Origin: an uncultured candidate division Zixibacteria bacterium
GTDB lineage: Bacteria; Zixibacteria; MSB-5A5; GN15; FEB-12
NCBI GenBank assembly: GCA_963806185.1
Contig: CAWDXE010000003.1
Coordinates: forward strand, 96,001 to 160,000
Length of the DNA: 64,000 bases
Direction: 5' to 3'
Shown piece by piece: positions 1 through 64,000 of the stretch. Positions within the stretch are counted from its first letter, which is position 1. Every line of letters begins with the position of its first letter. The notes below the pieces were generated by a model that worked only from the letters and a program-made list of their open reading frames with translations, had not been told where the DNA came from and ran no database searches. A program made the translations under genes and the position numbers.

Positions 1-31
1 GGTGCAGGAACAAGCGCGACGTACTTCCGGG

Positions 32-361
32 TCACGAACGGAAATCTCCCGACGTATCGCCGGCCTCGAACCCGATGGATTTGGCGTTGGGTGTAGGAGC
101 ACCGTAGACCTTGATTTCGCCGAACTGAGCTTCGAACTTCTTGATGTTCTCCGCCAAGGCACTGTGCAGCAGTTTAGCGTGCATGGGGGTCATGATAATG
201 CGCGCCAGCACACGGGCCTTTGGCGTGCGCGGCATAACTCGTGAGAAGTCAATGATGACTTCGGTCGGCGAGTGCGTGATCATGGCCAGATTGGCATAGA
301 TGCCTTCGGCCTCACGCTCGCCCAACTCGATGTTTATCTGTTGCTGCCCCTGGGGCTCCAT
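32..361 (-). CDS. DUF3467 domain protein
   Basis: 109 aa; pattern INIELGEREAEGIYANLAMITHSPTEVIIDF...RIIMTPMHAK...YEAQFGEI-like, typical of DUF3467; AAGGA upstream. Confidence 0.8.
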   Translation of the reverse strand: MEPQGQQQINIELGEREAEGIYANLAMITHSPTEVIIDFSRVMPRTPKARVLARIIMTPMHAKLLHSALAENIKKFEAQFGEIKVYGAPTPNAKSIGFEAGDTSGDFRS

Positions 362-418
362 AGAGTCGTCCTTTTCGTTATCAACGCGGTGGTTTCTTTA
401 GCTTGTACCGGAGTCTTC

Positions 419-446
419 AGTTTACTATATTCCCAGCCCATGTCAA
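419..446 (-). promoter_or_regulatory. Putative sigma-70 promoter of the DUF3467 gene
   Basis: Minus strand TTGACA-N16-TAAACT. Confidence 0.5.
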
Positions 447-505
447 ACGAATTATCAGCCGACAGATCTCTGGCAAGCGCGAGTCGGGAAGCGAGATAGA
501 GCGGA

Positions 506-1531
506 ATGCCGATTACCCGCGAACGAATTGCGCAACTGACCGGCCGAATGGGTCACTCCCAAGTCCTCATACTCGGCGACGTGATGCTCGACGAGTACTT
601 GTTCGGGAGTGTCGAGCGCATATCTCCGGAGGCCCCTGTCCCAGTCGTGGAAATCAGTTCCACCCGCCTGCTGTTGGGAGGCGCGGCCAATGTAGCCGCC
701 AATACCCGGACGCTGGGTGACGAGCCGCTCCTCGTGGGAGTCGTTGGCACTGATGACGCGGCCGACCGACTAAGAAGGCTACTCGATGAACGGGGCATCG
801 GCTGCAGTTGCCTGGTCAGTGATCCGTCTCGCCAGACCACAATCAAGACGAGGATCATTGCGCACAATCAACAGGTGGTGCGAGCCGATCGGGAGAGCCG
901 CGAAGACCTGTCGACGGCGATGGAACAGGCCGTATACGATAGAATCGTCTCTGTCATCGACAAAATTTCGGCTCTCATCATTTCCGATTACGGCAAAGGA
1001 GTCATCACCGTGCGACTCCTCGAGCGGGTCATCGACCTCTGCCTGGCACGGGATATATTCGTCGCCGTTGATCCCAAGGAGACGCGGTTTCCCTACTACC
1101 GGAGAGTATCGCTCATTACTCCCAATCACCACGAGGCGAGTTTTGCCGCCGGGTTGAAGATCCGCAACGATGAAGATCTCTACGCCGTCGGTACGACATT
1201 GCTGGAGAAACTCCAGGCTCGCGCCATTCTGATTACGCGGGGTCCCGAGGGGATGTCACTATTCCGCGCCGGAGAATCGCCCGTACACATCCCCACTTTT
1301 GCCCGCAAAGTCTATGATGTTACCGGCGCGGGCGACACGGTCATAGCCGTGTTCGTCTCCGCGATCTGCGCGGGCGCCGACCTGGTCGAGGCGGCTATTC
1401 TGTCCAATGCCGGAGCCGGATTCACAGTCGGAGAGATCGGCACGGCCACCCCCACTATCGATCAGGTAAGAGAAGAATTGGAACACACGATCAAGAACGG
1501 CACCGTCATCAAGCGATCGGCACAATCGTAA
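506..1531 (+). CDS. rfaE1: D-glycero-beta-D-manno-heptose-7-phosphate kinase (HldE kinase half)
   Basis: GDVMLDEY, RISPEAPVPV, GGAANVA, SDYGKG, DVTGAGDT (PfkB/HldA motifs). Confidence 0.95.
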   Translation: MPITRERIAQLTGRMGHSQVLILGDVMLDEYLFGSVERISPEAPVPVVEISSTRLLLGGAANVAANTRTLGDEPLLVGVVGTDDAADRLRRLLDERGIGCSCLVSDPSRQTTIKTRIIAHNQQVVRADRESREDLSTAMEQAVYDRIVSVIDKISALIISDYGKGVITVRLLERVIDLCLARDIFVAVDPKETRFPYYRRVSLITPNHHEASFAAGLKIRNDEDLYAVGTTLLEKLQARAILITRGPEGMSLFRAGESPVHIPTFARKVYDVTGAGDTVIAVFVSAICAGADLVEAAILSNAGAGFTVGEIGTATPTIDQVREELEHTIKNGTVIKRSAQS

Positions 1532-1555
1532 ACGGCGCCCAGCGAGGTTTATACT

Positions 1556-2464
1556 ATGCGAACCATGTCAGTCAGTCTGGTCCTGATCACTTTTGCGACG
1601 GTCGCTCACTTATCGGCCTCACCCGATACCCTTCGTTTTCATCCGCCTGATTCGCTGGTGTTCAGTTCGGTGACCACGTCGACCAAGCAGATGAGCCTTA
1701 ACGGCAAATTTACGCAGGACAGTTCCTTCACCACCGCAAAGAACACGCTCAAGAAGACCGGGTACGGGTATCGACTGTCGTATCAACCGACCGAGGTCAG
1801 AGTTACGCGGGATGGCCAGGTCATCAGCAATCCGGTGGTGGCTCTGATGACGCGCATTGCATACACCTATATACTCGATTCGGCGGGTAACGCGACGACG
1901 GTGACCGGGTTCGAGAATATACATCACCTCATCGACTCGGCGCTGGATTCCACTCAGGCGACGACGCTGAAGCGCATGGTTACGCCTGAGGCGATGTCGG
2001 CGCAGACCATCGCAGAGTGGAACGGTCGCATCGAAATGTTGACAAACCGCCCGCTCGCCCTCAAAAAAGTGACCTACGACAAATCTGAATACATGCTGCC
2101 CACGCAGCAGAAGATTCCGATGTACGGTGGCACGATGATAACAGACACGCCGAAAGTCGGCGGCATCCCGTGCGTTCGCGTGCGCATCGTTTATGCCTCG
2201 TCGCCCGACACGCTGGCGAAATTGCTCGACCTGGTACGATCCGAAGTGGTTACGCATTACATGCTCACCGATTCGGTCCTCAAGAGTATTCCACAACAGC
2301 CGGCCCTGATCGTCTCGGACATCGTCCTGATCGCCGAACGCAAGAGCCTGTTGATTCGCGAGGAGCAGTCGCGCCGTGATGCCTCGATTACGGTCACCGG
2401 ACAGGGTCCGACGCCGCAGACAATGACCAGCCACGAAACACGCAACATGAAGATGACCTACTAG
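1556..2464 (+). CDS. Secreted hypothetical protein
   Basis: N-terminal signal peptide, GAGG SD, beta-rich 302-aa ORF tightly packed between rfaE1 and rfaE2. Confidence 0.7.
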   Translation: MRTMSVSLVLITFATVAHLSASPDTLRFHPPDSLVFSSVTTSTKQMSLNGKFTQDSSFTTAKNTLKKTGYGYRLSYQPTEVRVTRDGQVISNPVVALMTRIAYTYILDSAGNATTVTGFENIHHLIDSALDSTQATTLKRMVTPEAMSAQTIAEWNGRIEMLTNRPLALKKVTYDKSEYMLPTQQKIPMYGGTMITDTPKVGGIPCVRVRIVYASSPDTLAKLLDLVRSEVVTHYMLTDSVLKSIPQQPALIVSDIVLIAERKSLLIREEQSRRDASITVTGQGPTPQTMTSHETRNMKMTY

Positions 2465-2474
2465 ATCGACGCCC

Positions 2475-2942
2475 ATGAACCGCCTTCTGTCACGGACCAA
2501 AGTCATTGCCCTGGCTGAGCGCAGTCATCGGCAGGCGAAAAGTATCGTGTTCACCAATGGCGTGTTTGATATTCTTCATCGGGGCCACGTGGCCTACCTC
2601 ACCAAGGCGCGATCGTGCGGCGACATCCTGATTGTCGGGCTTAACACCGATTCGTCGGTGCGCCGTCTCAAGGGCCCGTCGCGCCCGGTCAACCCCCAGG
2701 TCGATCGGGCGGCCGTGCTGGTCGCCTTGCGGTGTGTCGATTACGTGGTATTCTTCGGGGAGGATACGCCCGATCGTCTGATCCGCGCCATTAAGCCGGA
2801 CGTCCTCGTCAAGGGGGCAGATTACCGGGAGTCTGAAATCGTGGGGGCGCAATTCGTACGTTCCTACGGCGGCAAGGTTCGACGGATCAAGTTGGTATCG
2901 GGACGGTCGACCAGCAGGATCATCAGTAAGATGGCGAAGTAA
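2475..2942 (+). CDS. rfaE2: D-glycero-beta-D-manno-heptose 1-phosphate adenylyltransferase
   Basis: FTNGVFDILHRGH, GLNTDSSVRRLKG, PDVLVKGADY, GRSTS. Confidence 0.95.
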   Translation: MNRLLSRTKVIALAERSHRQAKSIVFTNGVFDILHRGHVAYLTKARSCGDILIVGLNTDSSVRRLKGPSRPVNPQVDRAAVLVALRCVDYVVFFGEDTPDRLIRAIKPDVLVKGADYRESEIVGAQFVRSYGGKVRRIKLVSGRSTSRIISKMAK

Positions 2943-2963
2943 CCCGAACCACTGAGTTCATAC

Positions 2964-3001
2964 AAAACACGACGGCCGCCAGGTGATCCACCCGGCGGCC
3001 G
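2964..3001 (-). terminator. Intrinsic terminator downstream of valS
   Basis: CGGCCGCC...GGCGGCCG stem followed by GTGTTTTG on the minus strand, between convergent genes. Confidence 0.55.
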
Positions 3002-3029
3002 ATGCAGGTAAGTAACTTGAGTTGGGGGA

Positions 3030-5696
3030 CTACCACCCCATGATCTGTTCGAGATTCGTATTCAACTTCTGAATGCGCTCCTCGTAATCACGGCGTTTGG
3101 CCTTCTCCTTCGTGATAACGTCGTCCGGGGCATTGGCCAGGAAGTCCTGGTTGGCCAGCTTCTTCGAGATCTTTTCCAGCTGATCCTTCAGGTTGTTCAA
3201 CTCCTTCTGGAGCCGGTTGCGCTCGACATCAACGTCGATCAGGCCCGCCAGCGGAAGAAAGATCTCCGCACCGGAGATGACGGCCGAGGCCGACACCGGT
3301 GGTTTCTTGAGTTCTTTGCCGGTATACAGATTCTCCACTCGCACCAGTGACCGGAAGTATTCAATGTGATCCTGCAGCAGTTTCGCGAACGCATCGTCCT
3401 TCACGCGGACGTGCAAATCCGATTTCTTGCCGGGATGGACATTCAGCTCGGAACGCATTGAACGGACGGCAGTCACTACCTCCTGAATCTGGCGCAGGCG
3501 GTCTTCGAGAGAATCGTCCCGATGACGGTTGTCACTCGTGGGCCACGGACCGAACGTGATTGTGCTGGAGTCGTCGCCGGTCAACTGGTGGTAGATTTCC
3601 TCGGTGACAAAGGGCACAAACGGGTGAAGCAGGATGCAGATCTGATTCAGCACGTAGGTGGCGACATTCAGCGAGTTCGTGCGGATTAACTGTCCCGGCT
3701 GATCCGGCTTGATCAGTTCGATATACCATGAGCAATAGTCTTCCCAGACGAAGTTGTACAACGTCTTCGCCGCCGCCGACAGGCGGTACTCGGCCAGTGA
3801 CTGGTCGACACTTTCGATAGTTCGTTCCAGCCGCGACAGGATCCAACGATCGAAGATGACCAGATCGGTGTCATCGACTTTGTCGAGCACCGGCGGCCGA
3901 CCATCAAGCCGCATCATCACAAAGCGAGACACCTGATAGAGTTTGTTGACGAAATTTCGTCCGCCCTCAAACGTATTGCGGCTGATCCACGGATCCTGGC
4001 CGTCGGGCGTCGCCAACACCAGCGAAATACGCAGGGAGTCAGCCCCGTACTTTTCAATAATTTCCAGCGGATCAATGCCGTTGCCCAGCGATTTGGACAT
4101 CTTAACGCCATTGGCGTCGCGAACCGTGCCGTGAATACAGACGTCGGAGAAAGGTTCTTTCCCCATGAATTCATGCCCGGCCATCACCATGCGGGCCACC
4201 CAGAGAAAGATGATTTCTGAGGCGGTCGCGAGTGCTTTGGTCGGATAGAATTTTGCAAGCTCCGGCGTTTTTTCGGGCCAGCCAAAGGTGGAAAACGGCC
4301 AGAGCCAGGATGAGAACCAGGTGTCCAGCACGTCTTCATCCTGAACCAGCTTCGCTGGGTCGTAGCCGGGACAGTCGCCTGTGGCGGGGCGATCCACGGA
4401 GACGAACATTGTGCCATCCTCGGCGTACCAGACCGGTATGCGATGTCCCCACCACAATTGGCGGGAGATGCACCAGTCCCGGATATTCTCCATCCAATGC
4501 AAGTAGGTTTTGGACCAGTAGCTGGGATGGAAGCGCAGCTTGCCCGTATTGATCGCGTCAATCGCCGGACCCGCCAGCTCGCGCATCTTCACGAACCACT
4601 GATCCGACAGATACGGCTCAACCGTCGTGTGACAGCGATAGCAGGTCCCGACCGAATGCGTATACTTCTCGGTCTTATCAAGCAGGTTCTTCTTGGTCAG
4701 TTCGTCCACCAGCCGCTTGCGGGCCTCGACTCGATCAAGGCCCTTGAACTTGCCGGCATTCTCGTTAAGGGTGCCGTCAATATTGAGGATATTGATTTCC
4801 GGCAAATCATGCCGACGGCCGATTTCGAAATCGTTCGGATCATGGGCCGGAGTGACCTTCACCACGCCGGTGCCGAATTCGGGATCTACGTAGCTGTCGG
4901 CTACGATCGGGATCTCGCGCTCAACAATCGGGAGGATGACGGTCTTGCCGACGAATTTCTTGTAACGGGTATCCTTCGGCGAAACTGCAAGGGCGGTATC
5001 GCCAAGCATCGTCTCCGGGCGCGTTGTGGCCACCGTAAGATACTGATCTGAGCCTTTTAGCTTGTACCTAATGTACCAAAGTTGGCTGTCGAATTCCTGA
5101 TACTCGACTTCGTCATCGGACAACGATGTCTTGCAGGACGGGCACCAGTTCACAATCCGATGACCTCGGTAAATCAGCCCTTTGTCGAACAGGTGCTTGA
5201 ACACGGTCGCGACGGCACGCGACATCTCGGGATCAAGGGTAAAGCGCGTGCGTTCCCAATCGCAACTGCAGCCCACCCGCTTTAGCTGGCCGAAAATGGT
5301 GTCCTTGTTCTGGTTTGCCCAGGCCCAGGTCCGTTCGACAAACGCCTCGCGCCCGATTTCGCGACGGGTGGTTCCTTCTTTGATAAGGTTCTTTTCAACA
5401 ATCACCTGAGTGGCGATGCCGGCATGATCGGACCCGGGCATCCATTCCACCTCGTACCCGGACATTCTCGCCTTACGAATCAGGATATCCTGAATCGTGT
5501 TGTTAAGGGCGTGGCCGAGATGCAAGATGGCGGTCACATTAGGCGGCGGAATGACAATGGAGTAGGGCCGCTTTGACGAGTCCGGTGCGCCATGAAAGTA
5601 ACCGGCAGTGAGCCATTGCTGGTAAAGCCGTTCTTCGACAGTCGCAGGGTCGTATGCGGACGATTTCTTGGCCGCTTGTTCGTTCGTGTTGCTCAT
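3030..5696 (-). CDS. valS: Valine--tRNA ligase
   Basis: PPPNVT, HLGH, DHAGIATQ, DWCISRQLWWGH, KMSKS and C-terminal coiled coil. Confidence 0.98.
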   Translation of the reverse strand: MSNTNEQAAKKSSAYDPATVEERLYQQWLTAGYFHGAPDSSKRPYSIVIPPPNVTAILHLGHALNNTIQDILIRKARMSGYEVEWMPGSDHAGIATQVIVEKNLIKEGTTRREIGREAFVERTWAWANQNKDTIFGQLKRVGCSCDWERTRFTLDPEMSRAVATVFKHLFDKGLIYRGHRIVNWCPSCKTSLSDDEVEYQEFDSQLWYIRYKLKGSDQYLTVATTRPETMLGDTALAVSPKDTRYKKFVGKTVILPIVEREIPIVADSYVDPEFGTGVVKVTPAHDPNDFEIGRRHDLPEINILNIDGTLNENAGKFKGLDRVEARKRLVDELTKKNLLDKTEKYTHSVGTCYRCHTTVEPYLSDQWFVKMRELAGPAIDAINTGKLRFHPSYWSKTYLHWMENIRDWCISRQLWWGHRIPVWYAEDGTMFVSVDRPATGDCPGYDPAKLVQDEDVLDTWFSSWLWPFSTFGWPEKTPELAKFYPTKALATASEIIFLWVARMVMAGHEFMGKEPFSDVCIHGTVRDANGVKMSKSLGNGIDPLEIIEKYGADSLRISLVLATPDGQDPWISRNTFEGGRNFVNKLYQVSRFVMMRLDGRPPVLDKVDDTDLVIFDRWILSRLERTIESVDQSLAEYRLSAAAKTLYNFVWEDYCSWYIELIKPDQPGQLIRTNSLNVATYVLNQICILLHPFVPFVTEEIYHQLTGDDSSTITFGPWPTSDNRHRDDSLEDRLRQIQEVVTAVRSMRSELNVHPGKKSDLHVRVKDDAFAKLLQDHIEYFRSLVRVENLYTGKELKKPPVSASAVISGAEIFLPLAGLIDVDVERNRLQKELNNLKDQLEKISKKLANQDFLANAPDDVITKEKAKRRDYEERIQKLNTNLEQIMGW

Positions 5697-5767
5697 AACT
5701 CCAATTAACCGTATACTGCCGCCGACGGTTTAGGAAACCTGACGGCGAACGCCATGTAAAACCCACA

Positions 5768-5796
5768 ATCTTAGTCGTACCCGTCGCCAATGTCAA
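5768..5796 (-). promoter_or_regulatory. Sigma-70 promoter of valS
   Basis: Minus strand TTGACA-N17-TAAGAT. Confidence 0.65.
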
Positions 5797-5857
5797 GGGC
5801 CGGAGGCCCAAAAGGACGGGTAAGTTGTTGCTTTGTTTATAGGTAGATCGGTAATCA

Positions 5858-6670
5858 ATGTCAGAACTAAAGGCCCGTGTACTCGATGAAAAACTAACCC
5901 CGTTCGAGCGGTTGGTGGTCTTGCTGGAAATCTTGCGATCGCCTGAAGGATGTGCCTGGGACAGGAAACAGACCCATCAAAGTCTCCTTCCTTATCTGAT
6001 CGAAGAGACTTTCGAAGTCGTGGAGACAATCGAGGAGAATCGCACAGACGAACTGGCGGAAGAATTGGGTGATGTCCTCTGTCAGGTGGTTTTCCACGCA
6101 CAATTGGCCAAGGAACGGGGGGACTTCACCGTAGATGACGCTTGCACCAAGATTGTGGATAAACTGCTGCGGCGGCATCCGCATGTCTTTGGTGAAAAGC
6201 AGGAGCTTGATCCCAACCAAGTGCGTGAGCAGTGGGAGAAGAACAAGACCCGATCGGGTGAAAAGAAATCAGTGCTGTCCGGATTGCCAAAATCCATGCC
6301 GGCACTCGCCATGGCGTTTCGGATGGGCGAAAAAGCAGGAGGAGTAGGCTTTGACTGGCATGATTCGAAGGATGTGCTGGCCAAGATCAAAGAGGAACTG
6401 GGCGAGGTCGAGGACGAGATCAATCGAGTGGCACCCGACCGGGAAAAGATTTCCGGGGAGATTGGCGACCTGCTTTTTGCCGTGGCGTCGTTCGCACGCA
6501 AGCTGAATATTGACCCTGAGTCGTCGCTCCGGCGGGCCTTGGAGAAGTTTCGCGATCGCTTTGATGCGATGGAAGCTCAAGTCACACAACAGGGAAAACA
6601 CCTTGATCAGTACACTCTTGACGAACTGGAAGCCATCTGGCAGGAGATCAAGCGCAACCAGGCACCGTAA
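5858..6670 (+). CDS. mazG: Nucleoside triphosphate pyrophosphohydrolase
   Basis: LRSPEGCAWDRKQT, EELGD, KLLRRHPHVFG, GFDW, EIGDLLF tandem MazG domains. Confidence 0.95.
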   Translation: MSELKARVLDEKLTPFERLVVLLEILRSPEGCAWDRKQTHQSLLPYLIEETFEVVETIEENRTDELAEELGDVLCQVVFHAQLAKERGDFTVDDACTKIVDKLLRRHPHVFGEKQELDPNQVREQWEKNKTRSGEKKSVLSGLPKSMPALAMAFRMGEKAGGVGFDWHDSKDVLAKIKEELGEVEDEINRVAPDREKISGEIGDLLFAVASFARKLNIDPESSLRRALEKFRDRFDAMEAQVTQQGKHLDQYTLDELEAIWQEIKRNQAP

Positions 6671-6695
6671 ACTCCGTATTCACAGGCAGGCCAGA

Positions 6696-7072
6696 TTGAC
6701 TTTGCGGACCGAGTAAGGCATTTTCTTGCATCGTGTTAAACACGTTGTCAAGTGATATATGTAGGGCGAACAATTTTGTTAATTTTTTTCTTGCGGCATT
6801 TTCCATCGGCAGGTTTATTCTGCCCGAAGTTAGTTGGAGAAGTGCATTACACTGAAAATAGATTGTATCGCCATCATCAGGGAAGAAATCCAGGGCAGAA
6901 CCGATGCTCTGCTCTAAGGAGGGATGCTTATGGTGTGAGGGCGGTGTGACCGCCAACGCAACAGGGAGAGAGAAAAGCCTCACGGCACGGACATACAACA
7001 ACAGGTAGCCGTGTGCATGCGAACTGAAAGACAACTACCAGGTTTAACAACCTTAGCATAGGATCACAACGT
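6696..7072 (+). promoter_or_regulatory. Long structured 5' leader/regulatory region with a minimal uORF
   Basis: TTGACT-N17-CATTTT, palindrome CGTGTTAAACACG, several hairpins, TAAGGAGG-N7-ATG GTG TGA. Confidence 0.45.
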
Positions 7073-8347
7073 ATGAAGAAACTCTTAATGATTGCGCTGG
7101 GGATCGTCCTGGCCATGAGCGTCGCCGCATTCGCGACCGACACACGAGTCCTCACTATGGGTGAGAACTACAATGTGCTTCTGGACGAATCCAACGTCTG
7201 GATGTACACTGGCCGCGTGTTCAACTATCCGAACCTGGCCACCGGTGAATTCTATCAGGACTACTACTATGATGACCCGTATGGCGACGGGTATCGCTAC
7301 GATTTCGGCCAATTTGGTATCAACTGGAAGTTCGGCGAAGCGAAGCCGTGGGTGCTGGGCACCTATTTCACTAATGGCAGCCCGGTTCTTCCGGGTTCCT
7401 ATTCTGGCGCTGGCCCGAATTATGTAGAATGGGACAGCGAGGGAGCACTTCCGGACAATCGTCGTATCAGCCTCCTGTACGGCCGCCAGTTCGGAACGTA
7501 CAACTTCGGTTTTGGTTTCGACTACACGTACAGCAGCTGGTCGGATGAAGCTTCGACCGACGCCACACTGGACTACAAGTATGACGAGAACTTCCGTTAC
7601 ATGATGTTCTCGCTCGGTCTGACCCCGGCCGCCGGCAATTGGGATCTGGCTGCGCACTTCGGTACCGGTACCTGGAAAGACGAAACCAGCTGGCATGACG
7701 ACGAAGCCGGTGCTGACTCTTTAAGGGTGGAAACCGAGCCGGATGGCTACATGGACTTTGCTTTGATGGGCCGCTATTTCAAGCAGCTTAACCCGACCGT
7801 CACGCTGGTCCCGCATGCGACCTTCGCGTTCGGCAAGCACGGTACCAAGAATCTGGCCGGCGAGAAGTACTCCAGTAAGATGACCATGATTGATTTCGGC
7901 GCCGGCATCAATTACACGCCGACGACCAACGTTCTGGCCGTGCTCGACCTGGGCTTCCAGATCAACACGGTAAAGGACGAGTTTACGCCGGGTCCGGATG
8001 GCGAAGTGACAGACGCGTATGAATACAAGTGGACCTACAACCACATGCCGTACTGGAAAATCGGTATGGAAGGCGAAGTCTGCAACTGGATGGACATCCG
8101 GTTGGGCGCCACTTCGTGGTGGGAAGGTTACAAGTCCGAGTACACTACGACCGGTTACGTCCGGACCTTCAAGGACAACGGCTCGTGGAACTACACGTAC
8201 CTTGGTGTCGGTCTAAACTTCGGCAAGTTCCATCTCGACACTTACACGGATCCGCAGATCATTCTCGACGGATTCAACTTCATGTCCGGCAGCGACGATG
8301 CGTGGGATCTGAACTTCCGCGTAAGCGCCCTGTACGAACTGATGTAA
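7073..8347 (+). CDS. Outer-membrane beta-barrel protein (probable major porin)
   Basis: Signal peptide ending AFA, alternating aromatic/Gly beta-strands, visibly biased codon usage (TTC, AAC, TAC, GGT/GGC), own strong terminator. Confidence 0.75.
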   Translation: MKKLLMIALGIVLAMSVAAFATDTRVLTMGENYNVLLDESNVWMYTGRVFNYPNLATGEFYQDYYYDDPYGDGYRYDFGQFGINWKFGEAKPWVLGTYFTNGSPVLPGSYSGAGPNYVEWDSEGALPDNRRISLLYGRQFGTYNFGFGFDYTYSSWSDEASTDATLDYKYDENFRYMMFSLGLTPAAGNWDLAAHFGTGTWKDETSWHDDEAGADSLRVETEPDGYMDFALMGRYFKQLNPTVTLVPHATFAFGKHGTKNLAGEKYSSKMTMIDFGAGINYTPTTNVLAVLDLGFQINTVKDEFTPGPDGEVTDAYEYKWTYNHMPYWKIGMEGEVCNWMDIRLGATSWWEGYKSEYTTTGYVRTFKDNGSWNYTYLGVGLNFGKFHLDTYTDPQIILDGFNFMSGSDDAWDLNFRVSALYELM

Positions 8348-8367
8348 TCTCAGATTGCTGACGAATC

Positions 8368-8400
8368 AACCCGGCCTCGCACGAGGCCGGGTTTTTTATT
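8368..8400 (+). terminator. Rho-independent terminator
   Basis: AACCCGGCCTCG/CGAGGCCGGGTT stem followed by TTTTATT. Confidence 0.9.
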
Positions 8401-8432
8401 ATGACATAGGTTCTTTCTCGGCCTCGGCGGCG

Positions 8433-8461
8433 TTGTCTTTCGCGGGATTATCTCCTATACT
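8433..8461 (+). promoter_or_regulatory. Sigma-70 promoter immediately before an ATG (leaderless-type)
   Basis: TTGTCT-N17-TATACT, then 8 nt to ATG 8470, with no SD. Confidence 0.5.
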
Positions 8462-8469
8462 CTCCCCCT

Positions 8470-8766
8470 ATGAATCCGCAATCGCTCAAGAGTTATCACG
8501 ATATCAGGAAACTCGTCTCCCCCGGGGCGTTTCGTTGTGCGACCAATTACATGGCCTGGCATAATCGACTGGCCATGACCGAAATGCTGGAGGTATGGGA
8601 GGGATTGGTAGTCGCACTCGCCTGCGAGCAGAAGCCCATTGACGAACTGCAGTATTCGTCAACCAAGTCGTTTCTCGATCAGAGTCGCAGCGATTCCCCC
8701 ACGACCATGCTCGAGTGCCAGATGCGCGCCGAGCTCTTGGCGCGGCACTTATCGACGGGCACATGA
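8470..8766 (+). CDS. Hypothetical protein (98 aa)
   Basis: Fills the gap between two terminators, with a promoter directly upstream. Confidence 0.55.
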   Translation: MNPQSLKSYHDIRKLVSPGAFRCATNYMAWHNRLAMTEMLEVWEGLVVALACEQKPIDELQYSSTKSFLDQSRSDSPTTMLECQMRAELLARHLSTGT

Positions 8767-8775
8767 CGACATACC

Positions 8776-8802
8776 AAAAAAGGCCGTCCAGGCGGACGGC
8801 CT
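8776..8802 (-). terminator. Rho-independent terminator of the GGDEF-like gene
   Basis: AGGCCGTCC/GGACGGCCT stem with an A6 tract on the plus strand (U-tract on minus). Confidence 0.8.
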
Positions 8803-8826
8803 CAAAACTCTTCCCGGACAGTTGAA

Positions 8827-9273
8827 TCAGTTGAGGTTACGGGCAGCCAATTCCATGAGGAATTCGCCAATGGTCCTGGTGCCGGCGGCGTCTGGATATG
8901 AGACCATTTCGAGCGGGATCAAGTCAACAGCCGGACTGCCAGTTTCCAGCTCAATTTGCTTGCGGATAAGCTCTGCGATTCGTCGACCGGCCACCTCCGC
9001 TCCCTGACGAGAGGTTTCGGGAAAGAGCAGACCGACCGTGCCTTCCTCCAGGTTCGCCACAAAATCACAGGCCCGGGTATGGGTACGGACGAGTTCAACG
9101 AAGCGGCGGACGGCAGCAGTATACCCCCCGTTATACTTCGTCTGCAAGCCGCGCAAATCCAGTACAACGATGGATACAAAAACGCGATAGCGCTCAGCCC
9201 GCTTAAGTTCGATTCCAGCTCGGGCGACAAACGAGGTGTCTATGACAGTCCCCTGCGATCCCGTGTGTGCCAT
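8827..9273 (-). CDS. Degenerate (catalytically inactive) GGDEF-domain protein
   Basis: ELKRAERYR..SIVVLDL, RACDFVANLEEGTVGLLFPET..GAEVAGRRI, VSYPD; EEGTV occupies the GGDEF position. Confidence 0.75.
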   Translation of the reverse strand: MAHTGSQGTVIDTSFVARAGIELKRAERYRVFVSIVVLDLRGLQTKYNGGYTAAVRRFVELVRTHTRACDFVANLEEGTVGLLFPETSRQGAEVAGRRIAELIRKQIELETGSPAVDLIPLEMVSYPDAAGTRTIGEFLMELAARNLN

Positions 9274-9329
9274 GCAACGTCAACCTTTCTGACCAATCCC
9301 TGGTCCCCGGATACTCTGTTGTCACTAGA

Positions 9330-9345
9330 AGCAATTCACGTTCCG
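9330..9345 (-). promoter_or_regulatory. Sigma-54 (-24/-12) promoter
   Basis: Minus strand CGGAACGTGAATTGCT = GG-N10-GC with TTGCT -12 box, about 57 nt upstream of ATG 9273. Confidence 0.65.
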
Positions 9346-9505
9346 GTTTAGCGCCAAGTTATTGTCCCGGAATAGTTTTCCTCAATTCCCGCGATTGTCT
9401 AACCAAATTTGAAGTTTAAAGCCATGTTATCAACATTAAAATGCTGGTGAGGCTCTCGTATGATTGATACGAAGATAATCGTGGAACGAACCAGTCGCAT
9501 ACGTC

Positions 9506-9522
9506 TGCGCAATAATTGCACA
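9506..9522. promoter_or_regulatory. Candidate enhancer (UAS) palindrome
   Basis: TGCGCAA-TAA-TTGCACA, about 160 bp upstream of the sigma-54 site. Confidence 0.4.
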
Positions 9523-9566
9523 GCTATGCGTGCATTCGCGTGCTTACTGGAGCACTTCCGAAATGG

Positions 9567-11015
9567 CTACTTCGTGACGTTCAGGTTGTAGTCTTTGATC
9601 TTGTACAGCAGAGACCGATAGCTGATCTGCAGAATGTCGGCAGCCTTGCGTCGGTTCCAGTTGGTCCGAGCGAGCACTTCGGCGATGAGACGTTTCTCCT
9701 CGCTTGCGATCGTCTTGCCCACTCGATTCTTAAGAGAAAGATCTCCGCCGGAAGCCTGTGCGCCGTCGTCATCGCCGATGCTGACCATCGCGGGCACATA
9801 CGCGCCAGTGGGGTCCATAGCGGTCGCAGGAGTGTATCTTGGGGTAGTGGACGCCGCTGTGATGAGCTCCCCGATAATGAGTTCGTCCCCGCGCACAACG
9901 ACCTGCTTAATCATGTTTTCGAGCTGCCGGACGTTGCCAGGCCAGTGGAAATTCATGAGTTTGCCTATCGTATCAGGACGAAGGGCAGCGGTTTCTTTTT
10001 CGTAGAGCTTGTTGTACTTAGCGATAAAATGCTCGACCAGGAGCGGGACGTCTTCCGGCCTCTGGCGTAACGGGGGCAGGAAGAGGGTAATTTCGTTTAG
10101 ACGATAAAACAGATCGTCGCGAAAACCGCCACTTTGAATTGCCTGCTCCAGATTCCGGTTGGTCGCGCAGATGATGCGGACGTCGACGTGGATCGTCTGG
10201 ATTCCACCGACCCGGACAAACTCTTGTTGTTCAAGAACTTGGAGGAGTTTCGACTGAAGTTCCATCGGCATGTCGCCGATTTCGTCGAGGAACATCGTTC
10301 CCTTGTTGGCGACCTCGAATCTCCCCTGTTTGTTCTTATGCGCGCCGGTGAAAGCACCCTTTTCGTAGCCGAACAACTCGGCCTCGAGAAGGTCGCGCGG
10401 GATAGCAGCGCAGTTCACTTTGACGAAAGGCTGAGCACTTCGAGTGGAAAGCTGGTGAAGCGACCGAGCGGCAATCTCCTTACCGGTTCCCGATTCGCCG
10501 CGAATCAGGACGGTGAGTTCCGAGTTGGCCACTTGTTCGATGATCGCTTTGACCCGACGCATCAACTCCGAGTCACCAATGAAGGCGCTGTAGTTATTTC
10601 GAATTTGAAGCTCGGATTTGAGTTCGGCGACTTCTTTTTTCAGGCGGGTGCGATCGAGCACACCATTGATGTGAATCTCAACTTCGCGAACATCAAAGGG
10701 TTTGTCGATGAATTCGGCAGCACCGAGACGCATGGACTCGACCACAAACTTGGTGTCACCATGACCGGAGATCATGATTACTTCCGGCCGACCTTCCATC
10801 TTATTAAGCTTTTCCAGCACTTCGAGTCCGGTCATCCCGGGCATTTTCACATCCAGCAGAATCAGATCGGGTTTTTCGGTGGAGACGAGCTGAATACCCT
10901 CAATACCGTCGCGTGCGGAGACAAATTCAAACGAGGAACTGAGTCCCTCGGAGAGAATCCAAGAGACCTTAGGATCGTCATCAATTACTAGAATCTTGGT
11001 TTTTTCTTTTGCCAT
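9567..11015 (-). CDS. Sigma-54-dependent response regulator (NtrC family: REC-AAA+-Fis HTH)
   Basis: REC (DDD, LLDVKMPG), GESGTGKE, GAFTGA, FLDEIG, WPGNVRQL, NRRKAA HTH; start placed at MAKEK. Confidence 0.95.
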   Translation of the reverse strand: MAKEKTKILVIDDDPKVSWILSEGLSSSFEFVSARDGIEGIQLVSTEKPDLILLDVKMPGMTGLEVLEKLNKMEGRPEVIMISGHGDTKFVVESMRLGAAEFIDKPFDVREVEIHINGVLDRTRLKKEVAELKSELQIRNNYSAFIGDSELMRRVKAIIEQVANSELTVLIRGESGTGKEIAARSLHQLSTRSAQPFVKVNCAAIPRDLLEAELFGYEKGAFTGAHKNKQGRFEVANKGTMFLDEIGDMPMELQSKLLQVLEQQEFVRVGGIQTIHVDVRIICATNRNLEQAIQSGGFRDDLFYRLNEITLFLPPLRQRPEDVPLLVEHFIAKYNKLYEKETAALRPDTIGKLMNFHWPGNVRQLENMIKQVVVRGDELIIGELITAASTTPRYTPATAMDPTGAYVPAMVSIGDDDGAQASGGDLSLKNRVGKTIASEEKRLIAEVLARTNWNRRKAADILQISYRSLLYKIKDYNLNVTK

Positions 11016-11156
11016 ACACCCGCCGATAATACCAGACAATGCTGAGAGATTTCACACAAAGTATCGGCAGTTGCACAGAGAAATCAAGTATAATATTTGT
11101 GCAAAGGGCGAACGGGTCGCAAAAGTGTGCATGGCAGAGAGAGGAGAATTGGCGAC

Positions 11157-13292
11157 TCAAGCGTGAATCGGAAGGTAGACAGTGAAGATAGTGCCTTTGC
11201 CTTCGACTGAAGTAACCTGCAGCGTGCCGGTGTGAGCGGAAATGATCCGTTCGACCACCACCAACCCCAGGCCCGTGCCAGTTTCCTTCGTAGTGTAGTA
11301 CCGCTCGAAAATGCGGGAGAGATCTTCCTTCTTGATGCCGCAACCGGTGTCGATCACCTTGACTGCCAGGTAATCCGTTTTCTTGTGCTCCGGGCGTTCG
11401 ATAAGTCCTTGGATGGTCAAGGTACCGCCATTGGGCATGGCATCAATGGCATTTAGACACAGGTTGAGAAAGACCTCAAGCAACTGGTTCTTGTTGGCAA
11501 TGACTTCCCAGTTGGTTTCAGCGAATTCACTGTGAAAGGCAATCTGGTGGCGGCGCAGTTCCGGGGCCACCAGTTCGGCGGCACGGCCGACGATAGTGCG
11601 CAGGTCGAGTTTTGACGTTTCGTATTTGTTCGGGTTGGAGAAGTCGACCAGTTCGCGCACAAGTTCGTTCATGCGGTGGATTTCTTCTTCCATGCTGGAG
11701 AAAAACTGGGAGCCACCCATCAAATCGGGGTGGCGCTCCTGAAGAATTTGTAATCCGCCTCGGATGGAGGTGAGAGGCTTTCGCAGGTCGTGAGAGATCT
11801 CAGATATCATGTTTCCCATGGTGATCAGGCGGGTGGCGTTGAGCATCGCCTTCTCCTTCTCGAACAAGAGAGCTGCCTGGGAGATCACCAGTTTGGCCAG
11901 CGAGAAGTCATCCTCCGAATAGGCGCGATCGAGGTCAGCCCCCAGGTAGTACAAGTACGCGAGTTCGCCGTTGCGCAGTACGGGAATTGCCATGAAGGCC
12001 TCTTTTGGCTTCGGGTAGTGCGGATTCTGAGCCAGCTTCTCTCCCATCAATAGCGACAGCTGGGTGATATCGTCGAGGTTGAAGGTAGACAGGTCCACCT
12101 CGGGGAAGGAGATGAAATGCCGGGGCATTTTGGCCAGGTTGATGCGGCCGCTGTCGGTCAACGGCAGGTCAGTTTGGCCGACCGCACCCTCGGGAACCAG
12201 TAGTTGATTGGCGGGGTCGTAGCTGAACCAGAAGGCGTAATCGATGGGGAAAATCCGCTTGAGCTTTGAGATCAGGGCCTGACGGAATTGGAGCAACGAA
12301 TCGAAAGTCGGCAGTTCGGAAGCGATCTCGTGCAGGATTTCGAATTCGACAAGTCGCCGGCGGGATTTTTCAAACTGCCAGGCATCATCCACGGCCACAG
12401 CCGCCTGCGAGGCAAAGGTGGTCAGCAGACGAAGGTCGTTACTGGTGAAAGCCCCTCCCTCCTGCTTGTTGGCCATATTGATGACACCGAGAATATCGTT
12501 TTTGATACGCAGGGGCGTGCACAAGAGAGAGGCGGCGCCGTACTTTTCGTTATTGATGCGCTTGAACCGCGGCTCATTCTCGACGTCGGCGACGATCATC
12601 GCCTCACCGGTTTTAGCGACGAATCCGGCGATGGAAGCACCGATGGGGAGGCGGGTCTTGCGAACCACATCATCGTCGAGACCAATGGCGGCTTCGATGG
12701 TAAGATACTGCTTTCGTTCGTCGAGCAGCATAATGGAACCGACCCGGGCCTCGGTGACGGCAGCGGCTAAGATGACAATCTGGCGAAGGAGTTCGCTGAG
12801 ATTGGCGGAGGAGCCGATGGACTTGCCGGCCTCGTAGAGAGCATTCAGTTCGCCGATTCGCCGCTGGAGTATCAGATTCGACAGTTTGAGTTCCTCGAGC
12901 AATGCCAGACGGGATAATTCGGCGCGCCGTTTTTCGAGGGCACGGCGGACTGACAGCTCCAGATAGGTGAACTCGACCGGTTTGAGCAGATAGTCGTACG
13001 CACCCTGGGCTATGGCGTCGAGGGCGGTATTGAGCGACGCGTAGCCGGTCATAAGAATGACCGGAATTCCCTCGTCGATCTCCTTTACGATCTTGAGAAT
13101 CTCTAGTCCGTCGAGGCCGGCCATCTTGATATCGGAAATGACCAGATCGATCTTTTCGCGTCGGATGGCTTCAACGGCGTCCTTGGGGGACTGAAAGCTG
13201 GACACGCGATACCCGTCGCCGTGGAGCAGAGCCTCCAAGGAGTCACACATTCGCTTTTCGTCGTCAATGACTATGATCTTCTCAGACGACAT
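11157..13292 (-). CDS. Cytoplasmic hybrid histidine kinase REC-GAF-(GAF-like)-HisKA-HATPase
   Basis: N-terminal REC, GAF (GASIAGFVAKTGE), H-box SHDLRKPL, N-box NAIDAM, DTGCGI, GTGLGL. Confidence 0.9.
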   Translation of the reverse strand: MSSEKIIVIDDEKRMCDSLEALLHGDGYRVSSFQSPKDAVEAIRREKIDLVISDIKMAGLDGLEILKIVKEIDEGIPVILMTGYASLNTALDAIAQGAYDYLLKPVEFTYLELSVRRALEKRRAELSRLALLEELKLSNLILQRRIGELNALYEAGKSIGSSANLSELLRQIVILAAAVTEARVGSIMLLDERKQYLTIEAAIGLDDDVVRKTRLPIGASIAGFVAKTGEAMIVADVENEPRFKRINNEKYGAASLLCTPLRIKNDILGVINMANKQEGGAFTSNDLRLLTTFASQAAVAVDDAWQFEKSRRRLVEFEILHEIASELPTFDSLLQFRQALISKLKRIFPIDYAFWFSYDPANQLLVPEGAVGQTDLPLTDSGRINLAKMPRHFISFPEVDLSTFNLDDITQLSLLMGEKLAQNPHYPKPKEAFMAIPVLRNGELAYLYYLGADLDRAYSEDDFSLAKLVISQAALLFEKEKAMLNATRLITMGNMISEISHDLRKPLTSIRGGLQILQERHPDLMGGSQFFSSMEEEIHRMNELVRELVDFSNPNKYETSKLDLRTIVGRAAELVAPELRRHQIAFHSEFAETNWEVIANKNQLLEVFLNLCLNAIDAMPNGGTLTIQGLIERPEHKKTDYLAVKVIDTGCGIKKEDLSRIFERYYTTKETGTGLGLVVVERIISAHTGTLQVTSVEGKGTIFTVYLPIHA

Positions 13293-14691
13293 GCTCGTCG
13301 GCTCCTTTGACTTCGCCCAGCGGGAGTCGGATGATGAAGCACCCCCCTTTGTCCAGGTTTCTGAATTCTATCGACCCATTATGTGCTTTTATTATGCCGT
13401 AGCATACGGAAAGTCCGAGCCCAGTGCCCTCGCCCGGTTCCTTGGTGGTGAAGAACGGTTCGAAAATGCGCGGAATGATCTCGGCCGGAATGCCGGGCCC
13501 GGAATCGCAGCAGCGGGTGACGACCTCGTGTTCAGACACGGTCGTGGTCACGGTAAGCTTGCCGCCCGTCTTCATAGCATCGCGAGCGTTGATGATCAGG
13601 TTGAGAAACACCTGCTTCAGGTTTTCCGACGAGCCTATGATGATCGGGTTCCGGGCGTCGAGGTGGGTTTCCACTTTGATGTCATGAGAAGCAAGCTGGC
13701 GGTCGACCAGACCGAGGACGTCGCTAATAACATGATTCAGATTCACCGGCTCAAGCGTGGCCTCGCCGGGGCGATGGAATTCGAGGAGTTGGCGGACGAT
13801 GCGGGCGATGCGGTCGATTTCATCACCGACGATGCCAAGGTACTTTTCGGACAGTTCGTGCCCGCCGGCCTCGCGTTTGGTAAGCAGGACGTAGTTCTTG
13901 ATGATGCCGAGCGGGTTGTTGACCTCATGGGCGATTTTGGCGGACATCTCCCCGAGGGCCGCGAGTTTCTCGGTCTGCAGCAGCAGTTGCTGTGCGGACC
14001 GGAGTTCCTGAGTGGCGCGCCGTTCGCCCTCGTATAGGCGGGCGTTTTCGATCGCAACGGCGATCTGGTTGCCGAGGATGGAAAGGAATTCGATATCGTC
14101 GTTGGTGAATGGAGCGTCGGACAGCTTGCCCGACATCAGAAAGACGCCCGACAGACGGGTCTGGTAAATGAGCGGCACGACGATTCCATTCGGGAACTGC
14201 AACAGCAAGGCACTTTCTTCGTCATCGGCAACCTCACGCAGAAGATCGTCCACCACCACCGGGCGATTGAGTTTTGCCAGGTATTGCATGAGGCGGGTTT
14301 CGAGAACGAAACAGGAGGTCGCGTGCGGCGGTTCGCCGGAGCCTTTGAACTTGGCCAGGTCGAAGCGATGGGAGGCGCTGTCGTGCTTGAGAAAGATAGC
14401 GCCTCGGGTGGCGGCTACTTGTCCCAGACAAGTGAAAATGAAAGTGTCCACCAGCATGTGGTAGTCGAGCACGGCATTGAAGTTGCGGCTGATCTCGAAG
14501 ACGGTGTAAAGGTCGAAGATCTTACGCTTGAGCTGGCGGTTGGCGTCACTCAGAAGCTGGAGCTTTTCTTCGAGCTGGCGACGGAGTGCAACGACCGATT
14601 CGGTACGAGGAATCCGCGGCTTGGACGCGGAATTTCGCGCAGCCCGGAGAGTCTTAGCGGTCGTCTTCTTTCGTTCGGCTTTCGGTTTCAT
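13282..14691 (-). CDS. Cytoplasmic GAF-sensor histidine kinase
   Basis: Coiled coil, GAF, AIENARLY, AHEVNNPL, NARDAM, DSGPGI, EPFFTTK, GTGLGL; ATG overlaps the folC stop (ATGA). Confidence 0.9.
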   Translation of the reverse strand: MKPKAERKKTTAKTLRAARNSASKPRIPRTESVVALRRQLEEKLQLLSDANRQLKRKIFDLYTVFEISRNFNAVLDYHMLVDTFIFTCLGQVAATRGAIFLKHDSASHRFDLAKFKGSGEPPHATSCFVLETRLMQYLAKLNRPVVVDDLLREVADDEESALLLQFPNGIVVPLIYQTRLSGVFLMSGKLSDAPFTNDDIEFLSILGNQIAVAIENARLYEGERRATQELRSAQQLLLQTEKLAALGEMSAKIAHEVNNPLGIIKNYVLLTKREAGGHELSEKYLGIVGDEIDRIARIVRQLLEFHRPGEATLEPVNLNHVISDVLGLVDRQLASHDIKVETHLDARNPIIIGSSENLKQVFLNLIINARDAMKTGGKLTVTTTVSEHEVVTRCCDSGPGIPAEIIPRIFEPFFTTKEPGEGTGLGLSVCYGIIKAHNGSIEFRNLDKGGCFIIRLPLGEVKGADEHVV

Positions 14692-15964
14692 TTCCAAACG
14701 TATGATTCAAGGAATTCGCCGACCAAGTAGTGTGAGCCTATCACTGGTAGTATATCGTCCGGGCCGAGCGATTTCAACAGCTTCCGATAGGCGGCGCCGA
14801 GCGAGGCGGCCCCAGTGACGGGGACACCATGCCAATGAGTGGTGGCAATGACCTCGCTGGGCTCGACAGACCGCTTGGTTTTCATGCGAACAAGGGTGTA
14901 ACTTGCGGCAATTGGCGCCAGGGCATCAAACATTTCCTGGTGCTGCTTCTTCTTTACCACGCCGACGATCAGGGGGACTTTTCGTCCCGGATATTTGAGC
15001 CTAAAGCTCTCGGTGAAGGCGCGCGCGCCGCCCTGATTGTGGCAGACGTCGAGGAGCAGTGTGGGACCTTGCTTCACGTTTATTATCTGAAAACGGCCGG
15101 GCCAATCAGTGGACTTTAGACCTGTACATACGGCCCGATCGGGCACGCGCAGACCGAGCGACTTGCACAGCGAGAGTGTTTTGAGGGCCAGAGCCGTGTT
15201 GACCAACTGGTGGCGGCCGATCAGAGCGGGTGAGAGTCTCTTTACCGACAGATTTCCGGATGAGAAATCGAGCGCGAACTGCTCGGGGTACGTTTTGAAT
15301 TGTCTGCGCGAGAGACGATGCAGCGGCGCTTGGCGCGCCTTGCACGTTTGGCGCATAACTCTCTCCGCGTCACCGGGCAACAGGCCGATCAGGTGCGGCA
15401 CCCCAGGCTTGATGATACCGGCCTTCTCCGTGGCGATTTTGGTGAGTGTATCGCCCAGAATGTCGACATGATCAAAACTAATGTCAGTGCAGACTGTGAG
15501 GAGCGGCGTGAGGACGTTGGTAGCGTCGAGTCTCCCCCCCAGGCCCACCTCGATGATGGCAATCTCCACACCCTGACGGGCGAAATGATCGAAGGCGAGG
15601 GCGGTGACTACTTCAAAAAAGGTGACTTTTTTTTTACCAGTATCGTGCGATACCGGTCGACAAAACGAGCAACTGATAGTCGGGGAATCTTCTGGCCGTT
15701 GACCTTGATTCGCTCCCGGAAATCAACCAAGTGAGGAGAGGTATACAATCCGGTCTTGTAGCCGGCGGCGCGAAGGACTGACTCGATCATGGCGGAAGTG
15801 GACCCTTTGCCATTGGTGCCGGAAATATGGATAGCGGCGAAGCGGCGCTGGGGTGCGCCCATCGAATCGAGGAACTGGGCAATATTATCCAGTCCCAGTT
15901 TCATGCCGAAGAACTCGCGCGACAAGAGGAAGTGCTCCGCGCGCTTGTAGGTGTGGCGGCGCAC
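14688..15964 (-). CDS. folC: Folylpolyglutamate synthase/dihydrofolate synthase, frame broken at an A9 run (15627-15635)
   Basis: HISGTNGKGST and YTSPHL in one frame; EVGLGGRLDAT and WPGRFQ in the next; one extra A restores KKKVTFFEVVTALAF; GGAGG-N5-GTG start. Confidence 0.9.
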
Positions 15965-16806
15965 TATGACCTCCACGTGTACCGCAACAGGCGGGCAATG
16001 GTCTCGCGCAGGTCCTTGCGTTCGACAATTTTGTCGAGGAATCCTTTGTCGATGAAAAATTCGGAAGACTGGAAGCCCTCGGGAAGTTCCTGACCGATGG
16101 TTTGCTGGATGACGCGCGGTCCGGCGAAGCCCAGGAGTGCTTTCGGTTCCGCGATGATGACATCACCAAGCGAGGCGTAGGAGGCCATGACGCCGGCGGT
16201 GGTCGGGTTGGTCAGGACCGAGACATACGGAATCTTGCGTTCCGCAAGGATGGCGAGCAGGCCGGAGGTTTTGGCCATCTGCATCAGGGAGAGAATGCCC
16301 TCCTGCATGCGGGCGCCGCCCGAACAGGAGACGATGACGAGAGGGCAGCGGTGTTGAATAGCGCGCTCAATAGTCCGGGCCACTTTTTCGCCCACTACTG
16401 AGCCCATGGAGCCGCCGATAAACGCAAAATCCATGATGCAGAAGGAGACGGCGATGCCATCGATTTTGCCAAGTCCGGTGATCAGGCCCTCGGTGCCATC
16501 CGATTTCTCATTGGCCGCTTTGAGTCGGTCGGGATACCGCTTGGAGTCTTTGAATTTGAGCGGGTCGCCGGAACGAAGGGTGTTATCGAATTCGTCGATA
16601 TGACCGTCGTCAAGAATGATATCTATGTACTTCCGGCTGGAGATGCGGAAGTGGTAATTGCAGCTTGGGCAAACCCAGAGCAGGTCTTCCAGTTTCTTGG
16701 TGTAGATAATTTCTCCACAGGAAGAGCACTTGGTCCACAGCCCTTCGGGGATGTTCTTCTTCTCTTGTGACTGGAGGCCGGTCTTGGCCTTGCGAAACCA
16801 TTCCAT
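15964..16806 (-). CDS. accD: Acetyl-CoA carboxylase carboxyltransferase beta subunit
   Basis: Zn finger CSSC/CPSC, GGSMGSVVGEK, SGGARMQEG, GFAGPRVI. Confidence 0.97.
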   Translation of the reverse strand: MEWFRKAKTGLQSQEKKNIPEGLWTKCSSCGEIIYTKKLEDLLWVCPSCNYHFRISSRKYIDIILDDGHIDEFDNTLRSGDPLKFKDSKRYPDRLKAANEKSDGTEGLITGLGKIDGIAVSFCIMDFAFIGGSMGSVVGEKVARTIERAIQHRCPLVIVSCSGGARMQEGILSLMQMAKTSGLLAILAERKIPYVSVLTNPTTAGVMASYASLGDVIIAEPKALLGFAGPRVIQQTIGQELPEGFQSSEFFIDKGFLDKIVERKDLRETIARLLRYTWRS

Positions 16807-16808
16807 AT

Positions 16809-17297
16809 TCAGTTTTCCCGGTGCAGGGGTTCAAAGTATCGAACCATCACCAGCGCGTCCTCTGCCGGCTCTTCGTAATAGTGTGGCCGGGTATATAGTG
16901 TCCTGAAGCCGGATCGCTCATAGAACGCCCGCGCAGCGTAGTTAGACTGCCGGACTTCCAGGATTATCATCGTGCACCCGTGTCGGGTTACGAGCTGTAA
17001 GATACGGTCAAGCAGTTGCTGCGCAACACTTTTTCTCCGATAATCGGGGTGGACGGCGATGTTGGCAAGGTGTGTTTCGCCGGCAGCCGTCATAAAACAG
17101 GCATAACCGACAATATTGTTATCACACTCCGCCACAAGAGATTGCCACATCTCCCCGCTCAGGACGTCGGTGAAAGCTGACATCGGCCACGGATCGGGGA
17201 AAATAGATCGTTCGAGCTGCATGACGGCAGGTAGATCGGCCTCGGTCATGGCTCGAAGCGCGACCGAAAACTCATTTGGTTTGCCGGCGTCGTTCAA
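16809..17297 (-). CDS. rimI: Ribosomal protein S18 alanine N-acetyltransferase
   Basis: FPDPW, NIAVHPDYRR, LEVRQSN, YY..EDALVM; follows tsaB. Confidence 0.9.
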   Translation of the reverse strand: MNDAGKPNEFSVALRAMTEADLPAVMQLERSIFPDPWPMSAFTDVLSGEMWQSLVAECDNNIVGYACFMTAAGETHLANIAVHPDYRRKSVAQQLLDRILQLVTRHGCTMIILEVRQSNYAARAFYERSGFRTLYTRPHYYEEPAEDALVMVRYFEPLHREN

Positions 17298-17937
17298 AAT
17301 TCATCTCGGCTTGTGACTTTTGCAGATAGAGCGGTTCGAGGGTCGCCAGGTCGTCAGTGCGACCGTCGAATATTCTCTTGGCGCCGATCTCGATAAGCAC
17401 GGCGGCGTCGTAGGTAATTTCCGTGAGGTTCAACGAACGGCGTACCTCTTCAGAAAAGCGGTCGGCGTCGTCCTCGAAGATGACTGCGCGACGGCCCCGA
17501 AGCTGGGCGTGGAGGTCGTGACCGGAGACAAAAACAGTCTCAAGCTGCATATTGGCGGCGGCGACTGGAGTGACAAAGAACTCACCGCGACGAAGCGAAC
17601 CGATCCAGCAGGTGGGTTCAGCGGACGTGATTAGTTTGCGGACAAGGTCGAAGTGGGAGACACCCACAACCGGAATGCTGAGAGCAGCGGCCATCCCCTT
17701 GGCAGCAGCAAGGCCGATGCGGAGTCCGGTGAAAGAGCCGGGGCCGATGGCCACGAGGAGACCGTCGAATTGGTCCGACTTCACACCCGCTGATTGGCAC
17801 AGGTTGGCGATCTTGCGCATGAGCACCTGACCGTGTGAACGGTCCACGCGTTCGCTGGACTTAATGAGCCGGTCCTCGCCAAAGCGAAGGGCCAGCCGAA
17901 GCGTGGCGGTAGCAGTATCGATTGCCAGCAGGTTCAT
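17272..17937 (-). CDS. tsaB: t6A37 threonylcarbamoyltransferase subunit TsaB
   Basis: LAIDTAT, GPGSFTGLRIG, EPLYL. Confidence 0.93.
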   Translation of the reverse strand: MNLLAIDTATATLRLALRFGEDRLIKSSERVDRSHGQVLMRKIANLCQSAGVKSDQFDGLLVAIGPGSFTGLRIGLAAAKGMAAALSIPVVGVSHFDLVRKLITSAEPTCWIGSLRRGEFFVTPVAAANMQLETVFVSGHDLHAQLRGRRAVIFEDDADRFSEEVRRSLNLTEITYDAAVLIEIGAKRIFDGRTDDLATLEPLYLQKSQAEMNFERRRQTK

Positions 17938-18365
17938 GGTTCCACCAAGGCGAGGTCAATCTGGCGCGTGGTGTCGTCGACGATTTGGAAATCGATCTTG
18001 AAATATCGCTCCGGGAGAAGTGCTTGCGCCTTCTCTCCCCATTCGACGACGACGATACCGGGACGCGCAAGATAGTCTTCCCAGCCTATCTCGAATAGTT
18101 CGCTCGGATCGCCGATGCGGTAGAGATCAAAATGAAACAGCGGCACTTCGCCGTGATACTCGTTAACAAAGGCGTAGGTCGGCGAAGATACCTCGGAGTC
18201 GCTCATGCCCCGACCACTGACCAGACCCTTGACAAAGGCGGTCTTCCCCGCGCCGAGCGGGCCGGACAGGACGATGACGTCGCCGGGCTTGAACGAGGCC
18301 GCCAGCTTCCTGGCCAGCGCCAGAGTCTGTTCCTCCGAATATGAGGTAACGCTCAGAATCGGCAT
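17934..18365 (-). CDS. tsaE: t6A37 ATPase TsaE
   Basis: GPLGAGKT, SSPTY, HFDLYR, VEWGE. Confidence 0.95.
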   Translation of the reverse strand: MPILSVTSYSEEQTLALARKLAASFKPGDVIVLSGPLGAGKTAFVKGLVSGRGMSDSEVSSPTYAFVNEYHGEVPLFHFDLYRIGDPSELFEIGWEDYLARPGIVVVEWGEKAQALLPERYFKIDFQIVDDTTRQIDLALVEP

Positions 18366-18371
18366 GAGGAG

Positions 18372-19928
18372 TTACCTGGGAGTCAGGACGGCTACGGGCA
18401 CGACCATTTCTTCGAGCGAAATGCCGCCGTGTTGGAAGGAATTCTGAAAGAGGCGGACCATCTCATTGTAATTGTTCGGATAGACGAAATAGAAGTCTTC
18501 CTTGGCCAGAATATAGGTAGTGCTGATGGTGAAGCTGGGCAAGCGGTACTGCTCGGGTTTCTTGATGAGCACCGACTCTTTGGCGTTGGAGTTGAGATTG
18601 TCACCGTACTTATAGCGCAGATTGGTCGACGTGTCGCGCCGGCCGTGGGCCATCGTACCCCGCTTGCAGAGCACGGAGCCGTGATCAGACGTGACCACGA
18701 CGGTAAAGCCTTTGGTCGCGAATGATTTCAGAATCGCATAGAGCGGCGAATGAATAAACCAACTGCGCATCAGGGAACGGAAGGCGGCTTCAGTGCCGGC
18801 GATTTCCTTGAGGATGACATTGTTGGACCGACCGTGCGCCAGGATGTCGAGGAAATTGAATACGAGGGTGACCAGATTGTACTGATAAAGATCGGCAACT
18901 TTCTTGGCGAGCTCGTCCCCCTCGGTATTGTTGTAAATCTTGATGTACTTCTGCCGATCGAGGCGCACGCCGTTACGGGCCAGATTGTCATTCAGCAGGC
19001 GGTCTTCATACTTGTTTAGCGAGCCTTCGTCGGGTGAACTGTAATTGTCCGGGTATATCTTGTGAATCTCATCGGGGAATAGCCCGGCGAAGAGAGCGTT
19101 GCGCGCGAAGGGGGTCGCGGTAGGCAACATCGAGTAGTAGTAGTGTCGATCGACGTTGTACAGTTCGGCGATCAGGGGCTCGACCAGCATCCACTGATCC
19201 AGACGCATGCAGTCGACGACAATGTAGAGAACTTTCTTCTGCGCCTTGAGCGGTGGTACGACGAATGTTTTCGTAACGTCAGGGGAAAGCAAGGGACGGT
19301 TGGCGGAGGTCAGCCAGGAACGGTACTGGGAGTCGATGTACTTGGTAAACTCGGTATTCCACTCCTTCATCGTCCCTTCGTGGGTATGCTGCAGGCCGGT
19401 GTCGTTGCTATGATCGAGTTCCAGGTTCCACTCAGCGACGAGTCGGGCGGCCTCGTGCCAGTCCTCCGGCTCCATTGCACCGTAGAGGCGCTGATTGAAA
19501 CGATTAATTTCAGTGATATAGCGACGCATTGACGACGATTCGATGATCTTTCGCGAATCAAGCAGACGTTTGATGACGAGGAGGATTTGGGAAGGGATCA
19601 CCGGTTTCACGAGGTAATCGTCGATTTTCTGGCCGATCGCCTCCTCCATCAGGGTCTCTTCCTCCGACTTGGTGACCATGACTACCGGGAGATGCGGCCG
19701 GATGTTCTTGATTTCTTCGAGCGTGGTAAGACCGTCTTTGCCGGGCATCTTCTCGTCGAGTAGAGCCAGGTCGAAGATCTGCTTGCGGACGGCTTCGATG
19801 GCATCGTCGCCGGACATCACACCGGTGACTTCGAACCCCTTACCTTCGAGAAAGAGGATATGCGGTTTGAGGGAATCGATCTCGTCGTCGACCCAGAGAA
19901 TTCGTTTCTTATCAGCAGCAGTAGCCAT
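18372..19928 (-). CDS. porX: PorX-type response regulator with PglZ/alkaline-phosphatase domain
   Basis: ILWVDDEI..LKPHILFLE, TKSEEE, DCMRLDQW, LPTATPFARNALF, TSDHG, TSTNLRYK, FQHGGISLEE; upstream of tsaE. Confidence 0.9.
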   Translation of the reverse strand: MATAADKKRILWVDDEIDSLKPHILFLEGKGFEVTGVMSGDDAIEAVRKQIFDLALLDEKMPGKDGLTTLEEIKNIRPHLPVVMVTKSEEETLMEEAIGQKIDDYLVKPVIPSQILLVIKRLLDSRKIIESSSMRRYITEINRFNQRLYGAMEPEDWHEAARLVAEWNLELDHSNDTGLQHTHEGTMKEWNTEFTKYIDSQYRSWLTSANRPLLSPDVTKTFVVPPLKAQKKVLYIVVDCMRLDQWMLVEPLIAELYNVDRHYYYSMLPTATPFARNALFAGLFPDEIHKIYPDNYSSPDEGSLNKYEDRLLNDNLARNGVRLDRQKYIKIYNNTEGDELAKKVADLYQYNLVTLVFNFLDILAHGRSNNVILKEIAGTEAAFRSLMRSWFIHSPLYAILKSFATKGFTVVVTSDHGSVLCKRGTMAHGRRDTSTNLRYKYGDNLNSNAKESVLIKKPEQYRLPSFTISTTYILAKEDFYFVYPNNYNEMVRLFQNSFQHGGISLEEMVVPVAVLTPR

Positions 19929-19937
19929 GCAGGTAGA

Positions 19938-21200
19938 TTACTTTCCTCCGCCGATGGGCAGCAGAATGTGAAAGACCGTTTCGCCCGGGCCGGAGCGGAC
20001 AAGTCGTATGCGCCCGTTGTGATATTCTTCGACGATGCGACGGACCAGAGTGAGGCCAAGTCCCCAGCCACGCTTCTTGGTGGTGAAGCCGGGGCGGAAT
20101 ATCTTGCGGGCCGCGGCGACCGTGATTCCGACGCCGTTGTCGGCTATCTCGATCAGTACATTGCGTCGATCCGGAGCGACGCTGGTGGTCAAGGTGACTT
20201 GCCCCGTTTTCGAATCGACAGCCTGCAGGGCATTTTTGACCAGATTTTCCAGTGACCAGCCGAGCAGTTCGGTGTTCAGTCGAACCGGCGGGATATCACC
20301 GGCCGTGCAGGTCAGTTGAATGCCTTTGCCTTCAAACGGGAGCCGTCGTCGGTAATATTCAACAACTTCCTGGACCACACGGTTCACGTCGCTTTCCTTA
20401 AGTTCGGGGACGGATCCGATAAGTCCGAAGCGATTGGCCACGCGCTGGAGGCGATCGACGTCGATCGACATATTCTCGGCAGTCGTAACCAGTAATTTTT
20501 CTTCGTCAGCGGCTTCGAGGTCGGCGCGATGAGCGGGACCGATGACCTCGAGCCACCCCATGAGCGAAGATATGGGTGTACCGAGCTGGTGGGCTGTCTC
20601 TTTGGCCATACCGACCCAGATGAGTCGCTCTTCACTTCGACGGATATTCTGGAAGCCGATCAGGCCGATAGTCATGAAGGCAAGGACAACGCCGATTTCG
20701 ACAAACGGCATCCACTGCAATTGACGCACGACCGGGGGATTGCCGTAGTAGAGGTAGTTGGCAAAGGTCTCAGCGTAATAGATGGGGTACTCGCCGTTGT
20801 CGTGTTTCATCTCCTTTACCAATGCCTGCAATTTCAAGAGCGTGCCGGGCAACGTGTCAGTCGGAGATTCAGGTATACCCTCAATGTTCCGCCAATGCGC
20901 CGGGTCGCCGTGATCGTCGGTGACAATAATCGGGAAGGTCGCCTTGACGATGATCTCGTCGAAGATGAATTGCAGTTCAATACCGGATGTCGGCGCGTTG
21001 GCGGCGTACTGCCAGAGGCGCACATAGGTTTCGACTTGGCTGCGCGTGACGGATTTCAGGCGCTCGATTACGTCGAAAGTATACCAGACGAAGAGCGCAG
21101 AGACGATGACCATTCCTCCCAGTAGGAAGAACTTGAAGATCGTCGACTTGCCAACGTACAGGTCGGACGTGCTGTTGATGATTCGCCAATTGCGGGGCAT
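19938..21200 (-). CDS. Membrane sensor histidine kinase
   Basis: Two TM segments, WVGMAKETAHQLGTP, ENLVKNA, DNGVGI, PGFTTKKRGWGLGL. Confidence 0.92.
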   Translation of the reverse strand: MPRNWRIINSTSDLYVGKSTIFKFFLLGGMVIVSALFVWYTFDVIERLKSVTRSQVETYVRLWQYAANAPTSGIELQFIFDEIIVKATFPIIVTDDHGDPAHWRNIEGIPESPTDTLPGTLLKLQALVKEMKHDNGEYPIYYAETFANYLYYGNPPVVRQLQWMPFVEIGVVLAFMTIGLIGFQNIRRSEERLIWVGMAKETAHQLGTPISSLMGWLEVIGPAHRADLEAADEEKLLVTTAENMSIDVDRLQRVANRFGLIGSVPELKESDVNRVVQEVVEYYRRRLPFEGKGIQLTCTAGDIPPVRLNTELLGWSLENLVKNALQAVDSKTGQVTLTTSVAPDRRNVLIEIADNGVGITVAAARKIFRPGFTTKKRGWGLGLTLVRRIVEEYHNGRIRLVRSGPGETVFHILLPIGGGK

Positions 21201-22459
21201 CAGCCGATGCTGCTCACTCCTTTCATATACGGGCGCAGAACCTCGGGGATAGTCACAGTGCCATCAGGGTTCTGGTAATTTTCGAGGATGGCCGGAATGA
21301 GTCGGGCAAGCGCCACACCGGAGCCGTTAAGCGTATGCACGAAGCGCAGCTTCTTGTCGGCGTCGCGGAAACGAGTGTTCATGCGACGGGCCTGGAAATC
21401 CTCAAAGTTGGAGCAGGAGGAAATTTCAAGATACTTCTCTACGCCGGCGGCCCAGAGTTCGAGATCGTAGGTCTTGGCTGAGGCAAAAGAGAGGTCACCG
21501 GACGCGAGGCGGACGACGCGATACGGAAGTTTCAATCCCTGGAGCACTTTCTCCGCCTGCGCCGTGAGGGATTCGAGTTCGTCGTATGAACCGTCGGGAT
21601 GCACGATCTTTACCATCTCGACTTTGTCGAACTGGTGGACGCGAATCATGCCTCGGGTGTCTTTACCTGCGGCGCCGGCTTCGCGACGGAAGCACGGGGT
21701 AAAACCGACCATGTAGATCGGGAGGCGGTCGACCGGGATCGTGTCACCACGGTACAGATTAGTGATCGGGACCTCGGCGGTCGGGATCAGCCACATGTCG
21801 TCCTCGGTCTTGTACATGTCGTCGGCCAGTTTCGGAAGCTGGCCGGTGCCATACATGGTATCGGAGGTGACAATATGCGGAACCATTACTTCGGTGAAGC
21901 CGGCCTCGGTATGCAGATCGAGCATATAGGTGATGAGGGCTCGCTGGAGTTTTGCACCCATGCCTTTGAGCACGTAGAAGCCTGAGCCGGAGATTTTAGC
22001 GGCCGCTTCGAGATCGAGGATACCGAGTTTGGCACCGATTTCCCAGTGCGGAAGGACCTTAAAATTCGGTTTTGGAATCTCACCCCACTGGCGAATCGTC
22101 TCGTTTTTTGTTTCGTCGCCGACCTGGACGGATTCGTGCGGGATATTCGGAATCCAGCTCAAGGCTTTGTTTAGTTCTCCTTCGGTTTCGCTGAGCTGTT
22201 TGTCGAGGGTGTCGATATCGTCACCCAGTTTGCGCATGGCGGCGACAGCTTCCGTGGCCGGGTCGCCGGCTTTCTTACGTTGGGCGATCTCGCCGGAGAC
22301 TTTGTTTCGTTCGGCTTTTAGCTGTTCGACCCTGGCGATAATCTCACGGCGCCGGCCGTCGAGCTGCAGCACGAGGTCGATATTGATCTTGTCACTTTTC
22401 TTGGCCAGACCGGCGCGAACCTGGTCGGGGGCTTCCCGAATAACCTTTAAATCAAGCAT
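21200..22459 (-). CDS. serS: Serine--tRNA ligase
   Basis: MLDLK, PTAEVP, FRREAG, RVHQFDKVE, EISSCSN, HTLNGSG. Confidence 0.98.
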   Translation of the reverse strand: MLDLKVIREAPDQVRAGLAKKSDKINIDLVLQLDGRRREIIARVEQLKAERNKVSGEIAQRKKAGDPATEAVAAMRKLGDDIDTLDKQLSETEGELNKALSWIPNIPHESVQVGDETKNETIRQWGEIPKPNFKVLPHWEIGAKLGILDLEAAAKISGSGFYVLKGMGAKLQRALITYMLDLHTEAGFTEVMVPHIVTSDTMYGTGQLPKLADDMYKTEDDMWLIPTAEVPITNLYRGDTIPVDRLPIYMVGFTPCFRREAGAAGKDTRGMIRVHQFDKVEMVKIVHPDGSYDELESLTAQAEKVLQGLKLPYRVVRLASGDLSFASAKTYDLELWAAGVEKYLEISSCSNFEDFQARRMNTRFRDADKKLRFVHTLNGSGVALARLIPAILENYQNPDGTVTIPEVLRPYMKGVSSIG

Positions 22460-22498
22460 GAACTTCCTTAACCCGCCTATCTTGTCTACTGATAAGCT

Positions 22499-22527
22499 AT
22501 TATACGCAGAGGCGGCGTGGCAGTCAA
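22499..22527 (-). promoter_or_regulatory. Sigma-70 promoter of the serS operon
   Basis: Minus strand TTGACT-N17-TATAAT. Confidence 0.8.
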
Positions 22528-22641
22528 ACTGTCAAACGGGCCAAATTCAGGGCATTTTGACGTTTGCGGCCCTTGGAAACTTCTTGCCTTTGGGGCCGGT
22601 TTATGTATCTTATTGGGCTTTAGGTAAGGAGAATAGCTGTC

Positions 22642-22869
22642 ATGGCCAAGGTATGTGAATTTTGCGGAAAGAAGCCGGTGTTCGGCAACAAAGTCTCGCA
22701 CGCGAATAATACGTCGAGCCGTCGCTGGAACCCGAATCTTCGAGAGGTCCGCGCTCTGGTCAACGGCGTGCCGAAACGGGTGACGGTGTGTACCGGCTGC
22801 CTGAAGGCGGGCAAGGTGACCAAGAATGTGCGCGGCCGCAAGCCGTCGCAGCCGCAGGCGACCGCATAG
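22642..22869 (+). CDS. rpmB: 50S ribosomal protein L28 (Zn-binding form)
   Basis: [42 protein letters not shown]. Confidence 0.97.
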
Positions 22870-22895
22870 TAGTCGCCGGGCAATTCGTTAGAAAA

Positions 22896-22936
22896 GCAAG
22901 AAGCCGTTCCCACCGGGGGCGGTTTTTTTGTTGGGG
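22896..22936 (+). terminator. rpmB terminator; copy 1 of a ~40-bp direct repeat
   Basis: GCAAGAAGCCGTTCCCACCGGGGGCGGTTTTTTTGTTGGGG. Confidence 0.8.
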
Positions 22937-23083
22937 ACGTTGCCACAGCCATCGACCGCCGATACCGACGCCAGTTGACATTTGTGTTGTTTACTCCCAT
23001 CCTTCCTTCTGCGCCGTGCCGGCGACGATCTCACGTCCCGGGGCATACGGCGGACCTGCATCTAGTCAATACGAGGCATCAGT

Positions 23084-25441
23084 ATGGAATATCTGGCCAT
23101 GCTTCTCTTGCTGGGCATTCCTCTCGTTGCGATCCTGATCGTTCTTGAACGTATCAGACAGCTCACCGCCCGGGTTTATCAACTGGAGCGGGACCTCAAA
23201 GAGGCGCTTCGAGAAGTCGCCACGAGGAGCCACCCGGTCACGCCGGCTGTGCAGCCGGTTTCCTCGTCTCCCGTCATACAGAAAGAGACTACCGCGCCAT
23301 CTGTCCCGGCGCTCCAGAGAGTACCGGCTCCTTCGCCGGCGCCTCCAGCTCCGACACCAATCCCGGCACCTGAATTACCCCCCTCGCGCACCCGCCAGGA
23401 GTGGGAGGCGATTATTGGCGGGAAGCTGCTGAACCGGATCGGTGCGCTGGCGCTGATTCTCGGGGTCGGGTTCTTTCTCAAGTACGCCTTCGACAACAAC
23501 TGGATATCTGAACCGGTCCGCGTTCTGATCGGTGTGGCGGTAGGTGCCCTGCTCATTTTCTTCGGTGCGCGCACCCACAACAAGGGATTGGTCGTCTTCG
23601 CCCAGGGGATACAGGGAGCTGGGATCGCGATACTCTACCTGTCCGTGTATGCCTCGTTCGGGTATTATCACCTGGTTCCTCACGCGGTGGCATTTGTTTG
23701 CATGGCACTGGTGACGACAATGGCGTTTCTCGTTGGGCTCAGATTCGATTCACAACCGACGGCTCTCCTTGGCTGGTTGGGCGGGTATCTGACTCCCCTC
23801 GTCCTGGCCACCGACGAGGCTAATCTTATCGGTCTCTCCATCTATCTGGCGATGCTGGCCGGCGGAATTGTCACACTCCAATTGAAGCGGCCGAATTGGA
23901 CTCTCCTTGTGCCGCTTAGCGTCTTGGCCAGCGCGTGCGTCTTTCTCGCCGGATGGACTGAGTACGGGGCCACCGATGTCGAACAGATCGTGGGGTTCGG
24001 TTTCCTGGTCGTCTTCTGGGCTATTCACCAGATTCCGGTGCTGGCGCATTACCGTTTGGGACGATCCGAGGAGACCCTCCGACGGGTTGGCGAGATTATG
24101 AATACGGTCCTGTTCTTTGCGGCCATAGTCGTGCTCAGATTTGATTTCGAATCTCCCCTGACGTCAGGAATAGCAGCAGGGATCATCGCTCTGCTGCTCG
24201 GCGGGTCATTCGCGTACCTGCATGGGCGGAAGCTCGACTCGTCGATTGTCCGGCGTATCTACGCGGTGCTGACTATTGCGGCCGCAGCCCTGGGCCTGAA
24301 ACTCGCCATCGCTCCCATTCCCTGGGAGATCATCTCGCTGTCCTTCATTGCCGCAATGTTCACACTTGTCGGCACGCGGATGAAAATCGAGGAGCTATGG
24401 CAGGTCGCCTGCCTGCTTTTCATCCCGGTGGCCATATTACTCCTGACGTACCCGCAAGCGTTCGCGTTTGCCCCCCTGTGGGATTACCGCGTTCTGCTGA
24501 CACTGCGTTCCCTCATCTTCCTGGTGCCCGCGGCATCGATGATCGCCATCTCGGTGATGCTCCACTCGGATCAAAGCAAGGACTCGACGGGAACGCAGGC
24601 AGCCCTGCACGCGGGGTGGGTCTTTCTGCTCTTCTTATTCCTGATTGCCGAGACCAACGATTACTTCCGGTACCGGTTGGCGCAGCAGGGCAATATCATC
24701 CTGTCGGCCGGCAATCAATTTGTGCATCGCCTGGCGCTGGCAGTGCTGTGGACATTCCTTTCGGCGACGGTGGTGGTACTGGGTGTGCGGCGGCAAGTGG
24801 CCGCCATGGTATGGGCCGGAATGGGCGTCGCGATTACCGGCGTGATACTGGGTGTCGCGTCAATGATCAAGTTTGATCCGATCAGCCAGTTTTCGCTGTT
24901 TCTCAACGTTCGATCCGCCACTGTCGTGCTGCTGCTTATCGGCGTGTACGTGATAACGAGGGCACTGCGGCATTTTGATCATCGCATAGCGCCGGATGCG
25001 GTCACTGCGGGACGAATATGTCTTGCGCTCATTCCGCTTATCTTGCTGTCGGCGGAGGCATGGGACGCGTTTGAAATCCACGTGCGGAGCGGGGCGGCCG
25101 GGCTGGGGAACAGCGACGTCGTTACGCAGCTCAGGAACCAGCGTCAGTTGGCGCTCTCGGGAATCTGGCTCGTGTATTCGCTCGTTCTAATCGCGATCGG
25201 CATTTTCAAGCGGCTTCCTCCAGTACGGTTCATGGCAATTGGGCTATTTGCAGTGGCGATACTCAAGATCTTCATATATGATCTATCGTACCTCGAGACG
25301 TTGTACCGCATCTTCTCGTTTGTCGGGTTGGGATTGATACTGCTGGCTGTGTCGTACGCATATCAGCGATACCGGGACATCATTTTCGGCACGAAGCCGG
25401 CGAAAGCGGCGGATGGGACCCTGGCATCTCGGGGGCAGTGA
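23084..25441 (+). CDS. DUF2339 polytopic membrane protein
   Basis: Pro-rich linker, WEAIIGGKLLNRIG..GVGFFLKYAFDNNWI, many TM helices, KIFIYDLSYLETLYRIFSF. Confidence 0.88.
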   Translation: MEYLAMLLLLGIPLVAILIVLERIRQLTARVYQLERDLKEALREVATRSHPVTPAVQPVSSSPVIQKETTAPSVPALQRVPAPSPAPPAPTPIPAPELPPSRTRQEWEAIIGGKLLNRIGALALILGVGFFLKYAFDNNWISEPVRVLIGVAVGALLIFFGARTHNKGLVVFAQGIQGAGIAILYLSVYASFGYYHLVPHAVAFVCMALVTTMAFLVGLRFDSQPTALLGWLGGYLTPLVLATDEANLIGLSIYLAMLAGGIVTLQLKRPNWTLLVPLSVLASACVFLAGWTEYGATDVEQIVGFGFLVVFWAIHQIPVLAHYRLGRSEETLRRVGEIMNTVLFFAAIVVLRFDFESPLTSGIAAGIIALLLGGSFAYLHGRKLDSSIVRRIYAVLTIAAAALGLKLAIAPIPWEIISLSFIAAMFTLVGTRMKIEELWQVACLLFIPVAILLLTYPQAFAFAPLWDYRVLLTLRSLIFLVPAASMIAISVMLHSDQSKDSTGTQAALHAGWVFLLFLFLIAETNDYFRYRLAQQGNIILSAGNQFVHRLALAVLWTFLSATVVVLGVRRQVAAMVWAGMGVAITGVILGVASMIKFDPISQFSLFLNVRSATVVLLLIGVYVITRALRHFDHRIAPDAVTAGRICLALIPLILLSAEAWDAFEIHVRSGAAGLGNSDVVTQLRNQRQLALSGIWLVYSLVLIAIGIFKRLPPVRFMAIGLFAVAILKIFIYDLSYLETLYRIFSFVGLGLILLAVSYAYQRYRDIIFGTKPAKAADGTLASRGQ

Positions 25442-25509
25442 TCAGGGATGAATATGCGGTCAGGCATTACCGACCATATGTTCTTCCCGTCTTCTTCCCA
25501 TGCGAAGAT

Positions 25510-25549
25510 GCAAGAAGCCGCTCCGCGGGGGGCGGTTTTTTTGTTGGGG
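25510..25549 (+). terminator. Terminator after DUF2339; copy 2 of the ~40-bp direct repeat
   Basis: GCAAGAAGCCGCTCCGCGGGGGGCGGTTTTTTTGTTGGGG. Confidence 0.75.
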
Positions 25550-25641
25550 GGGATTCTGATCGAGGATCCAAACGGAATACGGCGGAATCACTTCTGAACA
25601 GCCAGCTGCTTTTTCGCTATTACTACGGCCAGATTTGGTCA

Positions 25642-26094
25642 TTAATCATGTACGTAAAGATGTCCTTGCCAGATCCCGAGTCCAGTCTCTCTGGCGGTTC
25701 GCTCGATCTCCATATACCGGTCCGTATTCTCGTATGGGTACTTGAAGTAGGTAAGGGCGTAACCGCGAAAGACCATCATTGCGCCAACATCGTGATTGTC
25801 GGCCGTTTCTACACTTGCAAGGGTACACCCACTCTCATTTGTTCGAATAAGATCGAAAGTGAGCTTTAGTGGTTGATTGTGCAGAATCGAATCGAGGAAC
25901 CTCGTAGCGTTTAAATCATCCTCGCAGGCATCGATCCCCAGGATACGGACCTTCAGGCCCTCCGTAGTTTCGAAAGTGTCGCCGTCAATAGTCCGAGCGA
26001 GTTCCACGAGCCAGTAATCGCCATAGACTTGGGGAGTGGAGGCCGCTGACGAGATCACGATAAGGATTGCAACCAAGACAAAAAGACGGGACAT
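25642..26094 (-). CDS. Secreted thermonuclease (SNase) family protein
   Basis: Signal peptide, IDGDTF, VRILGIDACE, GYA, AR..GLGIW; GGGAG SD before ATG 26094. Confidence 0.8.
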   Translation of the reverse strand: MSRLFVLVAILIVISSAASTPQVYGDYWLVELARTIDGDTFETTEGLKVRILGIDACEDDLNATRFLDSILHNQPLKLTFDLIRTNESGCTLASVETADNHDVGAMMVFRGYALTYFKYPYENTDRYMEIERTARETGLGIWQGHLYVHD

Positions 26095-26264
26095 ACAAGT
26101 TCTCCCGATTTGGTAAATAAACAAGCCTCTTTCCAAAAGATACTTGGTCGGTGAGAATTGGCCAAGCATTTTCGTTGTAGAAGGGACTTAGTCTCCTAGC
26201 GCTCTGTAACTCAAGTCTCCATCGCGGTACAGGCAATTGAGGATTCGGATAGTGGGTCTCGGAT

Positions 26265-26496
26265 TGGACCCCCGCTCAAGGGAGGGGGTGACATTAGGAT
26301 AGCGGTGGGGCGATAACGGGCGGTGTGGCGCTACGATAAAGATCATGCCCCGTGGATTCCGGACCGGAGGTCCGGAATGACAAGAGAAGGCATGTGGCGC
26401 ACGAGGACGTACGCCACGTACGGGACTGGAGATTTGTGGACACTGAGGTTCTGGGCCACGGGCCCAGAATGACACTAGAGGGGGTCGGGAATGACA
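26265..26496. repeat. Cluster of short palindromic (REP-like) elements
   Basis: Stem-loops ending in TGACA at 26265-26293, 26353-26382 and 26445-26474, a half copy at 26481-26496, and GTAG/GTAC-flanked units at 26308-26334 and 26394-26421. Confidence 0.7.
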
Positions 26497-26526
26497 ACTA
26501 GGGTGACGGAAGACATAGTTCAAATG

Positions 26527-26561
26527 AAAACGGGAGTGGCTCGCGTGAGGCACTCCCGTTT
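26527..26561 (-). terminator. Terminator of the MORN-repeat gene
   Basis: AAACGGGAGTG/CACTCCCGTTT stem, with TTTTCATTT on the minus strand. Confidence 0.7.
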
Positions 26562-26584
26562 CCGTACGTACATGAAGGCAATTG

Positions 26585-27337
26585 CTACTTGTCGGTCAAG
26601 GTCCCAGCGGTCCCCCGACTAAAGTCTTCTTCAGCCACCAGCAGGCCGTATTCATCCCAACTCGACCAGACGCCGGTCTTCTCCCCCGTCTTGTACACCC
26701 CATCCGAGGCACGCAGACCGTTACGATGCCACTTGGTGAACGGGCCGTCGAGTTTGCCGGCAGTGTATTTCGTGTCGCGCGATTTCTGACCGTTGTCGTA
26801 CCAGACAATCCAATGTCCATCCTGCTTCCCGTTCTTGTACTGACCTTCCTGCTCGGGTCGGGCGTTTTTGTGCCACGACAACCAGGGGCCGTGTTCGCGA
26901 CCGTTGCGAAAAGTCACCTCCTGCTGTTTGCAGCCGGAGGCAAAGAAGCTTGTCCAGACGCCGTCTTTGAGGTCGCCAACATACGTACCACGGGTCTTTA
27001 CCCGACCATTCTCGTAGTAGCAGACGTACGCACCGTCCAGTTTTCCTTTGACGTAATGGGAGACCTCGAAGGGTCGGCCGTCTTCATACCAGGTACGCCA
27101 GACAGAGTCTCTGAGACCCTGAGTGTACCAACCCTCGGCCTGCTTCTGGCCGCTTTTGAAATAGGCGTTGTAGGCGCCGTTGGGAACGAATTTGCCGTCG
27201 ACGGTACGGATTTCAGTCCATTCCGACCGCTGTTTAGTTTCCAGGTCGACTGTCTTCTTGGTTTGTATGGAACTCGAACAGGCGACCAGAATGCACGCAA
27301 GTGTCGCCGTGACGGGAATATAGCATCGAAAATTCAC
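26585..27337 (-). CDS. MORN-variant repeat lipoprotein (YwqK-like)
   Basis: GTG start, lipobox LVAC, about eight 24-aa repeats G.W..(W/Y)Y.NG.....G.Y..G..D. Confidence 0.85.
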   Translation of the reverse strand: MNFRCYIPVTATLACILVACSSSIQTKKTVDLETKQRSEWTEIRTVDGKFVPNGAYNAYFKSGQKQAEGWYTQGLRDSVWRTWYEDGRPFEVSHYVKGKLDGAYVCYYENGRVKTRGTYVGDLKDGVWTSFFASGCKQQEVTFRNGREHGPWLSWHKNARPEQEGQYKNGKQDGHWIVWYDNGQKSRDTKYTAGKLDGPFTKWHRNGLRASDGVYKTGEKTGVWSSWDEYGLLVAEEDFSRGTAGTLTDK

Positions 27338-27408
27338 TTTGCCCTTACCTCTGCAGAAGCCCGGAATCGAAGTATCTATACTTCTATATCGACAGCAACA
27401 TTTAGGAA

Positions 27409-27444
27409 CTGAGGCCCTTCTTGTGGGATGCCGAAGGGCCTCAG
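27409..27444. terminator. 12-bp hairpin downstream of the dockerin-like gene
   Basis: CTGAGGCCCTTC/GAAGGGCCTCAG perfect stem with a weak U-tract. Confidence 0.45.
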
Positions 27445-27449
27445 CTTGG

Positions 27450-28562
27450 TCACTGCCCGCAGGTGCCAGAGACCAGCGGGCCGCTGCCCACAAGGGGGCA
27501 ATTGGGGAGAGGAGATAAGGAGATGAAGAGACTTTCAATGAGTGCGGTAAGGTCCGAGATATCTACGCCGCCGCTGCGATCAATGTCGGCCTCGCCGAAG
27601 CAGCAGGGTTCATCGATAAGGACAAACATGTTCTGAATCATCGTTGTCAAATCGGAGATGTCGACATTCTGATTCAGGTCGCAGTTGATATTGCCCACGG
27701 TGCCCTCGCAACAGGGGACCAGCGTCTGGTAGCAGCAAGTGGGTCGCGGATACGGCATCAGTGCGCTAAGACCGTGCTGAAAGTAGTTCTCGAACATGGT
27801 GACATCGGCGGAATCCACGCGGCAGTCACCGTTGAAGTCCGCTTGGAAGAGTGAATCTTTCACCGCCACCTTCCCTTGAACCATCGCTTGAAGTAGAATG
27901 AGGTCGGCAAAAGACAGACTAAGGTTATCGCCGTTGAGATCGCTCATTGCGGCACAGCCGTTGAAGTTGGCGAACAGGGAGTCGGGCACGAAGTGGACAA
28001 GGGAGGTATCGATTTGCCCGCCGGTGATGCCGATGGCGTGACCCTCGGGATCGGAGAATCCAAAGTGCTCCGGAGTCTGATCGATCTCGATGGCCGCCAT
28101 CGGCTGCGGCAGGGTATCGGCACCGCCTTGCAGCTGCACGGCCAGGCGAATGACCGTGTGTGTACCCGGCGCAAAGCCGCGTCGATACGGAGGAACAATG
28201 TCATCATCGGCGAGTCCAACAATCTGGACGTCTGACGCATCGCCGCGGAGTGTTCGGACGGAAAAGAATTGGTAGACGGCCGTAGGAAGTCCGGTAAGGC
28301 TGTAGGCAATGTTGCCCTCGGAGGCGAGTTTGAAGCGGGCGGGAACGGTGGTGTCGATTTTCAGCCAGAGTTCGAAGCCGGCGATGGAGTCAAGAGGGTG
28401 GTCGATGATAACTTCAACTGGAATTTCAGATTTCAGACATGTGGGGTAGTCGATATGCACGGACACGGTCAGTCGTGGGGACTGCGCACGAGCAACAGGA
28501 ATAAGAGCAAGACAAGCCAGCGCCACAAGGGTCAGCATACGAGCAGACAGCATCCTTGACAT
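27450..28562 (-). CDS. Secreted protein with a cohesin-like beta-sandwich and two dockerin-type-I-like domains
   Basis: Signal peptide; DLNGDN..ADL/ADFNGDCRVDSADV; CCEGTVGNINCD..VDISDLT..CCFGEADIDRSGGVDISDLT..LF..LPNC. Confidence 0.8.
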   Translation of the reverse strand: MSRMLSARMLTLVALACLALIPVARAQSPRLTVSVHIDYPTCLKSEIPVEVIIDHPLDSIAGFELWLKIDTTVPARFKLASEGNIAYSLTGLPTAVYQFFSVRTLRGDASDVQIVGLADDDIVPPYRRGFAPGTHTVIRLAVQLQGGADTLPQPMAAIEIDQTPEHFGFSDPEGHAIGITGGQIDTSLVHFVPDSLFANFNGCAAMSDLNGDNLSLSFADLILLQAMVQGKVAVKDSLFQADFNGDCRVDSADVTMFENYFQHGLSALMPYPRPTCCYQTLVPCCEGTVGNINCDLNQNVDISDLTTMIQNMFVLIDEPCCFGEADIDRSGGVDISDLTALIESLFISLSPLPNCPLVGSGPLVSGTCGQ

Positions 28563-28740
28563 TTTGCACCTTTCTGCAGCGGTCGTCAGACAGGGATAGT
28601 CAATAATGAACAGTAGCTCAGTAGCTTAGTCCTCGGAAAATAGGAAACGGATTGGTGTTTTTGACATCAATAGCAGTAGTAAGCGCTAATCTAACCGGGC
28701 GTCAGCATTCATGCAACAGAAAAATGCAGGAAGGCACAAA

Positions 28741-29061
28741 TTATTCGGTCCGGCACCAATCGGCAGTATCACATTGCGGACAGACGAGCAGTTTCTTGCC
28801 GGGGAAATGAGGAGAAAGAAAGTCCGTCCAGGCGGATATCTTGAATCGGTGACGGCAACTGGGACAGGTGTAGGTCGTCTGCATCGCATGACGACGAACG
28901 ATCAGTACCAAGAGGCCGACTATGACCACCAAACCGCCAATCAAGGGGAGTGAAATGCCGGCGAGAAACACGGTGATCAAAGCGAGGGCCAGAAGGGCGA
29001 TGACAACGCCCAGAGAGACATTCCGGAAGAGTTTGTTACGTCTATTGGCTAGTTCGTTCAC
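28741..29061 (-). CDS. Small membrane protein with a C-terminal zinc ribbon
   Basis: Two TM helices followed by CPSC...CPQC. Confidence 0.75.
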   Translation of the reverse strand: MNELANRRNKLFRNVSLGVVIALLALALITVFLAGISLPLIGGLVVIVGLLVLIVRRHAMQTTYTCPSCRHRFKISAWTDFLSPHFPGKKLLVCPQCDTADWCRTE

Positions 29062-29162
29062 AGCAATCCGCCTGAATAAACCTACGGCACCGGGGCGGCC
29101 GGGTCAAGTTGATGTTGCTCAAGACGTTTCATCCGGGTATGTTGTAACAGGAGGATCGCCAC

Positions 29163-29549
29163 ATGTATTGTCCAAAATGTCGCTCAGAATATGTTGACGG
29201 CGTCACCGAATGCGCCGATTGCCAGGTACCCCTGGTCACTTTCTTGCCGCCGGAACCGGAGCCGACGTACCAGGAGATGGTGACAGTACTGACGACAACA
29301 GACTCTTCGGAATTGCTCGTGGCCAAGTCAATGCTTGAGGGGGCGGGCATTACCTTTTTTGCCCAGGGCGAGGGGCTGGTGGATCTTTTCGGTAAGATCG
29401 GATTTAATCCCGCGATCGGGGCGGTGGAAGTAAAGGTGCGCCCCGAAGACGTGGAGTTGGCCCGCGAAGTACTGGAGACTAAGGGGGAGCCGCTGGCGGA
29501 AGACAGCGATCCGGAGCTGCCGGCGGACGACGGTGATGACCGTCGTTAG
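29163..29549 (+). CDS. Zinc ribbon + DUF2007 (putative signal-transducing) protein
   Basis: MYCPKCRSEY..CADC..LV, KSMLEGAGI..GE, VKVRPEDVELAREVL; AGGAGG SD. Confidence 0.8.
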   Translation: MYCPKCRSEYVDGVTECADCQVPLVTFLPPEPEPTYQEMVTVLTTTDSSELLVAKSMLEGAGITFFAQGEGLVDLFGKIGFNPAIGAVEVKVRPEDVELAREVLETKGEPLAEDSDPELPADDGDDRR

Positions 29550-29569
29550 GTGTTGAATCTCCCCTGCAT

Positions 29570-30556
29570 TCAGGTCACCGTAATCACTGCTGCGCCCGTA
29601 AAGCGACCGTTGCGGAGATCGTCGAGTGCCTCATTAGCCCGTTCCAAGGGGTAGGCGTGTACCTCGGTTTTCACCGGCACGCGCGGGGCCAGCGCCAGAA
29701 ATTCTTCGCCATCAGCACGGGTCAGATTGGCTACTGATCGCAAGACTCGTTCACCCCAGAGAGCAGAATAGGGAAACGACGGGATGTCGGACATATGGAT
29801 GCCGGCACAGACGACGACCCCTCCCTTGTGAACCGCACGAAGCGCAAGCGGCACGAGTTCGCCGACCGGAGCGAAGATGATGGCCGCATCGAGCTCGTCT
29901 GGCGGAGTTTCATCCGACGCCCCAGTCCAGACAGCACCCAGCTCGCGGGCAAACTGCTGACTGGCGACATCACCCCGGCGCGTGAAGGCGTAGACCTCGC
30001 GATTCTGGAAGCGGGCGACTTGCAGGAGAATGTGAGCGGCGGCGCCGAAGCCATAGAAGCCGAGACGTTGGGCATTCTCGGTCATTCTCAAGGCGCGATA
30101 GCCGATCAGGCCGGCACAGAGCAGTGGGGCGGCCTGAAGGTCGGGATAAGCGGGGGGAATCGGGAAGCAGAAGCGTTCATCGGCGACACAATATTCGGCG
30201 AAGCCGCCGTTGATCTGGTAGCCGGTGTAGAGCGCGTTGTCACAGAGATTCTCACGACCACTCGTACAATATTCGCAATTACCACAACTTGAGCCGAGCC
30301 AGGGGACGCCGACGCGGTCGCCAACAGCAAATCGTCCAGTGCCGAGTGCGGCATTTTCGACTGTGGCAACGATCTGGTGGCCAGGAATGATGGGGAGGCG
30401 GGGATCTGTCAATTCGCCGTCGACGACGTGCAAGTCGGTGCGACAGACACCGCAGGCATGAACGCGCAACAGAAGCTGACCCCTCGCAGGAGTTGGTACA
30501 GGTAACTGCACGAGGTGAAGAGGGGTACCGGGTTGGTCGAGAATCATCGCGCGCAC
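29570..30556 (-). CDS. Zinc-dependent alcohol dehydrogenase family protein
   Basis: CGVCRTDLH, PGHQ, structural Zn CGNCEYC...C, YGFGAAA. Confidence 0.92.
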   Translation of the reverse strand: MRAMILDQPGTPLHLVQLPVPTPARGQLLLRVHACGVCRTDLHVVDGELTDPRLPIIPGHQIVATVENAALGTGRFAVGDRVGVPWLGSSCGNCEYCTSGRENLCDNALYTGYQINGGFAEYCVADERFCFPIPPAYPDLQAAPLLCAGLIGYRALRMTENAQRLGFYGFGAAAHILLQVARFQNREVYAFTRRGDVASQQFARELGAVWTGASDETPPDELDAAIIFAPVGELVPLALRAVHKGGVVVCAGIHMSDIPSFPYSALWGERVLRSVANLTRADGEEFLALAPRVPVKTEVHAYPLERANEALDDLRNGRFTGAAVITVT

Positions 30557-30574
30557 GAGTAATTGCCCTCTTCC

Positions 30575-31741
30575 CTACTCTGGTTTGTCGCGCGTCTCGG
30601 CGACAACGTCGGGCACGAGGCCACGGCGTTGGTATTTATCGAGGAAGTCTTTGCGGAATTTGGCAAATCGGTTTTCATCGATTGCCCGGCGGATGCCGCG
30701 CATCAAATCCTGAAAGAAGTGGCAGGAATGATAGGTGGCGAGCACCATGCCGGTAATCTCTGATTGGTTGTAGAGATGGCGGATGTAGGCGCGGGAGTGG
30801 CGTCGACAGACGCGGCAGGAACAATTGGGATCCAGCGGGCGTTCATCGTTGGCGAATTCGGCGTTGCGATAGACGAGCGGGCCCTCGGATGTGAAGACAC
30901 AGCCGGTACGAGCGTTGCGCGTCGGCAGGACACAGTCGAACATGTCAATACCGTAGGACACCGCCATAAGAATATCCTCAGGGTAGCCTACCCCCATAAG
31001 GTAGCGCGGGCGGTCTTTGGGGAGATACTGGATGGTGTGGGCGAGCATGTCCTCCATCTCGGCCTTGCTCTCCCCTACCGACAGACCACCGATGGCGTAG
31101 CCGGGGAAATCGAGCGACATAATCTGTTCGGCGGACTGGGTGCGCAGTTCCTTGTAGACGGAGCCTTGCACGATGCCAAAGAGAAAGGGTGGATTCTCTT
31201 TGCCTTCCGAGAGCTCCTTGTGCCGTTTCACGCAGCGCTTGGCCCATTCGAAAGTACGGCGGACGCCCCCGCCGGCAGTGATCTGGTCGGCCGGGTATGG
31301 AACGCACTGGTCGAAGGTCATGATGATGTCGGCGCCGAGATCGTGCTCGATTTCCATCACTTTCTCAGGCGAGAAGAGGTGACGGGAACCGTCGTGGTGT
31401 GACTGGAATTCCACACCGTTGTCGTTGATCTTGCTGATGTCCTGAAGTGAGAAGACCTGGAAGCCTCCGCTGTCGGTGAGCGTTGGGCGATTCCAGCCGT
31501 TAAATTTAGCGAGGCCGCCCATGGCCTTGACGATGCCGGTGCCGGGGCGGAGGTACAGATGATAGGTGTTGCCGAGGATGATTTCCGCGCCGATTTCTTC
31601 GAGGTCTTCGGCGGTCATCGCTTTGACTGCCCCCGACGTGCCGACCGGCATGAAGGTGGGGGTTTGTATCACGCCGTGAGGGGTAGTGAGGATTCCGCGT
31701 CGCGCAGGGCCGTCGGAAGTCTTTATGCCGAGAAGTGACAG
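30575..31741 (-). CDS. tgt: Queuine tRNA-ribosyltransferase
   Basis: TPTFMPVGT, NTYHL, DSGGFQVFSL, DCVLPTRNAR, CSCRVC; probable CTG start after AGGAG. Confidence 0.93.
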   Translation of the reverse strand: MSLLGIKTSDGPARRGILTTPHGVIQTPTFMPVGTSGAVKAMTAEDLEEIGAEIILGNTYHLYLRPGTGIVKAMGGLAKFNGWNRPTLTDSGGFQVFSLQDISKINDNGVEFQSHHDGSRHLFSPEKVMEIEHDLGADIIMTFDQCVPYPADQITAGGGVRRTFEWAKRCVKRHKELSEGKENPPFLFGIVQGSVYKELRTQSAEQIMSLDFPGYAIGGLSVGESKAEMEDMLAHTIQYLPKDRPRYLMGVGYPEDILMAVSYGIDMFDCVLPTRNARTGCVFTSEGPLVYRNAEFANDERPLDPNCSCRVCRRHSRAYIRHLYNQSEITGMVLATYHSCHFFQDLMRGIRRAIDENRFAKFRKDFLDKYQRRGLVPDVVAETRDKPE

Positions 31742-31763
31742 AGTATGCTCCTGTGGTGAATAG

Positions 31764-33128
31764 CTATCCCAGCGCTGCTTCGAGCGCCGTCTGCAGGTCT
31801 TTTGCGCCAACGATGTCCGGACTCTTTTCGACAAGTTGGGTAAAATTGGCGTGCGGGATGATGATTCGTTTGTACCCCAGTTTCTGAGCCTCGGAAATGC
31901 GCCGGTCCATCTGCGGCACGCCGCGCACTTCACCCGACAAGCCGACCTCGCCGACGACGAGCGTATGCGGGTCAACCGGCTTGTTGAGAAGCGACGAGGT
32001 TATAGCAGTGAGAATGGCGAGGTCGAGCGATGGCTCGGTGGTCTTGAGGCCGCCGACGACCGAGACGAAAACGTCGTGCGTAGACATCGGGTACCCGGCT
32101 CGCTTCTCGAGAATAGCCAGCAAGAGGGCCAGCTTCTTGTTATCGATGCCGCCGGCGACACGCTGGGCGTTGCCGTAGGTAGCGGCCGTTACCAAGGCCT
32201 GCACTTCGATGAGGAGCGAACGATTGCCCTCAAGTACGCTGGTGATTACCGCACCGGAGCGTCCCTTGTCGTATGTTCCGCTCAGGAAGAAGGCGGAGGG
32301 GTTGGAGACCTGGACCAGTCCCTGCGAAGCCATTTCGAAAAGGCCGATTTCGGCGACCGAACCGAAACGGTTCTTGGTGGCGCGAAGCATGCGATAGAGG
32401 TGGGTCTGGTCGCCCTCGAAATACACGACAGTGTCAACCATATGCTCAAGGACTTTGGGGCCAGCCACAAATCCCTCTTTGGTTACGTGACCGACCAGAA
32501 AGAGGGCGAACCCTTGAGTCTTGGCCTGCATGATGAGTTGTCCGGCGGATTCGCGAATTTGCGATACCGTACCTGGGGGAGAATCGATCTGAGCGGAAGC
32601 GATGGTCTGGATCGAGTCGATAAGAACAATCGCATACTGATTGTTGCCGACCAACTGAGTGATTTCCTCCAGACCGGTCGTGTTGACGGCGGTGATGTTC
32701 TCTCCTTTGACCTGCAGGCGGTCGGCACGGGATTTGAGTTGGGGGAGTGATTCCTCACCGGTCACGTAGAGAACAGCCAGTCCCAGGCGCGAGTAGGCCT
32801 CGGCAGCCTGAAGGAGCAGAGTCGATTTGCCGATGCCGGGATCGCCGCCGAGGAGCACAGTCATGCCGGAGAGGAGTTGGCCGCCGAGAACCCGGTCGAA
32901 TTCGTCGATCCCGCTCTTATATCCTGACAATTTCTCAATGGAAATATTGGGAACGCGCACCGGTTCAATTTCGGTGGAGAACCGAGAGGCCTTCTTGCGG
33001 ACAGGCGCTTTTTCCTCGACGAGGGTGTTCCACTGGCCGCACTCGCGGCACTGCCCCTGCCAGCGGGAGTGTTCGGCGCCGCACTGGGTGCAGAAGAAAG
33101 CGGTTTTGTCCTTCTTTTTACTGAGCAT
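31764..33128 (-). CDS. radA: DNA repair protein RadA/Sms
   Basis: C4 Zn finger, GDPGIGKST, KNRFG, GEVGLSGE. Confidence 0.97.
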   Translation of the reverse strand: MLSKKKDKTAFFCTQCGAEHSRWQGQCRECGQWNTLVEEKAPVRKKASRFSTEIEPVRVPNISIEKLSGYKSGIDEFDRVLGGQLLSGMTVLLGGDPGIGKSTLLLQAAEAYSRLGLAVLYVTGEESLPQLKSRADRLQVKGENITAVNTTGLEEITQLVGNNQYAIVLIDSIQTIASAQIDSPPGTVSQIRESAGQLIMQAKTQGFALFLVGHVTKEGFVAGPKVLEHMVDTVVYFEGDQTHLYRMLRATKNRFGSVAEIGLFEMASQGLVQVSNPSAFFLSGTYDKGRSGAVITSVLEGNRSLLIEVQALVTAATYGNAQRVAGGIDNKKLALLLAILEKRAGYPMSTHDVFVSVVGGLKTTEPSLDLAILTAITSSLLNKPVDPHTLVVGEVGLSGEVRGVPQMDRRISEAQKLGYKRIIIPHANFTQLVEKSPDIVGAKDLQTALEAALG

Positions 33129-33892
33129 TAACGCACCTGAATCGGCCCGCTGGCGCTGCCGGTGATGAACTGGCGCACGACTGGGTTGTCGGTGGTGCGA
33201 ACCTGTTCCGGACTGCCGTCAAATTCCACTTTGCCTTCATACAGCATAATGAAACGGCGAGCGATTTTGAAAGCGGACGTCATGTCGTGAGTGACGGCGA
33301 TCGAGGTCGTTTTGAGATGGTCATTAATTTTGGCGATCAACTGATTGATCACGTCGGCCGTGATCGGGTCAAGCCCAGTCGTGGGCTCATCGAACAAAAG
33401 TATCTCAGGCCGGTGGGCGATGGCCCTCGCCAAACCGACCCGCTTGCGCATACCCCCGGAGAGTTCGGATGGGTATTTGGCAGCCGCGCCCGTGAGACCG
33501 ACCAATTCGAGTTTTTCCATGACAATGTCGTGGATTTCTTCCGGCGAGTGGTGCCAGCGGCGGGATTCCTTGAGACCGAGGCCGACGTTTTCTTCGACGG
33601 TCAGACTATCGAAAAGCGCGGCACTCTGGAAGAGCATGCCGAAGCGTTGACGCATAGCCATGAGTTCTTCGCCGTGAAGAGTGCTGATATCCGTGCCCTC
33701 GATGAGAATGCGACCCCGATCCGGGTCCATCAGGCGGATGAGGTGCTTGAGAAAGACCGACTTGCCGGTTCCGGACTGGCCGATAATAACAACGGCTTCG
33801 CCGCGTTCGATAGTCAGATTCAGGCCATCGAGTACGACTTGCGGCCAGAACTGCTTGGCCAGATTTTCAATCTGTATATACGGTACCGACAT
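33128..33892 (-). CDS. mlaF: MlaF/Mkl-type ABC ATPase
   Basis: GQSGTGKS, FQSAALFDS, LSGGMRKRVGLARA, DEPTTGLDP. Confidence 0.88.
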   Translation of the reverse strand: MSVPYIQIENLAKQFWPQVVLDGLNLTIERGEAVVIIGQSGTGKSVFLKHLIRLMDPDRGRILIEGTDISTLHGEELMAMRQRFGMLFQSAALFDSLTVEENVGLGLKESRRWHHSPEEIHDIVMEKLELVGLTGAAAKYPSELSGGMRKRVGLARAIAHRPEILLFDEPTTGLDPITADVINQLIAKINDHLKTTSIAVTHDMTSAFKIARRFIMLYEGKVEFDGSPEQVRTTDNPVVRQFITGSASGPIQVR

Positions 33893-33893
33893 C

Positions 33894-34682
33894 CTACCCT
33901 ATCCTGAAGAGGATGATCGCAAACAGGAAATTGAACACGAGTATCAACACCGATGAAATGACCACCGAAGTGGTCGTTGAGTGGCCTACCCCCTGAGCAC
34001 CGCCCTGAGTGCGGAAGCCTTCGACGCAGGCGACCAGCCCGATGATACCGCCGAAGACGAACGATTTGATGAGGCCGTTCACGAAATCGCCGATGCGGAA
34101 CGAATTGCGGAAGGAGGTCATGAACATCTCGGACGAAACATCCACCCCGACAATCGACACGATCAACCCGCCGATGACGGCAATAAAATTGGCGAAAACG
34201 ACCATGAGGGGCACCATAAACATGCAGGCGAGAACGCGCGGCATGACAAGATAGCTGATCGAGCTGATGCCCATCGATTCGAGCGCGTCAATCTGTTCAG
34301 TGACCTTCATGGTGCCGAGTTCCGCGGCGATACCGGCGCCAACGCGTCCGGCGAGCACAAGCGCAGAGAGCACAGGCGCAAGCTCAATGACGACCGCTTT
34401 GCCGACGGCGCTGCCGAGCAGGCGCAGGGGGGCGCCGATGAACTTGAACTGATACGCTGCCTGCCAGGCCGAAACGGCGCCGACGAAAATCGAAATGACA
34501 ATGATGAGCGGGAAGGAGCGAACACCCACCGAATATAGCTGCTGCATGATGAGTGCGCCGGAACGCGGGGCATCCTTGATCGAATAAACAAACTGCCCAA
34601 GGAGAATAGCGAGAGCGCCGACGCGGCTGATCAGCCCAATCCCACGCCGGCCGACAACATGAAATCCAGTCTCAACAGCCAT
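33894..34682 (-). CDS. mlaE: MlaE-type ABC permease
   Basis: ELAPVL..AGRVGAGIAAELGTMKVTEQIDALE, GGAQGVG. Confidence 0.9.
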   Translation of the reverse strand: MAVETGFHVVGRRGIGLISRVGALAILLGQFVYSIKDAPRSGALIMQQLYSVGVRSFPLIIVISIFVGAVSAWQAAYQFKFIGAPLRLLGSAVGKAVVIELAPVLSALVLAGRVGAGIAAELGTMKVTEQIDALESMGISSISYLVMPRVLACMFMVPLMVVFANFIAVIGGLIVSIVGVDVSSEMFMTSFRNSFRIGDFVNGLIKSFVFGGIIGLVACVEGFRTQGGAQGVGHSTTTSVVISSVLILVFNFLFAIILFRIG

Positions 34683-34687
34683 AAGTG

Positions 34688-36107
34688 CTAAAACGGCATA
34701 TCTCCGCCGACCGGTTCGACGCCCGGAGGGAGATCGCGTCGGCGGTGTTCCAGATTCTCAAATTTCGAGAGATTCTTGAGGAATGTCAATTCAGCCATTC
34801 CGGTCGGGCCGTTGCGCTGTTTGGCAACGATGATTTCGGCCCGGCCCTCTACGTCCTTATATTCCTTGGATTGTTTGTCGTGAATGTATAGTTCCTGCCG
34901 GAAAACGAACATGACCAGGTCCGCATCCTGTTCGATGGCGCCGGATTCTCTGAGGTCGGCCAACTGCGGACGCTTGTCCCCTCCGCGTTGTTCCACCGCA
35001 CGTGACAACTGAGACAGTGCCACTACCGGCACATGAAGTTCCTTGGCGAGTGCCTTCAGGTTTCTGGAAATCAGGGACATTTCTTGTTGGCGGTTTTCGG
35101 AAAAGCCCGATGTATGCATCAACTGAATATAGTCGATGATGAAGAGACCGACATTGTATTGAGCCTTGAGCCGCCGTGCCTTCGCACGCATCTCAAGTGG
35201 AGTCAGGGCGGCAGCATCGTCAATGAAGATCGGGGCACTTGACAGCGAATTGGCGGAATAGGCCAGTTTCTGCCATTCACTATCGCGCAGTTTGTTGGCC
35301 CGCAGCTCATGCTGATTGATGCCTGCTCTGCCGCAGAGCATACGGAATACGAGCTGTTCGCGAGACATTTCCACAGAGAAGATGCCGACGCCTGTGGGTG
35401 AGTCTTTTCGCGTGGCTACGTTTTCGGCGATATTCATCGCCAGCGAGGTCTTCCCCATCGACGGTCGTCCCGCAATAACGACGAAATCTCCCGGATGCAG
35501 ACCAAGCGTCATTTCGTCCAATTTATCGAAACCAGTGAGCAGTCCGGTCGCCATAGAATGGGAATCGATTTGCTCGAGGGTCTGATTGACCAAATTGGCG
35601 ATCGGGATGAAGCCCTCGCGTATTCGCGTCTGTGAAATCTGAAAGATGTGCTGTTCGGCCTGGTCGAGCAGATCGTCCACCGCCTGCTCCTGCGAATAGC
35701 AGCTCTTGACGATTTCATTGGAGGTGTTGATCAGTTTGCGGAGGATCGATTTCTCGAGGACGATATTGGCGTATGATGCGATATTGGCGGTGCTGGCGAC
35801 TTGCTCGACGAGGTCGACCAGATAGACGCGGCCACCGACCTTCTCCAAGGAGGCCCTGCCGCACCAGATCGTTGGCAACAGTCGTAATATCACACGGTTC
35901 GCTGCGCTGATAGAGAGCCAGGATCGACTCGTAGATGATCTGGTGCTTCGGGTAATAGAAATGGTGGGAGTCCTCCAGCACCTCGAGCGCCTGGTTGATG
36001 GCCTCGGCGTCCTTGAGCACCGCCCCGAGGACGGCCTGCTCGGCATCGAGCGATTGCGGCGGCTGGTGAGAGTCGGCAACTTTGTCTGACTTGGTGCGGA
36101 AGGCCAT
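34688..36107 (-). CDS. dnaB: Replicative DNA helicase, with one extra base near 35845-35850
   Basis: PPQSLDAEQAVLG N-terminus in one frame; GRPSMGKT, IDYIQL, DLRESGAIEQDAD, KQRNGPTG in the other. Confidence 0.93.
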
Positions 36108-36119
36108 ATCGTGTCAATT

Positions 36120-36918
36120 CTACTTTTTTGTCAGTTCGTCATACCGGGCACGGAGCATTTGCATGTCCGCCCAGGTCTCTTTCTTGTACTCCGGAAACCG
36201 GAGCAGCGCCGCCGGGTGGTAGGTAATGAGCATCGGCACACCCTGGTAATCGTGGAAGACGCCGCGCAGTTTGCCGAGAGAAGTGGTGGTCTGCAAAAGA
36301 GTCTGCCCGGCGATGCGCCCCAGCGAGCAGAGCAATTTCGGTTTGATGATCCGTATCTGTTCGTGCAAATACGGAAGACACTGTGCGGCCTCCGCCGGAA
36401 GCGGGTCGCGGTTGTTCGGGGGCCGGCATTTGAGAATGTTGGCAATGTAGATGTCGTCTCGAGTAAAGTTGATCGCGGCGAGAATTTTGTCGAGCAGTTT
36501 ACCGGCGCGACCGACAAACGGTTCACCCAGACGGTCCTCATCGGCGCCGGGCGCCTCGCCGATGAACATCAAACCGGCGTTCGGATTGCCCACACCGTAG
36601 ACGAATTTGTTGCGCGTGGCCCCGAGCGGGCAGAGTTGACAGTTGCATATGGTCGAATAGTGGGAGGCGAGTGAATCGAACCGGATAGGCTGACCGTCGC
36701 GCATATCTACACGGTCGGGGCTGGGGGTCAGTTCCACTCGCTTGGGCATCGGTTCTCCAAAAAGGTTTTCGGTCGGACGGCGAGCGCAACAGGCGACAAC
36801 CGGTGGCGGCGACGACAATAGCTTGCCGATTAATGACGACCTCGCCTGCGCCGAACTCGATCTGCACAGCCAAGGCTCGCCGCAACATCGTAAGGACGTC
36901 AACGGGTTGTTCGCTCAT
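36120..36918 (-). CDS. Family-4 uracil-DNA glycosylase, probable frame break about 36790-36830
   Basis: [33 protein letters not shown]; the plausible N-terminus MSEQPV...QIEFGAGEV lies in another frame. Confidence 0.85.
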
Positions 36919-36947
36919 ATACTCACAGCTGTTATTTAGCGGGCAAA

Positions 36948-38152
36948 TTACAGCATGCGGGCGATGATTTCAAGGAGATAGCGCGATAATTCACTCTTGG
37001 ATTGCAGTGGGACGTCCAGGGGGTCCGAGCCGGGGCGCAAGATTGTGACTTTGTTGGTGTCGGTGTCGAAGCCTGCGCCAGGGTCGGATGTGGAGTTGAG
37101 CACGATCATGTCAAGTTGCTTATCCACAAGTTTCTTCTTGGCGTTGGAGAGACCGTCGTTAGTTTCGAGGGCGAAGCCGACTACGCGCTGATGGGTACGT
37201 TTGTGCGGGGCAAGGGCTTTGAGGATATCAACGGTAGGCTTCAGTTCGACATTCAGACCCGCCGCGGATTTCTTCACCTTTTCCACATGGGTGTTGACAG
37301 GTGTGAAATCCGCAGGCGCAGCGGCCATAATGAGGCAATCGACCGTATCAAAGTGCTGTCGCACGGCTTCATACATTTCTTGAGTTGTTTCGACTCGTTC
37401 GCAAGTAATGCCGGATGGATCAGGCAGACTGGTCGGGCCGGAGACGAGGACAACGTCGGCGCCGAGCGCTTGCGCTGCCATGGCGAGTGCATACCCCATT
37501 TTGCCTGAACTTCGATTAGAAATGTAGCGGACGGGATCAATGTACTCGCGGCAGGGACCGGCGGTGACGAGAAAGCGCTTACCGGTCAGGACTTTTTTTT
37601 TTGAAGGAGGAAATCTTCGACTGCCTTGAAAATAACGTCCGGCTCCGCCATTCTTCCAACACCCCAGTGATCGCAGGCCATCTCCCCTTCGGCCGGAGAT
37701 ACGGTCATATAGCCAAGCTCGAGCAATGTCTTGTAGTTCCGTTGGGTGGTTTTGTTGAGCCACATCTGCGGATTCATGGCAGGAGCGATCATAACCGACT
37801 TCGGTGTCGCGCAGAGGATAGTGGTGAGCAGGTCATCGGAAATGCCGTTCGCCATCTTGCCCATGAAGTTTGCGGTAGCCGGCGCAACCACGAACAGATC
37901 GGGCCAGGTAGCGAGATCGATGTGGCGGGTGGCGATGAACTCATGATCGGGGAACATCTGAACCGCCACCGGATTTTGCGAGACGGTCTCCATGGTGAGC
38001 GGGGTGATGAATTTGGTGGCGCCGTCGGTCATAATGACGCGTACGTCGCCGTCGGCCTTGGTAATCAGCCGAACAAGATTGGGGATCTTGTAGCAGGCAA
38101 TGCCCCCGGTAAGACCGACAATGACCTTCTTCCCTGCCAGCGACATAGCCAT
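36948..38152 (-). CDS. coaBC: Bifunctional PPC decarboxylase/PPC synthetase, split by a -1 frame change at A10 (37593-37602)
   Basis: GLTGGIACYK, APATAN, PAMN in the CoaC frame; TAGP..E.IDPVRYISNRSSGKMG, GFALET in the CoaB frame. Confidence 0.93.
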
Positions 38153-38154
38153 AC

Positions 38155-38625
38155 TCAGTGAATCGAGAGGAATGCGTAGCCGTCAATATCACCCAAGGTC
38201 TCGGGGCCGCCCGTAGTGTCTGCGAACATAACGGCCGCGGCAAGCAACTGCAGTTGCTCCGACGTTACCGGCCAGCTTGGCATTTGATTCGCCTGATCGA
38301 CCAGCAGCTCGAACTGCGAGAAAGACAACTGGTGGGAATGCACCAGCTCCAGCAGATAGCCGTATGCTCCTGAGGTGAAGCGATATCGTTCCGCGGGCGA
38401 CAACAAGCGTTGGGCCGTGGCGCTGGTCGGGAGTTTGCGAAACAGCGTCCGTTCGGCGCCGCGAATGTGGTCCATCATCCAGGAGTAGGCCGAGGTGATT
38501 TCGTCTTCAGAATAGCCGAGCTTGAGCAGGTCGGAGGAGAGGTCCATCAGTTGCTCCTGGTGGCCCATATCTTCACGCATATTATCCATCAAATAAACGA
38601 CAATCTCGAGAATCCGGTTACCCAC
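38155..38625 (-). CDS. DUF494/Smg family protein
   Basis: RILEIVVYLM, L..LGYSEDEITSAYSW, RLLSPAE; GGAGG-N6-GTG start. Confidence 0.8.
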   Translation of the reverse strand: MGNRILEIVVYLMDNMREDMGHQEQLMDLSSDLLKLGYSEDEITSAYSWMMDHIRGAERTLFRKLPTSATAQRLLSPAERYRFTSGAYGYLLELVHSHQLSFSQFELLVDQANQMPSWPVTSEQLQLLAAAVMFADTTGGPETLGDIDGYAFLSIH

Positions 38626-38705
38626 GTCCAGCCTCCACGTAACAGTTAGGAAAAAGATAGGGGGCAGTGGTACGGGATGCAACAAGCAAAAAACACAAGC
38701 CGGAG

Positions 38706-39341
38706 CTATTTGAGCTCCGGCCATTCGGGAAGCGCGACCGGGAGAAAGGAGATGTCATTCAGTCCGGTAAAGACCACCTCGACTTCGATAGTCTCAGCGA
38801 GCTTCAGGAACAGGGCTTTGGGGCGTTCAATTTTGAAATCGTCGAGCTTGATGGTGAATTTTGCTCGCGTCGACAGGGCGAGTGATTCAGCATGCTTGTG
38901 AAGGGAAACCGTGAGTGCCGCCTTGATCTGCCGTTTGACACCATGGATGTAGAAGTACCCCGCGGCTGAGGCGTTGTACAAGGTGTCTGTCTTGAGCACC
39001 GACGGGAGTCCGGAGACAGTTTGCAGCTCGAAGTACGCATCGGGGAACTTGTCGGTATGCAAGTACTTATCGCGCATATGTCCGTCGCGGGTCGCAATGC
39101 CCGTCCGCAGAGTACTCAAGTCGCATTTCAGTGCGCCCGACGCTCCGGAGGCAGTGTTGGCAGGATCGAAGGTTATTGATCCGGTCAGTGTATTGGTCTT
39201 GCCTTCAATGAACTCGAGTTGAGCTGTTGATCGGAAATAGACGGTATCGACGTTCTTCACCGGATCCAGAGTGAATTGCTCGGCGTGCACCTTCGTACCG
39301 ATAAACACAAATATGAAGAGGATAACGAAGCGTGCTCGCAT
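38706..39341 (-). CDS. YceI family polyisoprenoid-binding secreted protein
   Basis: Signal peptide, LRTGIATRDGHMR..YL.TDKFP, IHGVKR, F.IKLDDFKI. Confidence 0.88.
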   Translation of the reverse strand: MRARFVILFIFVFIGTKVHAEQFTLDPVKNVDTVYFRSTAQLEFIEGKTNTLTGSITFDPANTASGASGALKCDLSTLRTGIATRDGHMRDKYLHTDKFPDAYFELQTVSGLPSVLKTDTLYNASAAGYFYIHGVKRQIKAALTVSLHKHAESLALSTRAKFTIKLDDFKIERPKALFLKLAETIEVEVVFTGLNDISFLPVALPEWPELK

Positions 39342-39362
39342 GGATAAACCCTACTCTTTCGT

Positions 39363-40085
39363 CTAGTTATTCGACGCTCCCTGGTTGATCCAGTCGCGTA
39401 TCAAGTTTTGTTCATCGGTGGTCAGATACGGACCACCCAAAGGCATGCGGCTGCCAAACGGCGGCGCCGGGGTAGTCTTAAGGTACAAGTTACTTTGTCC
39501 GCCCAACCCCGGGATCACGTTGGGCGCGTGATCCCCAGTGGTAGTGAGCGTGTTCACGTTGGCAACGCTGAAATTCCCGTTGCCGGGATGACAACCGCCG
39601 CACCCTTTGGCGCTAAACAGCGTCGCAATCTGCGCGGAATAGCTGACGTCGGTGCCACCGTCGCTGGGAGTGATCCTTGTTGTCCCGATACCCTTTGCGA
39701 TCGTCGCGTGAGAGGGAGGACCGAGGGTGATGTCGAACAGTTCGCTCCCCTCAACGTCAGCGTCATCGTTGGTGACCACCACAATCTTGGTACTGGTCGT
39801 ACCGGCAGTAATCGTGCCGGTACCGGAAAGTGCACCGGAGAAGTCGAGGTCGGAAGTGGAGCGGTTGACCAAGGCATAAGAGAACGTAATGTCGGTAGCC
39901 GCGGCAGAACTGAGGGTGACAACGAATGTCACGCTGTTACCCTCGCTGATACCCACCGGATCGTTGATGGATAGCGTAGGCGTGGCGCCGCCGCCGGGGC
40001 TATTGGGCGCTTTGCCGCTATCTGAGCACGAAGCCGCAATCAGCGCGAGAATCGCAACAACAAGGCCGAGAATCCTGGTATTCAT
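39363..40085 (-). CDS. Lipoprotein with a Calx-beta domain and C-terminal monoheme cytochrome c
   Basis: Lipobox AASC, Calx-beta (SEG..VTFVVTLS..DDADVEGSELF), CGGCH, RMPLGG..L...IRDWINQGA. Confidence 0.85.
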   Translation of the reverse strand: MNTRILGLVVAILALIAASCSDSGKAPNSPGGGATPTLSINDPVGISEGNSVTFVVTLSSAAATDITFSYALVNRSTSDLDFSGALSGTGTITAGTTSTKIVVVTNDDADVEGSELFDITLGPPSHATIAKGIGTTRITPSDGGTDVSYSAQIATLFSAKGCGGCHPGNGNFSVANVNTLTTTGDHAPNVIPGLGGQSNLYLKTTPAPPFGSRMPLGGPYLTTDEQNLIRDWINQGASNN

Positions 40086-40104
40086 ATTCAGTTCGTCCCT
40101 TTAC

Positions 40105-41133
40105 TCAGTATCCGACGTGGAGTTGGAGGAAGAAGTCCTTCTCGTCCTTCAGTGGCCCGCTGGTGTAGACCGTGTACGACGGACGCACGAGGACAAACGG
40201 TATCGGGTACAATTCAAGCGAGAAGCGCAGGAATTCTTCCGTTCCGTCGGCGATCCGGCGATTGCCGTCGAAGAAATTGTATTCCCCGACCAGATACAGG
40301 CCGTACTGGATGCGCGTGGTCAGTTGTCCATACGAAATTAGTGTATCGTTACTCCTGCCGACGATATCCCATTCGCCGAGAAGCGTGAACCGATCGTAGT
40401 TCAGCCCACCGAATAGCGCCTTGGCGTGGGGAAAGGAACCAGTGGAACCGGCGACTCTTTCCGAGAGGCGTAAGGAGGCCCCGGCGAGATACCCAAAGGG
40501 ACCAACGGCCCCGGGCCGGTAGGCGTGGAGGGTGTAAACGCCTTGATGGTTGGGGCTGAAGGCCTCGCCGACAATGCTGACCCCCGCGACGTCTGCTCCC
40601 AGAGAGAGACCGTCGAGATACAGAAGTGGCGAGTTGCCGGTACGGGATCGATTGAACGAAGTGTGATCTTCGTTGTGTACTCCGAAGGCCGGAGCAAATC
40701 GACCTGCCTTGAGGTAGTACTTCTGTTGATCGAGGAAATACACGGCATAGTTTTCGGTGATGCCGGTCTCCCCCATTCGCAGCACATACGAGAAGTTCTG
40801 AAATGGCGTGAGTTCGAGAAAGAGATCGGTCTGCATACGAAAGACACGACCGTTGTCGAAAACCAGATGGCGCGAGTCAAAGCCGACTCTGGCATTTTCG
40901 GACACACGAGTCGGTTTGTATTTTTTCGCAAAGAGCTTTTTTGTTTGCGGCAAGGTAAGCTCATTGAAAGCGACAGCGTGATTGCCGAATTCGGTGCGCA
41001 TTCCACCCCCGTTGGGATTAACGTGGCAGGTAACGCATTTCTCTCCGCTTTCCGCGGACAGGCGAGGAAAGCTGTAGATGGAGGCAGCGATGATCAGCGC
41101 CAGACCGAGTAATGGCAAGAGAATTCTGTACAT
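40105..41133 (-). CDS. Outer-membrane beta-barrel with an N-terminal CxxCH heme motif
   Basis: Signal peptide, CVTCHVNPNGGGMR, KAGRFAPAFG porin-like motif, C-terminal beta-signal LQLHVGY. Confidence 0.8.
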   Translation of the reverse strand: MYRILLPLLGLALIIAASIYSFPRLSAESGEKCVTCHVNPNGGGMRTEFGNHAVAFNELTLPQTKKLFAKKYKPTRVSENARVGFDSRHLVFDNGRVFRMQTDLFLELTPFQNFSYVLRMGETGITENYAVYFLDQQKYYLKAGRFAPAFGVHNEDHTSFNRSRTGNSPLLYLDGLSLGADVAGVSIVGEAFSPNHQGVYTLHAYRPGAVGPFGYLAGASLRLSERVAGSTGSFPHAKALFGGLNYDRFTLLGEWDIVGRSNDTLISYGQLTTRIQYGLYLVGEYNFFDGNRRIADGTEEFLRFSLELYPIPFVLVRPSYTVYTSGPLKDEKDFFLQLHVGY

Positions 41134-41220
41134 AAGCTCCCGGTTCCAGAACATGACACAGGCGAACGAATGTGGCGTCGCTCGTGCGTTGTTAAATAGC
41201 GGTCGCTGGGTTAGCGTCAG

Positions 41221-41264
41221 AAAGAAGATCGGCGACCGTCACTCTCTAGAGTTGGGCGGTCGCC
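41221..41264 (-). terminator. Terminator after purH
   Basis: GGCGACCGTC/GGCGGTCGCC stem followed by TCTTCTTT on the minus strand. Confidence 0.55.
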
Positions 41265-41276
41265 AATTCGTGCAGG

Positions 41277-42848
41277 TCAGTGTTTGAAATGCCGGGTGCC
41301 GGTAAAGACCATGGCGGCGCCGGCTTTGTCGGTCGCGGCTATGGCGTCGTCATCACCCTTGGACCCGCCGGGTTGGATAATGGCGGTTACACCGGCATTT
41401 GTGACGGTTTCGACACCGTCAGGCATCGGGAAGAAGGCGTCAGAGGCGCAGACGGCCCCTTTGGCTCGATCGCCCGCCCGTTTGACCGCGAGAAAAGCAG
41501 AATCAACGCGCGAAGTCTGCCCCATGCCGATACCGACAGTCGCCCCTCCTTTGGTGAGAACGATGGCGTTTGATTTCACATGCTTGACCACTTTCCAGGC
41601 GAAGAGCAGTTCGCGGAGTTCGTCGGGGGTTGGTTGGCGCTTCGTGACCGCTTTGCAATCGATAGGGAGAGTGGCCTTTATGTCTTCGGTCTGAGCCAAC
41701 ATACCGCCGCGAAGTTGCTTGAGCGGGAGGTGCGGCGCGCGGCCGGAAGCGATCTCCGGCAGGGCGAGCAGGCGGCGGGTCTTTTTCTTTTTCAGCATGG
41801 CCAGCGCATCATCGGCAAAGGACGGCGCCAAAATGCATTCGACAAATTCGGTTTCATGCAAGAGTGTGGCGCAGGCGATGTCGATGTGCCGGTTCAGCCC
41901 GATGATCGAGCCGAAGGCGGAGAGTGGATCCGACTCGTAGGCCAGCTTGTACGCTTGCGCAATATCCTTGCCAATAGCCGCGCCGCAGGGATTGCTGTGT
42001 TTGACAACGGTTGCGAATGGCTCGTCAAAATCAAGCAGCATGTCCAGACAGGCTTCGAGATCATTGTAGTTATTGTACGAGAGTTCCTTGCCGCTGAGCA
42101 CCGCAGCGTGAACCAGGCTGACACCATTGTATGCCGAGTCGGCGTAAAGAGCAGCGTCCTGGTGGGGATTCTCGCCGTAGCGAAGGGAGGTGACTCGCTT
42201 CAGATTAATCTGCAGCTTGTCGGGGAATTTCTCAACCGCCTTTGGCTGCTGGCCTCGGGCAAAATAGTCGGCGATGGCGGTGTCATAGACGGCCGTCAGG
42301 GCAAAGACCTTCCCCGCGCAGGCGCGGCGGAAATCGAAAGTGGTGGAGCCGTTGTGCTCGCGCAGTTGGTCAATGAGTGAGGGATAGTCGAGCGGATCGA
42401 CAATGACTGTCACGCTCTCGTGGTTTTTTGCACCTGAGCGAAGCATGGAAGGTCCACCGATATCGATGTTCTCTATGATTTCGGCATCGGTCGATCCCTT
42501 TTTCGCAACGGTCTGTTGGAATGGATAGAGATTGACGACGATGAGATCGATGCTTTTCGAGTCGAGTTGGTCGAGTTGGGCGACGTCGTCGGGATCGTTG
42601 CGGCGATACAGAATTCCGCCGTGGATCTTCGGGTGCAGCGTTTTCACGCGGCCGCCCATGACTTCGGGAGAGCCGGTAAAGGTGGAGACAGAGATAACGT
42701 GCAGGCCGGCATCGCGGAGAAACTTCATGGTTCCGCCGGTGGAGATGATTTCGATGCCGAACGACTCGAGCGCTTTGGCCAGATCGGCAAGGCCGGATTT
42801 GTCGGAGACGGAAATCAGCGCGCGGCGAATGCGATTGGTGTCGGTCAT
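41277..42848 (-). CDS. purH: AICAR transformylase/IMP cyclohydrolase
   Basis: ALISVSDK, GRVKTLHP, IDIGGP, RYGENPHQ, SDAFFP, RHFKH. Confidence 0.98.
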   Translation of the reverse strand: MTDTNRIRRALISVSDKSGLADLAKALESFGIEIISTGGTMKFLRDAGLHVISVSTFTGSPEVMGGRVKTLHPKIHGGILYRRNDPDDVAQLDQLDSKSIDLIVVNLYPFQQTVAKKGSTDAEIIENIDIGGPSMLRSGAKNHESVTVIVDPLDYPSLIDQLREHNGSTTFDFRRACAGKVFALTAVYDTAIADYFARGQQPKAVEKFPDKLQINLKRVTSLRYGENPHQDAALYADSAYNGVSLVHAAVLSGKELSYNNYNDLEACLDMLLDFDEPFATVVKHSNPCGAAIGKDIAQAYKLAYESDPLSAFGSIIGLNRHIDIACATLLHETEFVECILAPSFADDALAMLKKKKTRRLLALPEIASGRAPHLPLKQLRGGMLAQTEDIKATLPIDCKAVTKRQPTPDELRELLFAWKVVKHVKSNAIVLTKGGATVGIGMGQTSRVDSAFLAVKRAGDRAKGAVCASDAFFPMPDGVETVTNAGVTAIIQPGGSKGDDDAIAATDKAGAAMVFTGTRHFKH

Positions 42849-42851
42849 AGC

Positions 42852-43748
42852 TTAGTGTCCTGTCAGAAGCCGTTGGGCCTCGCGATAGCGCTCGGCTGCG
42901 GCCGAGATGACATCCTCGGGGAGTCTCGGCGCCGGGGGCTTCTTGTTCCAGTCGAGTTTATCGAGATAATCGCGGATAGGTTGCTTATCGAATGAGGGTT
43001 GTGACTTGCCCACCTGATATTGGTCGACCGGCCAGAAGCGGCTGCTGTCGGGCGAGAGCACCTCGTCGATCAGGATGAACCGGCCGTTTTTGTATCCGAA
43101 TTCGAATTTGGTGTCGGCGATGATGATTCCTTTGGTCAGCGCATAGTCAGCGGCCTTCTTGTAGACGGCCAGTGATTTGTCGCGGCATAATTGGGCGGTT
43201 TCGGGGCCGACAACTTTCACGAGTTGATCATAACTGATGTTTTCGTCGTGGCCGTCGTCATTCTTCGATGACGGTGTGAACAACGGTTGGGGGAGTTTTT
43301 CCGACTCCTGCAGATTAGCCGGAAAGGCGAAACCGTGAACGGAATTCGAGCCCTGCTTTCGGGCGGCGAGCAGTTCCTTCCACATGGAGCCGGAGATATA
43401 CCCCCGCACGATGCACTCGGCGTCGACTCGGTCGGCCTTGGTGACAATCATTGAGCGACCGTCGAGCACGTCGCGATACTTACGCAGCGGCACGGGGTAT
43501 TCGTCGACGTTGGCCGTGACGAGGTGATTGTCGACGACGTCCTTGAGGAAATCGAACCAGAAGAGCGACGTCTGGGTAAGCACTCTGCCCTTGCCGGGGA
43601 TGCCGTTCGGCATGACGACGTCGAACGCCGAGATGCGGTCGCTGGCAATGAACAAGAGCGAGTCGCCCAGGTCGTAAATGTCGCGCACTTTGCCGCGGCG
43701 CATGAGCGGATATTCCCGGATGTCAGTGGTGAGGGTGATGTTTTCCAT
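42852..43748 (-). CDS. purC: SAICAR synthase
   Basis: GKVRDIY, SDRISAFD, ADTKFEFG, DEVLSPDSSRFW. Confidence 0.97.
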   Translation of the reverse strand: MENITLTTDIREYPLMRRGKVRDIYDLGDSLLFIASDRISAFDVVMPNGIPGKGRVLTQTSLFWFDFLKDVVDNHLVTANVDEYPVPLRKYRDVLDGRSMIVTKADRVDAECIVRGYISGSMWKELLAARKQGSNSVHGFAFPANLQESEKLPQPLFTPSSKNDDGHDENISYDQLVKVVGPETAQLCRDKSLAVYKKAADYALTKGIIIADTKFEFGYKNGRFILIDEVLSPDSSRFWPVDQYQVGKSQPSFDKQPIRDYLDKLDWNKKPPAPRLPEDVISAAAERYREAQRLLTGH

Positions 43749-44358
43749 CGGGTATCGTGTACTTCCCTGTTATGAGTTTCTGCAAGGCCTTGGGATACAA
43801 TTTGTGTTCTTCGGAGAGCACGCGTTCGGCCAGTGTCTCCGGCGTGTCCCCTTTGTGCACCGGGACTTTCACCTGTTCCAGCACTATACCATGGTCATAG
43901 ATTTCGTCGACAAGATGAATAGTCACTCCGGATTCGACTTCGTTGGCGTCGATGACCGCTTGATGAACATGGTGGCCATACATTCCCTTCCCGCCGTACT
44001 TGGGCAACAGAGCCGGGTGAATGTTGACGACGCGATGCGGATAGAGCTCCAATACCCTCGTAGGGATCAGCTTCAGAAATCCGGCCAAAGCGACGTACTG
44101 CACGTGACGGGATTGCAGGGCGGCGATAAGTTGTTCCGTGGCGGCAGGGCGCTCCCCCGCTCTGGGGGCGTAGACCAGCGTATCGATGCCGTGCTTTTTT
44201 GCCCGTTCCAGACCGTAGGCGTCGGCAGTCGATGAGACGACCAGTACGATGCGGACCGAGAGTTCGCCGCGCGCAGCCGCATCGATGAGCGATTGCAGGC
44301 CTGTTCCGCGACCTGATATGAAAACGGCTATGTTGGTTAGTTTCTCCGGCATGGTCAC
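43723..44358 (-). CDS. purN: Phosphoribosylglycinamide formyltransferase
   Basis: SGRGT, LAGFLK, NIHPALLP, YDHG. Confidence 0.95.
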   Translation of the reverse strand: MTMPEKLTNIAVFISGRGTGLQSLIDAAARGELSVRIVLVVSSTADAYGLERAKKHGIDTLVYAPRAGERPAATEQLIAALQSRHVQYVALAGFLKLIPTRVLELYPHRVVNIHPALLPKYGGKGMYGHHVHQAVIDANEVESGVTIHLVDEIYDHGIVLEQVKVPVHKGDTPETLAERVLSEEHKLYPKALQKLITGKYTIPDGKHHPHH

Positions 44359-45805
44359 GCCTCGAGTTTCTCCTTGAGGAGTCGGTTGACCGCCTCCGGG
44401 TTGGCCTGGCCGCAGGTCTCTTTCATGACCTGCCCGACAAAGAAGGCGAAGACGTTGGTCTTTCCGCTGCGGTATTTCGCGACATTGTCAGGATTGGCAG
44501 ACAGAATTCGTTCAATTACCGGAACGAGCGCACCATCGTCGGAAATCTGCACCAAACCCTTTTCTTTGATTATAACCGACGGGGCTTTGCCGGTGGCTGT
44601 CATTTCCTCGAATACGGTCTTGGCAAGCTTACCGGAGAGTTCGCCTGATTTCACTTTAGATGAGTAGCTCGGCGATTTGCTTTGGACGAGCGGGGAGATC
44701 CTCAATTTCAATTTTGCGATCCCTGACCGCGCCGAGGACCTCGGTCTGAATCCAGCTCGCGGCGGCACGACCATCGTCAAAGCCGCGCATGACTTCTTCG
44801 TAGAAATCGGCCAGCCCACGAGTGGTGGTAAGGACCGTGCCGTCATACTCGCGCACCCCGTACTGCGAGACGAAGCGAGCCGCTTTCTGTTCGGCCAGCT
44901 CCGGCATATTACGGCGGACTTCCTCGATCCACTCGTCGGAGACGACGAGATTGACCAGATCGGGTTCCGGGAAATACCGGTAGTCGTGCGATTCTTCTTT
45001 GGTGCGCATTTCGCGCGCGACCTGCTTGTCTTCGTCCCACAACATAGTCGCCTGGGTGACCGTACCACCCGACTTGATCAGTTTGATCTGCCGCTGGATT
45101 TCATAATCGAGCGCGCGCTCGACTCCCTTAAAGGAGTTCATGTTTTTCACTTCGGTGCGCGTGCCAAATTCTGTCTGACCAACCGGACGAACGGAGACGT
45201 TGGCGTCGCAGCGCAGGTGCCCTTTTTCCATATCACCGGAGCAAACGCCGGTGTACTGGAGTATCTGCTTAAGTTTGAGTAGATAGGCATGTGCTTCCTG
45301 GGGTGAGCGGAGGTCGGAGGCGCCGACCATTTCGATGAGCGGCACACCACAGCGATTCAGATCGACACGCGTGTACGTTCCTCCCCCTTCAGGGTGAAGC
45401 GACTTGCCGGCGTCTTCTTCTATATGAATGCGAGTGAGCCGGCATGACATCTTGTCGCCGTTCTCCAGCTGGAAGCGGATTTCGCCCCCCTCGCCGATGG
45501 GGCGATCGTACTGCGAAATCTGGTACCCTTTGGGGAGGTCGGGATAGAAGTAGTTCTTGCGGGCGAAGACCGACCGGTTGTGGATGGTGCCACCAACGGC
45601 GAGGATCATTTTCATCGCCAGTTCGACCGCACTCTTGTTGAGCACCGGCAAGTGCGCCGGGCAGGCCAAGGCAGACCGGGCAAGTGAGCGAGTTGGCCGG
45701 CTCGCCGTAGGCGTTTCTGCAGCCGCAGAAAATTTTGGAATTGGTCAGGAGCTGGGCGTGTACCTCGAGCCCGATGACCGGTTCAAATCCGTCGATAGCG
45801 GCCAA
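44355..45805 (-). CDS. gatB: Asp/Glu-tRNA amidotransferase subunit B, with two single-base insertions (about 45650 and 44658)
   Basis: [58 protein letters not shown] spread over three frames. Confidence 0.93.
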
Positions 45806-45957
45806 GTTCCCGTCCTTGATCAGATTCTCCTGCAACCGGAAGGTTTGTCCTCATTTGCTGACCGGTTGCCGAAGGGCTTGCGTTAAGTCGCGAAATATAT
45901 GGTCCCCCCAACGAAAGTCAATTGGTATGCCGCACCCTCGAAGCGCGCCCTAACCGA

Positions 45958-46746
45958 TTATCCTCCAGTCACATCGGATAGAAACTGCCCCAGGTCGCGG
46001 TTGAAGCGGTCAGGATGTTCCATATTCAGCATGTGACCGGCGTTCGGGTAACGATAGAGTCGGCTCCTGACGATGCGCGCATTGAGTTCCTCGCCCAGCG
46101 GCACAAAAATCTTGTCGTGATCGCCTACAAATATGGCGGTCGGCACGGCGATGTGATGCACGTGATCCAAATCGATCGTGCGCGGATACTTGCCGCGCAT
46201 GGGGTCCATCCAGATAGCGCCCGAATGCTCGCGCATCATCGTCTCCAGCTCTTTGGCCAGTTCCGGGCGGCGTTCGCCGTAGTAGCGAAGCGACCAGTCG
46301 AGCCAGAGCGCGCGAGCGGCCTCGACACCCTTTTCACGTGCGGCTTGATCGACTCTGTCGAGCTTCTTACCATTGTTCCATCCGGCGGCGCCGGTGCTGA
46401 CCAGGGTGAGCGATAGCAGGCGATCCTGATGTTTGAGGGCAAACCCGATCGCAGTCACTCCACCTCTCGACAGCCCCACCAGATGGAACTTGGTGATTCC
46501 CAGCGCGTCCATGAAGGCAAGCAGATCGTTAACCCGGTCATCGCGGCCATAGCCGGTCGACGGCGCGTCGGACAAACCGTGCCCGCGCGAATCGAGCAGG
46601 ATGACGCGGTATCGAGCCGAGAAGAGATCTATCTGTGTTCTCCACTGACGATGGTCGAGAGTGAAGCCGTGAAGAAAAATGACCGGCGCCCCCTGGCCAT
46701 ATTCCTCATAGTAGAGTCTCACGGTATCAAGTTGAGCGTACGGCAT
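45958..46746 (-). CDS. Alpha/beta hydrolase
   Basis: FLHGF, DSRGHGLS, GLSRGG nucleophile elbow, GDHD, AGHM. Confidence 0.9.
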   Translation of the reverse strand: MPYAQLDTVRLYYEEYGQGAPVIFLHGFTLDHRQWRTQIDLFSARYRVILLDSRGHGLSDAPSTGYGRDDRVNDLLAFMDALGITKFHLVGLSRGGVTAIGFALKHQDRLLSLTLVSTGAAGWNNGKKLDRVDQAAREKGVEAARALWLDWSLRYYGERRPELAKELETMMREHSGAIWMDPMRGKYPRTIDLDHVHHIAVPTAIFVGDHDKIFVPLGEELNARIVRSRLYRYPNAGHMLNMEHPDRFNRDLGQFLSDVTGG

Positions 46747-46749
46747 GGG

Positions 46750-48186
46750 TCAGAGCAATTTCTCGCAAAGGTGAGAGATCTGGAAGAGTGAGAGTTCGTC
46801 GAATTCCCTCGCCATGAACTGAACACCGATCGGGCGGCCATCGGACGCCGTGCCGAAGGGAACCGAAAGGCCGGGTATACCGGCGAGGTTAGCCGGAATA
46901 GTGTAGGCGTCGCACAGGTACATTGCCAGCGGATCGTCAACCTTCTCGCCGATCCTGAAGGCAGGCGTCGGTGTAGTGGGGGAAATGATCAGGTCGATTT
47001 TTTTGAAAGAGTTTTCAAACTCCCGGCGAAGCAGTTCACGCACCCGGGATGCCTGGATGTAGAAGGCATCGTAGTATCCCGAGGAGAGAACATACGTACC
47101 GAGCATGATGCGCCGCTTAACTTCGCGACCGAACCCGGCCGAGCGGGTATCGGAGTACATAGCCATAAGCGATTTATCGTTGCTTTTGCGCAAGCCGTAC
47201 CTGACACCATCAAAACGGGCCAGGTTGGCCGAGGCCTCGGCCGGGGCTATGATGTAGTAGACGGCGACGGCCTTCTTGGTCATCGGAAGAGAGATATCGA
47301 CAAACCTGTGGCCTTCCCCTTCAAGCGCCTTGCGGCAATTCTGCACTACTGCATTGACTTCGGGATCCAATCCCTCGGCAAAATATTCGCGCGGCACGCC
47401 GATGGTGAACTTGCGGTCCGTTTCTAAGAGTGACGGGTAATCAGGATGGTCGAATGCGACAGAGGTGGAATCAAGCGGATCGCGACCGGCGACTGCCTTG
47501 AAAACCGTGGCCAGATCGCGCGTATTGCGGGCAAGCGGGGATATCTGGTCAGTGGATGAGGCAAACGCGACCAGACCATAGCGCGAGATGCCGCCATAAG
47601 AAGGTTTCAATCCGAACAGACCGCAGAAGGCAGCCGGCTGCCGGACGGAACCGCCGGTCTCGGACCCGAAAGCGAGCGGCGTAATCCCTTGCGCCACGGA
47701 GGCTGCCGATCCCCCCGATGAACCGCCGGGGACAAGGGTGTGACGGAAGGGGTTCTTCGCCGGGCCGAAGGAGGAGTTTTCATTGGACGACCCCATCGCG
47801 AATTCGTCCATGTTGGTTTTGCCGATGATGACCGCACCCGCCGCGATCAAACGGGTGACCAGAGTCGCGTCGTACGGCGGGATGTATCCCTCCAAAATGT
47901 GCGAGCCGCAAGTGAGAGGGTAATCGGTATACGAGATATTATCCTTAAGGGCGATCGGCACGCCGGCAAGCGGAAGATCTCTTGCCTCTCCCCGCTTCGC
48001 ACGGGCATCGATCGCTCCCGCTTGGCAGTGCGCCTTCTCCTCACAAATCGTAATGAAGGCATTTAGCTGCTGGCCTTCAGTTTTGGCAAGGCTGATTGCC
48101 TCTTTCGCAATTTCCACTGCCGACAACCGGCCGGATGTGACTGCGTCAGCGATTTCACAAGCGTGGAGTTTCTTGTATTCAGACAT
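46750..48186 (-). CDS. gatA: Asp/Glu-tRNA amidotransferase subunit A
   Basis: KDNI, GKTNMDEFAMGSS, GGSSGGS, GGSVRQPA, EVKRRIMLG; start at MSEYKK. Confidence 0.96.
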   Translation of the reverse strand: MSEYKKLHACEIADAVTSGRLSAVEIAKEAISLAKTEGQQLNAFITICEEKAHCQAGAIDARAKRGEARDLPLAGVPIALKDNISYTDYPLTCGSHILEGYIPPYDATLVTRLIAAGAVIIGKTNMDEFAMGSSNENSSFGPAKNPFRHTLVPGGSSGGSAASVAQGITPLAFGSETGGSVRQPAAFCGLFGLKPSYGGISRYGLVAFASSTDQISPLARNTRDLATVFKAVAGRDPLDSTSVAFDHPDYPSLLETDRKFTIGVPREYFAEGLDPEVNAVVQNCRKALEGEGHRFVDISLPMTKKAVAVYYIIAPAEASANLARFDGVRYGLRKSNDKSLMAMYSDTRSAGFGREVKRRIMLGTYVLSSGYYDAFYIQASRVRELLRREFENSFKKIDLIISPTTPTPAFRIGEKVDDPLAMYLCDAYTIPANLAGIPGLSVPFGTASDGRPIGVQFMAREFDELSLFQISHLCEKLL

Positions 48187-48192
48187 GGCCAG

Positions 48193-48220
48193 AATATAGA
48201 AAACTGGGGGTCGATAGCAA
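48193..48220 (-). promoter_or_regulatory. Sigma-70 promoter directly before the gatA ATG
   Basis: TTGCTA-N16-TATATT, then 6 nt to ATG, with no SD. Confidence 0.5.
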
Positions 48221-48588
48221 TTCGAATAATGGTGCATGCGCCGTGGCGCGGGCGCGGTCTGAGTGAAAATGAACTGATCCAATCCATTAATGAAGCAGGA
48301 TGCTTGATACGCTACTTTTATGAGCGCCGGCAGAAGGAGCAATTCGTGAGTACGTCGCTCGGTGAAGCGACTCGCCGAGTCTCGAAGGTCCTTCATTTTC
48401 GTCACCTACATTGGCCTAACTGACTTGGCCACAATCTTATGCACGGCCATTAGAGGATTGCACGGGCCGCCCGGGCTGCACGTCTACAAGTCAGAGAGGG
48501 ATGGCAATTTTCCTGTTGTGCCGCCCTGAGGGGAGGTATATATTGGCCATCTGGACGTGAGCTATCCTACTGGAGGGTTGTGAGCTAG

Positions 48589-49095
48589 ATGAAGAAATCG
48601 GTCAAAATTTGGGTACTTTTGGCGGCCTTGGGGATCGCTGTCGGGCTGGCATCGGGATGTCGCAAGGATGTGTATGTTACGCCGCCGCCGTCGCTAATCG
48701 GCAAGTATATCGGGACGTACACATACCAGGAGGACAACGGCGCCACGCTGATTGTCGATACGACGCAGCCGATCACGTTTGATTTCTCATCCATCGTATT
48801 CAGCATGGATCTGGATACCAGCCGTATGGCTGAGAGCGGCCGGGTCACCTGTGATGTGCTGGGGTACTACAGCTATGAAGGGTCGGTGGTGTTGAGTTAT
48901 ACGTCGCCAACGCTGGGTGGTGAACCGGGCAAGAGGAACAAGACCAACAAGATCTGCCGAGAATCGGACGTGCCTGAAGGGGCATTTGGGCTTCAACAAC
49001 CCGCGGACAGTGTGCTATTGATACAACAGACGACCAAGTCTGGCCCTGGTCCGACGATTTTTGTGAACAAGATTATCCGGTTAGCACCGCGATAG
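48589..49095 (+). CDS. Hypothetical lipoprotein
   Basis: MKK + hydrophobic core + ASGC lipobox; GGAGG upstream; own terminator. Confidence 0.75.
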   Translation: MKKSVKIWVLLAALGIAVGLASGCRKDVYVTPPPSLIGKYIGTYTYQEDNGATLIVDTTQPITFDFSSIVFSMDLDTSRMAESGRVTCDVLGYYSYEGSVVLSYTSPTLGGEPGKRNKTNKICRESDVPEGAFGLQQPADSVLLIQQTTKSGPGPTIFVNKIIRLAPR

Positions 49096-49118
49096 CAGAC
49101 TGATGAGATTCGGATTCC

Positions 49119-49148
49119 AGGCCCTCCTTGCGGAGGGCTTTTTTTATT
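49119..49148 (+). terminator. Rho-independent terminator
   Basis: GCCCTCC/GGAGGGC stem followed by T7. Confidence 0.88.
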
Positions 49149-49288
49149 CCCCGCAATTTTGACTGACGGCCCCTGTCAGTGGCCCGCGACATACTTCGCA
49201 CAGGAGTTGGCCATTGCCCGCGGAGCCGCCGAGCGGTATAGCGGCAGACTGTGGGCGGTGTGGCGTTTGTATCACCAGGAGTGACAAT

Positions 49289-50827
49289 ATGTTGGCCAAA
49301 GTTGTATCATCGGCAACACTCGGCGTGGAAGCCTACCGGGTCGAAGTGGAGGCAGACATTCAGCAGCAATTACCGGCGTTTATAACAGTGGGTCTGCCGG
49401 ATGGCGCGGTTCGCGAGTCGAAAGAGCGAGTGACAGCGGCGATCAAGAACTCGGATTTCGTTTTCCCGGCGAAGAAGGTGACGATAAACCTGGCGCCTGC
49501 GGACATCAAGAAGGAGGGCTCGGCGTTTGATCTGCCGATAGCCGTGGGAATATTGGCGGCCACCGGCCAAATTCTTCGCGAGCGGTGCGACGAATATGTG
49601 ATGTTGGGCGAGCTTTCGCTCGATGGACAACTGAAGCCGGTGCCTGGGGTATTACCGATGGCGCTCAATTCGACCGCGGGAAACGGGTTAAAGGGGATGA
49701 TTGTACCTCACGAGAATGCCCGTGAGGCGGCTATTGCCGGAACGATTCCGGTGTATCCCGTGAGGAGTCTTAAGGAGGCGGTTCACTTCCTGGAGGACGA
49801 GTCGAGCGTGACGGCCCACACGGTGGATATCTCGACGGTGTTTGAGGAAGCTCGTCGCTACAGTATTGATTTTTCGGATGTAAAAGGACAGGAGTCGGCT
49901 AAGCGGGCGCTCGAGGTAGCGGCAGCCGGGGGACACAATATTATCATGATAGGACCTCCCGGTTCGGGCAAGACGATGCTGGCTCGTCGTGTGCCTACCG
50001 TCCTGCCGGACATGACAGTGGCCGAGGCACTGGAGACTACCAAGATTCACTCCGTGGCAGGGAGACTTCCTGCCAACGCCGCGATGGTGGCGATACGGCC
50101 GTTTCGGGCGCCGCATCACACCATCTCCTACGCCGGTTTGATTGGGGGTGGGACAATACCGCGCCCAGGGGAGGTGTCCCTCTCCCATCACGGCGTCTTG
50201 TTTCTGGACGAACTGCCGGAATTCAAGAAAGACATACTCGAGATGCTTCGCCAACCGATGGAGGATAACACGGTGACGATTTCGCGAGCGTCGACCACGC
50301 TCACCTACCCGGCGTCGTTCATGCTCGTGTCAGCGATGAACCCCTGCCCCTGCGGCTATCACGGCGATCCGGCCCACCAATGCAGTTGTTCTTCGAGCGA
50401 AATACAGCGCTACATGTCCAAAATATCCGGTCCGTTGCTGGACCGGATAGACATTCACATCACCGTGCCGTCAGTGAAATTCAAGGAACTTTCTTCGCAG
50501 GCTTGTGGGGAGCCGTCGATCGTGATTCGCGACCGGGTCAATCGGGCACGCCGCATGCAAATCGAGCGGTTTAAGAATGAGCCGAAGATCTTCTGCAATG
50601 CGCACATGGAATCGCGCGATATCCGGAAGTACTGTGTGATCGATGAGCGATCGCAAGCGTTGCTGGGCTTGGCGATCAAGAAGCAGGGGCTGTCGGCGCG
50701 AGCATATGACCGGATTCTCAAAGTGGCGCGGACGATTGCCGACCTGGCGGGGTCTGAGGGCATCGACATGGGACACGTTGCTGAGGGGATACATTATCGA
50801 AGTCTCGACCGACACCTGTGGTTGTGA
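49289..50827 (+). CDS. comM: YifB/ComM Mg-chelatase-like AAA+ ATPase
   Basis: VGLPD..VRES, NLAPAD.KKEG, GPPGSGKT, PFRAPHH, FLDELPEF, NPCPCG, SGPLLDRID. Confidence 0.93.
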   Translation: MLAKVVSSATLGVEAYRVEVEADIQQQLPAFITVGLPDGAVRESKERVTAAIKNSDFVFPAKKVTINLAPADIKKEGSAFDLPIAVGILAATGQILRERCDEYVMLGELSLDGQLKPVPGVLPMALNSTAGNGLKGMIVPHENAREAAIAGTIPVYPVRSLKEAVHFLEDESSVTAHTVDISTVFEEARRYSIDFSDVKGQESAKRALEVAAAGGHNIIMIGPPGSGKTMLARRVPTVLPDMTVAEALETTKIHSVAGRLPANAAMVAIRPFRAPHHTISYAGLIGGGTIPRPGEVSLSHHGVLFLDELPEFKKDILEMLRQPMEDNTVTISRASTTLTYPASFMLVSAMNPCPCGYHGDPAHQCSCSSSEIQRYMSKISGPLLDRIDIHITVPSVKFKELSSQACGEPSIVIRDRVNRARRMQIERFKNEPKIFCNAHMESRDIRKYCVIDERSQALLGLAIKKQGLSARAYDRILKVARTIADLAGSEGIDMGHVAEGIHYRSLDRHLWL

Positions 50828-50862
50828 GACGACCTAACGAAGGATATGGAGAGGAGGTACAG

Positions 50863-51108
50863 ATGGCGGAAGGATTCAAAGAATTATTCAGTAAGAAGAT
50901 CGTGTCGAACAAGCGAACGTTCTTCATGGATGTCAAGGAAGCGCGGGATCACACGCCTTATCTGGTTATATCGGCGCTGCAACGGAATCAGAATGGGGAG
51001 CCGGACAACGCGCGGATATTTGTGTTCGCCGACCAATTGCACGCCTTTCACGCCGGATTTGAAGAAGCGGTGACGGCCATGATTGAGCGGTTGCCAAAAC
51101 AGAAGTAG
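50863..51108 (+). CDS. DUF3276/PurA-like ssDNA/RNA-binding protein
   Basis: LFSKKI..KRTFFMDVKE....YLVIS..RIFVF..F..GF; GAGGAGG SD. Confidence 0.8.
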   Translation: MAEGFKELFSKKIVSNKRTFFMDVKEARDHTPYLVISALQRNQNGEPDNARIFVFADQLHAFHAGFEEAVTAMIERLPKQK

Positions 51109-51133
51109 TGGCATGCTGGGCGCCAACAGAAGA

Positions 51134-51163
51134 TCGCCGGGCGGCAACAAAGCGGCCCGGCGA
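51134..51163. terminator. Hairpin between convergent genes
   Basis: TCGCCGGGC/GCCCGGCGA stem. Confidence 0.5.
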
Positions 51164-51187
51164 ACTTTGCTCCCTGATAAAAAAGCT

Positions 51188-52042
51188 TCACTCTTTCCAG
51201 AATACGTCGACTGATCCCATGCCGACTTCGATCTGAATGAAGATACGGTCCTTGGCGTCCTCGTAATTGCGCGATTCCCACACGCCTTTATGCACTTTGC
51301 GCAGGTCGTCGTGGTGGAAATCAACCGAGGAGAACCAGTTATCGTCGGCTTCGATGTGCACGGGGAGATTCTTGGGCAATATAATGTCCAGCGAACCGGC
51401 ACCAACCTCGATCGAAACTTCGGATTCGCCTGTGTAGGCGCCTCGAAGATCGAGTTCGCCGGACGCTGCCCCTGATTCAAAACGCAGAGACTCGAAATTG
51501 GCATTGCCGAGCGTAACGCAGTCAAACGACGACGCACCAACCTCGATTGTCATTTCTCGCAGGCGAGCCGGGTTGGGCTTGGAGAACTCCAGTCGTCCGT
51601 CGGCCGCGCCGATATCCAGATCGAAATCGGTGACCGGGATGCCGCCAAGATCAATCTCCATATCGGAGGCGCCGATATCCATCTGGAACTCGGTCTGATA
51701 TCTGGTGGACAAAACGACGTTCCAATCGTTGTCAGTATCACCGTTATGATTGTGGTTTCGCCGGGATTCACTGGTGAGATCCAGAAATCCTTTTCCGGCC
51801 CGTTCTTCGTACGTAGCATCACAATCCAAGTACTCGGAGTCGTACTCGACGTCAACCGACGCAGCTTCGGCCATGTCCGCCGGCTCGATAGTGAAGTGGC
51901 CGACGGAGAAATCACCCTTGACCACGATCGACTTGACTTCGCTCGCGGGGAATTTCTGTTTGATGGTCTCGAGTCGGCCGGCCAGAGCCATTCCGGCGGC
52001 GGTCAGGACGACGCCGATTCCAATGATGAAAGTTCGGAACAT
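51188..52042 (-). CDS. Secreted toast-rack/DUF2154-like beta-repeat protein (LiaF/G-like)
   Basis: Signal peptide, repeated (D/E)(I/V)GA(S/A/G) beta turns, C-terminal IEVGMGSVDV. Confidence 0.7.
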   Translation of the reverse strand: MFRTFIIGIGVVLTAAGMALAGRLETIKQKFPASEVKSIVVKGDFSVGHFTIEPADMAEAASVDVEYDSEYLDCDATYEERAGKGFLDLTSESRRNHNHNGDTDNDWNVVLSTRYQTEFQMDIGASDMEIDLGGIPVTDFDLDIGAADGRLEFSKPNPARLREMTIEVGASSFDCVTLGNANFESLRFESGAASGELDLRGAYTGESEVSIEVGAGSLDIILPKNLPVHIEADDNWFSSVDFHHDDLRKVHKGVWESRNYEDAKDRIFIQIEVGMGSVDVFWKE

Positions 52043-52084
52043 ACCTCTCTCCTGTCTAGATCGGCAACATGACTTCTTCCTGCC

Positions 52085-52113
52085 TATACTGGGTCCGTCG
52101 GCTGAAAGTTTCA
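52085..52113 (-). promoter_or_regulatory. Candidate ECF (SigW-like) promoter
   Basis: Minus strand TGAAAC-N17-AGTATA. Confidence 0.35.
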
Positions 52114-53343
52114 TTCGTGGGCAGGACGAGGAGGCAAATGCTCACCGCTGTGGGGCGGCGGTATGGGGTCAAGTGATGGAGGGACTTTCGGAATCGGCGG
52201 CGGCGCCGGAACCGGGGCACCTTCGTCGGGAGTGCCCAGCCGATCGTGGAGGCTGAGGTACCGTCGGCTGCCGAACCGGGTAAGAATCACCGCACCCAGG
52301 CCGGTGAAGATGGGAACAAGCGATAACAGCGAGATCAGGACGAGAAGAGCTACGCCAAGCCCAAACACGGTTCCATCGGATCCCATCATCATTGCTGCCA
52401 GAAACCAGGGAGTCATGAATAAGAGAGCGCCAATGAGCGCGGCCACCAGCGGACTGCGAGACGACCGACCGATGGCCGTAAGGAACCAAGCGCCCACCCG
52501 CTGTCCCCAGGCAATCACGCCCAGCGACATTGCGAAAACGTAAAGGAACGGCAGAAAGGCGATGGCCAGAATCCCTACGATGGTGATAGCCAGCAGAATA
52601 ATAAGTACTGGAATCATAAAGATGGCGATGACGCCGAGTCCGAACGAACGCAGAGGGTACATGCGAATGGCATCGCTGACAACGCCGCTCTGTCGTGACA
52701 TCAGGCTGACCACGACGAAAGTACAGAGCAGCAAGTAGATGGTGAAAGCGAAGACAACCCAGATGCCGCTGGGGGTGTACTCACCGGCGATACGGCCAAC
52801 GGGGAAATCCAGCGGGTTGGTGATGATCTGTTGGCCGAGGACGTTTCCGCCTCGCTTAATCTGGATTTCCGGCGCTTTTACGTCGCCATCAACCTGCCCG
52901 GTTTCAGTGACCAGGACTTTGTCGTTAATCGATTGAACCGAACCTTGAACCCATCCTTTGATGGTTATGCGGCCGTATGCGACGATATCCCCGCTCACGA
53001 ATTCATCGATACCGACCTGAACTGATTTCTGGAAGGGTTTGACGGTCAATTCTTCGGTGCAGCGATCCTCGGCGGCCTCCAGCTCTCGCGTCTCCGTTCG
53101 CGGGCGTTCGCCGCCCCTCCGGTCGCGCTGGCCCACTCTGTCGCCGCGCACGAAAACGCCGTCGGTGAAATTGTACTCCCACCGGAAGCCGGCACTGTCG
53201 TATGCCACTACGCCTTCGGGGGACAACTCAATTTCAGTGAAGATGGTGTCCGGTGCGGACTGTGCGACAACGAGTTGAGGCAGCATGGCGAGAGCCGCAC
53301 TGACTAGCAATACTAATATGCGCAAGGTCGCGCGAAGAGACAT
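52111..53343 (-). CDS. Membrane protein with a polymer-forming/bactofilin-like beta-helix and multi-TM C-terminus
   Basis: Signal peptide, VSGDIV..G.ITIKG.VQGSV..GQVDGDV, LAITIVGI motif, Pro-rich tail. Confidence 0.75.
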   Translation of the reverse strand: MSLRATLRILVLLVSAALAMLPQLVVAQSAPDTIFTEIELSPEGVVAYDSAGFRWEYNFTDGVFVRGDRVGQRDRRGGERPRTETRELEAAEDRCTEELTVKPFQKSVQVGIDEFVSGDIVAYGRITIKGWVQGSVQSINDKVLVTETGQVDGDVKAPEIQIKRGGNVLGQQIITNPLDFPVGRIAGEYTPSGIWVVFAFTIYLLLCTFVVVSLMSRQSGVVSDAIRMYPLRSFGLGVIAIFMIPVLIILLAITIVGILAIAFLPFLYVFAMSLGVIAWGQRVGAWFLTAIGRSSRSPLVAALIGALLFMTPWFLAAMMMGSDGTVFGLGVALLVLISLLSLVPIFTGLGAVILTRFGSRRYLSLHDRLGTPDEGAPVPAPPPIPKVPPSLDPIPPPHSGEHLPPRPAHE

Positions 53344-53371
53344 GATGACATCCTATGTGTTGTCAGTCGCA

Positions 53372-54340
53372 CTAAAACCGTGCAACCGTGACATCGCCCG
53401 AAATCGAATTGAGGGAGATGCGCGTTCCACCCTCGCCGAAATCACCCACCAGTTTCTGTTTCGACATGGAGCTGATGGCGATCGGAATTTCTGTTTTAAT
53501 CTCACCGGCCTTGGAAACAGCACTCAAGGTACCGGACGCCAGCTCCGGAAGACTGAGTTTGATATTGCCGCTTTCGGATTCGATGAAGCAATCTCGTTGC
53601 GAATCCAGGTTGGTTTGCACGTCGATACTGCCAGTGGTCGTCATGATATCAAGCGCCCCGCGCTCCTGACGAACAGTCACTGTGGCTGTGGTCGTCTTGA
53701 CTTTCACATCCCCCTCCACCCAGGAGAGATCGATTGACCCCATGGGTTGGCGGACAGATACGGGACCGTAGAGGAGCTCACCCTTGGTCGAACCCGACGA
53801 ATTCTCAATCGAGACGGCACCTTCGATACTGCTCAGCTCAATATTCGCGGCAGAGCTAATGATGGCAAGATCTCCGCGAAGATGGGTCGCCGTGATTCTT
53901 CCCGTCGTACTACGAGCCGTCAGCTTGCTACCGTCAGGGATCTGAATTTGATAATCGACTTCACCCCATGATTCGTCGCTGCCTCGTCCAAGCACTTTCT
54001 GCCAGAAATTGGGACTGCGATTGCTGATACGGAGATAGTGGGTGCCGACCGTTATTCTCTGACCTTGCTGTTCAAGCCGGATTTCGATGTGATCGGCGGC
54101 AATTTCAGCCTCGTCCATGCTCACGGCGTCGATCCGCTTGACGGCATCGATGATGAGCCGGTTATCAGGGGAAGCGGTCACGACCAGATTTCCTGCCAAA
54201 TATGACAAATCGACGTCCACGCTGCCCTTGGTGTCAACAATTCGCTGGTACTGATACCTGTATTCTTTGGCCTGTGAAGCAGGCGCCGCCAGCAGGGCGA
54301 GTAGGGTGAAGAATAATCCAGTCAACTGATAGACGCGCAT
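53372..54340 (-). CDS. DUF4097 beta-strand repeat (adhesin-like) secreted protein
   Basis: Signal peptide, repeated STTGRI/TTTGSI/SESGNI/SKAGEI, C-terminal SISGDVTV. Confidence 0.8.
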   Translation of the reverse strand: MRVYQLTGLFFTLLALLAAPASQAKEYRYQYQRIVDTKGSVDVDLSYLAGNLVVTASPDNRLIIDAVKRIDAVSMDEAEIAADHIEIRLEQQGQRITVGTHYLRISNRSPNFWQKVLGRGSDESWGEVDYQIQIPDGSKLTARSTTGRITATHLRGDLAIISSAANIELSSIEGAVSIENSSGSTKGELLYGPVSVRQPMGSIDLSWVEGDVKVKTTTATVTVRQERGALDIMTTTGSIDVQTNLDSQRDCFIESESGNIKLSLPELASGTLSAVSKAGEIKTEIPIAISSMSKQKLVGDFGEGGTRISLNSISGDVTVARF

Positions 54341-54361
54341 AACTTCCTGAGACGCCAAAGG

Positions 54362-54940
54362 TTACAAGTGCTTGAGCTTCTTTTTCAGAAGCTCCCGGGC
54401 ACGGAATATCCGCGCCTTGACCGTACCCACCGGTATACGTAGTAAATCGGCTATTTCCTCGTATGTTTTATCGTCCTTATGACGGTAGATGATGACTTCC
54501 CGGTATTTTTTCGGCAGGGACTCTATGGCTTCCTCGATACTGAAACTCTGCTCTTTTCGCTCCAGATCCCGTTCCGGGTGGTAGGAATAGTCAGCGACCT
54601 CGAATTCGACCTGACCGTCTTTGGTTTCAGTCGGCCGGTCCAGAGAAAGGGCCTGAATTCGACGTTTGCGCAAGTAATCGATCGAGGAATTGGCCGCAAT
54701 CTTATAGAGCCAGGTGGAGAAGCGGTACTCCGAACGGTAGGAACCGAGTGAGGAGAAAGCCTTCATGAAGGTTTCCTGAACCAGATCGTGGGCAACTTCT
54801 TCGTCGCGAACCATTCGATTGATGATATGAAAGATGGGGAGGCGGTGCTTGTGCATGAGCCAGGCATACGCCTTCTGACTGCCGGCGAGCGCCTCGGCAA
54901 TCATCATGGATTCTTCTTCATGTAAGCGATTGTCGTCCAC
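54362..54940 (-). CDS. ECF RNA polymerase sigma factor (SigW/RpoE-like)
   Basis: DLVQETFMKAF, FSTWLYKIAAN, YEEIA..L.IPVGTVKARIFRAR. Confidence 0.93.
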   Translation of the reverse strand: MDDNRLHEEESMMIAEALAGSQKAYAWLMHKHRLPIFHIINRMVRDEEVAHDLVQETFMKAFSSLGSYRSEYRFSTWLYKIAANSSIDYLRKRRIQALSLDRPTETKDGQVEFEVADYSYHPERDLERKEQSFSIEEAIESLPKKYREVIIYRHKDDKTYEEIADLLRIPVGTVKARIFRARELLKKKLKHL

Positions 54941-55631
54941 GTTTACTGGTTGCCTATTCCCTGGTCAAAGTGGAGGTAATATAACGATTTCACGGCCGTC
55001 TCCGCATACAAAAATGTCCAGCCGAATCATTATGGTCTAATCACTTAGCCGTCGCCGTATCCCTGACTATATGTCTCTCTCGGACTGAGATTGGGCCGGG
55101 TAGTGGTCCGCGAGAGGAAGGTATGGATGTTTGTCAGCAGGACGAATCGGCCTTCGTATTCACCGGTGCGCACTCAGATTCCAGTCAGCGATCTCCTTCC
55201 GGGATCAATCTGCCTGAGAACGACGAGGGGGCGGCTCGTCTTAATATTTACGACTTGTTTATCCATGCTAATGCCTGAAACTACACAGGGGAGGTTCGTC
55301 ACTCGGCAGCACGGCAGTGACGGGCTCCGTGGTAAGCCATTCAACGCCAATGCTATCATCGAGCCGGACGGCAAGAGCGCGATCAATCGGCGTGATGACC
55401 GCCATTTTTAAACAGGATCGCATATAGACCCATCCGGGCGCCTGACCCATACATTTTCCAAGAAACTCGAAACAATGAAACGATCGCCGTTTCGGCCTGA
55501 CTGGTGATGGAGTGTCCGGCGGCGTGGTGAATAAGTAAACAAACGGAGGCTGTCGCGCAACAAATCCGCTGTCATCGCTCGTGCAGTCACGGGGTTACGC
55601 CGTTAATACGAAGTAGGAGAGGAGAAGCTTC

Positions 55632-56393
55632 GTGCTGTACGATTACCCCGAGTACTACGAGTTGGCATTTTCGTTTCGCGATATAAAGCGGGAGACGGAC
55701 TTTCTCGTGGAGTGCATCAAGAAGTATTCGCGCGTACCCGTGAAGCGGGTGTTTGAAGTCGCGTGCGGGCACGCTCCTCACGCCGGGGAGTTGACAGAAC
55801 GCGGATATACCTACTCCGGTCTCGACATCAATCGCAATATGCTCGACTATGCCACTTACAAATGGCGTGGCTTGAAACCGTCTCCCGATTTCGTCGAGTC
55901 CGACATGAAGATCTTCGAGGTCGAGAAGAAGGCGGACTTTGCGTTTGTCATGCTGGGATCGCTTTATCTCAATTCTCTGGAGGAAATGAGCGAGCATTTT
56001 GACTGCATGGGGCGGGCGCTGCGCCCCGGGGGATTGTACTTCCTCGATTGGTGTGTGCAATTCGCCGATCCGCTGGCGCCGCGAATCGACAGCGTCATGA
56101 ACAGCGAGAGCAACGGAGTCGCGGTAGAATCGAAGTTCAACATCCGTCTCGTTGATACGGCAAGCCAGATGTACGAAGAGGTTTGGACGGTGATTATCGA
56201 TGACCACGGCCGACGCCGGACCTTTGAAATGATCGAACGGAATCGTGCCATCTATCCGCAGGAATTCCAGCTCTTCCTGAGAACGCGCAACGATTTCGAA
56301 TTTGTCGGCTGGTGGCACGACTGGAACCTGGCGCACCCGATCGACGGGCGCGCCGAAGTTCATCGTCCGGTAGTGCTCATCCGGCGCAAATAG
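55632..56393 (+). CDS. Class I SAM-dependent methyltransferase
   Basis: LYDYPEYY, FEVACGHA, GLDIN..ML, LRPGGLY; AGGAGAGGAG SD. Confidence 0.85.
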   Translation: MLYDYPEYYELAFSFRDIKRETDFLVECIKKYSRVPVKRVFEVACGHAPHAGELTERGYTYSGLDINRNMLDYATYKWRGLKPSPDFVESDMKIFEVEKKADFAFVMLGSLYLNSLEEMSEHFDCMGRALRPGGLYFLDWCVQFADPLAPRIDSVMNSESNGVAVESKFNIRLVDTASQMYEEVWTVIIDDHGRRRTFEMIERNRAIYPQEFQLFLRTRNDFEFVGWWHDWNLAHPIDGRAEVHRPVVLIRRK

Positions 56394-56398
56394 CCTGC

Positions 56399-57049
56399 TC
56401 AGCCCTGCGCCGGGGCTTTCTTCGCACCCATGACCAGCGCCTGTAGTCCGGCGATCATCTGATCGGCGGTCTTTTCCGGTCCCGTCAATTTGAAAAACAG
56501 ATTGCCGCCCGGTGCTTCGAGGACTACACCGGCCATCCGGTATCCTTCGCGCGGACCGGCAGCGGCGCCCATTCCGCCCATTGAACCGGCATTGTAGATA
56601 CCTGCCACTTCGACCAGGTGCGCTTTGAGTCCGTCGGGTGTGTCAAAATCGAGTTTTTTTGCGACCGTGTGCGGGTCGGCGCCATCGGCCAACGCCATTT
56701 GACCAATCCATCGCTCGATATTTGCCTCTACCCCGCCGCCGCCCTGAGGACCGAAATAGAACACGACCATGGTGGCGGAATCCTTGTCACCCTCGACCGG
56801 ACCGAAGCTGTAATCGGCGAAGCGCATGCCGCTGGCGCCGTGAGAAGTCCATGTGGACGGTGCGACAAATGTCACGCCGGCGACCGTTACCGGCTCTCCG
56901 TCGAGCGTTACCGTGACTTGTTTATTGGGGTCAAAAATAGTGCCGGTTGCGGACGCAGTCTGCTGGTCGGAAGTTTTGGCGCCGTCCTGTTTGGCGCAGG
57001 CGCCGAGGGTCAGCGCCAGAATGAGCGCGGCGGCGAATGTCGTCTTCAT
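56399..57049 (-). CDS. Conserved hypothetical lipoprotein
   Basis: Lipobox LGAC, GGGVEANIERWIGQ, FFKLTGP. Confidence 0.8.
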   Translation of the reverse strand: MKTTFAAALILALTLGACAKQDGAKTSDQQTASATGTIFDPNKQVTVTLDGEPVTVAGVTFVAPSTWTSHGASGMRFADYSFGPVEGDKDSATMVVFYFGPQGGGGVEANIERWIGQMALADGADPHTVAKKLDFDTPDGLKAHLVEVAGIYNAGSMGGMGAAAGPREGYRMAGVVLEAPGGNLFFKLTGPEKTADQMIAGLQALVMGAKKAPAQG

Positions 57050-57180
57050 TGGTCTCTCCTCTAATCGTTGACGTATCTGGGCGGGAAGATAGGGGGGTTG
57101 AAAGGCGAAGGAAAGGGGAAAATGCGGGGTCTACTCTCTGGTAACGGGAGGCACAAGCCTCAATGGCCGCCGCCAGCCAC

Positions 57181-57843
57181 TCATAAATTCGCCCGCATCT
57201 CCACCGCCCAGTAGTACTCGCCGTAGAATGAAACCGATCGATCTGGAAAGCGAGGGGCGAAAATCGATTCGAGTTCGTCCTTCACGAAGTAGTTCTTCAG
57301 TATCACGTGCTCCTGACCATTGCCCAGTTTCCGCACTTTCAGATTGTTGCCGTGCTCGTCGGTGCCGGCCGAATCATTGGTCGGACCCTCGGCGGGCGGA
57401 TTGTTGTCGATCATCCAGATCGGCGAGCCCGTTCTTAGCGGGCGAGTGATCATTTCGAAGAAGCGCGCGTAGTCCTGCCTGGGATGATGCGAAAACCAGA
57501 AGCCAATGGCAAGGCAATCGAATGATTCGGGTCGAAACGGCAGCCCGAACAGGTCGGCGCGCAAAAAATCAACCGGTTTGGCAAACGGCTTCTGCCTGGC
57601 TTCGTTGAGCATCTCGGCGGAAATGTCGGAGGCGGTGACATGCGCCGCTGTTTCCGACATCAGGTGCGTCCAATAGCCGGTACCGCAGGCAAGCTCCAAG
57701 ACGTCACGACCGCCCACAAGCTTCTGGAGGCGCACACCCTCATCGAGAAGTTCCTGGCGCCGTTTCGCGATGGGGCGGTAGTAGATTTGTTCGTACTCCG
57801 ACGCTCGCTTGTTATAGTAATCGACCAGTTTACGGTCGCGCAT
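57181..57843 (-). CDS. Class I SAM-dependent methyltransferase
   Basis: YYNKRASEYE, VLELACGTGYWT, GFWFSH, LKNY. Confidence 0.88.
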   Translation of the reverse strand: MRDRKLVDYYNKRASEYEQIYYRPIAKRRQELLDEGVRLQKLVGGRDVLELACGTGYWTHLMSETAAHVTASDISAEMLNEARQKPFAKPVDFLRADLFGLPFRPESFDCLAIGFWFSHHPRQDYARFFEMITRPLRTGSPIWMIDNNPPAEGPTNDSAGTDEHGNNLKVRKLGNGQEHVILKNYFVKDELESIFAPRFPDRSVSFYGEYYWAVEMRANL

Positions 57844-58450
57844 ATTTCGTCCTCAGGGTGTCGGCGAGGTGAGCGCCGAGTGCCCTTGCTTGCGCCATGA
57901 CGTCGGCATGGTTGTTAACGGTGCCACGATCGAAATCCTCGTGCGCGAAAGTCACCATCCCCTCACTCGCTATCTCGATCCACTTGAAGAAACCGACGAT
58001 GGTCCGACGCGCACCTTCGAACCAGCCGTGCGTGCCCCCAACGAGGATGATCGCTCCCGGCCGCTTGCGCGGAAGCAGCTTGAGAAACGAGTGTTCAGGA
58101 TCAGCGTTCTCAAAATCCGCAGGCCGAAAACAATTGCACCTATCGATAAGCAGCTTTGCCTGCGCAGAAACATTGTCGAAGTAGATTGGCGAGCCGAAGA
58201 GCAGGCAATCGCAGTCGGCGATGCGCTGGTAGATTTTGTCGGCATCGTCGTGGTAGAAGCAGTAATCAGGAGCCGGCGCCTTGCCGCAAGACTGGCAGGG
58301 CATGATGAATAGCGAATTGAGATTGAAGTGAACAACTTCTACCGGCTCAGGGGCCAGCCCGTCGATCAGGCCCTGACGGACGGAGTCAAGCAGAATGTCG
58401 GTCGAAGCGCTCTCGGTGGGTGAGCCCGAGATGGAGAGTACCTTAATCAC
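57830..58450 (-). CDS. Iron-sulfur flavoprotein/NADPH-dependent FMN reductase family
   Basis: GTG start, ISGSP, CQSC...C, GSPIYF..VSAQAK.LIDR. Confidence 0.85.
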   Translation of the reverse strand: MIKVLSISGSPTESASTDILLDSVRQGLIDGLAPEPVEVVHFNLNSLFIMPCQSCGKAPAPDYCFYHDDADKIYQRIADCDCLLFGSPIYFDNVSAQAKLLIDRCNCFRPADFENADPEHSFLKLLPRKRPGAIILVGGTHGWFEGARRTIVGFFKWIEIASEGMVTFAHEDFDRGTVNNHADVMAQARALGAHLADTLRTKYARP

Positions 58451-60329
58451 TTTGCGCGGCCTCCATCCTTTCAACTTCTGCATAAAGGGTAAGGAGCGCT
58501 TCCTCCACCTCGCGTTTGCGTCCTGCCGCTGCGTGGAGGCGCTCCCAATCGTGAGTGGGAATGCCGCCGTTGATGTCATGATCGAGCTGTTCAAGCTCCC
58601 GTTCCATGTCGGAGATTCGGGAGCGCATGGACGTAAGCTCTTTTTTTTGCCGGGTCTTTCGTTTGGATTGCTCCTTGAAATCGTCAAAAGCCTGCTTTTG
58701 TTTTTCCGATTTGCCTTTGCTGACCGGCGCCGGCAATTCCGTTGTCTTTTCGACAAAGTACTTGTAGTTGCCGTTATACATGGTGACACGGCCGTCATGC
58801 ACATACAGAATCTTGTCGACGACCTCATTGAGAAAGTACCGGTCGTGACTGACGATGAGGCAGCATCCTTCGTACTCCCGCAAAGCGATTTCCAGCGCTT
58901 CACGGGCGTAGATATCGAGGTGGTTGGTCGGTTCGTCAAGAATGACAAAATTAGCCGGGTGATAGAGCAGTTTGGCCAGGCAGAGTTTGGTTTTTTCGCC
59001 GCCGGACAAAGTCCCCACCAGTTTGAATGCATCTTCGCCTGAGAATCCGAACCGCCCGAGAAACGATCTCATTGTGTGCGCGTCGGCGACAGGATCGAGT
59101 TCCCAGAGATTGTCCAGCGCCGTGGCCTCCAGATTGAGATCGGAAAGTTCCTGATCGAAATAGGCTACGTCGACATTTGTACCCAGTCGAATAGAACCGT
59201 CAATAGGCTCGAGTTCACCCAGCAAAGATTTGAGCAGAGTCGACTTGCCGGAGCCGTTGCGCCCGATAATGCCGATCTTCTCCCCGCGATATACGTCGAA
59301 GTCGACGTCTTGAAGCACAACGTCAGTGCCGTAGGCAAGAGTAACATCCTCGACAGCCAGTACGTGCATAAACGAGCGGCCGGAGGATTGCAGTTTGATC
59401 GCCGGACCGGAAGCGTCGGCCTTGGGTGGCGGCAGGCGTTTAATGCGATTGAGGTACTTCAGCTTTGACTGCGCCTGTTTGGTTTTCTGGCCGGCCATGT
59501 TGCGACGCACAAACTCCTCGATGCGCTTGATTTCCTCCTGCTGATGCTTGTAGTGGTGCAGGGCGAGGCGTTTGCGGTCGACGCGTTCCTTGATGTAGCG
59601 CTCAAAACCGCCGGTGTACGTGTCAAACTTACCAAAGGCCAGTTCCCAGACCTGATCCGCCGCGGCGGAGAGAAAGGCGCGATCGTGCGATACAATAATG
59701 CAAGCTCGGCCGAGCGACGCCAGGTACTGTTCGAGCCAAGTGGTCGATTCGATGTCGAGGTGATTAGTCGGCTCGTCCAGAAGCAGCAAATTGCCGCGCC
59801 CGGCGAGGATACGGGCAAGACCGGCGCGATTTTTTTCTCCGCCGGAGAAATTGCGCAAGCGGTCGTCGAAGCGAGCCTCTTCGAAGCCCAACCCATGGAG
59901 AATCAGTTTGATTTCGTTTTCGAAATCGAACCCGCCCTCCCGTTCGAAGCGATGGTGCAGCAGGCCGAGTTTGTCGACCGCCGCGGTGTCGTTCGGTGAG
60001 TACGTGAGATAGATTTCAAGTTCGGTGATCTGCCGGTGGAGATCGAGCAGATCACGACGGGCGTCGGCGACAAATTCGTGCAGAGACAGATCGAGGTATT
60101 CGGTCTTTTCCTGTTCGACATAATCGATGTGGCAGGCTTTGGCCTTGTTGATGACGCCGGTATCGGTCTCCTGCTTGCCCGCGAGAATCTCGAGGAGCGT
60201 GGTCTTGCCGATACCGTTCTTGCCCACCAGTGCGATGCGGTCGCCCGGGTTGATCGTGAACGACACCTCGTCCAGGATCACCTGGTCGTTGAACTTCTTC
60301 GATAGTCGTTCGGCGGCCAGGAGACTCAC
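58443..60329 (-). CDS. ABC-F family ATPase
   Basis: Two ABC cassettes (GKNGIGKT, GRNGSGKS; SGGEK; DEPTNHLD twice), linker and C-terminal coiled coil. Confidence 0.95.
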   Translation of the reverse strand: MSLLAAERLSKKFNDQVILDEVSFTINPGDRIALVGKNGIGKTTLLEILAGKQETDTGVINKAKACHIDYVEQEKTEYLDLSLHEFVADARRDLLDLHRQITELEIYLTYSPNDTAAVDKLGLLHHRFEREGGFDFENEIKLILHGLGFEEARFDDRLRNFSGGEKNRAGLARILAGRGNLLLLDEPTNHLDIESTTWLEQYLASLGRACIIVSHDRAFLSAAADQVWELAFGKFDTYTGGFERYIKERVDRKRLALHHYKHQQEEIKRIEEFVRRNMAGQKTKQAQSKLKYLNRIKRLPPPKADASGPAIKLQSSGRSFMHVLAVEDVTLAYGTDVVLQDVDFDVYRGEKIGIIGRNGSGKSTLLKSLLGELEPIDGSIRLGTNVDVAYFDQELSDLNLEATALDNLWELDPVADAHTMRSFLGRFGFSGEDAFKLVGTLSGGEKTKLCLAKLLYHPANFVILDEPTNHLDIYAREALEIALREYEGCCLIVSHDRYFLNEVVDKILYVHDGRVTMYNGNYKYFVEKTTELPAPVSKGKSEKQKQAFDDFKEQSKRKTRQKKELTSMRSRISDMERELEQLDHDINGGIPTHDWERLHAAAGRKREVEEALLTLYAEVERMEAAQSD

Positions 60330-60333
60330 GACC

Positions 60334-62406
60334 TTACTCCACCTCGGCCGGCTGAGTCCGGCCAAGTATCATTTCGGCGATGAGCAGAATGACGGCGATC
60401 CAGAGGAAGATCTGCCATAATTCACGGCCGACTCGGAATCCGGCAATGACGCCGGCCATAGCCTCACCAGTCTTGAGCAGGTTGTATTTCCCGGCGCCGA
60501 GCGACTGCGAGAACTCGTCGATATCCGCGGCCACCAGATCGCACTCTGCCGGAGCGACGTTGACGGCGAAGCGATCGATCTCCTTTCCCTCGTAGCGAAG
60601 TGAGTAAATGCCGCTGGTGGGCGTAGGTGACGCATGGACGACCAGCGCGCCACCCTTTTCTTCGGGAGGAACGCTATAGACGGAGCTGTCGGGAGCGATC
60701 AGGTCAACCGGACCGCTGACTGCCTGCGTGAGGGTAAGAGATCGAGTGGCATTCTCACCCACATATTGGCGAACGTCGAGGCTCGACAGGTCTGCAGCAA
60801 GGTATTCGACCACGCGGGAAATGAAGGGGACAAAGAAGCCCTGGGTGACGAGATCGCTGTAGTCCACTCCCATCGGTCCGGCGAACGTGAGAACCTTCCC
60901 GCGACCGTAGCGCGATTCCACCAGCGCCGGACGGTCACCGGAGAAACGCATGATGATCTGACTGCCGTTCTCGACTCGCAAACGAGGCAAAGAATAGAAC
61001 TTCACGTCGGGCGGTTTGTCCGCCGCAAATTTGAAGACGGCGAAGACGGGATGCTTGAGATCGATCGAACCGATGCTATAATACCCGGCGCGGGTAATCA
61101 CAGGTGGAGCCGCTTCTTCATACGTGACCTTGCTGATTTCGGCCCAATCCCGATTCTGTGTGCTGATATCGGCGCCGGCGCCATAGGTGAGAAAGAGCGA
61201 TCTCCCCCGCTGGACGAACTGCTTCAGGCGCTCGACATACTGGTTGTCCAGTTTGGGCGCACCGGCCAGGATCACCACACTGTAATCGTCGAAATTAATC
61301 CCTGACAATTCGTCCGGCGAGCTTTGCTTCACCGACCAGTACTGACTGAGTTCCTGAGTAGGCGTCAGCGCCAGGCTGATGAATCGTCCGGATTCATCAC
61401 CATTTACAACCAGTACGTTAAACTGATCGGGGATTCGGAAACTGAAATACTGGCGATTGTCGGCGGCAAGTTTGTCGTCGGCCAGTTCGACATACCCTGA
61501 GTGGAAGCCGGTTTGGCTGACGGTGTAGGCAAAGCGGGCCGCGGCCTCCCCATTCGGCGCAATCGATACGCTGGTCTGCGACACACGACGGCCATCGAGA
61601 AAGAGCGACGCCAGCAAGTCACTCTGCTGCTCGTCACCGTAGTTCTTCAGAGTCGCCACCAACTCGAATTCACGACCGGGCTGGAGAAGCTGACCGCCGA
61701 AGTCGAGACTCACGATTCCGACATCGTCGGTTCCTTCCAGGGGAAGATCGACCACAAAGAGTTTGGCATTGCTCTCGGCCAAGGTGGGTCGCTCGGGAAG
61801 GGTGTGGCGTTGGCGATCGCTGACCACATAGATTTCGTGATTGAGGTTGGCGGCGCGGTCGAGGAGTCTGACCGCAGCCTCCAGCGCTGTCTGGGTCTGG
61901 GCGCTGCCGTTGCCCGCCGGAAGAGCGGCCAGTTGTTCCAGAGCGATGGCCGAGGAGGAAAAAGCGAGCGGAGACTGATCGCCGGTGGAATTATCCAATG
62001 CAATCAATGCAACTTCGTCGGATTGGCCGAAAGTATGGAGTAGTTCCTCAGTCCGTCTCTTGGCCAGTTCGAATAAGTTTCCGTCAGCGACCAGCCGGCT
62101 CATCGAGGCGGAATTGTCGAATAAGACAACGGCCGACACCGAGGCATGGGCGCCCACTTGACCTTCGGTACTGGTCGGACGGGCGAAGGCCAGAACGATC
62201 GAGAGAATCAACAGCATGCGCAGGATAAGCAGAAGGAGCTGGCGGATTTTGAGCCGCCGTACCTGTCGCTTCTGCATCGATTTCAGATGGCGTATCGAGG
62301 AGAACTCGACAACTTTGACGCGACGTCGGGAAAACAGGTGAATGATCAGCGGGATGAGCGCCGCAAAGGCGGCGAAGAGAGCGGTCGGCGACAGGAAGGT
62401 GAACAT
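60334..62406 (-). CDS. BatA-domain/vWA membrane protein
   Basis: IPLIIHLF.RRR..FSS, LAFARP, DNSASM MIDAS, VSD, C-terminal ELW..L..AE TM. Confidence 0.88.
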   Translation of the reverse strand: MFTFLSPTALFAAFAALIPLIIHLFSRRRVKVVEFSSIRHLKSMQKRQVRRLKIRQLLLLILRMLLILSIVLAFARPTSTEGQVGAHASVSAVVLFDNSASMSRLVADGNLFELAKRRTEELLHTFGQSDEVALIALDNSTGDQSPLAFSSSAIALEQLAALPAGNGSAQTQTALEAAVRLLDRAANLNHEIYVVSDRQRHTLPERPTLAESNAKLFVVDLPLEGTDDVGIVSLDFGGQLLQPGREFELVATLKNYGDEQQSDLLASLFLDGRRVSQTSVSIAPNGEAAARFAYTVSQTGFHSGYVELADDKLAADNRQYFSFRIPDQFNVLVVNGDESGRFISLALTPTQELSQYWSVKQSSPDELSGINFDDYSVVILAGAPKLDNQYVERLKQFVQRGRSLFLTYGAGADISTQNRDWAEISKVTYEEAAPPVITRAGYYSIGSIDLKHPVFAVFKFAADKPPDVKFYSLPRLRVENGSQIIMRFSGDRPALVESRYGRGKVLTFAGPMGVDYSDLVTQGFFVPFISRVVEYLAADLSSLDVRQYVGENATRSLTLTQAVSGPVDLIAPDSSVYSVPPEEKGGALVVHASPTPTSGIYSLRYEGKEIDRFAVNVAPAECDLVAADIDEFSQSLGAGKYNLLKTGEAMAGVIAGFRVGRELWQIFLWIAVILLIAEMILGRTQPAEVE

Positions 62407-62409
62407 CGC

Positions 62410-64000
62410 TTATTGCGTATACGCCTTTTCGAGGTATTCGCGTGCCTCGCGCTGGTGATAGTCGGCGGAGGCCTGCGCCAGGACCTGACCGTAATAGTCG
62501 CGCGCCAACTTGCGTTCACCACGGATGTCGGCGCATTTGCCAAGCCAGAGCGAGATCATGCCGAGATAGAACGGCCGGGTCTCGATGAACTGCGCAGTTT
62601 GCAGATAGGCATTGGCGCTGGCCGTATCGCCGAGGCCGAGATAGGCAATGCCGGACCACATTTGATCGCTGGGAGCGGGCTGGCCCGGTTTGAGGCGACT
62701 ATTGGCGAGCGCTATAGCGTCGTTGAAATACCCTAGAGCAGCTTTGCGATCGACGGCGATTTTGGATCGCATGAGAATATTTCCGAGCATGACGCGAGAC
62801 TCGACGCCGACCCCCTTATTCACGGCCACGAGCCCTGACAGCAGGGTGCGTGCAGCTTGCTGATCGCCGGTGTAAAAAGAATGGACAGCACGGTTGAACT
62901 GCAGAATCGGGTTGGCCGAGTCTTTGGCCCGGGCACGCTCGAGACTGACCAGAGCGTCAGGGAATTTACCCGCCATCATCTGATAACTTGCCAGACTGAT
63001 CCAATTGTTCGCTGAAGAGTCGCGCGTCAGAAGACGGGCTTGTGACGCCTCGGCGTCGTAGTAATTTCCAGTGACAAAATTCGAGCGAACCAATTGCTCG
63101 AGTGCATACAAGCTGTCGGCGACTGATCGCGAGAGATTGAAATACTCTTTGTTATACTGGAGCATGCCCTGATAGTCGAACATGGCTTCGGCGCGGTCGG
63201 CAAAATACGCCGCCTGTCCGGCGCGGAAGGTGAGCGTGTCGATATAATTAAGCCATTCTTTCTCAATTGTGGCCAGCGGCTTGCCGTAGGTCGATGAGAT
63301 GGCGTCGCCCAGATTGAGATCGTCGGCCCGCTTATATAGCGCGAGGAACTTGTCAATCTTGTATTGATCGAGAAGGTATTTCACGAAAGCCGCAGACGAG
63401 CGGTCGGCACGCCTCGGATCACTGGAATAGTACGCATACGTGTTGAGGATTGAATCGAGCGGCAGTAACTTCTTCTCCAACTTCATTTCCTTCGCATCAA
63501 AGATGCCGAAGGAGAGATAGTTTGCCAGACCCTCCGATAGGACCGGCGGCGCGTACCCCTGATGGCGCAGGATTGCGGCGTGAGCAACTACGAACGGATC
63601 AGCCGAATTGTATTGCTTTGTGTAGAGGACGTAGATGGCGCTTCGCGTGGGGTCGACTACGGCAGCAAAGCGCGAATCCCAGAGCACCGAATAGATGGGA
63701 CAGGGACAAAGATAGACACTGTACTTGCCGGGAAGAGTAAAATTCAAGATCGAGTTGAACCGGTCGTAGGTATCCTCCATCAATCCCTTCACCACTTGGA
63801 CATAAAACTCACCGAAGCTCTGCGGCACGGTGTAGAGATCGAGGTGGGCAGTGGGGAGAGGCGAGAAGCTTTGCCCGCTCACGCCAATGGAGCCGCACGA
63901 TGCGGTGTCGACCGACAGCCGGCGGAGCGGTGTAATGGTCAAGGTATAGCGAGTGTTGTTCTTGCCGCCCAGCCCCGAAATGCGTGCCGGCAGGCCGAAT
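62410..64000 (-). CDS. Peptidase-MA-like domain + TPR protein (5' end outside the window)
   Basis: Frame open to the window edge; P.VLSEGLANY, S.AFVKYL..Y, C-terminal TPR-like helices. Confidence 0.75.
   Translation of the reverse strand, partial: FGLPARISGLGGKNNTRYTLTITPLRRLSVDTASCGSIGVSGQSFSPLPTAHLDLYTVPQSFGEFYVQVVKGLMEDTYDRFNSILNFTLPGKYSVYLCPCPIYSVLWDSRFAAVVDPTRSAIYVLYTKQYNSADPFVVAHAAILRHQGYAPPVLSEGLANYLSFGIFDAKEMKLEKKLLPLDSILNTYAYYSSDPRRADRSSAAFVKYLLDQYKIDKFLALYKRADDLNLGDAISSTYGKPLATIEKEWLNYIDTLTFRAGQAAYFADRAEAMFDYQGMLQYNKEYFNLSRSVADSLYALEQLVRSNFVTGNYYDAEASQARLLTRDSSANNWISLASYQMMAGKFPDALVSLERARAKDSANPILQFNRAVHSFYTGDQQAARTLLSGLVAVNKGVGVESRVMLGNILMRSKIAVDRKAALGYFNDAIALANSRLKPGQPAPSDQMWSGIAYLGLGDTASANAYLQTAQFIETRPFYLGMISLWLGKCADIRGERKLARDYYGQVLAQASADYHQREAREYLEKAYTQ

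Follow-up and report, generated by a model that had tools for sequence, protein, structure and literature searches.

Organization of the locus

The window is a 64,000-nucleotide stretch of DNA from a Zixibacteria genome. The locus under study lies on its minus strand and comprises two histidine kinases (HK1 and HK2), an NtrC-type activator, and a small GGDEF-fold protein.

14688..16806, minus strand: accD and folC, context only; folC is split at an A run
13282..14697, minus strand: HK1, soluble coiled-coil-GAF histidine kinase, ATG at 14691, H-box AHEVNNPLG (Pfam domains)
11157..13292, minus strand: HK2, soluble REC-GAF-GAF histidine kinase of 711 aa, SHDLRKPLT (Pfam domains)
9567..11039, minus strand: NtrC-type activator, REC-AAA+-HTH with GAFTGA, likely start near 11015 (Pfam domains)
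8827..9273, minus strand: stand-alone GGDEF-fold protein of 148 aa, RACD-FVANL-EEGTV, both I-site halves kept, catalytic motif lost (dead GGDEF)
8780..8803, minus strand: intrinsic-terminator-like hairpin after the dead-GGDEF gene, 10-pair stem with T tail, consensus match only

The sequence-only reading had described two kinases, an NtrC activator, and a 148-aa ORF, and all four ORFs lie on the minus strand where it had placed them. The order kinase, kinase, NtrC, dead GGDEF is found in 20 of 20 fetched loci. The H-boxes read AHEVNNPL in HK1 and SHDL[RK][KR]PL in HK2. The genomes compared are kin, so that neither locus nor homologue counts are independent. The four-gene arrangement is real and nearly phylum-wide in Zixibacteria, and a description of this system was not found in the open literature searched. 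The kinases had been called soluble, which fits their hydropathy maxima of 1.4 and 1.9, below the 2.6-3.1 of two membrane cyclases. Two GAF domains had been assigned to HK2; GAF_2 matches two stretches, but Pfam GAF finds only one. The hairpin at 8780-8803 agrees with the proposed terminator of the dead-GGDEF gene. The suggested attachment to the accD-folC operon is incidental. The module adjoins folC in 15/20 loci, and in 5/20 it stands apart from folC with its gene order unchanged. The split in folC is probably an assembly error.

A GGDEF fold that lost catalysis and kept the I-site

The 148-aa protein alone has no Pfam match. Among 120 homologues, 69 match GGDEF (PF00990) at E<=0.01, and the family profile finds the cyclase 3ign with an E-value of 2.6e-12. 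The AlphaFold model (pLDDT 83.9) has the WspR GGDEF domain as its best Foldseek match (E 6.6e-05, TM 0.60). The protein is a member of the GGDEF fold. A GGDEF-like motif at the catalytic position is found in 0/120 homologues and in 0/60 orthologues from distinct genomes. The first substrate-binding Asp is kept in 119/120 homologues, the second position is Asp in 7/120, and the profile alignment shows four residues deleted around the substrate helix. An active diguanylate cyclase is ruled out by the absent GG(D/E)EF motif and the mostly lost second Asp.

The same alignments bear out the description of a dead GGDEF domain with an intact I-site. RxxD lies five residues before the motif position in 120/120, 60/60, and 80/80 sequences, and R25, R28, R67, D70, and R98 are invariant in all 120 homologues and all 60 orthologues from distinct genomes. 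R25, R28, and R98 are further I-site arginines, present as in degenerate GGDEF receptors of c-di-GMP; in known I-sites such arginines are WspR R198 and PleD R313 and R390. Inferred from where the profile match to WspR (3bre) begins and ends, the counterparts of R28, R67, and D70 are WspR R198, R242, and D245, which a pair of GGDEF domains requires for holding c-di-GMP between them (excerpts of PMC2270323).

A homodimer modelled with four c-di-GMP molecules scored 0.70, compared with 0.01 for the best of three controls, the runs agreeing in 100% of contacts with a pLDDT of 85. The score mark is reached by 20/30 solved homodimers and 1/23 single chains, a ligand-free calibration set, and it covers the protein chains and leaves the ligand unscored. 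The modelled interface is made of residues 21-22, 24-25, 28-29, 67-69, and 85-86, and pairs 25/28 with 67-69; nearly all invariant residues belong to this predicted dimer/ligand face. An I-site-to-I-site dimer is thus predicted, and the high score may reflect memorized structures, as the model resembles the solved cross-linked dimers of PleD and WspR. Like the model, those dimers join a primary RxxD to an arginine from a second GGDEF domain; they serve feedback inhibition inside an active enzyme, whereas the 148-aa protein has neither active site nor stalk (excerpts of PMC2270323).

That the protein binds c-di-GMP, a messenger of biofilm formation, is highly probable from these residues, and the earlier proposal of a c-di-GMP receptor or sponge appears likely. 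The arginines could instead be kept to bind a different ligand, such as cGAMP or a nucleotide resembling pppGpp, or to form a dimer free of ligand: on its own RxxD suggests binding and requires a test (excerpts of PMC10333796), and the dimer score is silent on the ligand. We consider this very improbable, given that the five residues correspond to those of established I-sites, one cyclase is co-regulated, and the genome holds two intact cyclases, HD-domain phosphodiesterase candidates, and PilZ proteins.

Dead GGDEF receptors have so far been known as domains of larger proteins. PelD (TM-GAF-dGGDEF) and PopA (REC-REC-dGGDEF) share with the 148-aa protein the fold, the lost motif, and an RxxD five residues before it, but the latter is one bare domain (excerpts of PMC10333796). 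It further differs from both in having its own predicted sigma-54 promoter and in keeping the second cross-linking arginine set. Only 7/120 homologues match the PelD_GGDEF model (best E 8e-05), and PelD itself is ruled out, as the protein is a single soluble domain with no pel genes among its labelled neighbours.

Predicted promoter and enhancer of the dead-GGDEF gene

Four elements were located in the spacer between ntrC and the dead-GGDEF gene.

9330..9345, minus strand: predicted sigma-54 -24/-12 box, GG-N10-GC, same position in 30/30 and 80/80 loci
9369..9381, minus strand: GGAAA-n-TTCC inverted element, roughly 25-35 bp upstream of the -24 box
9422..9440, minus strand: weak IHF-like stretch, two mismatches in this genome
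9496..9522, minus strand: predicted enhancer TGTGCA-N5-TGnGCA-N6-TGCA, some 180 bp upstream of the -24 box

The -24/-12 element had been noticed before; the 30-locus and 80-locus (GTDB) sets in which it keeps its place overlap. Conservation of both the box and RxxD exceeds chance. With GG-N10-GC at a conserved position, rpoN present in the genome, and an upstream enhancer, the gene is very probably preceded by a sigma-54 promoter. None of the computable refuting conditions named with the sequence-only reading holds: rpoN is there, and both GG-N10-GC and RxxD are conserved. The spacer, described as AT-rich, is so only mildly at this locus (GC 0.48). The GGAAA-n-TTCC element recurs as a loose pattern in 22/29 spacers, a count without shuffle control, and the IHF-like stretch occurs within one mismatch in 14/29 spacers against 6.5 expected from shuffles.

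The enhancer is absent from the sequence-only reading. It scores at least 10 bits in 64/79 loci, with an enhancer-to-box spacing of about 150-215 bp. The matrix was trained only on dead-GGDEF gene promoters, and with this genome left out of training, its dead-GGDEF promoter ranks top of 218 sigma-54 candidates. At the same threshold the enhancer precedes the sigma-54 box of a cyclase-Wza operon in 15/17 loci, that of a priming glycosyltransferase in 24/30, and, more weakly, that of a kinase pair in 7/21, compared with 6/390 background boxes. These three and the dead-GGDEF promoter take the first four places among the 218 candidates in this genome. Against a shared enhancer there, a search of 5/5 distant-family loci found no enhancer-box pair before the cyclase operon. 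Catalytic motif and RxxD are both retained in 24/24 copies of the operon's cyclase (22 GGDEF/GGEEF, one AGDEF, and one GGDEL). It is hence highly likely, judging from promoter sequences, that the dead GGDEF, cyclase/Wza, and the priming glycosyltransferase form one regulon under a shared enhancer and sigma-54. The relay had been thought self-contained, which fails because the enhancer and box recur before these other operons.

The activator reading the enhancer

The adjacent activator is of NtrC type, REC-AAA+(GAFTGA)-HTH with the phospho-acceptor Asp. It falls below the curated cut-offs for NtrC proper (424 vs 558.6 bits), AtoC (433 vs 714 bits), and PrsR (388.8 vs 502.6 bits). It lies next to the dead-GGDEF gene in 20/20 loci and within 700 bp in 76/78, and its recognition helix SYRSLLYK is unchanged in 39/39 syntenic copies. 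We regard it as probably the activator of the enhancer promoters.

The enhancer may, with distinctly lower probability, be read by another activator, chiefly an NtrC-like one encoded behind the priming glycosyltransferase, the relay then controlling something else. This alternative concerns the input only and leaves protein and regulon the same.

G000 C3:175873-177393: rival NtrC-like activator behind the priming glycosyltransferase, helix SRNTLRDR

By its C-terminus the rival is found in 154/160 genomes, in or beside the glycosyltransferase operon in 4/5 genomes viewed, and it scores best against the NtrC model TIGR01818. The enhancer core, G-N13-C, resembles NtrC and Fis sites, which counts in its favor. 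Six activators, five of them other than the adjacent NtrC, are common to all 8 genomes compared, so that a phylogenetic profile cannot single out the neighbor. G101 and G117 lack both the rival and a significant enhancer at the dead-GGDEF and glycosyltransferase promoters, as the rival reading predicts. Against it, the full-length rival was not found in f6 (0/3), f12 (0/4), G101, or G117, yet among the genomes in which it was not found, G062 and G111 keep enhancer (12.6 and 10.8 bits, with 0 of 200 shuffles as high), box, and dead-GGDEF gene, and G101 and G103 still have enhancer promoters in front of genes for secreted proteins (23.2 and 12.8 bits).

Role of the dead GGDEF protein

In our best explanation, the two soluble GAF kinases would phosphorylate the adjacent activator, perhaps in the order HK1, HK2 receiver, HK2, NtrC. 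NtrC with sigma-54 would then switch on, via the shared enhancer, the cyclase, polysaccharide export genes, the glycosyltransferase, and the dead GGDEF protein, two copies of which likely hold c-di-GMP clamped between them. The clamp would buffer the c-di-GMP made by its own programme, with a threshold or damping of the rise as net effect. Sequence comparison shows how the genes are ordered, that the box is present, that three promoters share the enhancer, and that the cyclase's motifs and the I-site of the 148-aa protein are intact. Because that switch is also found upstream of polysaccharide genes and of a cyclase predicted to work, the programme buffered is likely that of surface polysaccharide. 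The whole, a relay-driven sigma-54 polysaccharide/c-di-GMP regulon that co-induces its own clamp, we put at slightly short of an even chance, and buffering as the protein's main role deserves the same tentative standing.

A point against this explanation is that the protein is dispensable: no copy of its gene was found behind ntrC in G019, G085, G037, G040, and G075, all of which keep HK2, NtrC, rpoN, and cyclases. Such genomes also bear on a different role, in which c-di-GMP bridges the dead I-site in trans to that of the co-regulated cyclase and caps the enzyme, either inhibiting it or relieving product inhibition by competing with its own cross-link. Both proteins keep RA.RY and RxxD and share the enhancer, and tandem intact-plus-dead GGDEF fusions exist (P0159 and P0160). 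Capping is nevertheless unlikely: genomes without the gene keep intact cyclases, and a dimeric cyclase would cross-link to itself at high local concentration.

The protein could also be a c-di-GMP-sensing subunit that acts in feedback on HK1, HK2, or NtrC, much as a free-standing SgmT GGDEF domain might. In 5/13 further loci and in G086 it follows ntrC without box or enhancer, hence staying beside ntrC even after its own promoter is gone, and family f2 lacks both HK1 and the dead-GGDEF gene at the locus. The loci without box or enhancer also weigh against the best explanation. SgmT reportedly signals to DigR, a regulator of a type other than sigma-54. SgmT/DigR of Myxococcus resembles the module in pairing a GAF kinase with a dead I-site GGDEF in matrix control, the one protein joining GAF, kinase, receiver, and dead GGDEF and governing matrix genes, whereas here the dead domain is separate and the predicted output transcriptional (excerpts of PMC3509222). 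Such feedback seems improbable to us, because SgmT phosphotransfer is unchanged by c-di-GMP (same excerpts), the invariant residues are nearly all on the predicted dimer/ligand face, and, in a weak test on few lineages, no NtrC, HK1, or HK2 domain is less conserved in 3-5 gene-less genomes than in held-out families. An SgmT-type fusion is ruled out, the dead GGDEF being a separate ORF in 20/20 loci, and no kinase fusion was seen among the top family hits of a representative search.

Co-regulation with polysaccharide genes would also suit a PelD-like effector acting on the priming glycosyltransferase, a Wzc kinase, or export. P0200 and three relatives, one named Desulfobacula, combine a dead GGDEF with a sugar transferase in a single protein, and in G019 the dead-GGDEF gene, wza, and the enhancer of the two polysaccharide promoters are all missing. 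Such fusions are uncommon (4 proteins), and they lie apart from the 148-aa family in the tree, on long branches; G037 holds wza though its dead-GGDEF gene is missing, and the glycosyltransferase's own arginine-rich insert may bind the ligand directly. There is little to recommend this role over buffering.

We further propose, still more tentatively than buffering, a phylum-wide sigma-54 circuit in which the one two-kinase relay turns on the cyclase, the start and export of polysaccharide, and the stand-alone clamp together. The clamp, acting in trans, would be product inhibition moved out of the enzyme into a gene under its own control, and would set a threshold for the cyclase or act back on the relay. 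If true, a bare, phylum-kept domain with both half-sites and an enhancer-dependent promoter would be a natural c-di-GMP clamp. At 148 aa it is small, soluble, and directly testable, and it opens to testing the idea that a sink co-expressed with a cyclase shapes second-messenger timing. For Zixibacteria, known here from metagenome bins, the shared enhancer likewise defines a specific surface-polysaccharide regulon that can be put to the test.

Comparison with other polysaccharide regulons

A sigma-54 activator of polysaccharide genes is under kinase control, as proposed here, in the Vibrio fischeri SypF/SypG/SypE/SypA system, which also has a partner-switch pair below transcription (excerpts of PMC12369376), and in Myxococcus EpsI/Nla24, where EpsI itself binds c-di-GMP downstream of a cyclase, whereas the cyclase is a predicted target here (excerpts of PMC4877007). 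The excerpted accounts of both mention no stand-alone dead GGDEF (PMC12369376, PMC4877007). The PrsK/PrsR PEP-CTERM regulon likewise has a sigma-54 box and enhancer before surface-protein genes and shares a link to XrtA-type polysaccharide genes, seen here in a deacetylase that passes TIGR03006, but its kinase PrsK is membrane-bound and its enhancer and box lie 63 bp apart on average (excerpts of PMC1569441), compared with soluble kinases and about 150-215 bp here; true PrsK/PrsR occur separately in G087. Partner-switch cyclases (SiaABCD, BgrR, and HsbD) resemble the target operon, not the four-gene module (excerpts of PMC8457831). In that operon, genes for a kinase/phosphatase fusion, a STAS protein, and the cyclase follow one another.

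Conservation of the two-kinase module

By the names of its closest homologues, the window belongs to a Zixibacteria bin. The module occupies the minus strand of the window and consists of the following features.

13282-14697, minus strand: soluble GAF kinase (HK1)
11157-13292, minus strand: soluble REC-GAF-GAF kinase (HK2)
9567-11039, minus strand: NtrC-type activator
9496-9522, minus strand: predicted enhancer, from the spacer alignment
9330-9345, minus strand: -24/-12 element (the box)
8827-9273, minus strand: 148-aa ORF (the small gene)
8780-8803, minus strand: terminator-like hairpin after the 148-aa ORF

The genome containing the window (G000) encodes RpoN and about twenty sigma-54 activators, which agrees with the sigma-54 output proposed in the sequence-only reading. 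Its c-di-GMP-related set comprises two intact cyclases, a third, shorter GGDEF protein, three HD_5 proteins, and two PilZ proteins; an EAL domain was looked for in the 82%-complete genome without success. Rfam models at the gathering threshold detected nothing in the window or in the cyclase operon described below, and hence no known c-di-GMP riboswitch in either.

A single-query search with the small protein gave matches in 54 of 61 related genomes, some weak ones being cyclases. The order kinase-kinase-NtrC-small gene is kept in all 20 loci fetched around good matches, which were thereby selected for carrying the gene; they represent nine families, four have one extra gene inserted, and folC adjoins the module in 15. 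The position of the box is constant in 30/30 close loci and 80/80 GTDB loci, two overlapping sets, and ntrC lies less than 700 bp away in 76 of the 78 GTDB loci long enough for the test. Synteny and promoter, whose conservation the earlier reading had proposed to check, are thus conserved in these loci. At locus level, the small gene was not found downstream of ntrC in G019, G085, G037, G040, and G075. Another 24 loci anchored on ntrC include 13 with the small gene, five of them without box or enhancer, and 11 without it, two of which ended early. We conclude that the module is real, old, and conserved, and that it is a variant built from known parts.

In family f2 (L121, in G037), the module lacks HK1 and the operon cyclase is ~200 aa shorter.

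Fold and predicted ligand of the small protein

Pfam and NCBIfam assign no family to the 148-aa protein itself. Its AlphaFold model has a confident GGDEF-type fold (pLDDT 83.9), and the best solved structural match is the GGDEF domain of WspR. The GGDEF motif had been described as destroyed; indeed, no GGDEF-like motif occurs in any of 120 homologues or 60 orthologues. Arg25, Arg28, Arg67, Asp70, and Arg98 are invariant in all 120 homologues and in all 60 orthologues, each from a distinct genome, so the RxxD motif (Arg67/Asp70) noticed earlier is conserved. The profile match to WspR pairs positions 11-105 with residues 181-280 of the chain. Judged from the end points of this match only, Arg28, Arg67, and Asp70 would correspond to WspR Arg198, Arg242, and Asp245, residues reported to clasp a dimer of intercalated c-di-GMP where two GGDEF domains meet; binding is abolished by R198A or R242A (PMC2270323). 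By this correspondence the small protein would keep both halves of the cross-link, beyond what the earlier reading saw.

We modeled a homodimer with four c-di-GMP molecules. The score was 0.70, compared with 0.01 for the best control. In the calibration, 20/30 solved homodimers and 1/23 single chains attained the mark on this score. All contacts agree among three runs (pLDDT 85), and the interface is formed by residues 21-22, 24-25, 28-29, 67-69, and 85-86. As similar dimers have already been solved, the model reflects likeness rather than binding. In the tree, the family is tied to neither genomic cyclase; its side has a support of 84/84, unstarred, and takes in four unplaced proteins.

When metagenomes were scanned with a stand-alone but distant relative, one short weak locus came up. 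The ESM Atlas contains a 50-member cluster of 138-aa look-alikes, commonest in Aminicenantota, and similar stand-alone proteins may therefore exist outside Zixibacteria. Among the proteins compared, P0200 and P0271-P0273 (one named Desulfobacula) have two dead I-site GGDEF domains joined to a sugar transferase, and P0159, P0160, P0165, and P0184 (one named Eremiobacteraeota) have such a domain in tandem behind an intact cyclase.

A predicted enhancer common to cyclase and polysaccharide promoters

Alignment of the spacers revealed a second conserved element, TGTGCA-N5-TGnGCA-N6-TGCA, located ~180 bp upstream of the box. The enhancer matrix was trained on small-gene promoters only, using 28 of 30 rows (L018 and one weak row were dropped), or 27 after G000 was left out. 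The matrix trained without G000 was applied to the 218 sigma-54 candidates of that genome. Its top four comprise the small gene and the promoters at C7:716555 (two-kinase operon), C7:500937 (a further operon), and C3:181837 (priming glycosyltransferase). The enhancer copies at the latter two lie near C7:500728 and C3:182030. The genes behind two of these promoters are:

G000 C7:500995-515050: conserved cyclase/Wza operon (L102)
G000 C3:180828-181763: priming glycosyltransferase (L154; copies L155-L184)

An enhancer of at least 10 bits precedes the cyclase-operon box in 15/17 loci, which represent three families (L115 and L121, which have no box, are left out), the glycosyltransferase box in 24/30 loci from eleven families, and the kinase pair in 7/21 loci (four short or boxless loci excluded), against a background of 6/390 boxes. 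The cyclase-operon loci of G019 and G037 have no box, and both genomes also lack the small gene; in five distant-family loci no enhancer-box pair precedes the operon. Because enhancer and box also precede the cyclase operon and the glycosyltransferase, the module is not self-contained, contrary to the original proposal. Judged by promoter sequence, the small gene belongs, as one of several outputs, to a predicted regulon for polysaccharide and c-di-GMP.

Genes for a large secreted protein, a PorV-family protein, a kinase/SpoIIE fusion, a STAS protein, a membrane cyclase (C7:508702-510342), Wza, a TPR protein, a tyrosine autokinase, and an XrtA-type deacetylase make up the C7 operon. Their order is nearly constant across 24 loci, and the catalytic and I-site motifs of the cyclase are intact in 24/24 copies. 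The operon looks like a partner-switch cyclase, a known kind (PMC8457831), coupled to polysaccharide export. In 29 of 30 copies, the glycosyltransferase contains an insert rich in arginine (NRRxxDRR...RRxxDRR). This insert is close to the c-di-GMP peptide reported for CleD, DRR-x11-(R/K)RxxD (PMC7382256), and nine of 30 copies fit DRR-x7-12-(R/K)RxxD; the enzyme may itself bind c-di-GMP.

With a looser pattern in 40 genomes, high-scoring sites also precede large secreted proteins in several lineages. Loci L406, L415, L416, L417, L418, L420, and L424 have such a site and a sigma-54 box ahead of these proteins, and their lineages lack the small gene or the NtrC-like activator beside the glycosyltransferase. 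In a separate pattern search, several matches located within genes were set aside as chance. Separately, a GGAAA-n-TTTCC element lies directly upstream of the -24 box (window 9369-9381) in 22 of 29 spacers, and similar stretches occur at the cyclase-operon promoter.

Candidate activators of the enhancer

Six sigma-54 activators are common to all eight genomes compared. The recognition helix of the adjacent NtrC-type protein is identical in 39/39 copies, and the enhancer usually lies directly downstream of its stop codon, which makes this protein the natural candidate. The enhancer could instead be read by a seventh activator with an NtrC-like helix, which is near-universal and has no adjacent kinase:

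G000 C3:175873-177393: NtrC-like activator beside the priming glycosyltransferase (L348)

A search with its C-terminus found this protein in 154 of 160 genomes, and G101 and G117, where no full-length copy was found, lack the enhancer at two of the main promoters. No full-length copy was found in families f6 and f12 either, yet G062 and G111 retain enhancer, box, and gene, and G101 and G103 retain enhancer promoters elsewhere. On balance, the adjacent NtrC-type protein is probably the one that reads the enhancer. The best match in f12 to the C-terminus of the glycosyltransferase-linked activator is a stand-alone HTH frame of ~100 aa.

PrsR was set aside, as no copy occurs among the G000 activators, and the PrsK/PrsR pair is missing from the glycosyltransferase locus of this genome. 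PrsK/PrsR-like pairs do lie by the glycosyltransferase in three distant families (L349 in G087, L350 in G116, and L351 in G135), two of these loci having an exosortase; the G087 copies exceed the family cut-offs. A plasmid search with NtrC gave generic relatives only, below 40% identity.

Proposed mechanism

A cytoplasmic signal would be sensed by the GAF domains of the kinases. HK1 would likely phosphorylate the receiver domain of HK2, and HK2 would in turn likely phosphorylate the activator, an order suggested by the domain layout and by the absence of HK1 from the f2 locus. The activator would then jointly induce the cyclase, the polysaccharide genes, and the small protein, which would bind c-di-GMP as a dimer and so damp or delay its rise. 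Since nearly all invariant residues lie on the predicted ligand/dimer face, such binding is the simplest role. Alternatively, the small protein may act in trans on the cyclase or serve the polysaccharide machinery. It might also feed back on the relay, but conservation of NtrC, HK1, and HK2 is no looser in genomes of three lineages without the gene. A REC-GAF-HD protein (C5:33879-35519), whose N-terminus resembles HK2 (24% over 302 aa), is by sequence a possible second phosphotransfer target. A short GGDEF protein bearing GHIAGDDF is encoded at C4:424847-425641.

Degenerate GGDEF receptors with RxxD are established, including PelD and PopA (PMC10333796) and SgmT (PMC3509222), and so are activators that control polysaccharide loci through sigma-54, such as SypG (PMC12369376), EpsI/Nla24 (PMC4877007), and PrsR (PMC1569441). 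The open literature searched, at title and abstract level and mostly without subscription papers, gave no publication on Zixibacteria and GGDEF, no account of a stand-alone degenerate GGDEF with sigma-54, and no description of this arrangement under c-di-GMP sinks or Zixibacteria sigma-54 or biofilm. The new elements are the predicted stand-alone clamp and the regulon common to cyclase and polysaccharide genes.

Surroundings of the module

A 98-aa ORF without Pfam or NCBIfam match (8470-8766, plus strand) converges with the small gene, and G028 has a 43%-identical copy at the equivalent place. A secreted, outer-membrane-like protein of 424 aa is encoded at 7073-8347, with a terminator of its own; the sole match, to OprF, is weak. 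folC is interrupted at an A run (15569-15608), probably by an assembly error; further G000 genes are split likewise. At 18372-21200, a REC-PglZ response regulator and a membrane kinase, presumably PorX/PorY-like, adjoin tsaE-tsaB-rimI and are kept in many loci.

Follow-up and report, generated by a model that had tools for sequence, protein, structure and literature searches.

The window (the whole 64,000-nucleotide stretch of contig CAWDXE010000003.1 that was analysed) carries three intact open reading frames on one strand, with purH and a DUF494 gene as their neighbours. The features of this locus, in window coordinates, are:

40105-41154, minus strand: fused monoheme cytochrome c-porin ORF (349 amino acids, intact), made up of a signal peptide, a helical heme module of about 55 residues and a predicted 16-strand barrel
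41023-41037, minus strand: CVTCH heme-attachment motif of the barrel protein, residues 40-44
40117-40119, minus strand: His346 on the last strand of the barrel, candidate distal heme ligand
39363-40085, minus strand: lipoprotein cytochrome ORF (240 amino acids, intact; lipobox Cys20, CGGCH, RMP), with a Gly/Pro linker and a single Calx-beta-like spacer, its C-terminal part being a monoheme His/Met cytochrome c with PSCyt1/FoxE-like fold
39588-39602, minus strand: CGGCH heme motif of the lipoprotein
39444-39446, minus strand: Met214 (of RMP), likely distal ligand of the lipoprotein heme, an invariant column in a 107-row alignment
38706-39341, minus strand: exported YceI-family lipocalin ORF (211 amino acids, intact; PF04264, E 5e-21)
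about 41228-41267, minus strand: hairpin separating purH from the cassette, perhaps a weak terminator
38698-38722, minus strand: terminator-like hairpin with a U-run, overlapping the yceI stop (folding z -1.85)

The gaps between the frames are exactly 19 and 21 nucleotides, as the sequence-only reading had described, and the barrel protein is probably translated from Met8 (41133), since a GGGAG lies upstream of this codon and close homologs are mostly 340-350 amino acids long. The same reading had the cassette set off from purH by a terminator; a strong hairpin was indeed found there (z -3.0, with 0 of 200 shuffles as good) but it was not called by the terminator scan, because of its weak U-tail. 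That scan gave 9 terminator-like sites in the window against 6.8 expected, one of them 3' of yceI, promoter-like sites numbered 4 where 3.3 were expected, and an Rfam search of the whole window returned no match. GC and GC3 of the trio are close to those of the flanking genes, giving no sign of recent transfer. Going by named homologs, the host belongs to Zixibacteria. The source genome is 82% complete and carries three CcsA/CcmF-family genes, so that cytochrome c maturation, which had been named as a check, is represented; CxxCH occurs in 85 of its six-frame ORFs, including large multiheme clusters, many of the 85 being spurious frames.

Searching 1.84 billion representatives with the barrel family gave 654 clusters (50% identity) at E <= 0.001, and a GTDB scan confirmed the barrel in at least 588 stretches among 600 listed, the best 80 of these coming from Ignavibacteria, Bacteroidota, Nitrospiraceae, Terriglobia, Latescibacterota, Eisenbacteria, Gemmatimonadetes and others. 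The N-terminal CVTCH reported for this protein is a family trait: loss of CxxCH had been set beforehand as a possible refutation, and the motif was kept in 120 of 120 diverse full-length representatives among the matches listed (335-420 amino acids, a length range that excluded 29 rows) and likewise in 119 of 119 close homologs. Across 118 diverse rows Cys40, Cys43, His44, Gly49, Arg53, Gly91 and Gly151 are invariant, and Met107 (89%), His164 (87%) and His346 (93%) are well kept. The GGGM methionine, Met52, which had been read as part of the heme segment, was rejected as a conserved ligand since only 50% of these homologs have Met there and 29% have Leu, and His346 is the better candidate for the distal position. 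A His fourth from the C-terminal end is found in 111 of 121 family members compared to 1 of 58 Cyc2-motif proteins, and this location, taken with strand alternation, suggests that His346 points into the lumen close to the heme module, at the end of the barrel on the periplasmic side.

The AlphaFold2 model of the barrel protein (pLDDT 97, pTM 0.91) has a helical N-terminal module followed by 16 strands, and its nearest solved fold is OprP (2o4v; Z 22.4, rmsd 2.8, 271 aligned), whose lead over other 16-strand porins is less than 1 Z and so effectively a tie. The barrel has conserved charged residues, and the long loop that follows strand 5 contains an Asp-His that is likewise conserved. Neither Pfam nor NCBIfam has a model that matches the barrel, no sequence-level relative of the family was found in the PDB (best E 1.1), and in the ESM Atlas the nearest clusters are unnamed, the nearest named cluster having Porin_O_P on 20% of its members. 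Fused forms were found neither by the barrel alignment search at 726-2070 amino acids nor by the YceI search at 371-2000 amino acids, each of these being a weak negative.

The architecture invites comparison with Cyc2/Cyt572, with which the barrel family shares a signal peptide, a single N-terminal CxxCH module with a Pro ten residues before the first Cys, and a C-terminally fused, predicted 16-strand OprO/OprP-like barrel; the available text of Keffer et al. (bioRxiv 10.1101/228056) likewise gives Cyc2 16 strands and an OprO/OprP match. From 120 metagenome loci with the published Cyc2 motif, 58 full-length proteins were used for comparison. By hhalign the N-terminal modules of the two families match at P 97.7% (E 1.7e-12, 33 columns), a match that is favoured by the selection of the Cyc2 set by motif, compared to P 72.7% (E 3e-5, 16 columns) in a control of the module against CxxCH-centred windows of the partner cytochrome; whole proteins match at P 97.4% and barrels alone at P 7% (E 0.005). 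These profile matches indicate that the heme module is homologous to that of Cyc2. The Cyc2 motif AXPXFAR[Q/K][T/Y] upstream of CxxCH, as given in the accessible part of bioRxiv 10.1101/228056, was nevertheless found (as PxFAR[QK][TY]) in 0 of 121 barrel family members, 98 of which have the looser Px[FYL][AS]x6C, and PXL downstream of CxxCH was found in 0 of 121 compared to 54 of 58 Cyc2-motif proteins. The family has its own CHxxPxGxxxR-type motif (116 of 121) and is shorter (mature length 305-397 residues compared to 373-479), and it differs further in the conserved His on the last strand and the linked FoxE-like lipoprotein and YceI. Cyc2 profiles had been proposed as a check, and in a search with a home-made HMM from the 58 motif-selected proteins the window protein was not listed, the best score in the family being 29 bits. 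Because neither diagnostic Cyc2 motif occurs in any member, the barrel family is best classed, on sequence grounds, as an unnamed sister family of Cyc2, cytochrome-porin-like but not a member; Cyc2/Cyt572 themselves are Fe(II) oxidases. Separate Cyc2-motif genes coexist with it in five relatives and also in the source genome, where the gene is frameshifted in the assembly. The MtrAB/MtoAB/PioAB conduits also pair an outer-membrane barrel with a cytochrome, but theirs is multiheme whereas the partner here is monoheme, and the barrel here is a small 16-strand one with its own heme motif; PF11854 (the MtrB/PioB family) matched neither the window barrel nor anything in the source genome.

The second protein is, as first described, a lipoprotein with a monoheme CGGCH and RMP. 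Its supposed Calx-beta spacer gave no Pfam match in the window protein, but Calx-beta was matched in 4 of 6 aligned relative cytochromes scanned (E 2e-9 to 5e-23), and such spacers are optional in these lipoprotein cytochromes, in 0 to 4 copies. Cytochrome c matches of the window protein in Pfam/NCBIfam were sub-threshold, and PSCyt1 (PF07635), at E <= 0.01, matched 80 of 107 family domains but not the window copy. Over the 107-row alignment the Cys, Cys, His and Met columns of the heme domain are invariant, with motif spacing of Cx2CH in 57 and Cx4CH in 45 (n=106; 4 domains without a recognisable end dropped). The family profile matched FoxE (E 1.5e-15), hydrazine synthase alpha (4e-9) and PccH (3e-4), and the cytochrome model aligned with FoxE at Z 10.9 (rmsd 2.3, 96 aligned), while in Foldseek the top rank went to hydrazine synthase (E 0.011) and FoxE came no higher than tenth (E 3.9).

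FoxE of Rhodobacter ferrooxidans (5mab) and PccH of Geobacter (4rlr) are thus the closest characterised electron carriers to the lipoprotein heme domain, and share its His/Met type. The FoxEYZ system consists of the diheme FoxE with foxY and foxZ in one operon. The window cytochrome differs in being a monoheme lipoprotein with an optional stalk, its family often having Cx4CH, and its neighbours, purH and DUF494, include no foxY or foxZ. A shared FoxE-like fold shows no function; the accessible parts of PMC10654088 and PMC13591261 treat FoxE and PccH as electron-uptake proteins, and the available portion of 10.1101/150078 calls the function of PSCyt1 unknown. The lipoprotein reads C-S-D-S-G-K and lacks the signal for surface export described in Bacteroidota, K-(D/E)2 or Q-A-(D/E)2 in the part of PMC5080379 available, a signal that may not hold in the host phylum. 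Asp at +3 in 66 of 69 lipoproteins is not counted as evidence, because the classifier required D/E/S there.

The third gene was correctly read as YceI: its product has a hydrophobic N-terminus and scores 76 bits against PF04264 (cut-off 23.7), and its best solved match is X158 (2x32, E 2e-4). A separate canonical YceI lies elsewhere in the source genome. YceI proteins bind polyisoprenoids and other hydrophobic ligands, according to the accessible text of PMC9113575. There are precedents for a YceI-family quinone/polyisoprenoid binder genetically tied to a heme protein in BcnA-LcoA (YceI with cytochrome b561) and Cbp2D/Cbp2E (X158 with cytochrome c domains). In the cassette, by contrast, YceI goes with a heme porin of the outer membrane and with a lipoprotein cytochrome c, and there is neither a b561 nor a carbohydrate-binding module; PF01292 (cytochrome b561) matches in the source genome are on other contigs only, none adjoining YceI.

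Linkage of the three genes was followed in 151 genomes of the host class, with adjacency taken as within 3 kb. A full-length barrel is present in 63 of the 151, on which the single-protein and profile searches agree (gap E 1e-82 to 1e-18). A cytochrome lies within 3 kb of the barrel in 58 of these 63 genomes, whereas YceI is within 3 kb in 38, elsewhere in 19 and not found in 6; the cytochrome is also present in all 38 adjacent cases, in two of which YceI is divergent. Co-occurrence elsewhere, a further check proposed at the outset, therefore holds, with all three genes adjacent in 38 of the 63. Among 80 loci of other lineages, a cytochrome was seen in 43 and YceI in 5, figures to be read with only 43 of the 80 having at least 2.5 kb on both sides and the YceI profile having been built from Zixibacteria; neither was found by profile near the barrel in 36 of 130 loci, some of them cut by contig ends. 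The barrel-cytochrome pair is thus the core of the cassette and YceI is not obligate.

In the host family the trio sits in a stable purH-DUF494 slot, and one genome (G125) keeps the cytochrome in that slot without barrel or YceI, but the linkage persists in varied flanking contexts, gene orders and other phyla. Outside the Zixibacteria sample, a second, soluble cytochrome with the same fold is often found after the lipoprotein one. Across loci L001-L130, YceI (35) and this non-lipoprotein cytochrome (43, 3 of them misclassified) never co-occur, while lipoprotein and soluble cytochromes are both present in 17. Occasional neighbours of the barrel are cupredoxins, P460-like cytochromes and Rieske-like proteins, and one locus (L047) has barrel, soluble cytochrome and a cupredoxin with a secretion-type C-terminal domain. 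No oxidase or ACIII genes are among the recurring neighbour families listed, the cassette lying amid housekeeping genes.

Eight class genomes have the cytochrome without the heme porin, and in four of them (G004, G009, G014 and G103, the last cut by a contig end) cytochrome and YceI stand beside a DUF5777 barrel instead; G116 has a DUF5777 cassette in addition to its heme-porin cassette. DUF5777 (PF19089) scored over the cut-off in 15 of the 151 genomes, with both barrels only in G116, and YceI is adjacent to it in 9 of the 15. Identity of the two barrels was rejected, there being no PF19089 match in the window protein or in 27 family members, and hhalign (P 0.8%) finding them unrelated by profile. 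DUF5777 has no CxxCH and is itself uncharacterised, and no sequence-level PDB relative was found for it; two His are invariant in 5 aligned sequences, and binding of heme b through these is a guess. In a tree of 53 YceI rows the nine DUF5777-linked proteins form a clade (support 100/100) nested in a 40-row group (97/92) that otherwise holds 30 heme-porin-linked rows and one unlinked row, with the canonical YceI distant on a long branch and the root set by midpoint only. By this tree one YceI subfamily appears common to both cassettes. As five genomes have the same cytochrome family and YceI subfamily beside the unrelated DUF5777, the barrel slot looks swappable, and as a protein without CxxCH can fill it, the cassette does not depend on a covalent barrel heme.

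Heme-copper oxidase (PF00115, which also covers NO reductases) scored over the cut-off in 62 of the 63 barrel genomes compared to 39 of the 88 without a barrel (family-stratified p about 1e-6), counts in which related genomes are not independent and incomplete genomes lose genes together. In the six families with both barrel-bearing and PF00115-negative genomes, 15 of 16 PF00115-negative genomes have no barrel. Cytochrome c maturation genes are present in 147 of the 151 genomes and so do not explain this split. DUF5777 genomes are PF00115-positive in 14 of 15 cases. The five strong MtrB matches are likewise all in PF00115-positive genomes, so the barrel link may mark lifestyle only.

A heme motif in the barrel and the constant presence of a one-electron carrier together point to the outer membrane as a site of electron transfer. 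We tentatively favour, while holding it short of probable, a conserved cassette acting as a low-flux, inward one-electron relay at the outer membrane of oxygen-exposed cells. Inward flow is placed first for two reasons: the electron carriers related to the two heme proteins, where characterised, work in electron uptake, and the host genomes supply a heme-copper sink. The housekeeping location, mostly single copy, alongside separate Cyc2/multiheme systems, suggests a low-flux role and not main energy metabolism. On its periplasmic side, the mouth of the predicted 16-strand porin would carry a covalent heme, ligated putatively by His44 and His346, which would take an electron from a reduced compound outside the cell, perhaps Fe(II) or reduced organics. 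By contact with the lipid-anchored cytochrome, presumed to be on the periplasmic side, it would pass the electron to that protein, which would pass it on inwards to heme-copper oxidase, with YceI as a likely quinone-carrying accessory. Against this relay, YceI has no obvious job in a chain that enters at the level of cytochrome c. Also weighing against it are the absence of oxidase and ACIII genes from the recurring neighbour families listed, the 36 of 130 loci with neither partner by profile, the replacement of the barrel by DUF5777, the Foldseek ranking of FoxE and the possibility that the PF00115 link marks lifestyle only.

YceI is better accounted for by a relay running outwards in oxygen-exposed cells, which we consider possible though somewhat less likely, and which gives all three parts a role: YceI would ferry quinol from the inner membrane through the periplasm, the barrel heme would move the electron across the outer membrane and the lipoprotein cytochrome would be the surface terminal, reducing Fe(III)/Cu(II), outer-membrane lipid radicals or a surface enzyme. 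The mutual exclusion of YceI and soluble cytochrome, as if for one periplasmic slot, with 17 loci having both cytochrome types, is in keeping with this, but the exclusion tracks phylum lines and so may be one event. The spacer of 0 to 4 Calx-beta domains and the secretion-type cupredoxin of L047 also favour it, and precedents are peroxyl detoxification in the envelope by BcnA/LcoA (in the part available of PMC9113575) and reduction of LPMOs by Cbp2D, with its X158 and cytochrome domain (in that of PMC8981238). However, the lipoprotein does not carry the Bacteroidota surface-export signal (with the proviso given above for this phylum), models of Cyc2-type proteins put the heme on the periplasmic face, a long way from any partner at the surface, in the accessible text of PMC13692758, and those relatives of the two heme proteins that are characterised work in uptake.

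The OprP-like solute-porin fold with its conserved charged residues and loop Asp-His, the filling of the barrel slot by an unrelated barrel without CxxCH, and the ligands reported for YceI proteins in the portion of PMC9113575 available would all suit a redox-coupled uptake channel, in which the heme would oxidise or reduce a small solute, anionic or hydrophobic, let in by the barrel, and YceI would then take it over; we think this unlikely, as no TonB, ABC or catabolic genes are among the recurring neighbour families listed and the partners that stay constant carry single electrons (cytochrome, cupredoxin, P460-like, Rieske-like). More improbable still is that the protein is an ordinary divergent Cyc2 oxidising Fe(II) for energy conservation: the shared architecture, homologous heme module and FoxE-like partner point that way, against which stand the missing diagnostic motifs, the family's own motif, the low barrel-only match, the shorter proteins and the coexisting Cyc2-motif genes. 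That the three genes are neighbours by descent only, with no shared function, has very little likelihood, for although the host family keeps a stable slot, YceI is unlinked in 19 of 63 genomes and G125 has the cytochrome alone, the linkage survives other contexts, gene orders and phyla and is rebuilt around a non-homologous barrel.

We would also raise, more speculatively, that the cassette belongs to a widespread and undescribed class of modular three-slot trans-envelope electron relays in oxygen-exposed bacteria of the FCB group and related bacteria. Its periplasmic slot might be filled by a shuttle, either quinone bound to YceI or a soluble FoxE-like cytochrome, and the other two by an outer-membrane barrel (the Cyc2 sister or DUF5777) and a lipid-anchored one-electron carrier (a FoxE-like cytochrome, cupredoxin or Rieske protein). 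Were this true, quinone carried by a protein would couple the pool in the inner membrane straight to a heme in the outer one. A literature search made largely without subscription papers turned up nothing that pairs Cyc2 with YceI and no mention of DUF5777, and neither family nor cassette is described in the available parts of PMC5566968, 10.64898/2026.05.27.727921, PMC3903129, PMC13741234, 10.1101/2021.03.22.436458, 10.1101/228056, PMC9113575, 10.1101/150078, PMC10654088, PMC13591261 and PMC8981238.

The exported, Cyc2-like redox cassette first proposed from the sequence is thus supported, and we found no curated family or paper for it; it is genuine, conserved and as yet unstudied, a modular cassette that includes a variant type of fused cytochrome-porin. 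Cyc2 is the sole fused cytochrome-porin family that we found characterised, and serves as a marker of iron oxidation, so a large sister family that is common in uncultured sediment and groundwater lineages and lacks a Pfam or NCBIfam model would widen the roles of such proteins and might be overlooked or misinterpreted when genomes are surveyed. The barrel swap unites two orphan cassette types in one system, and the cassette offers a direct test of what PSCyt1-type cytochromes and DUF5777 do, and of whether YceI proteins carry quinone across the periplasm.

Within the window, four genes that, judging by their motifs, are folC-, dnaB-, coaBC- and gatB-like are split between frames:
14688-15976, frame-split folC-like gene
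34688-36107, frame-split dnaB-like gene
36948-38152, frame-split coaBC-like gene
44355-45835, frame-split gatB-like gene
That each of these genes is broken in this way suggests assembly indel errors rather than pseudogenes. About 4 kb downstream of the cassette lie ABC genes (33128-34682) which, also by their motifs, are presumably MlaE/MlaF-like, and no adjoining mlaD was seen in the ORF list.

In one genome of the host class (G125, with no PF00115 match over the cut-off) the purH-DUF494 slot retains the lipoprotein cytochrome without barrel or YceI, and at three loci (L278, L279 and L281) where members of the cassette YceI group stand unlinked, the gene that comes after them codes for a conserved protein of 110-125 aa with no Pfam match. 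Four loci of family f15 (L294-L297) carry the lipoprotein cytochrome, the unrelated DUF5777 barrel, a protein presumed from a motif to be Rieske-like and one additional gene, and the flanking sequence covered contains no YceI; at three of them there is a divergent exported protein with a single CxxCH.

At five loci (L034, L258, L107, L109 and L128) the gene immediately upstream of the heme porin encodes a repeat lipoprotein resembling cytochrome P460, an arrangement seen in family f6 and Nitrospiraceae. Porins lacking heme and only weakly related to the heme-porin barrel (E about 1e-20) stand directly 3' of apparent formate dehydrogenase alpha and beta genes (L262-L264). Outside the window, the source genome holds:
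C5:205756-207080, minus strand, Cyc2-motif gene (PAFARKY...CNMCH)
C1:7524-21262 and C7:303487-307592, multiheme cytochromes of very large size, bearing 42, 31 and 20 CxxCH
The Cyc2-motif gene, broken into three frames in this assembly, is preceded by a diheme peroxidase-like gene, and the same pairing occurs at two further loci (L252 and L255).

Relatives without PF00115 carry a ten-CxxCH MtrA-like gene followed by an MtrB-like porin (coordinates approximate):
L304, 2084-5245
L305, 2915-6152
L306, 3555-6708
All three porins contain a single in-frame TGA at an identical position, dividing them into 578-583 aa and 146-147 aa, and in-frame TGAs of this kind were found in seven genomes; this is likely to be a selenocysteine porin.
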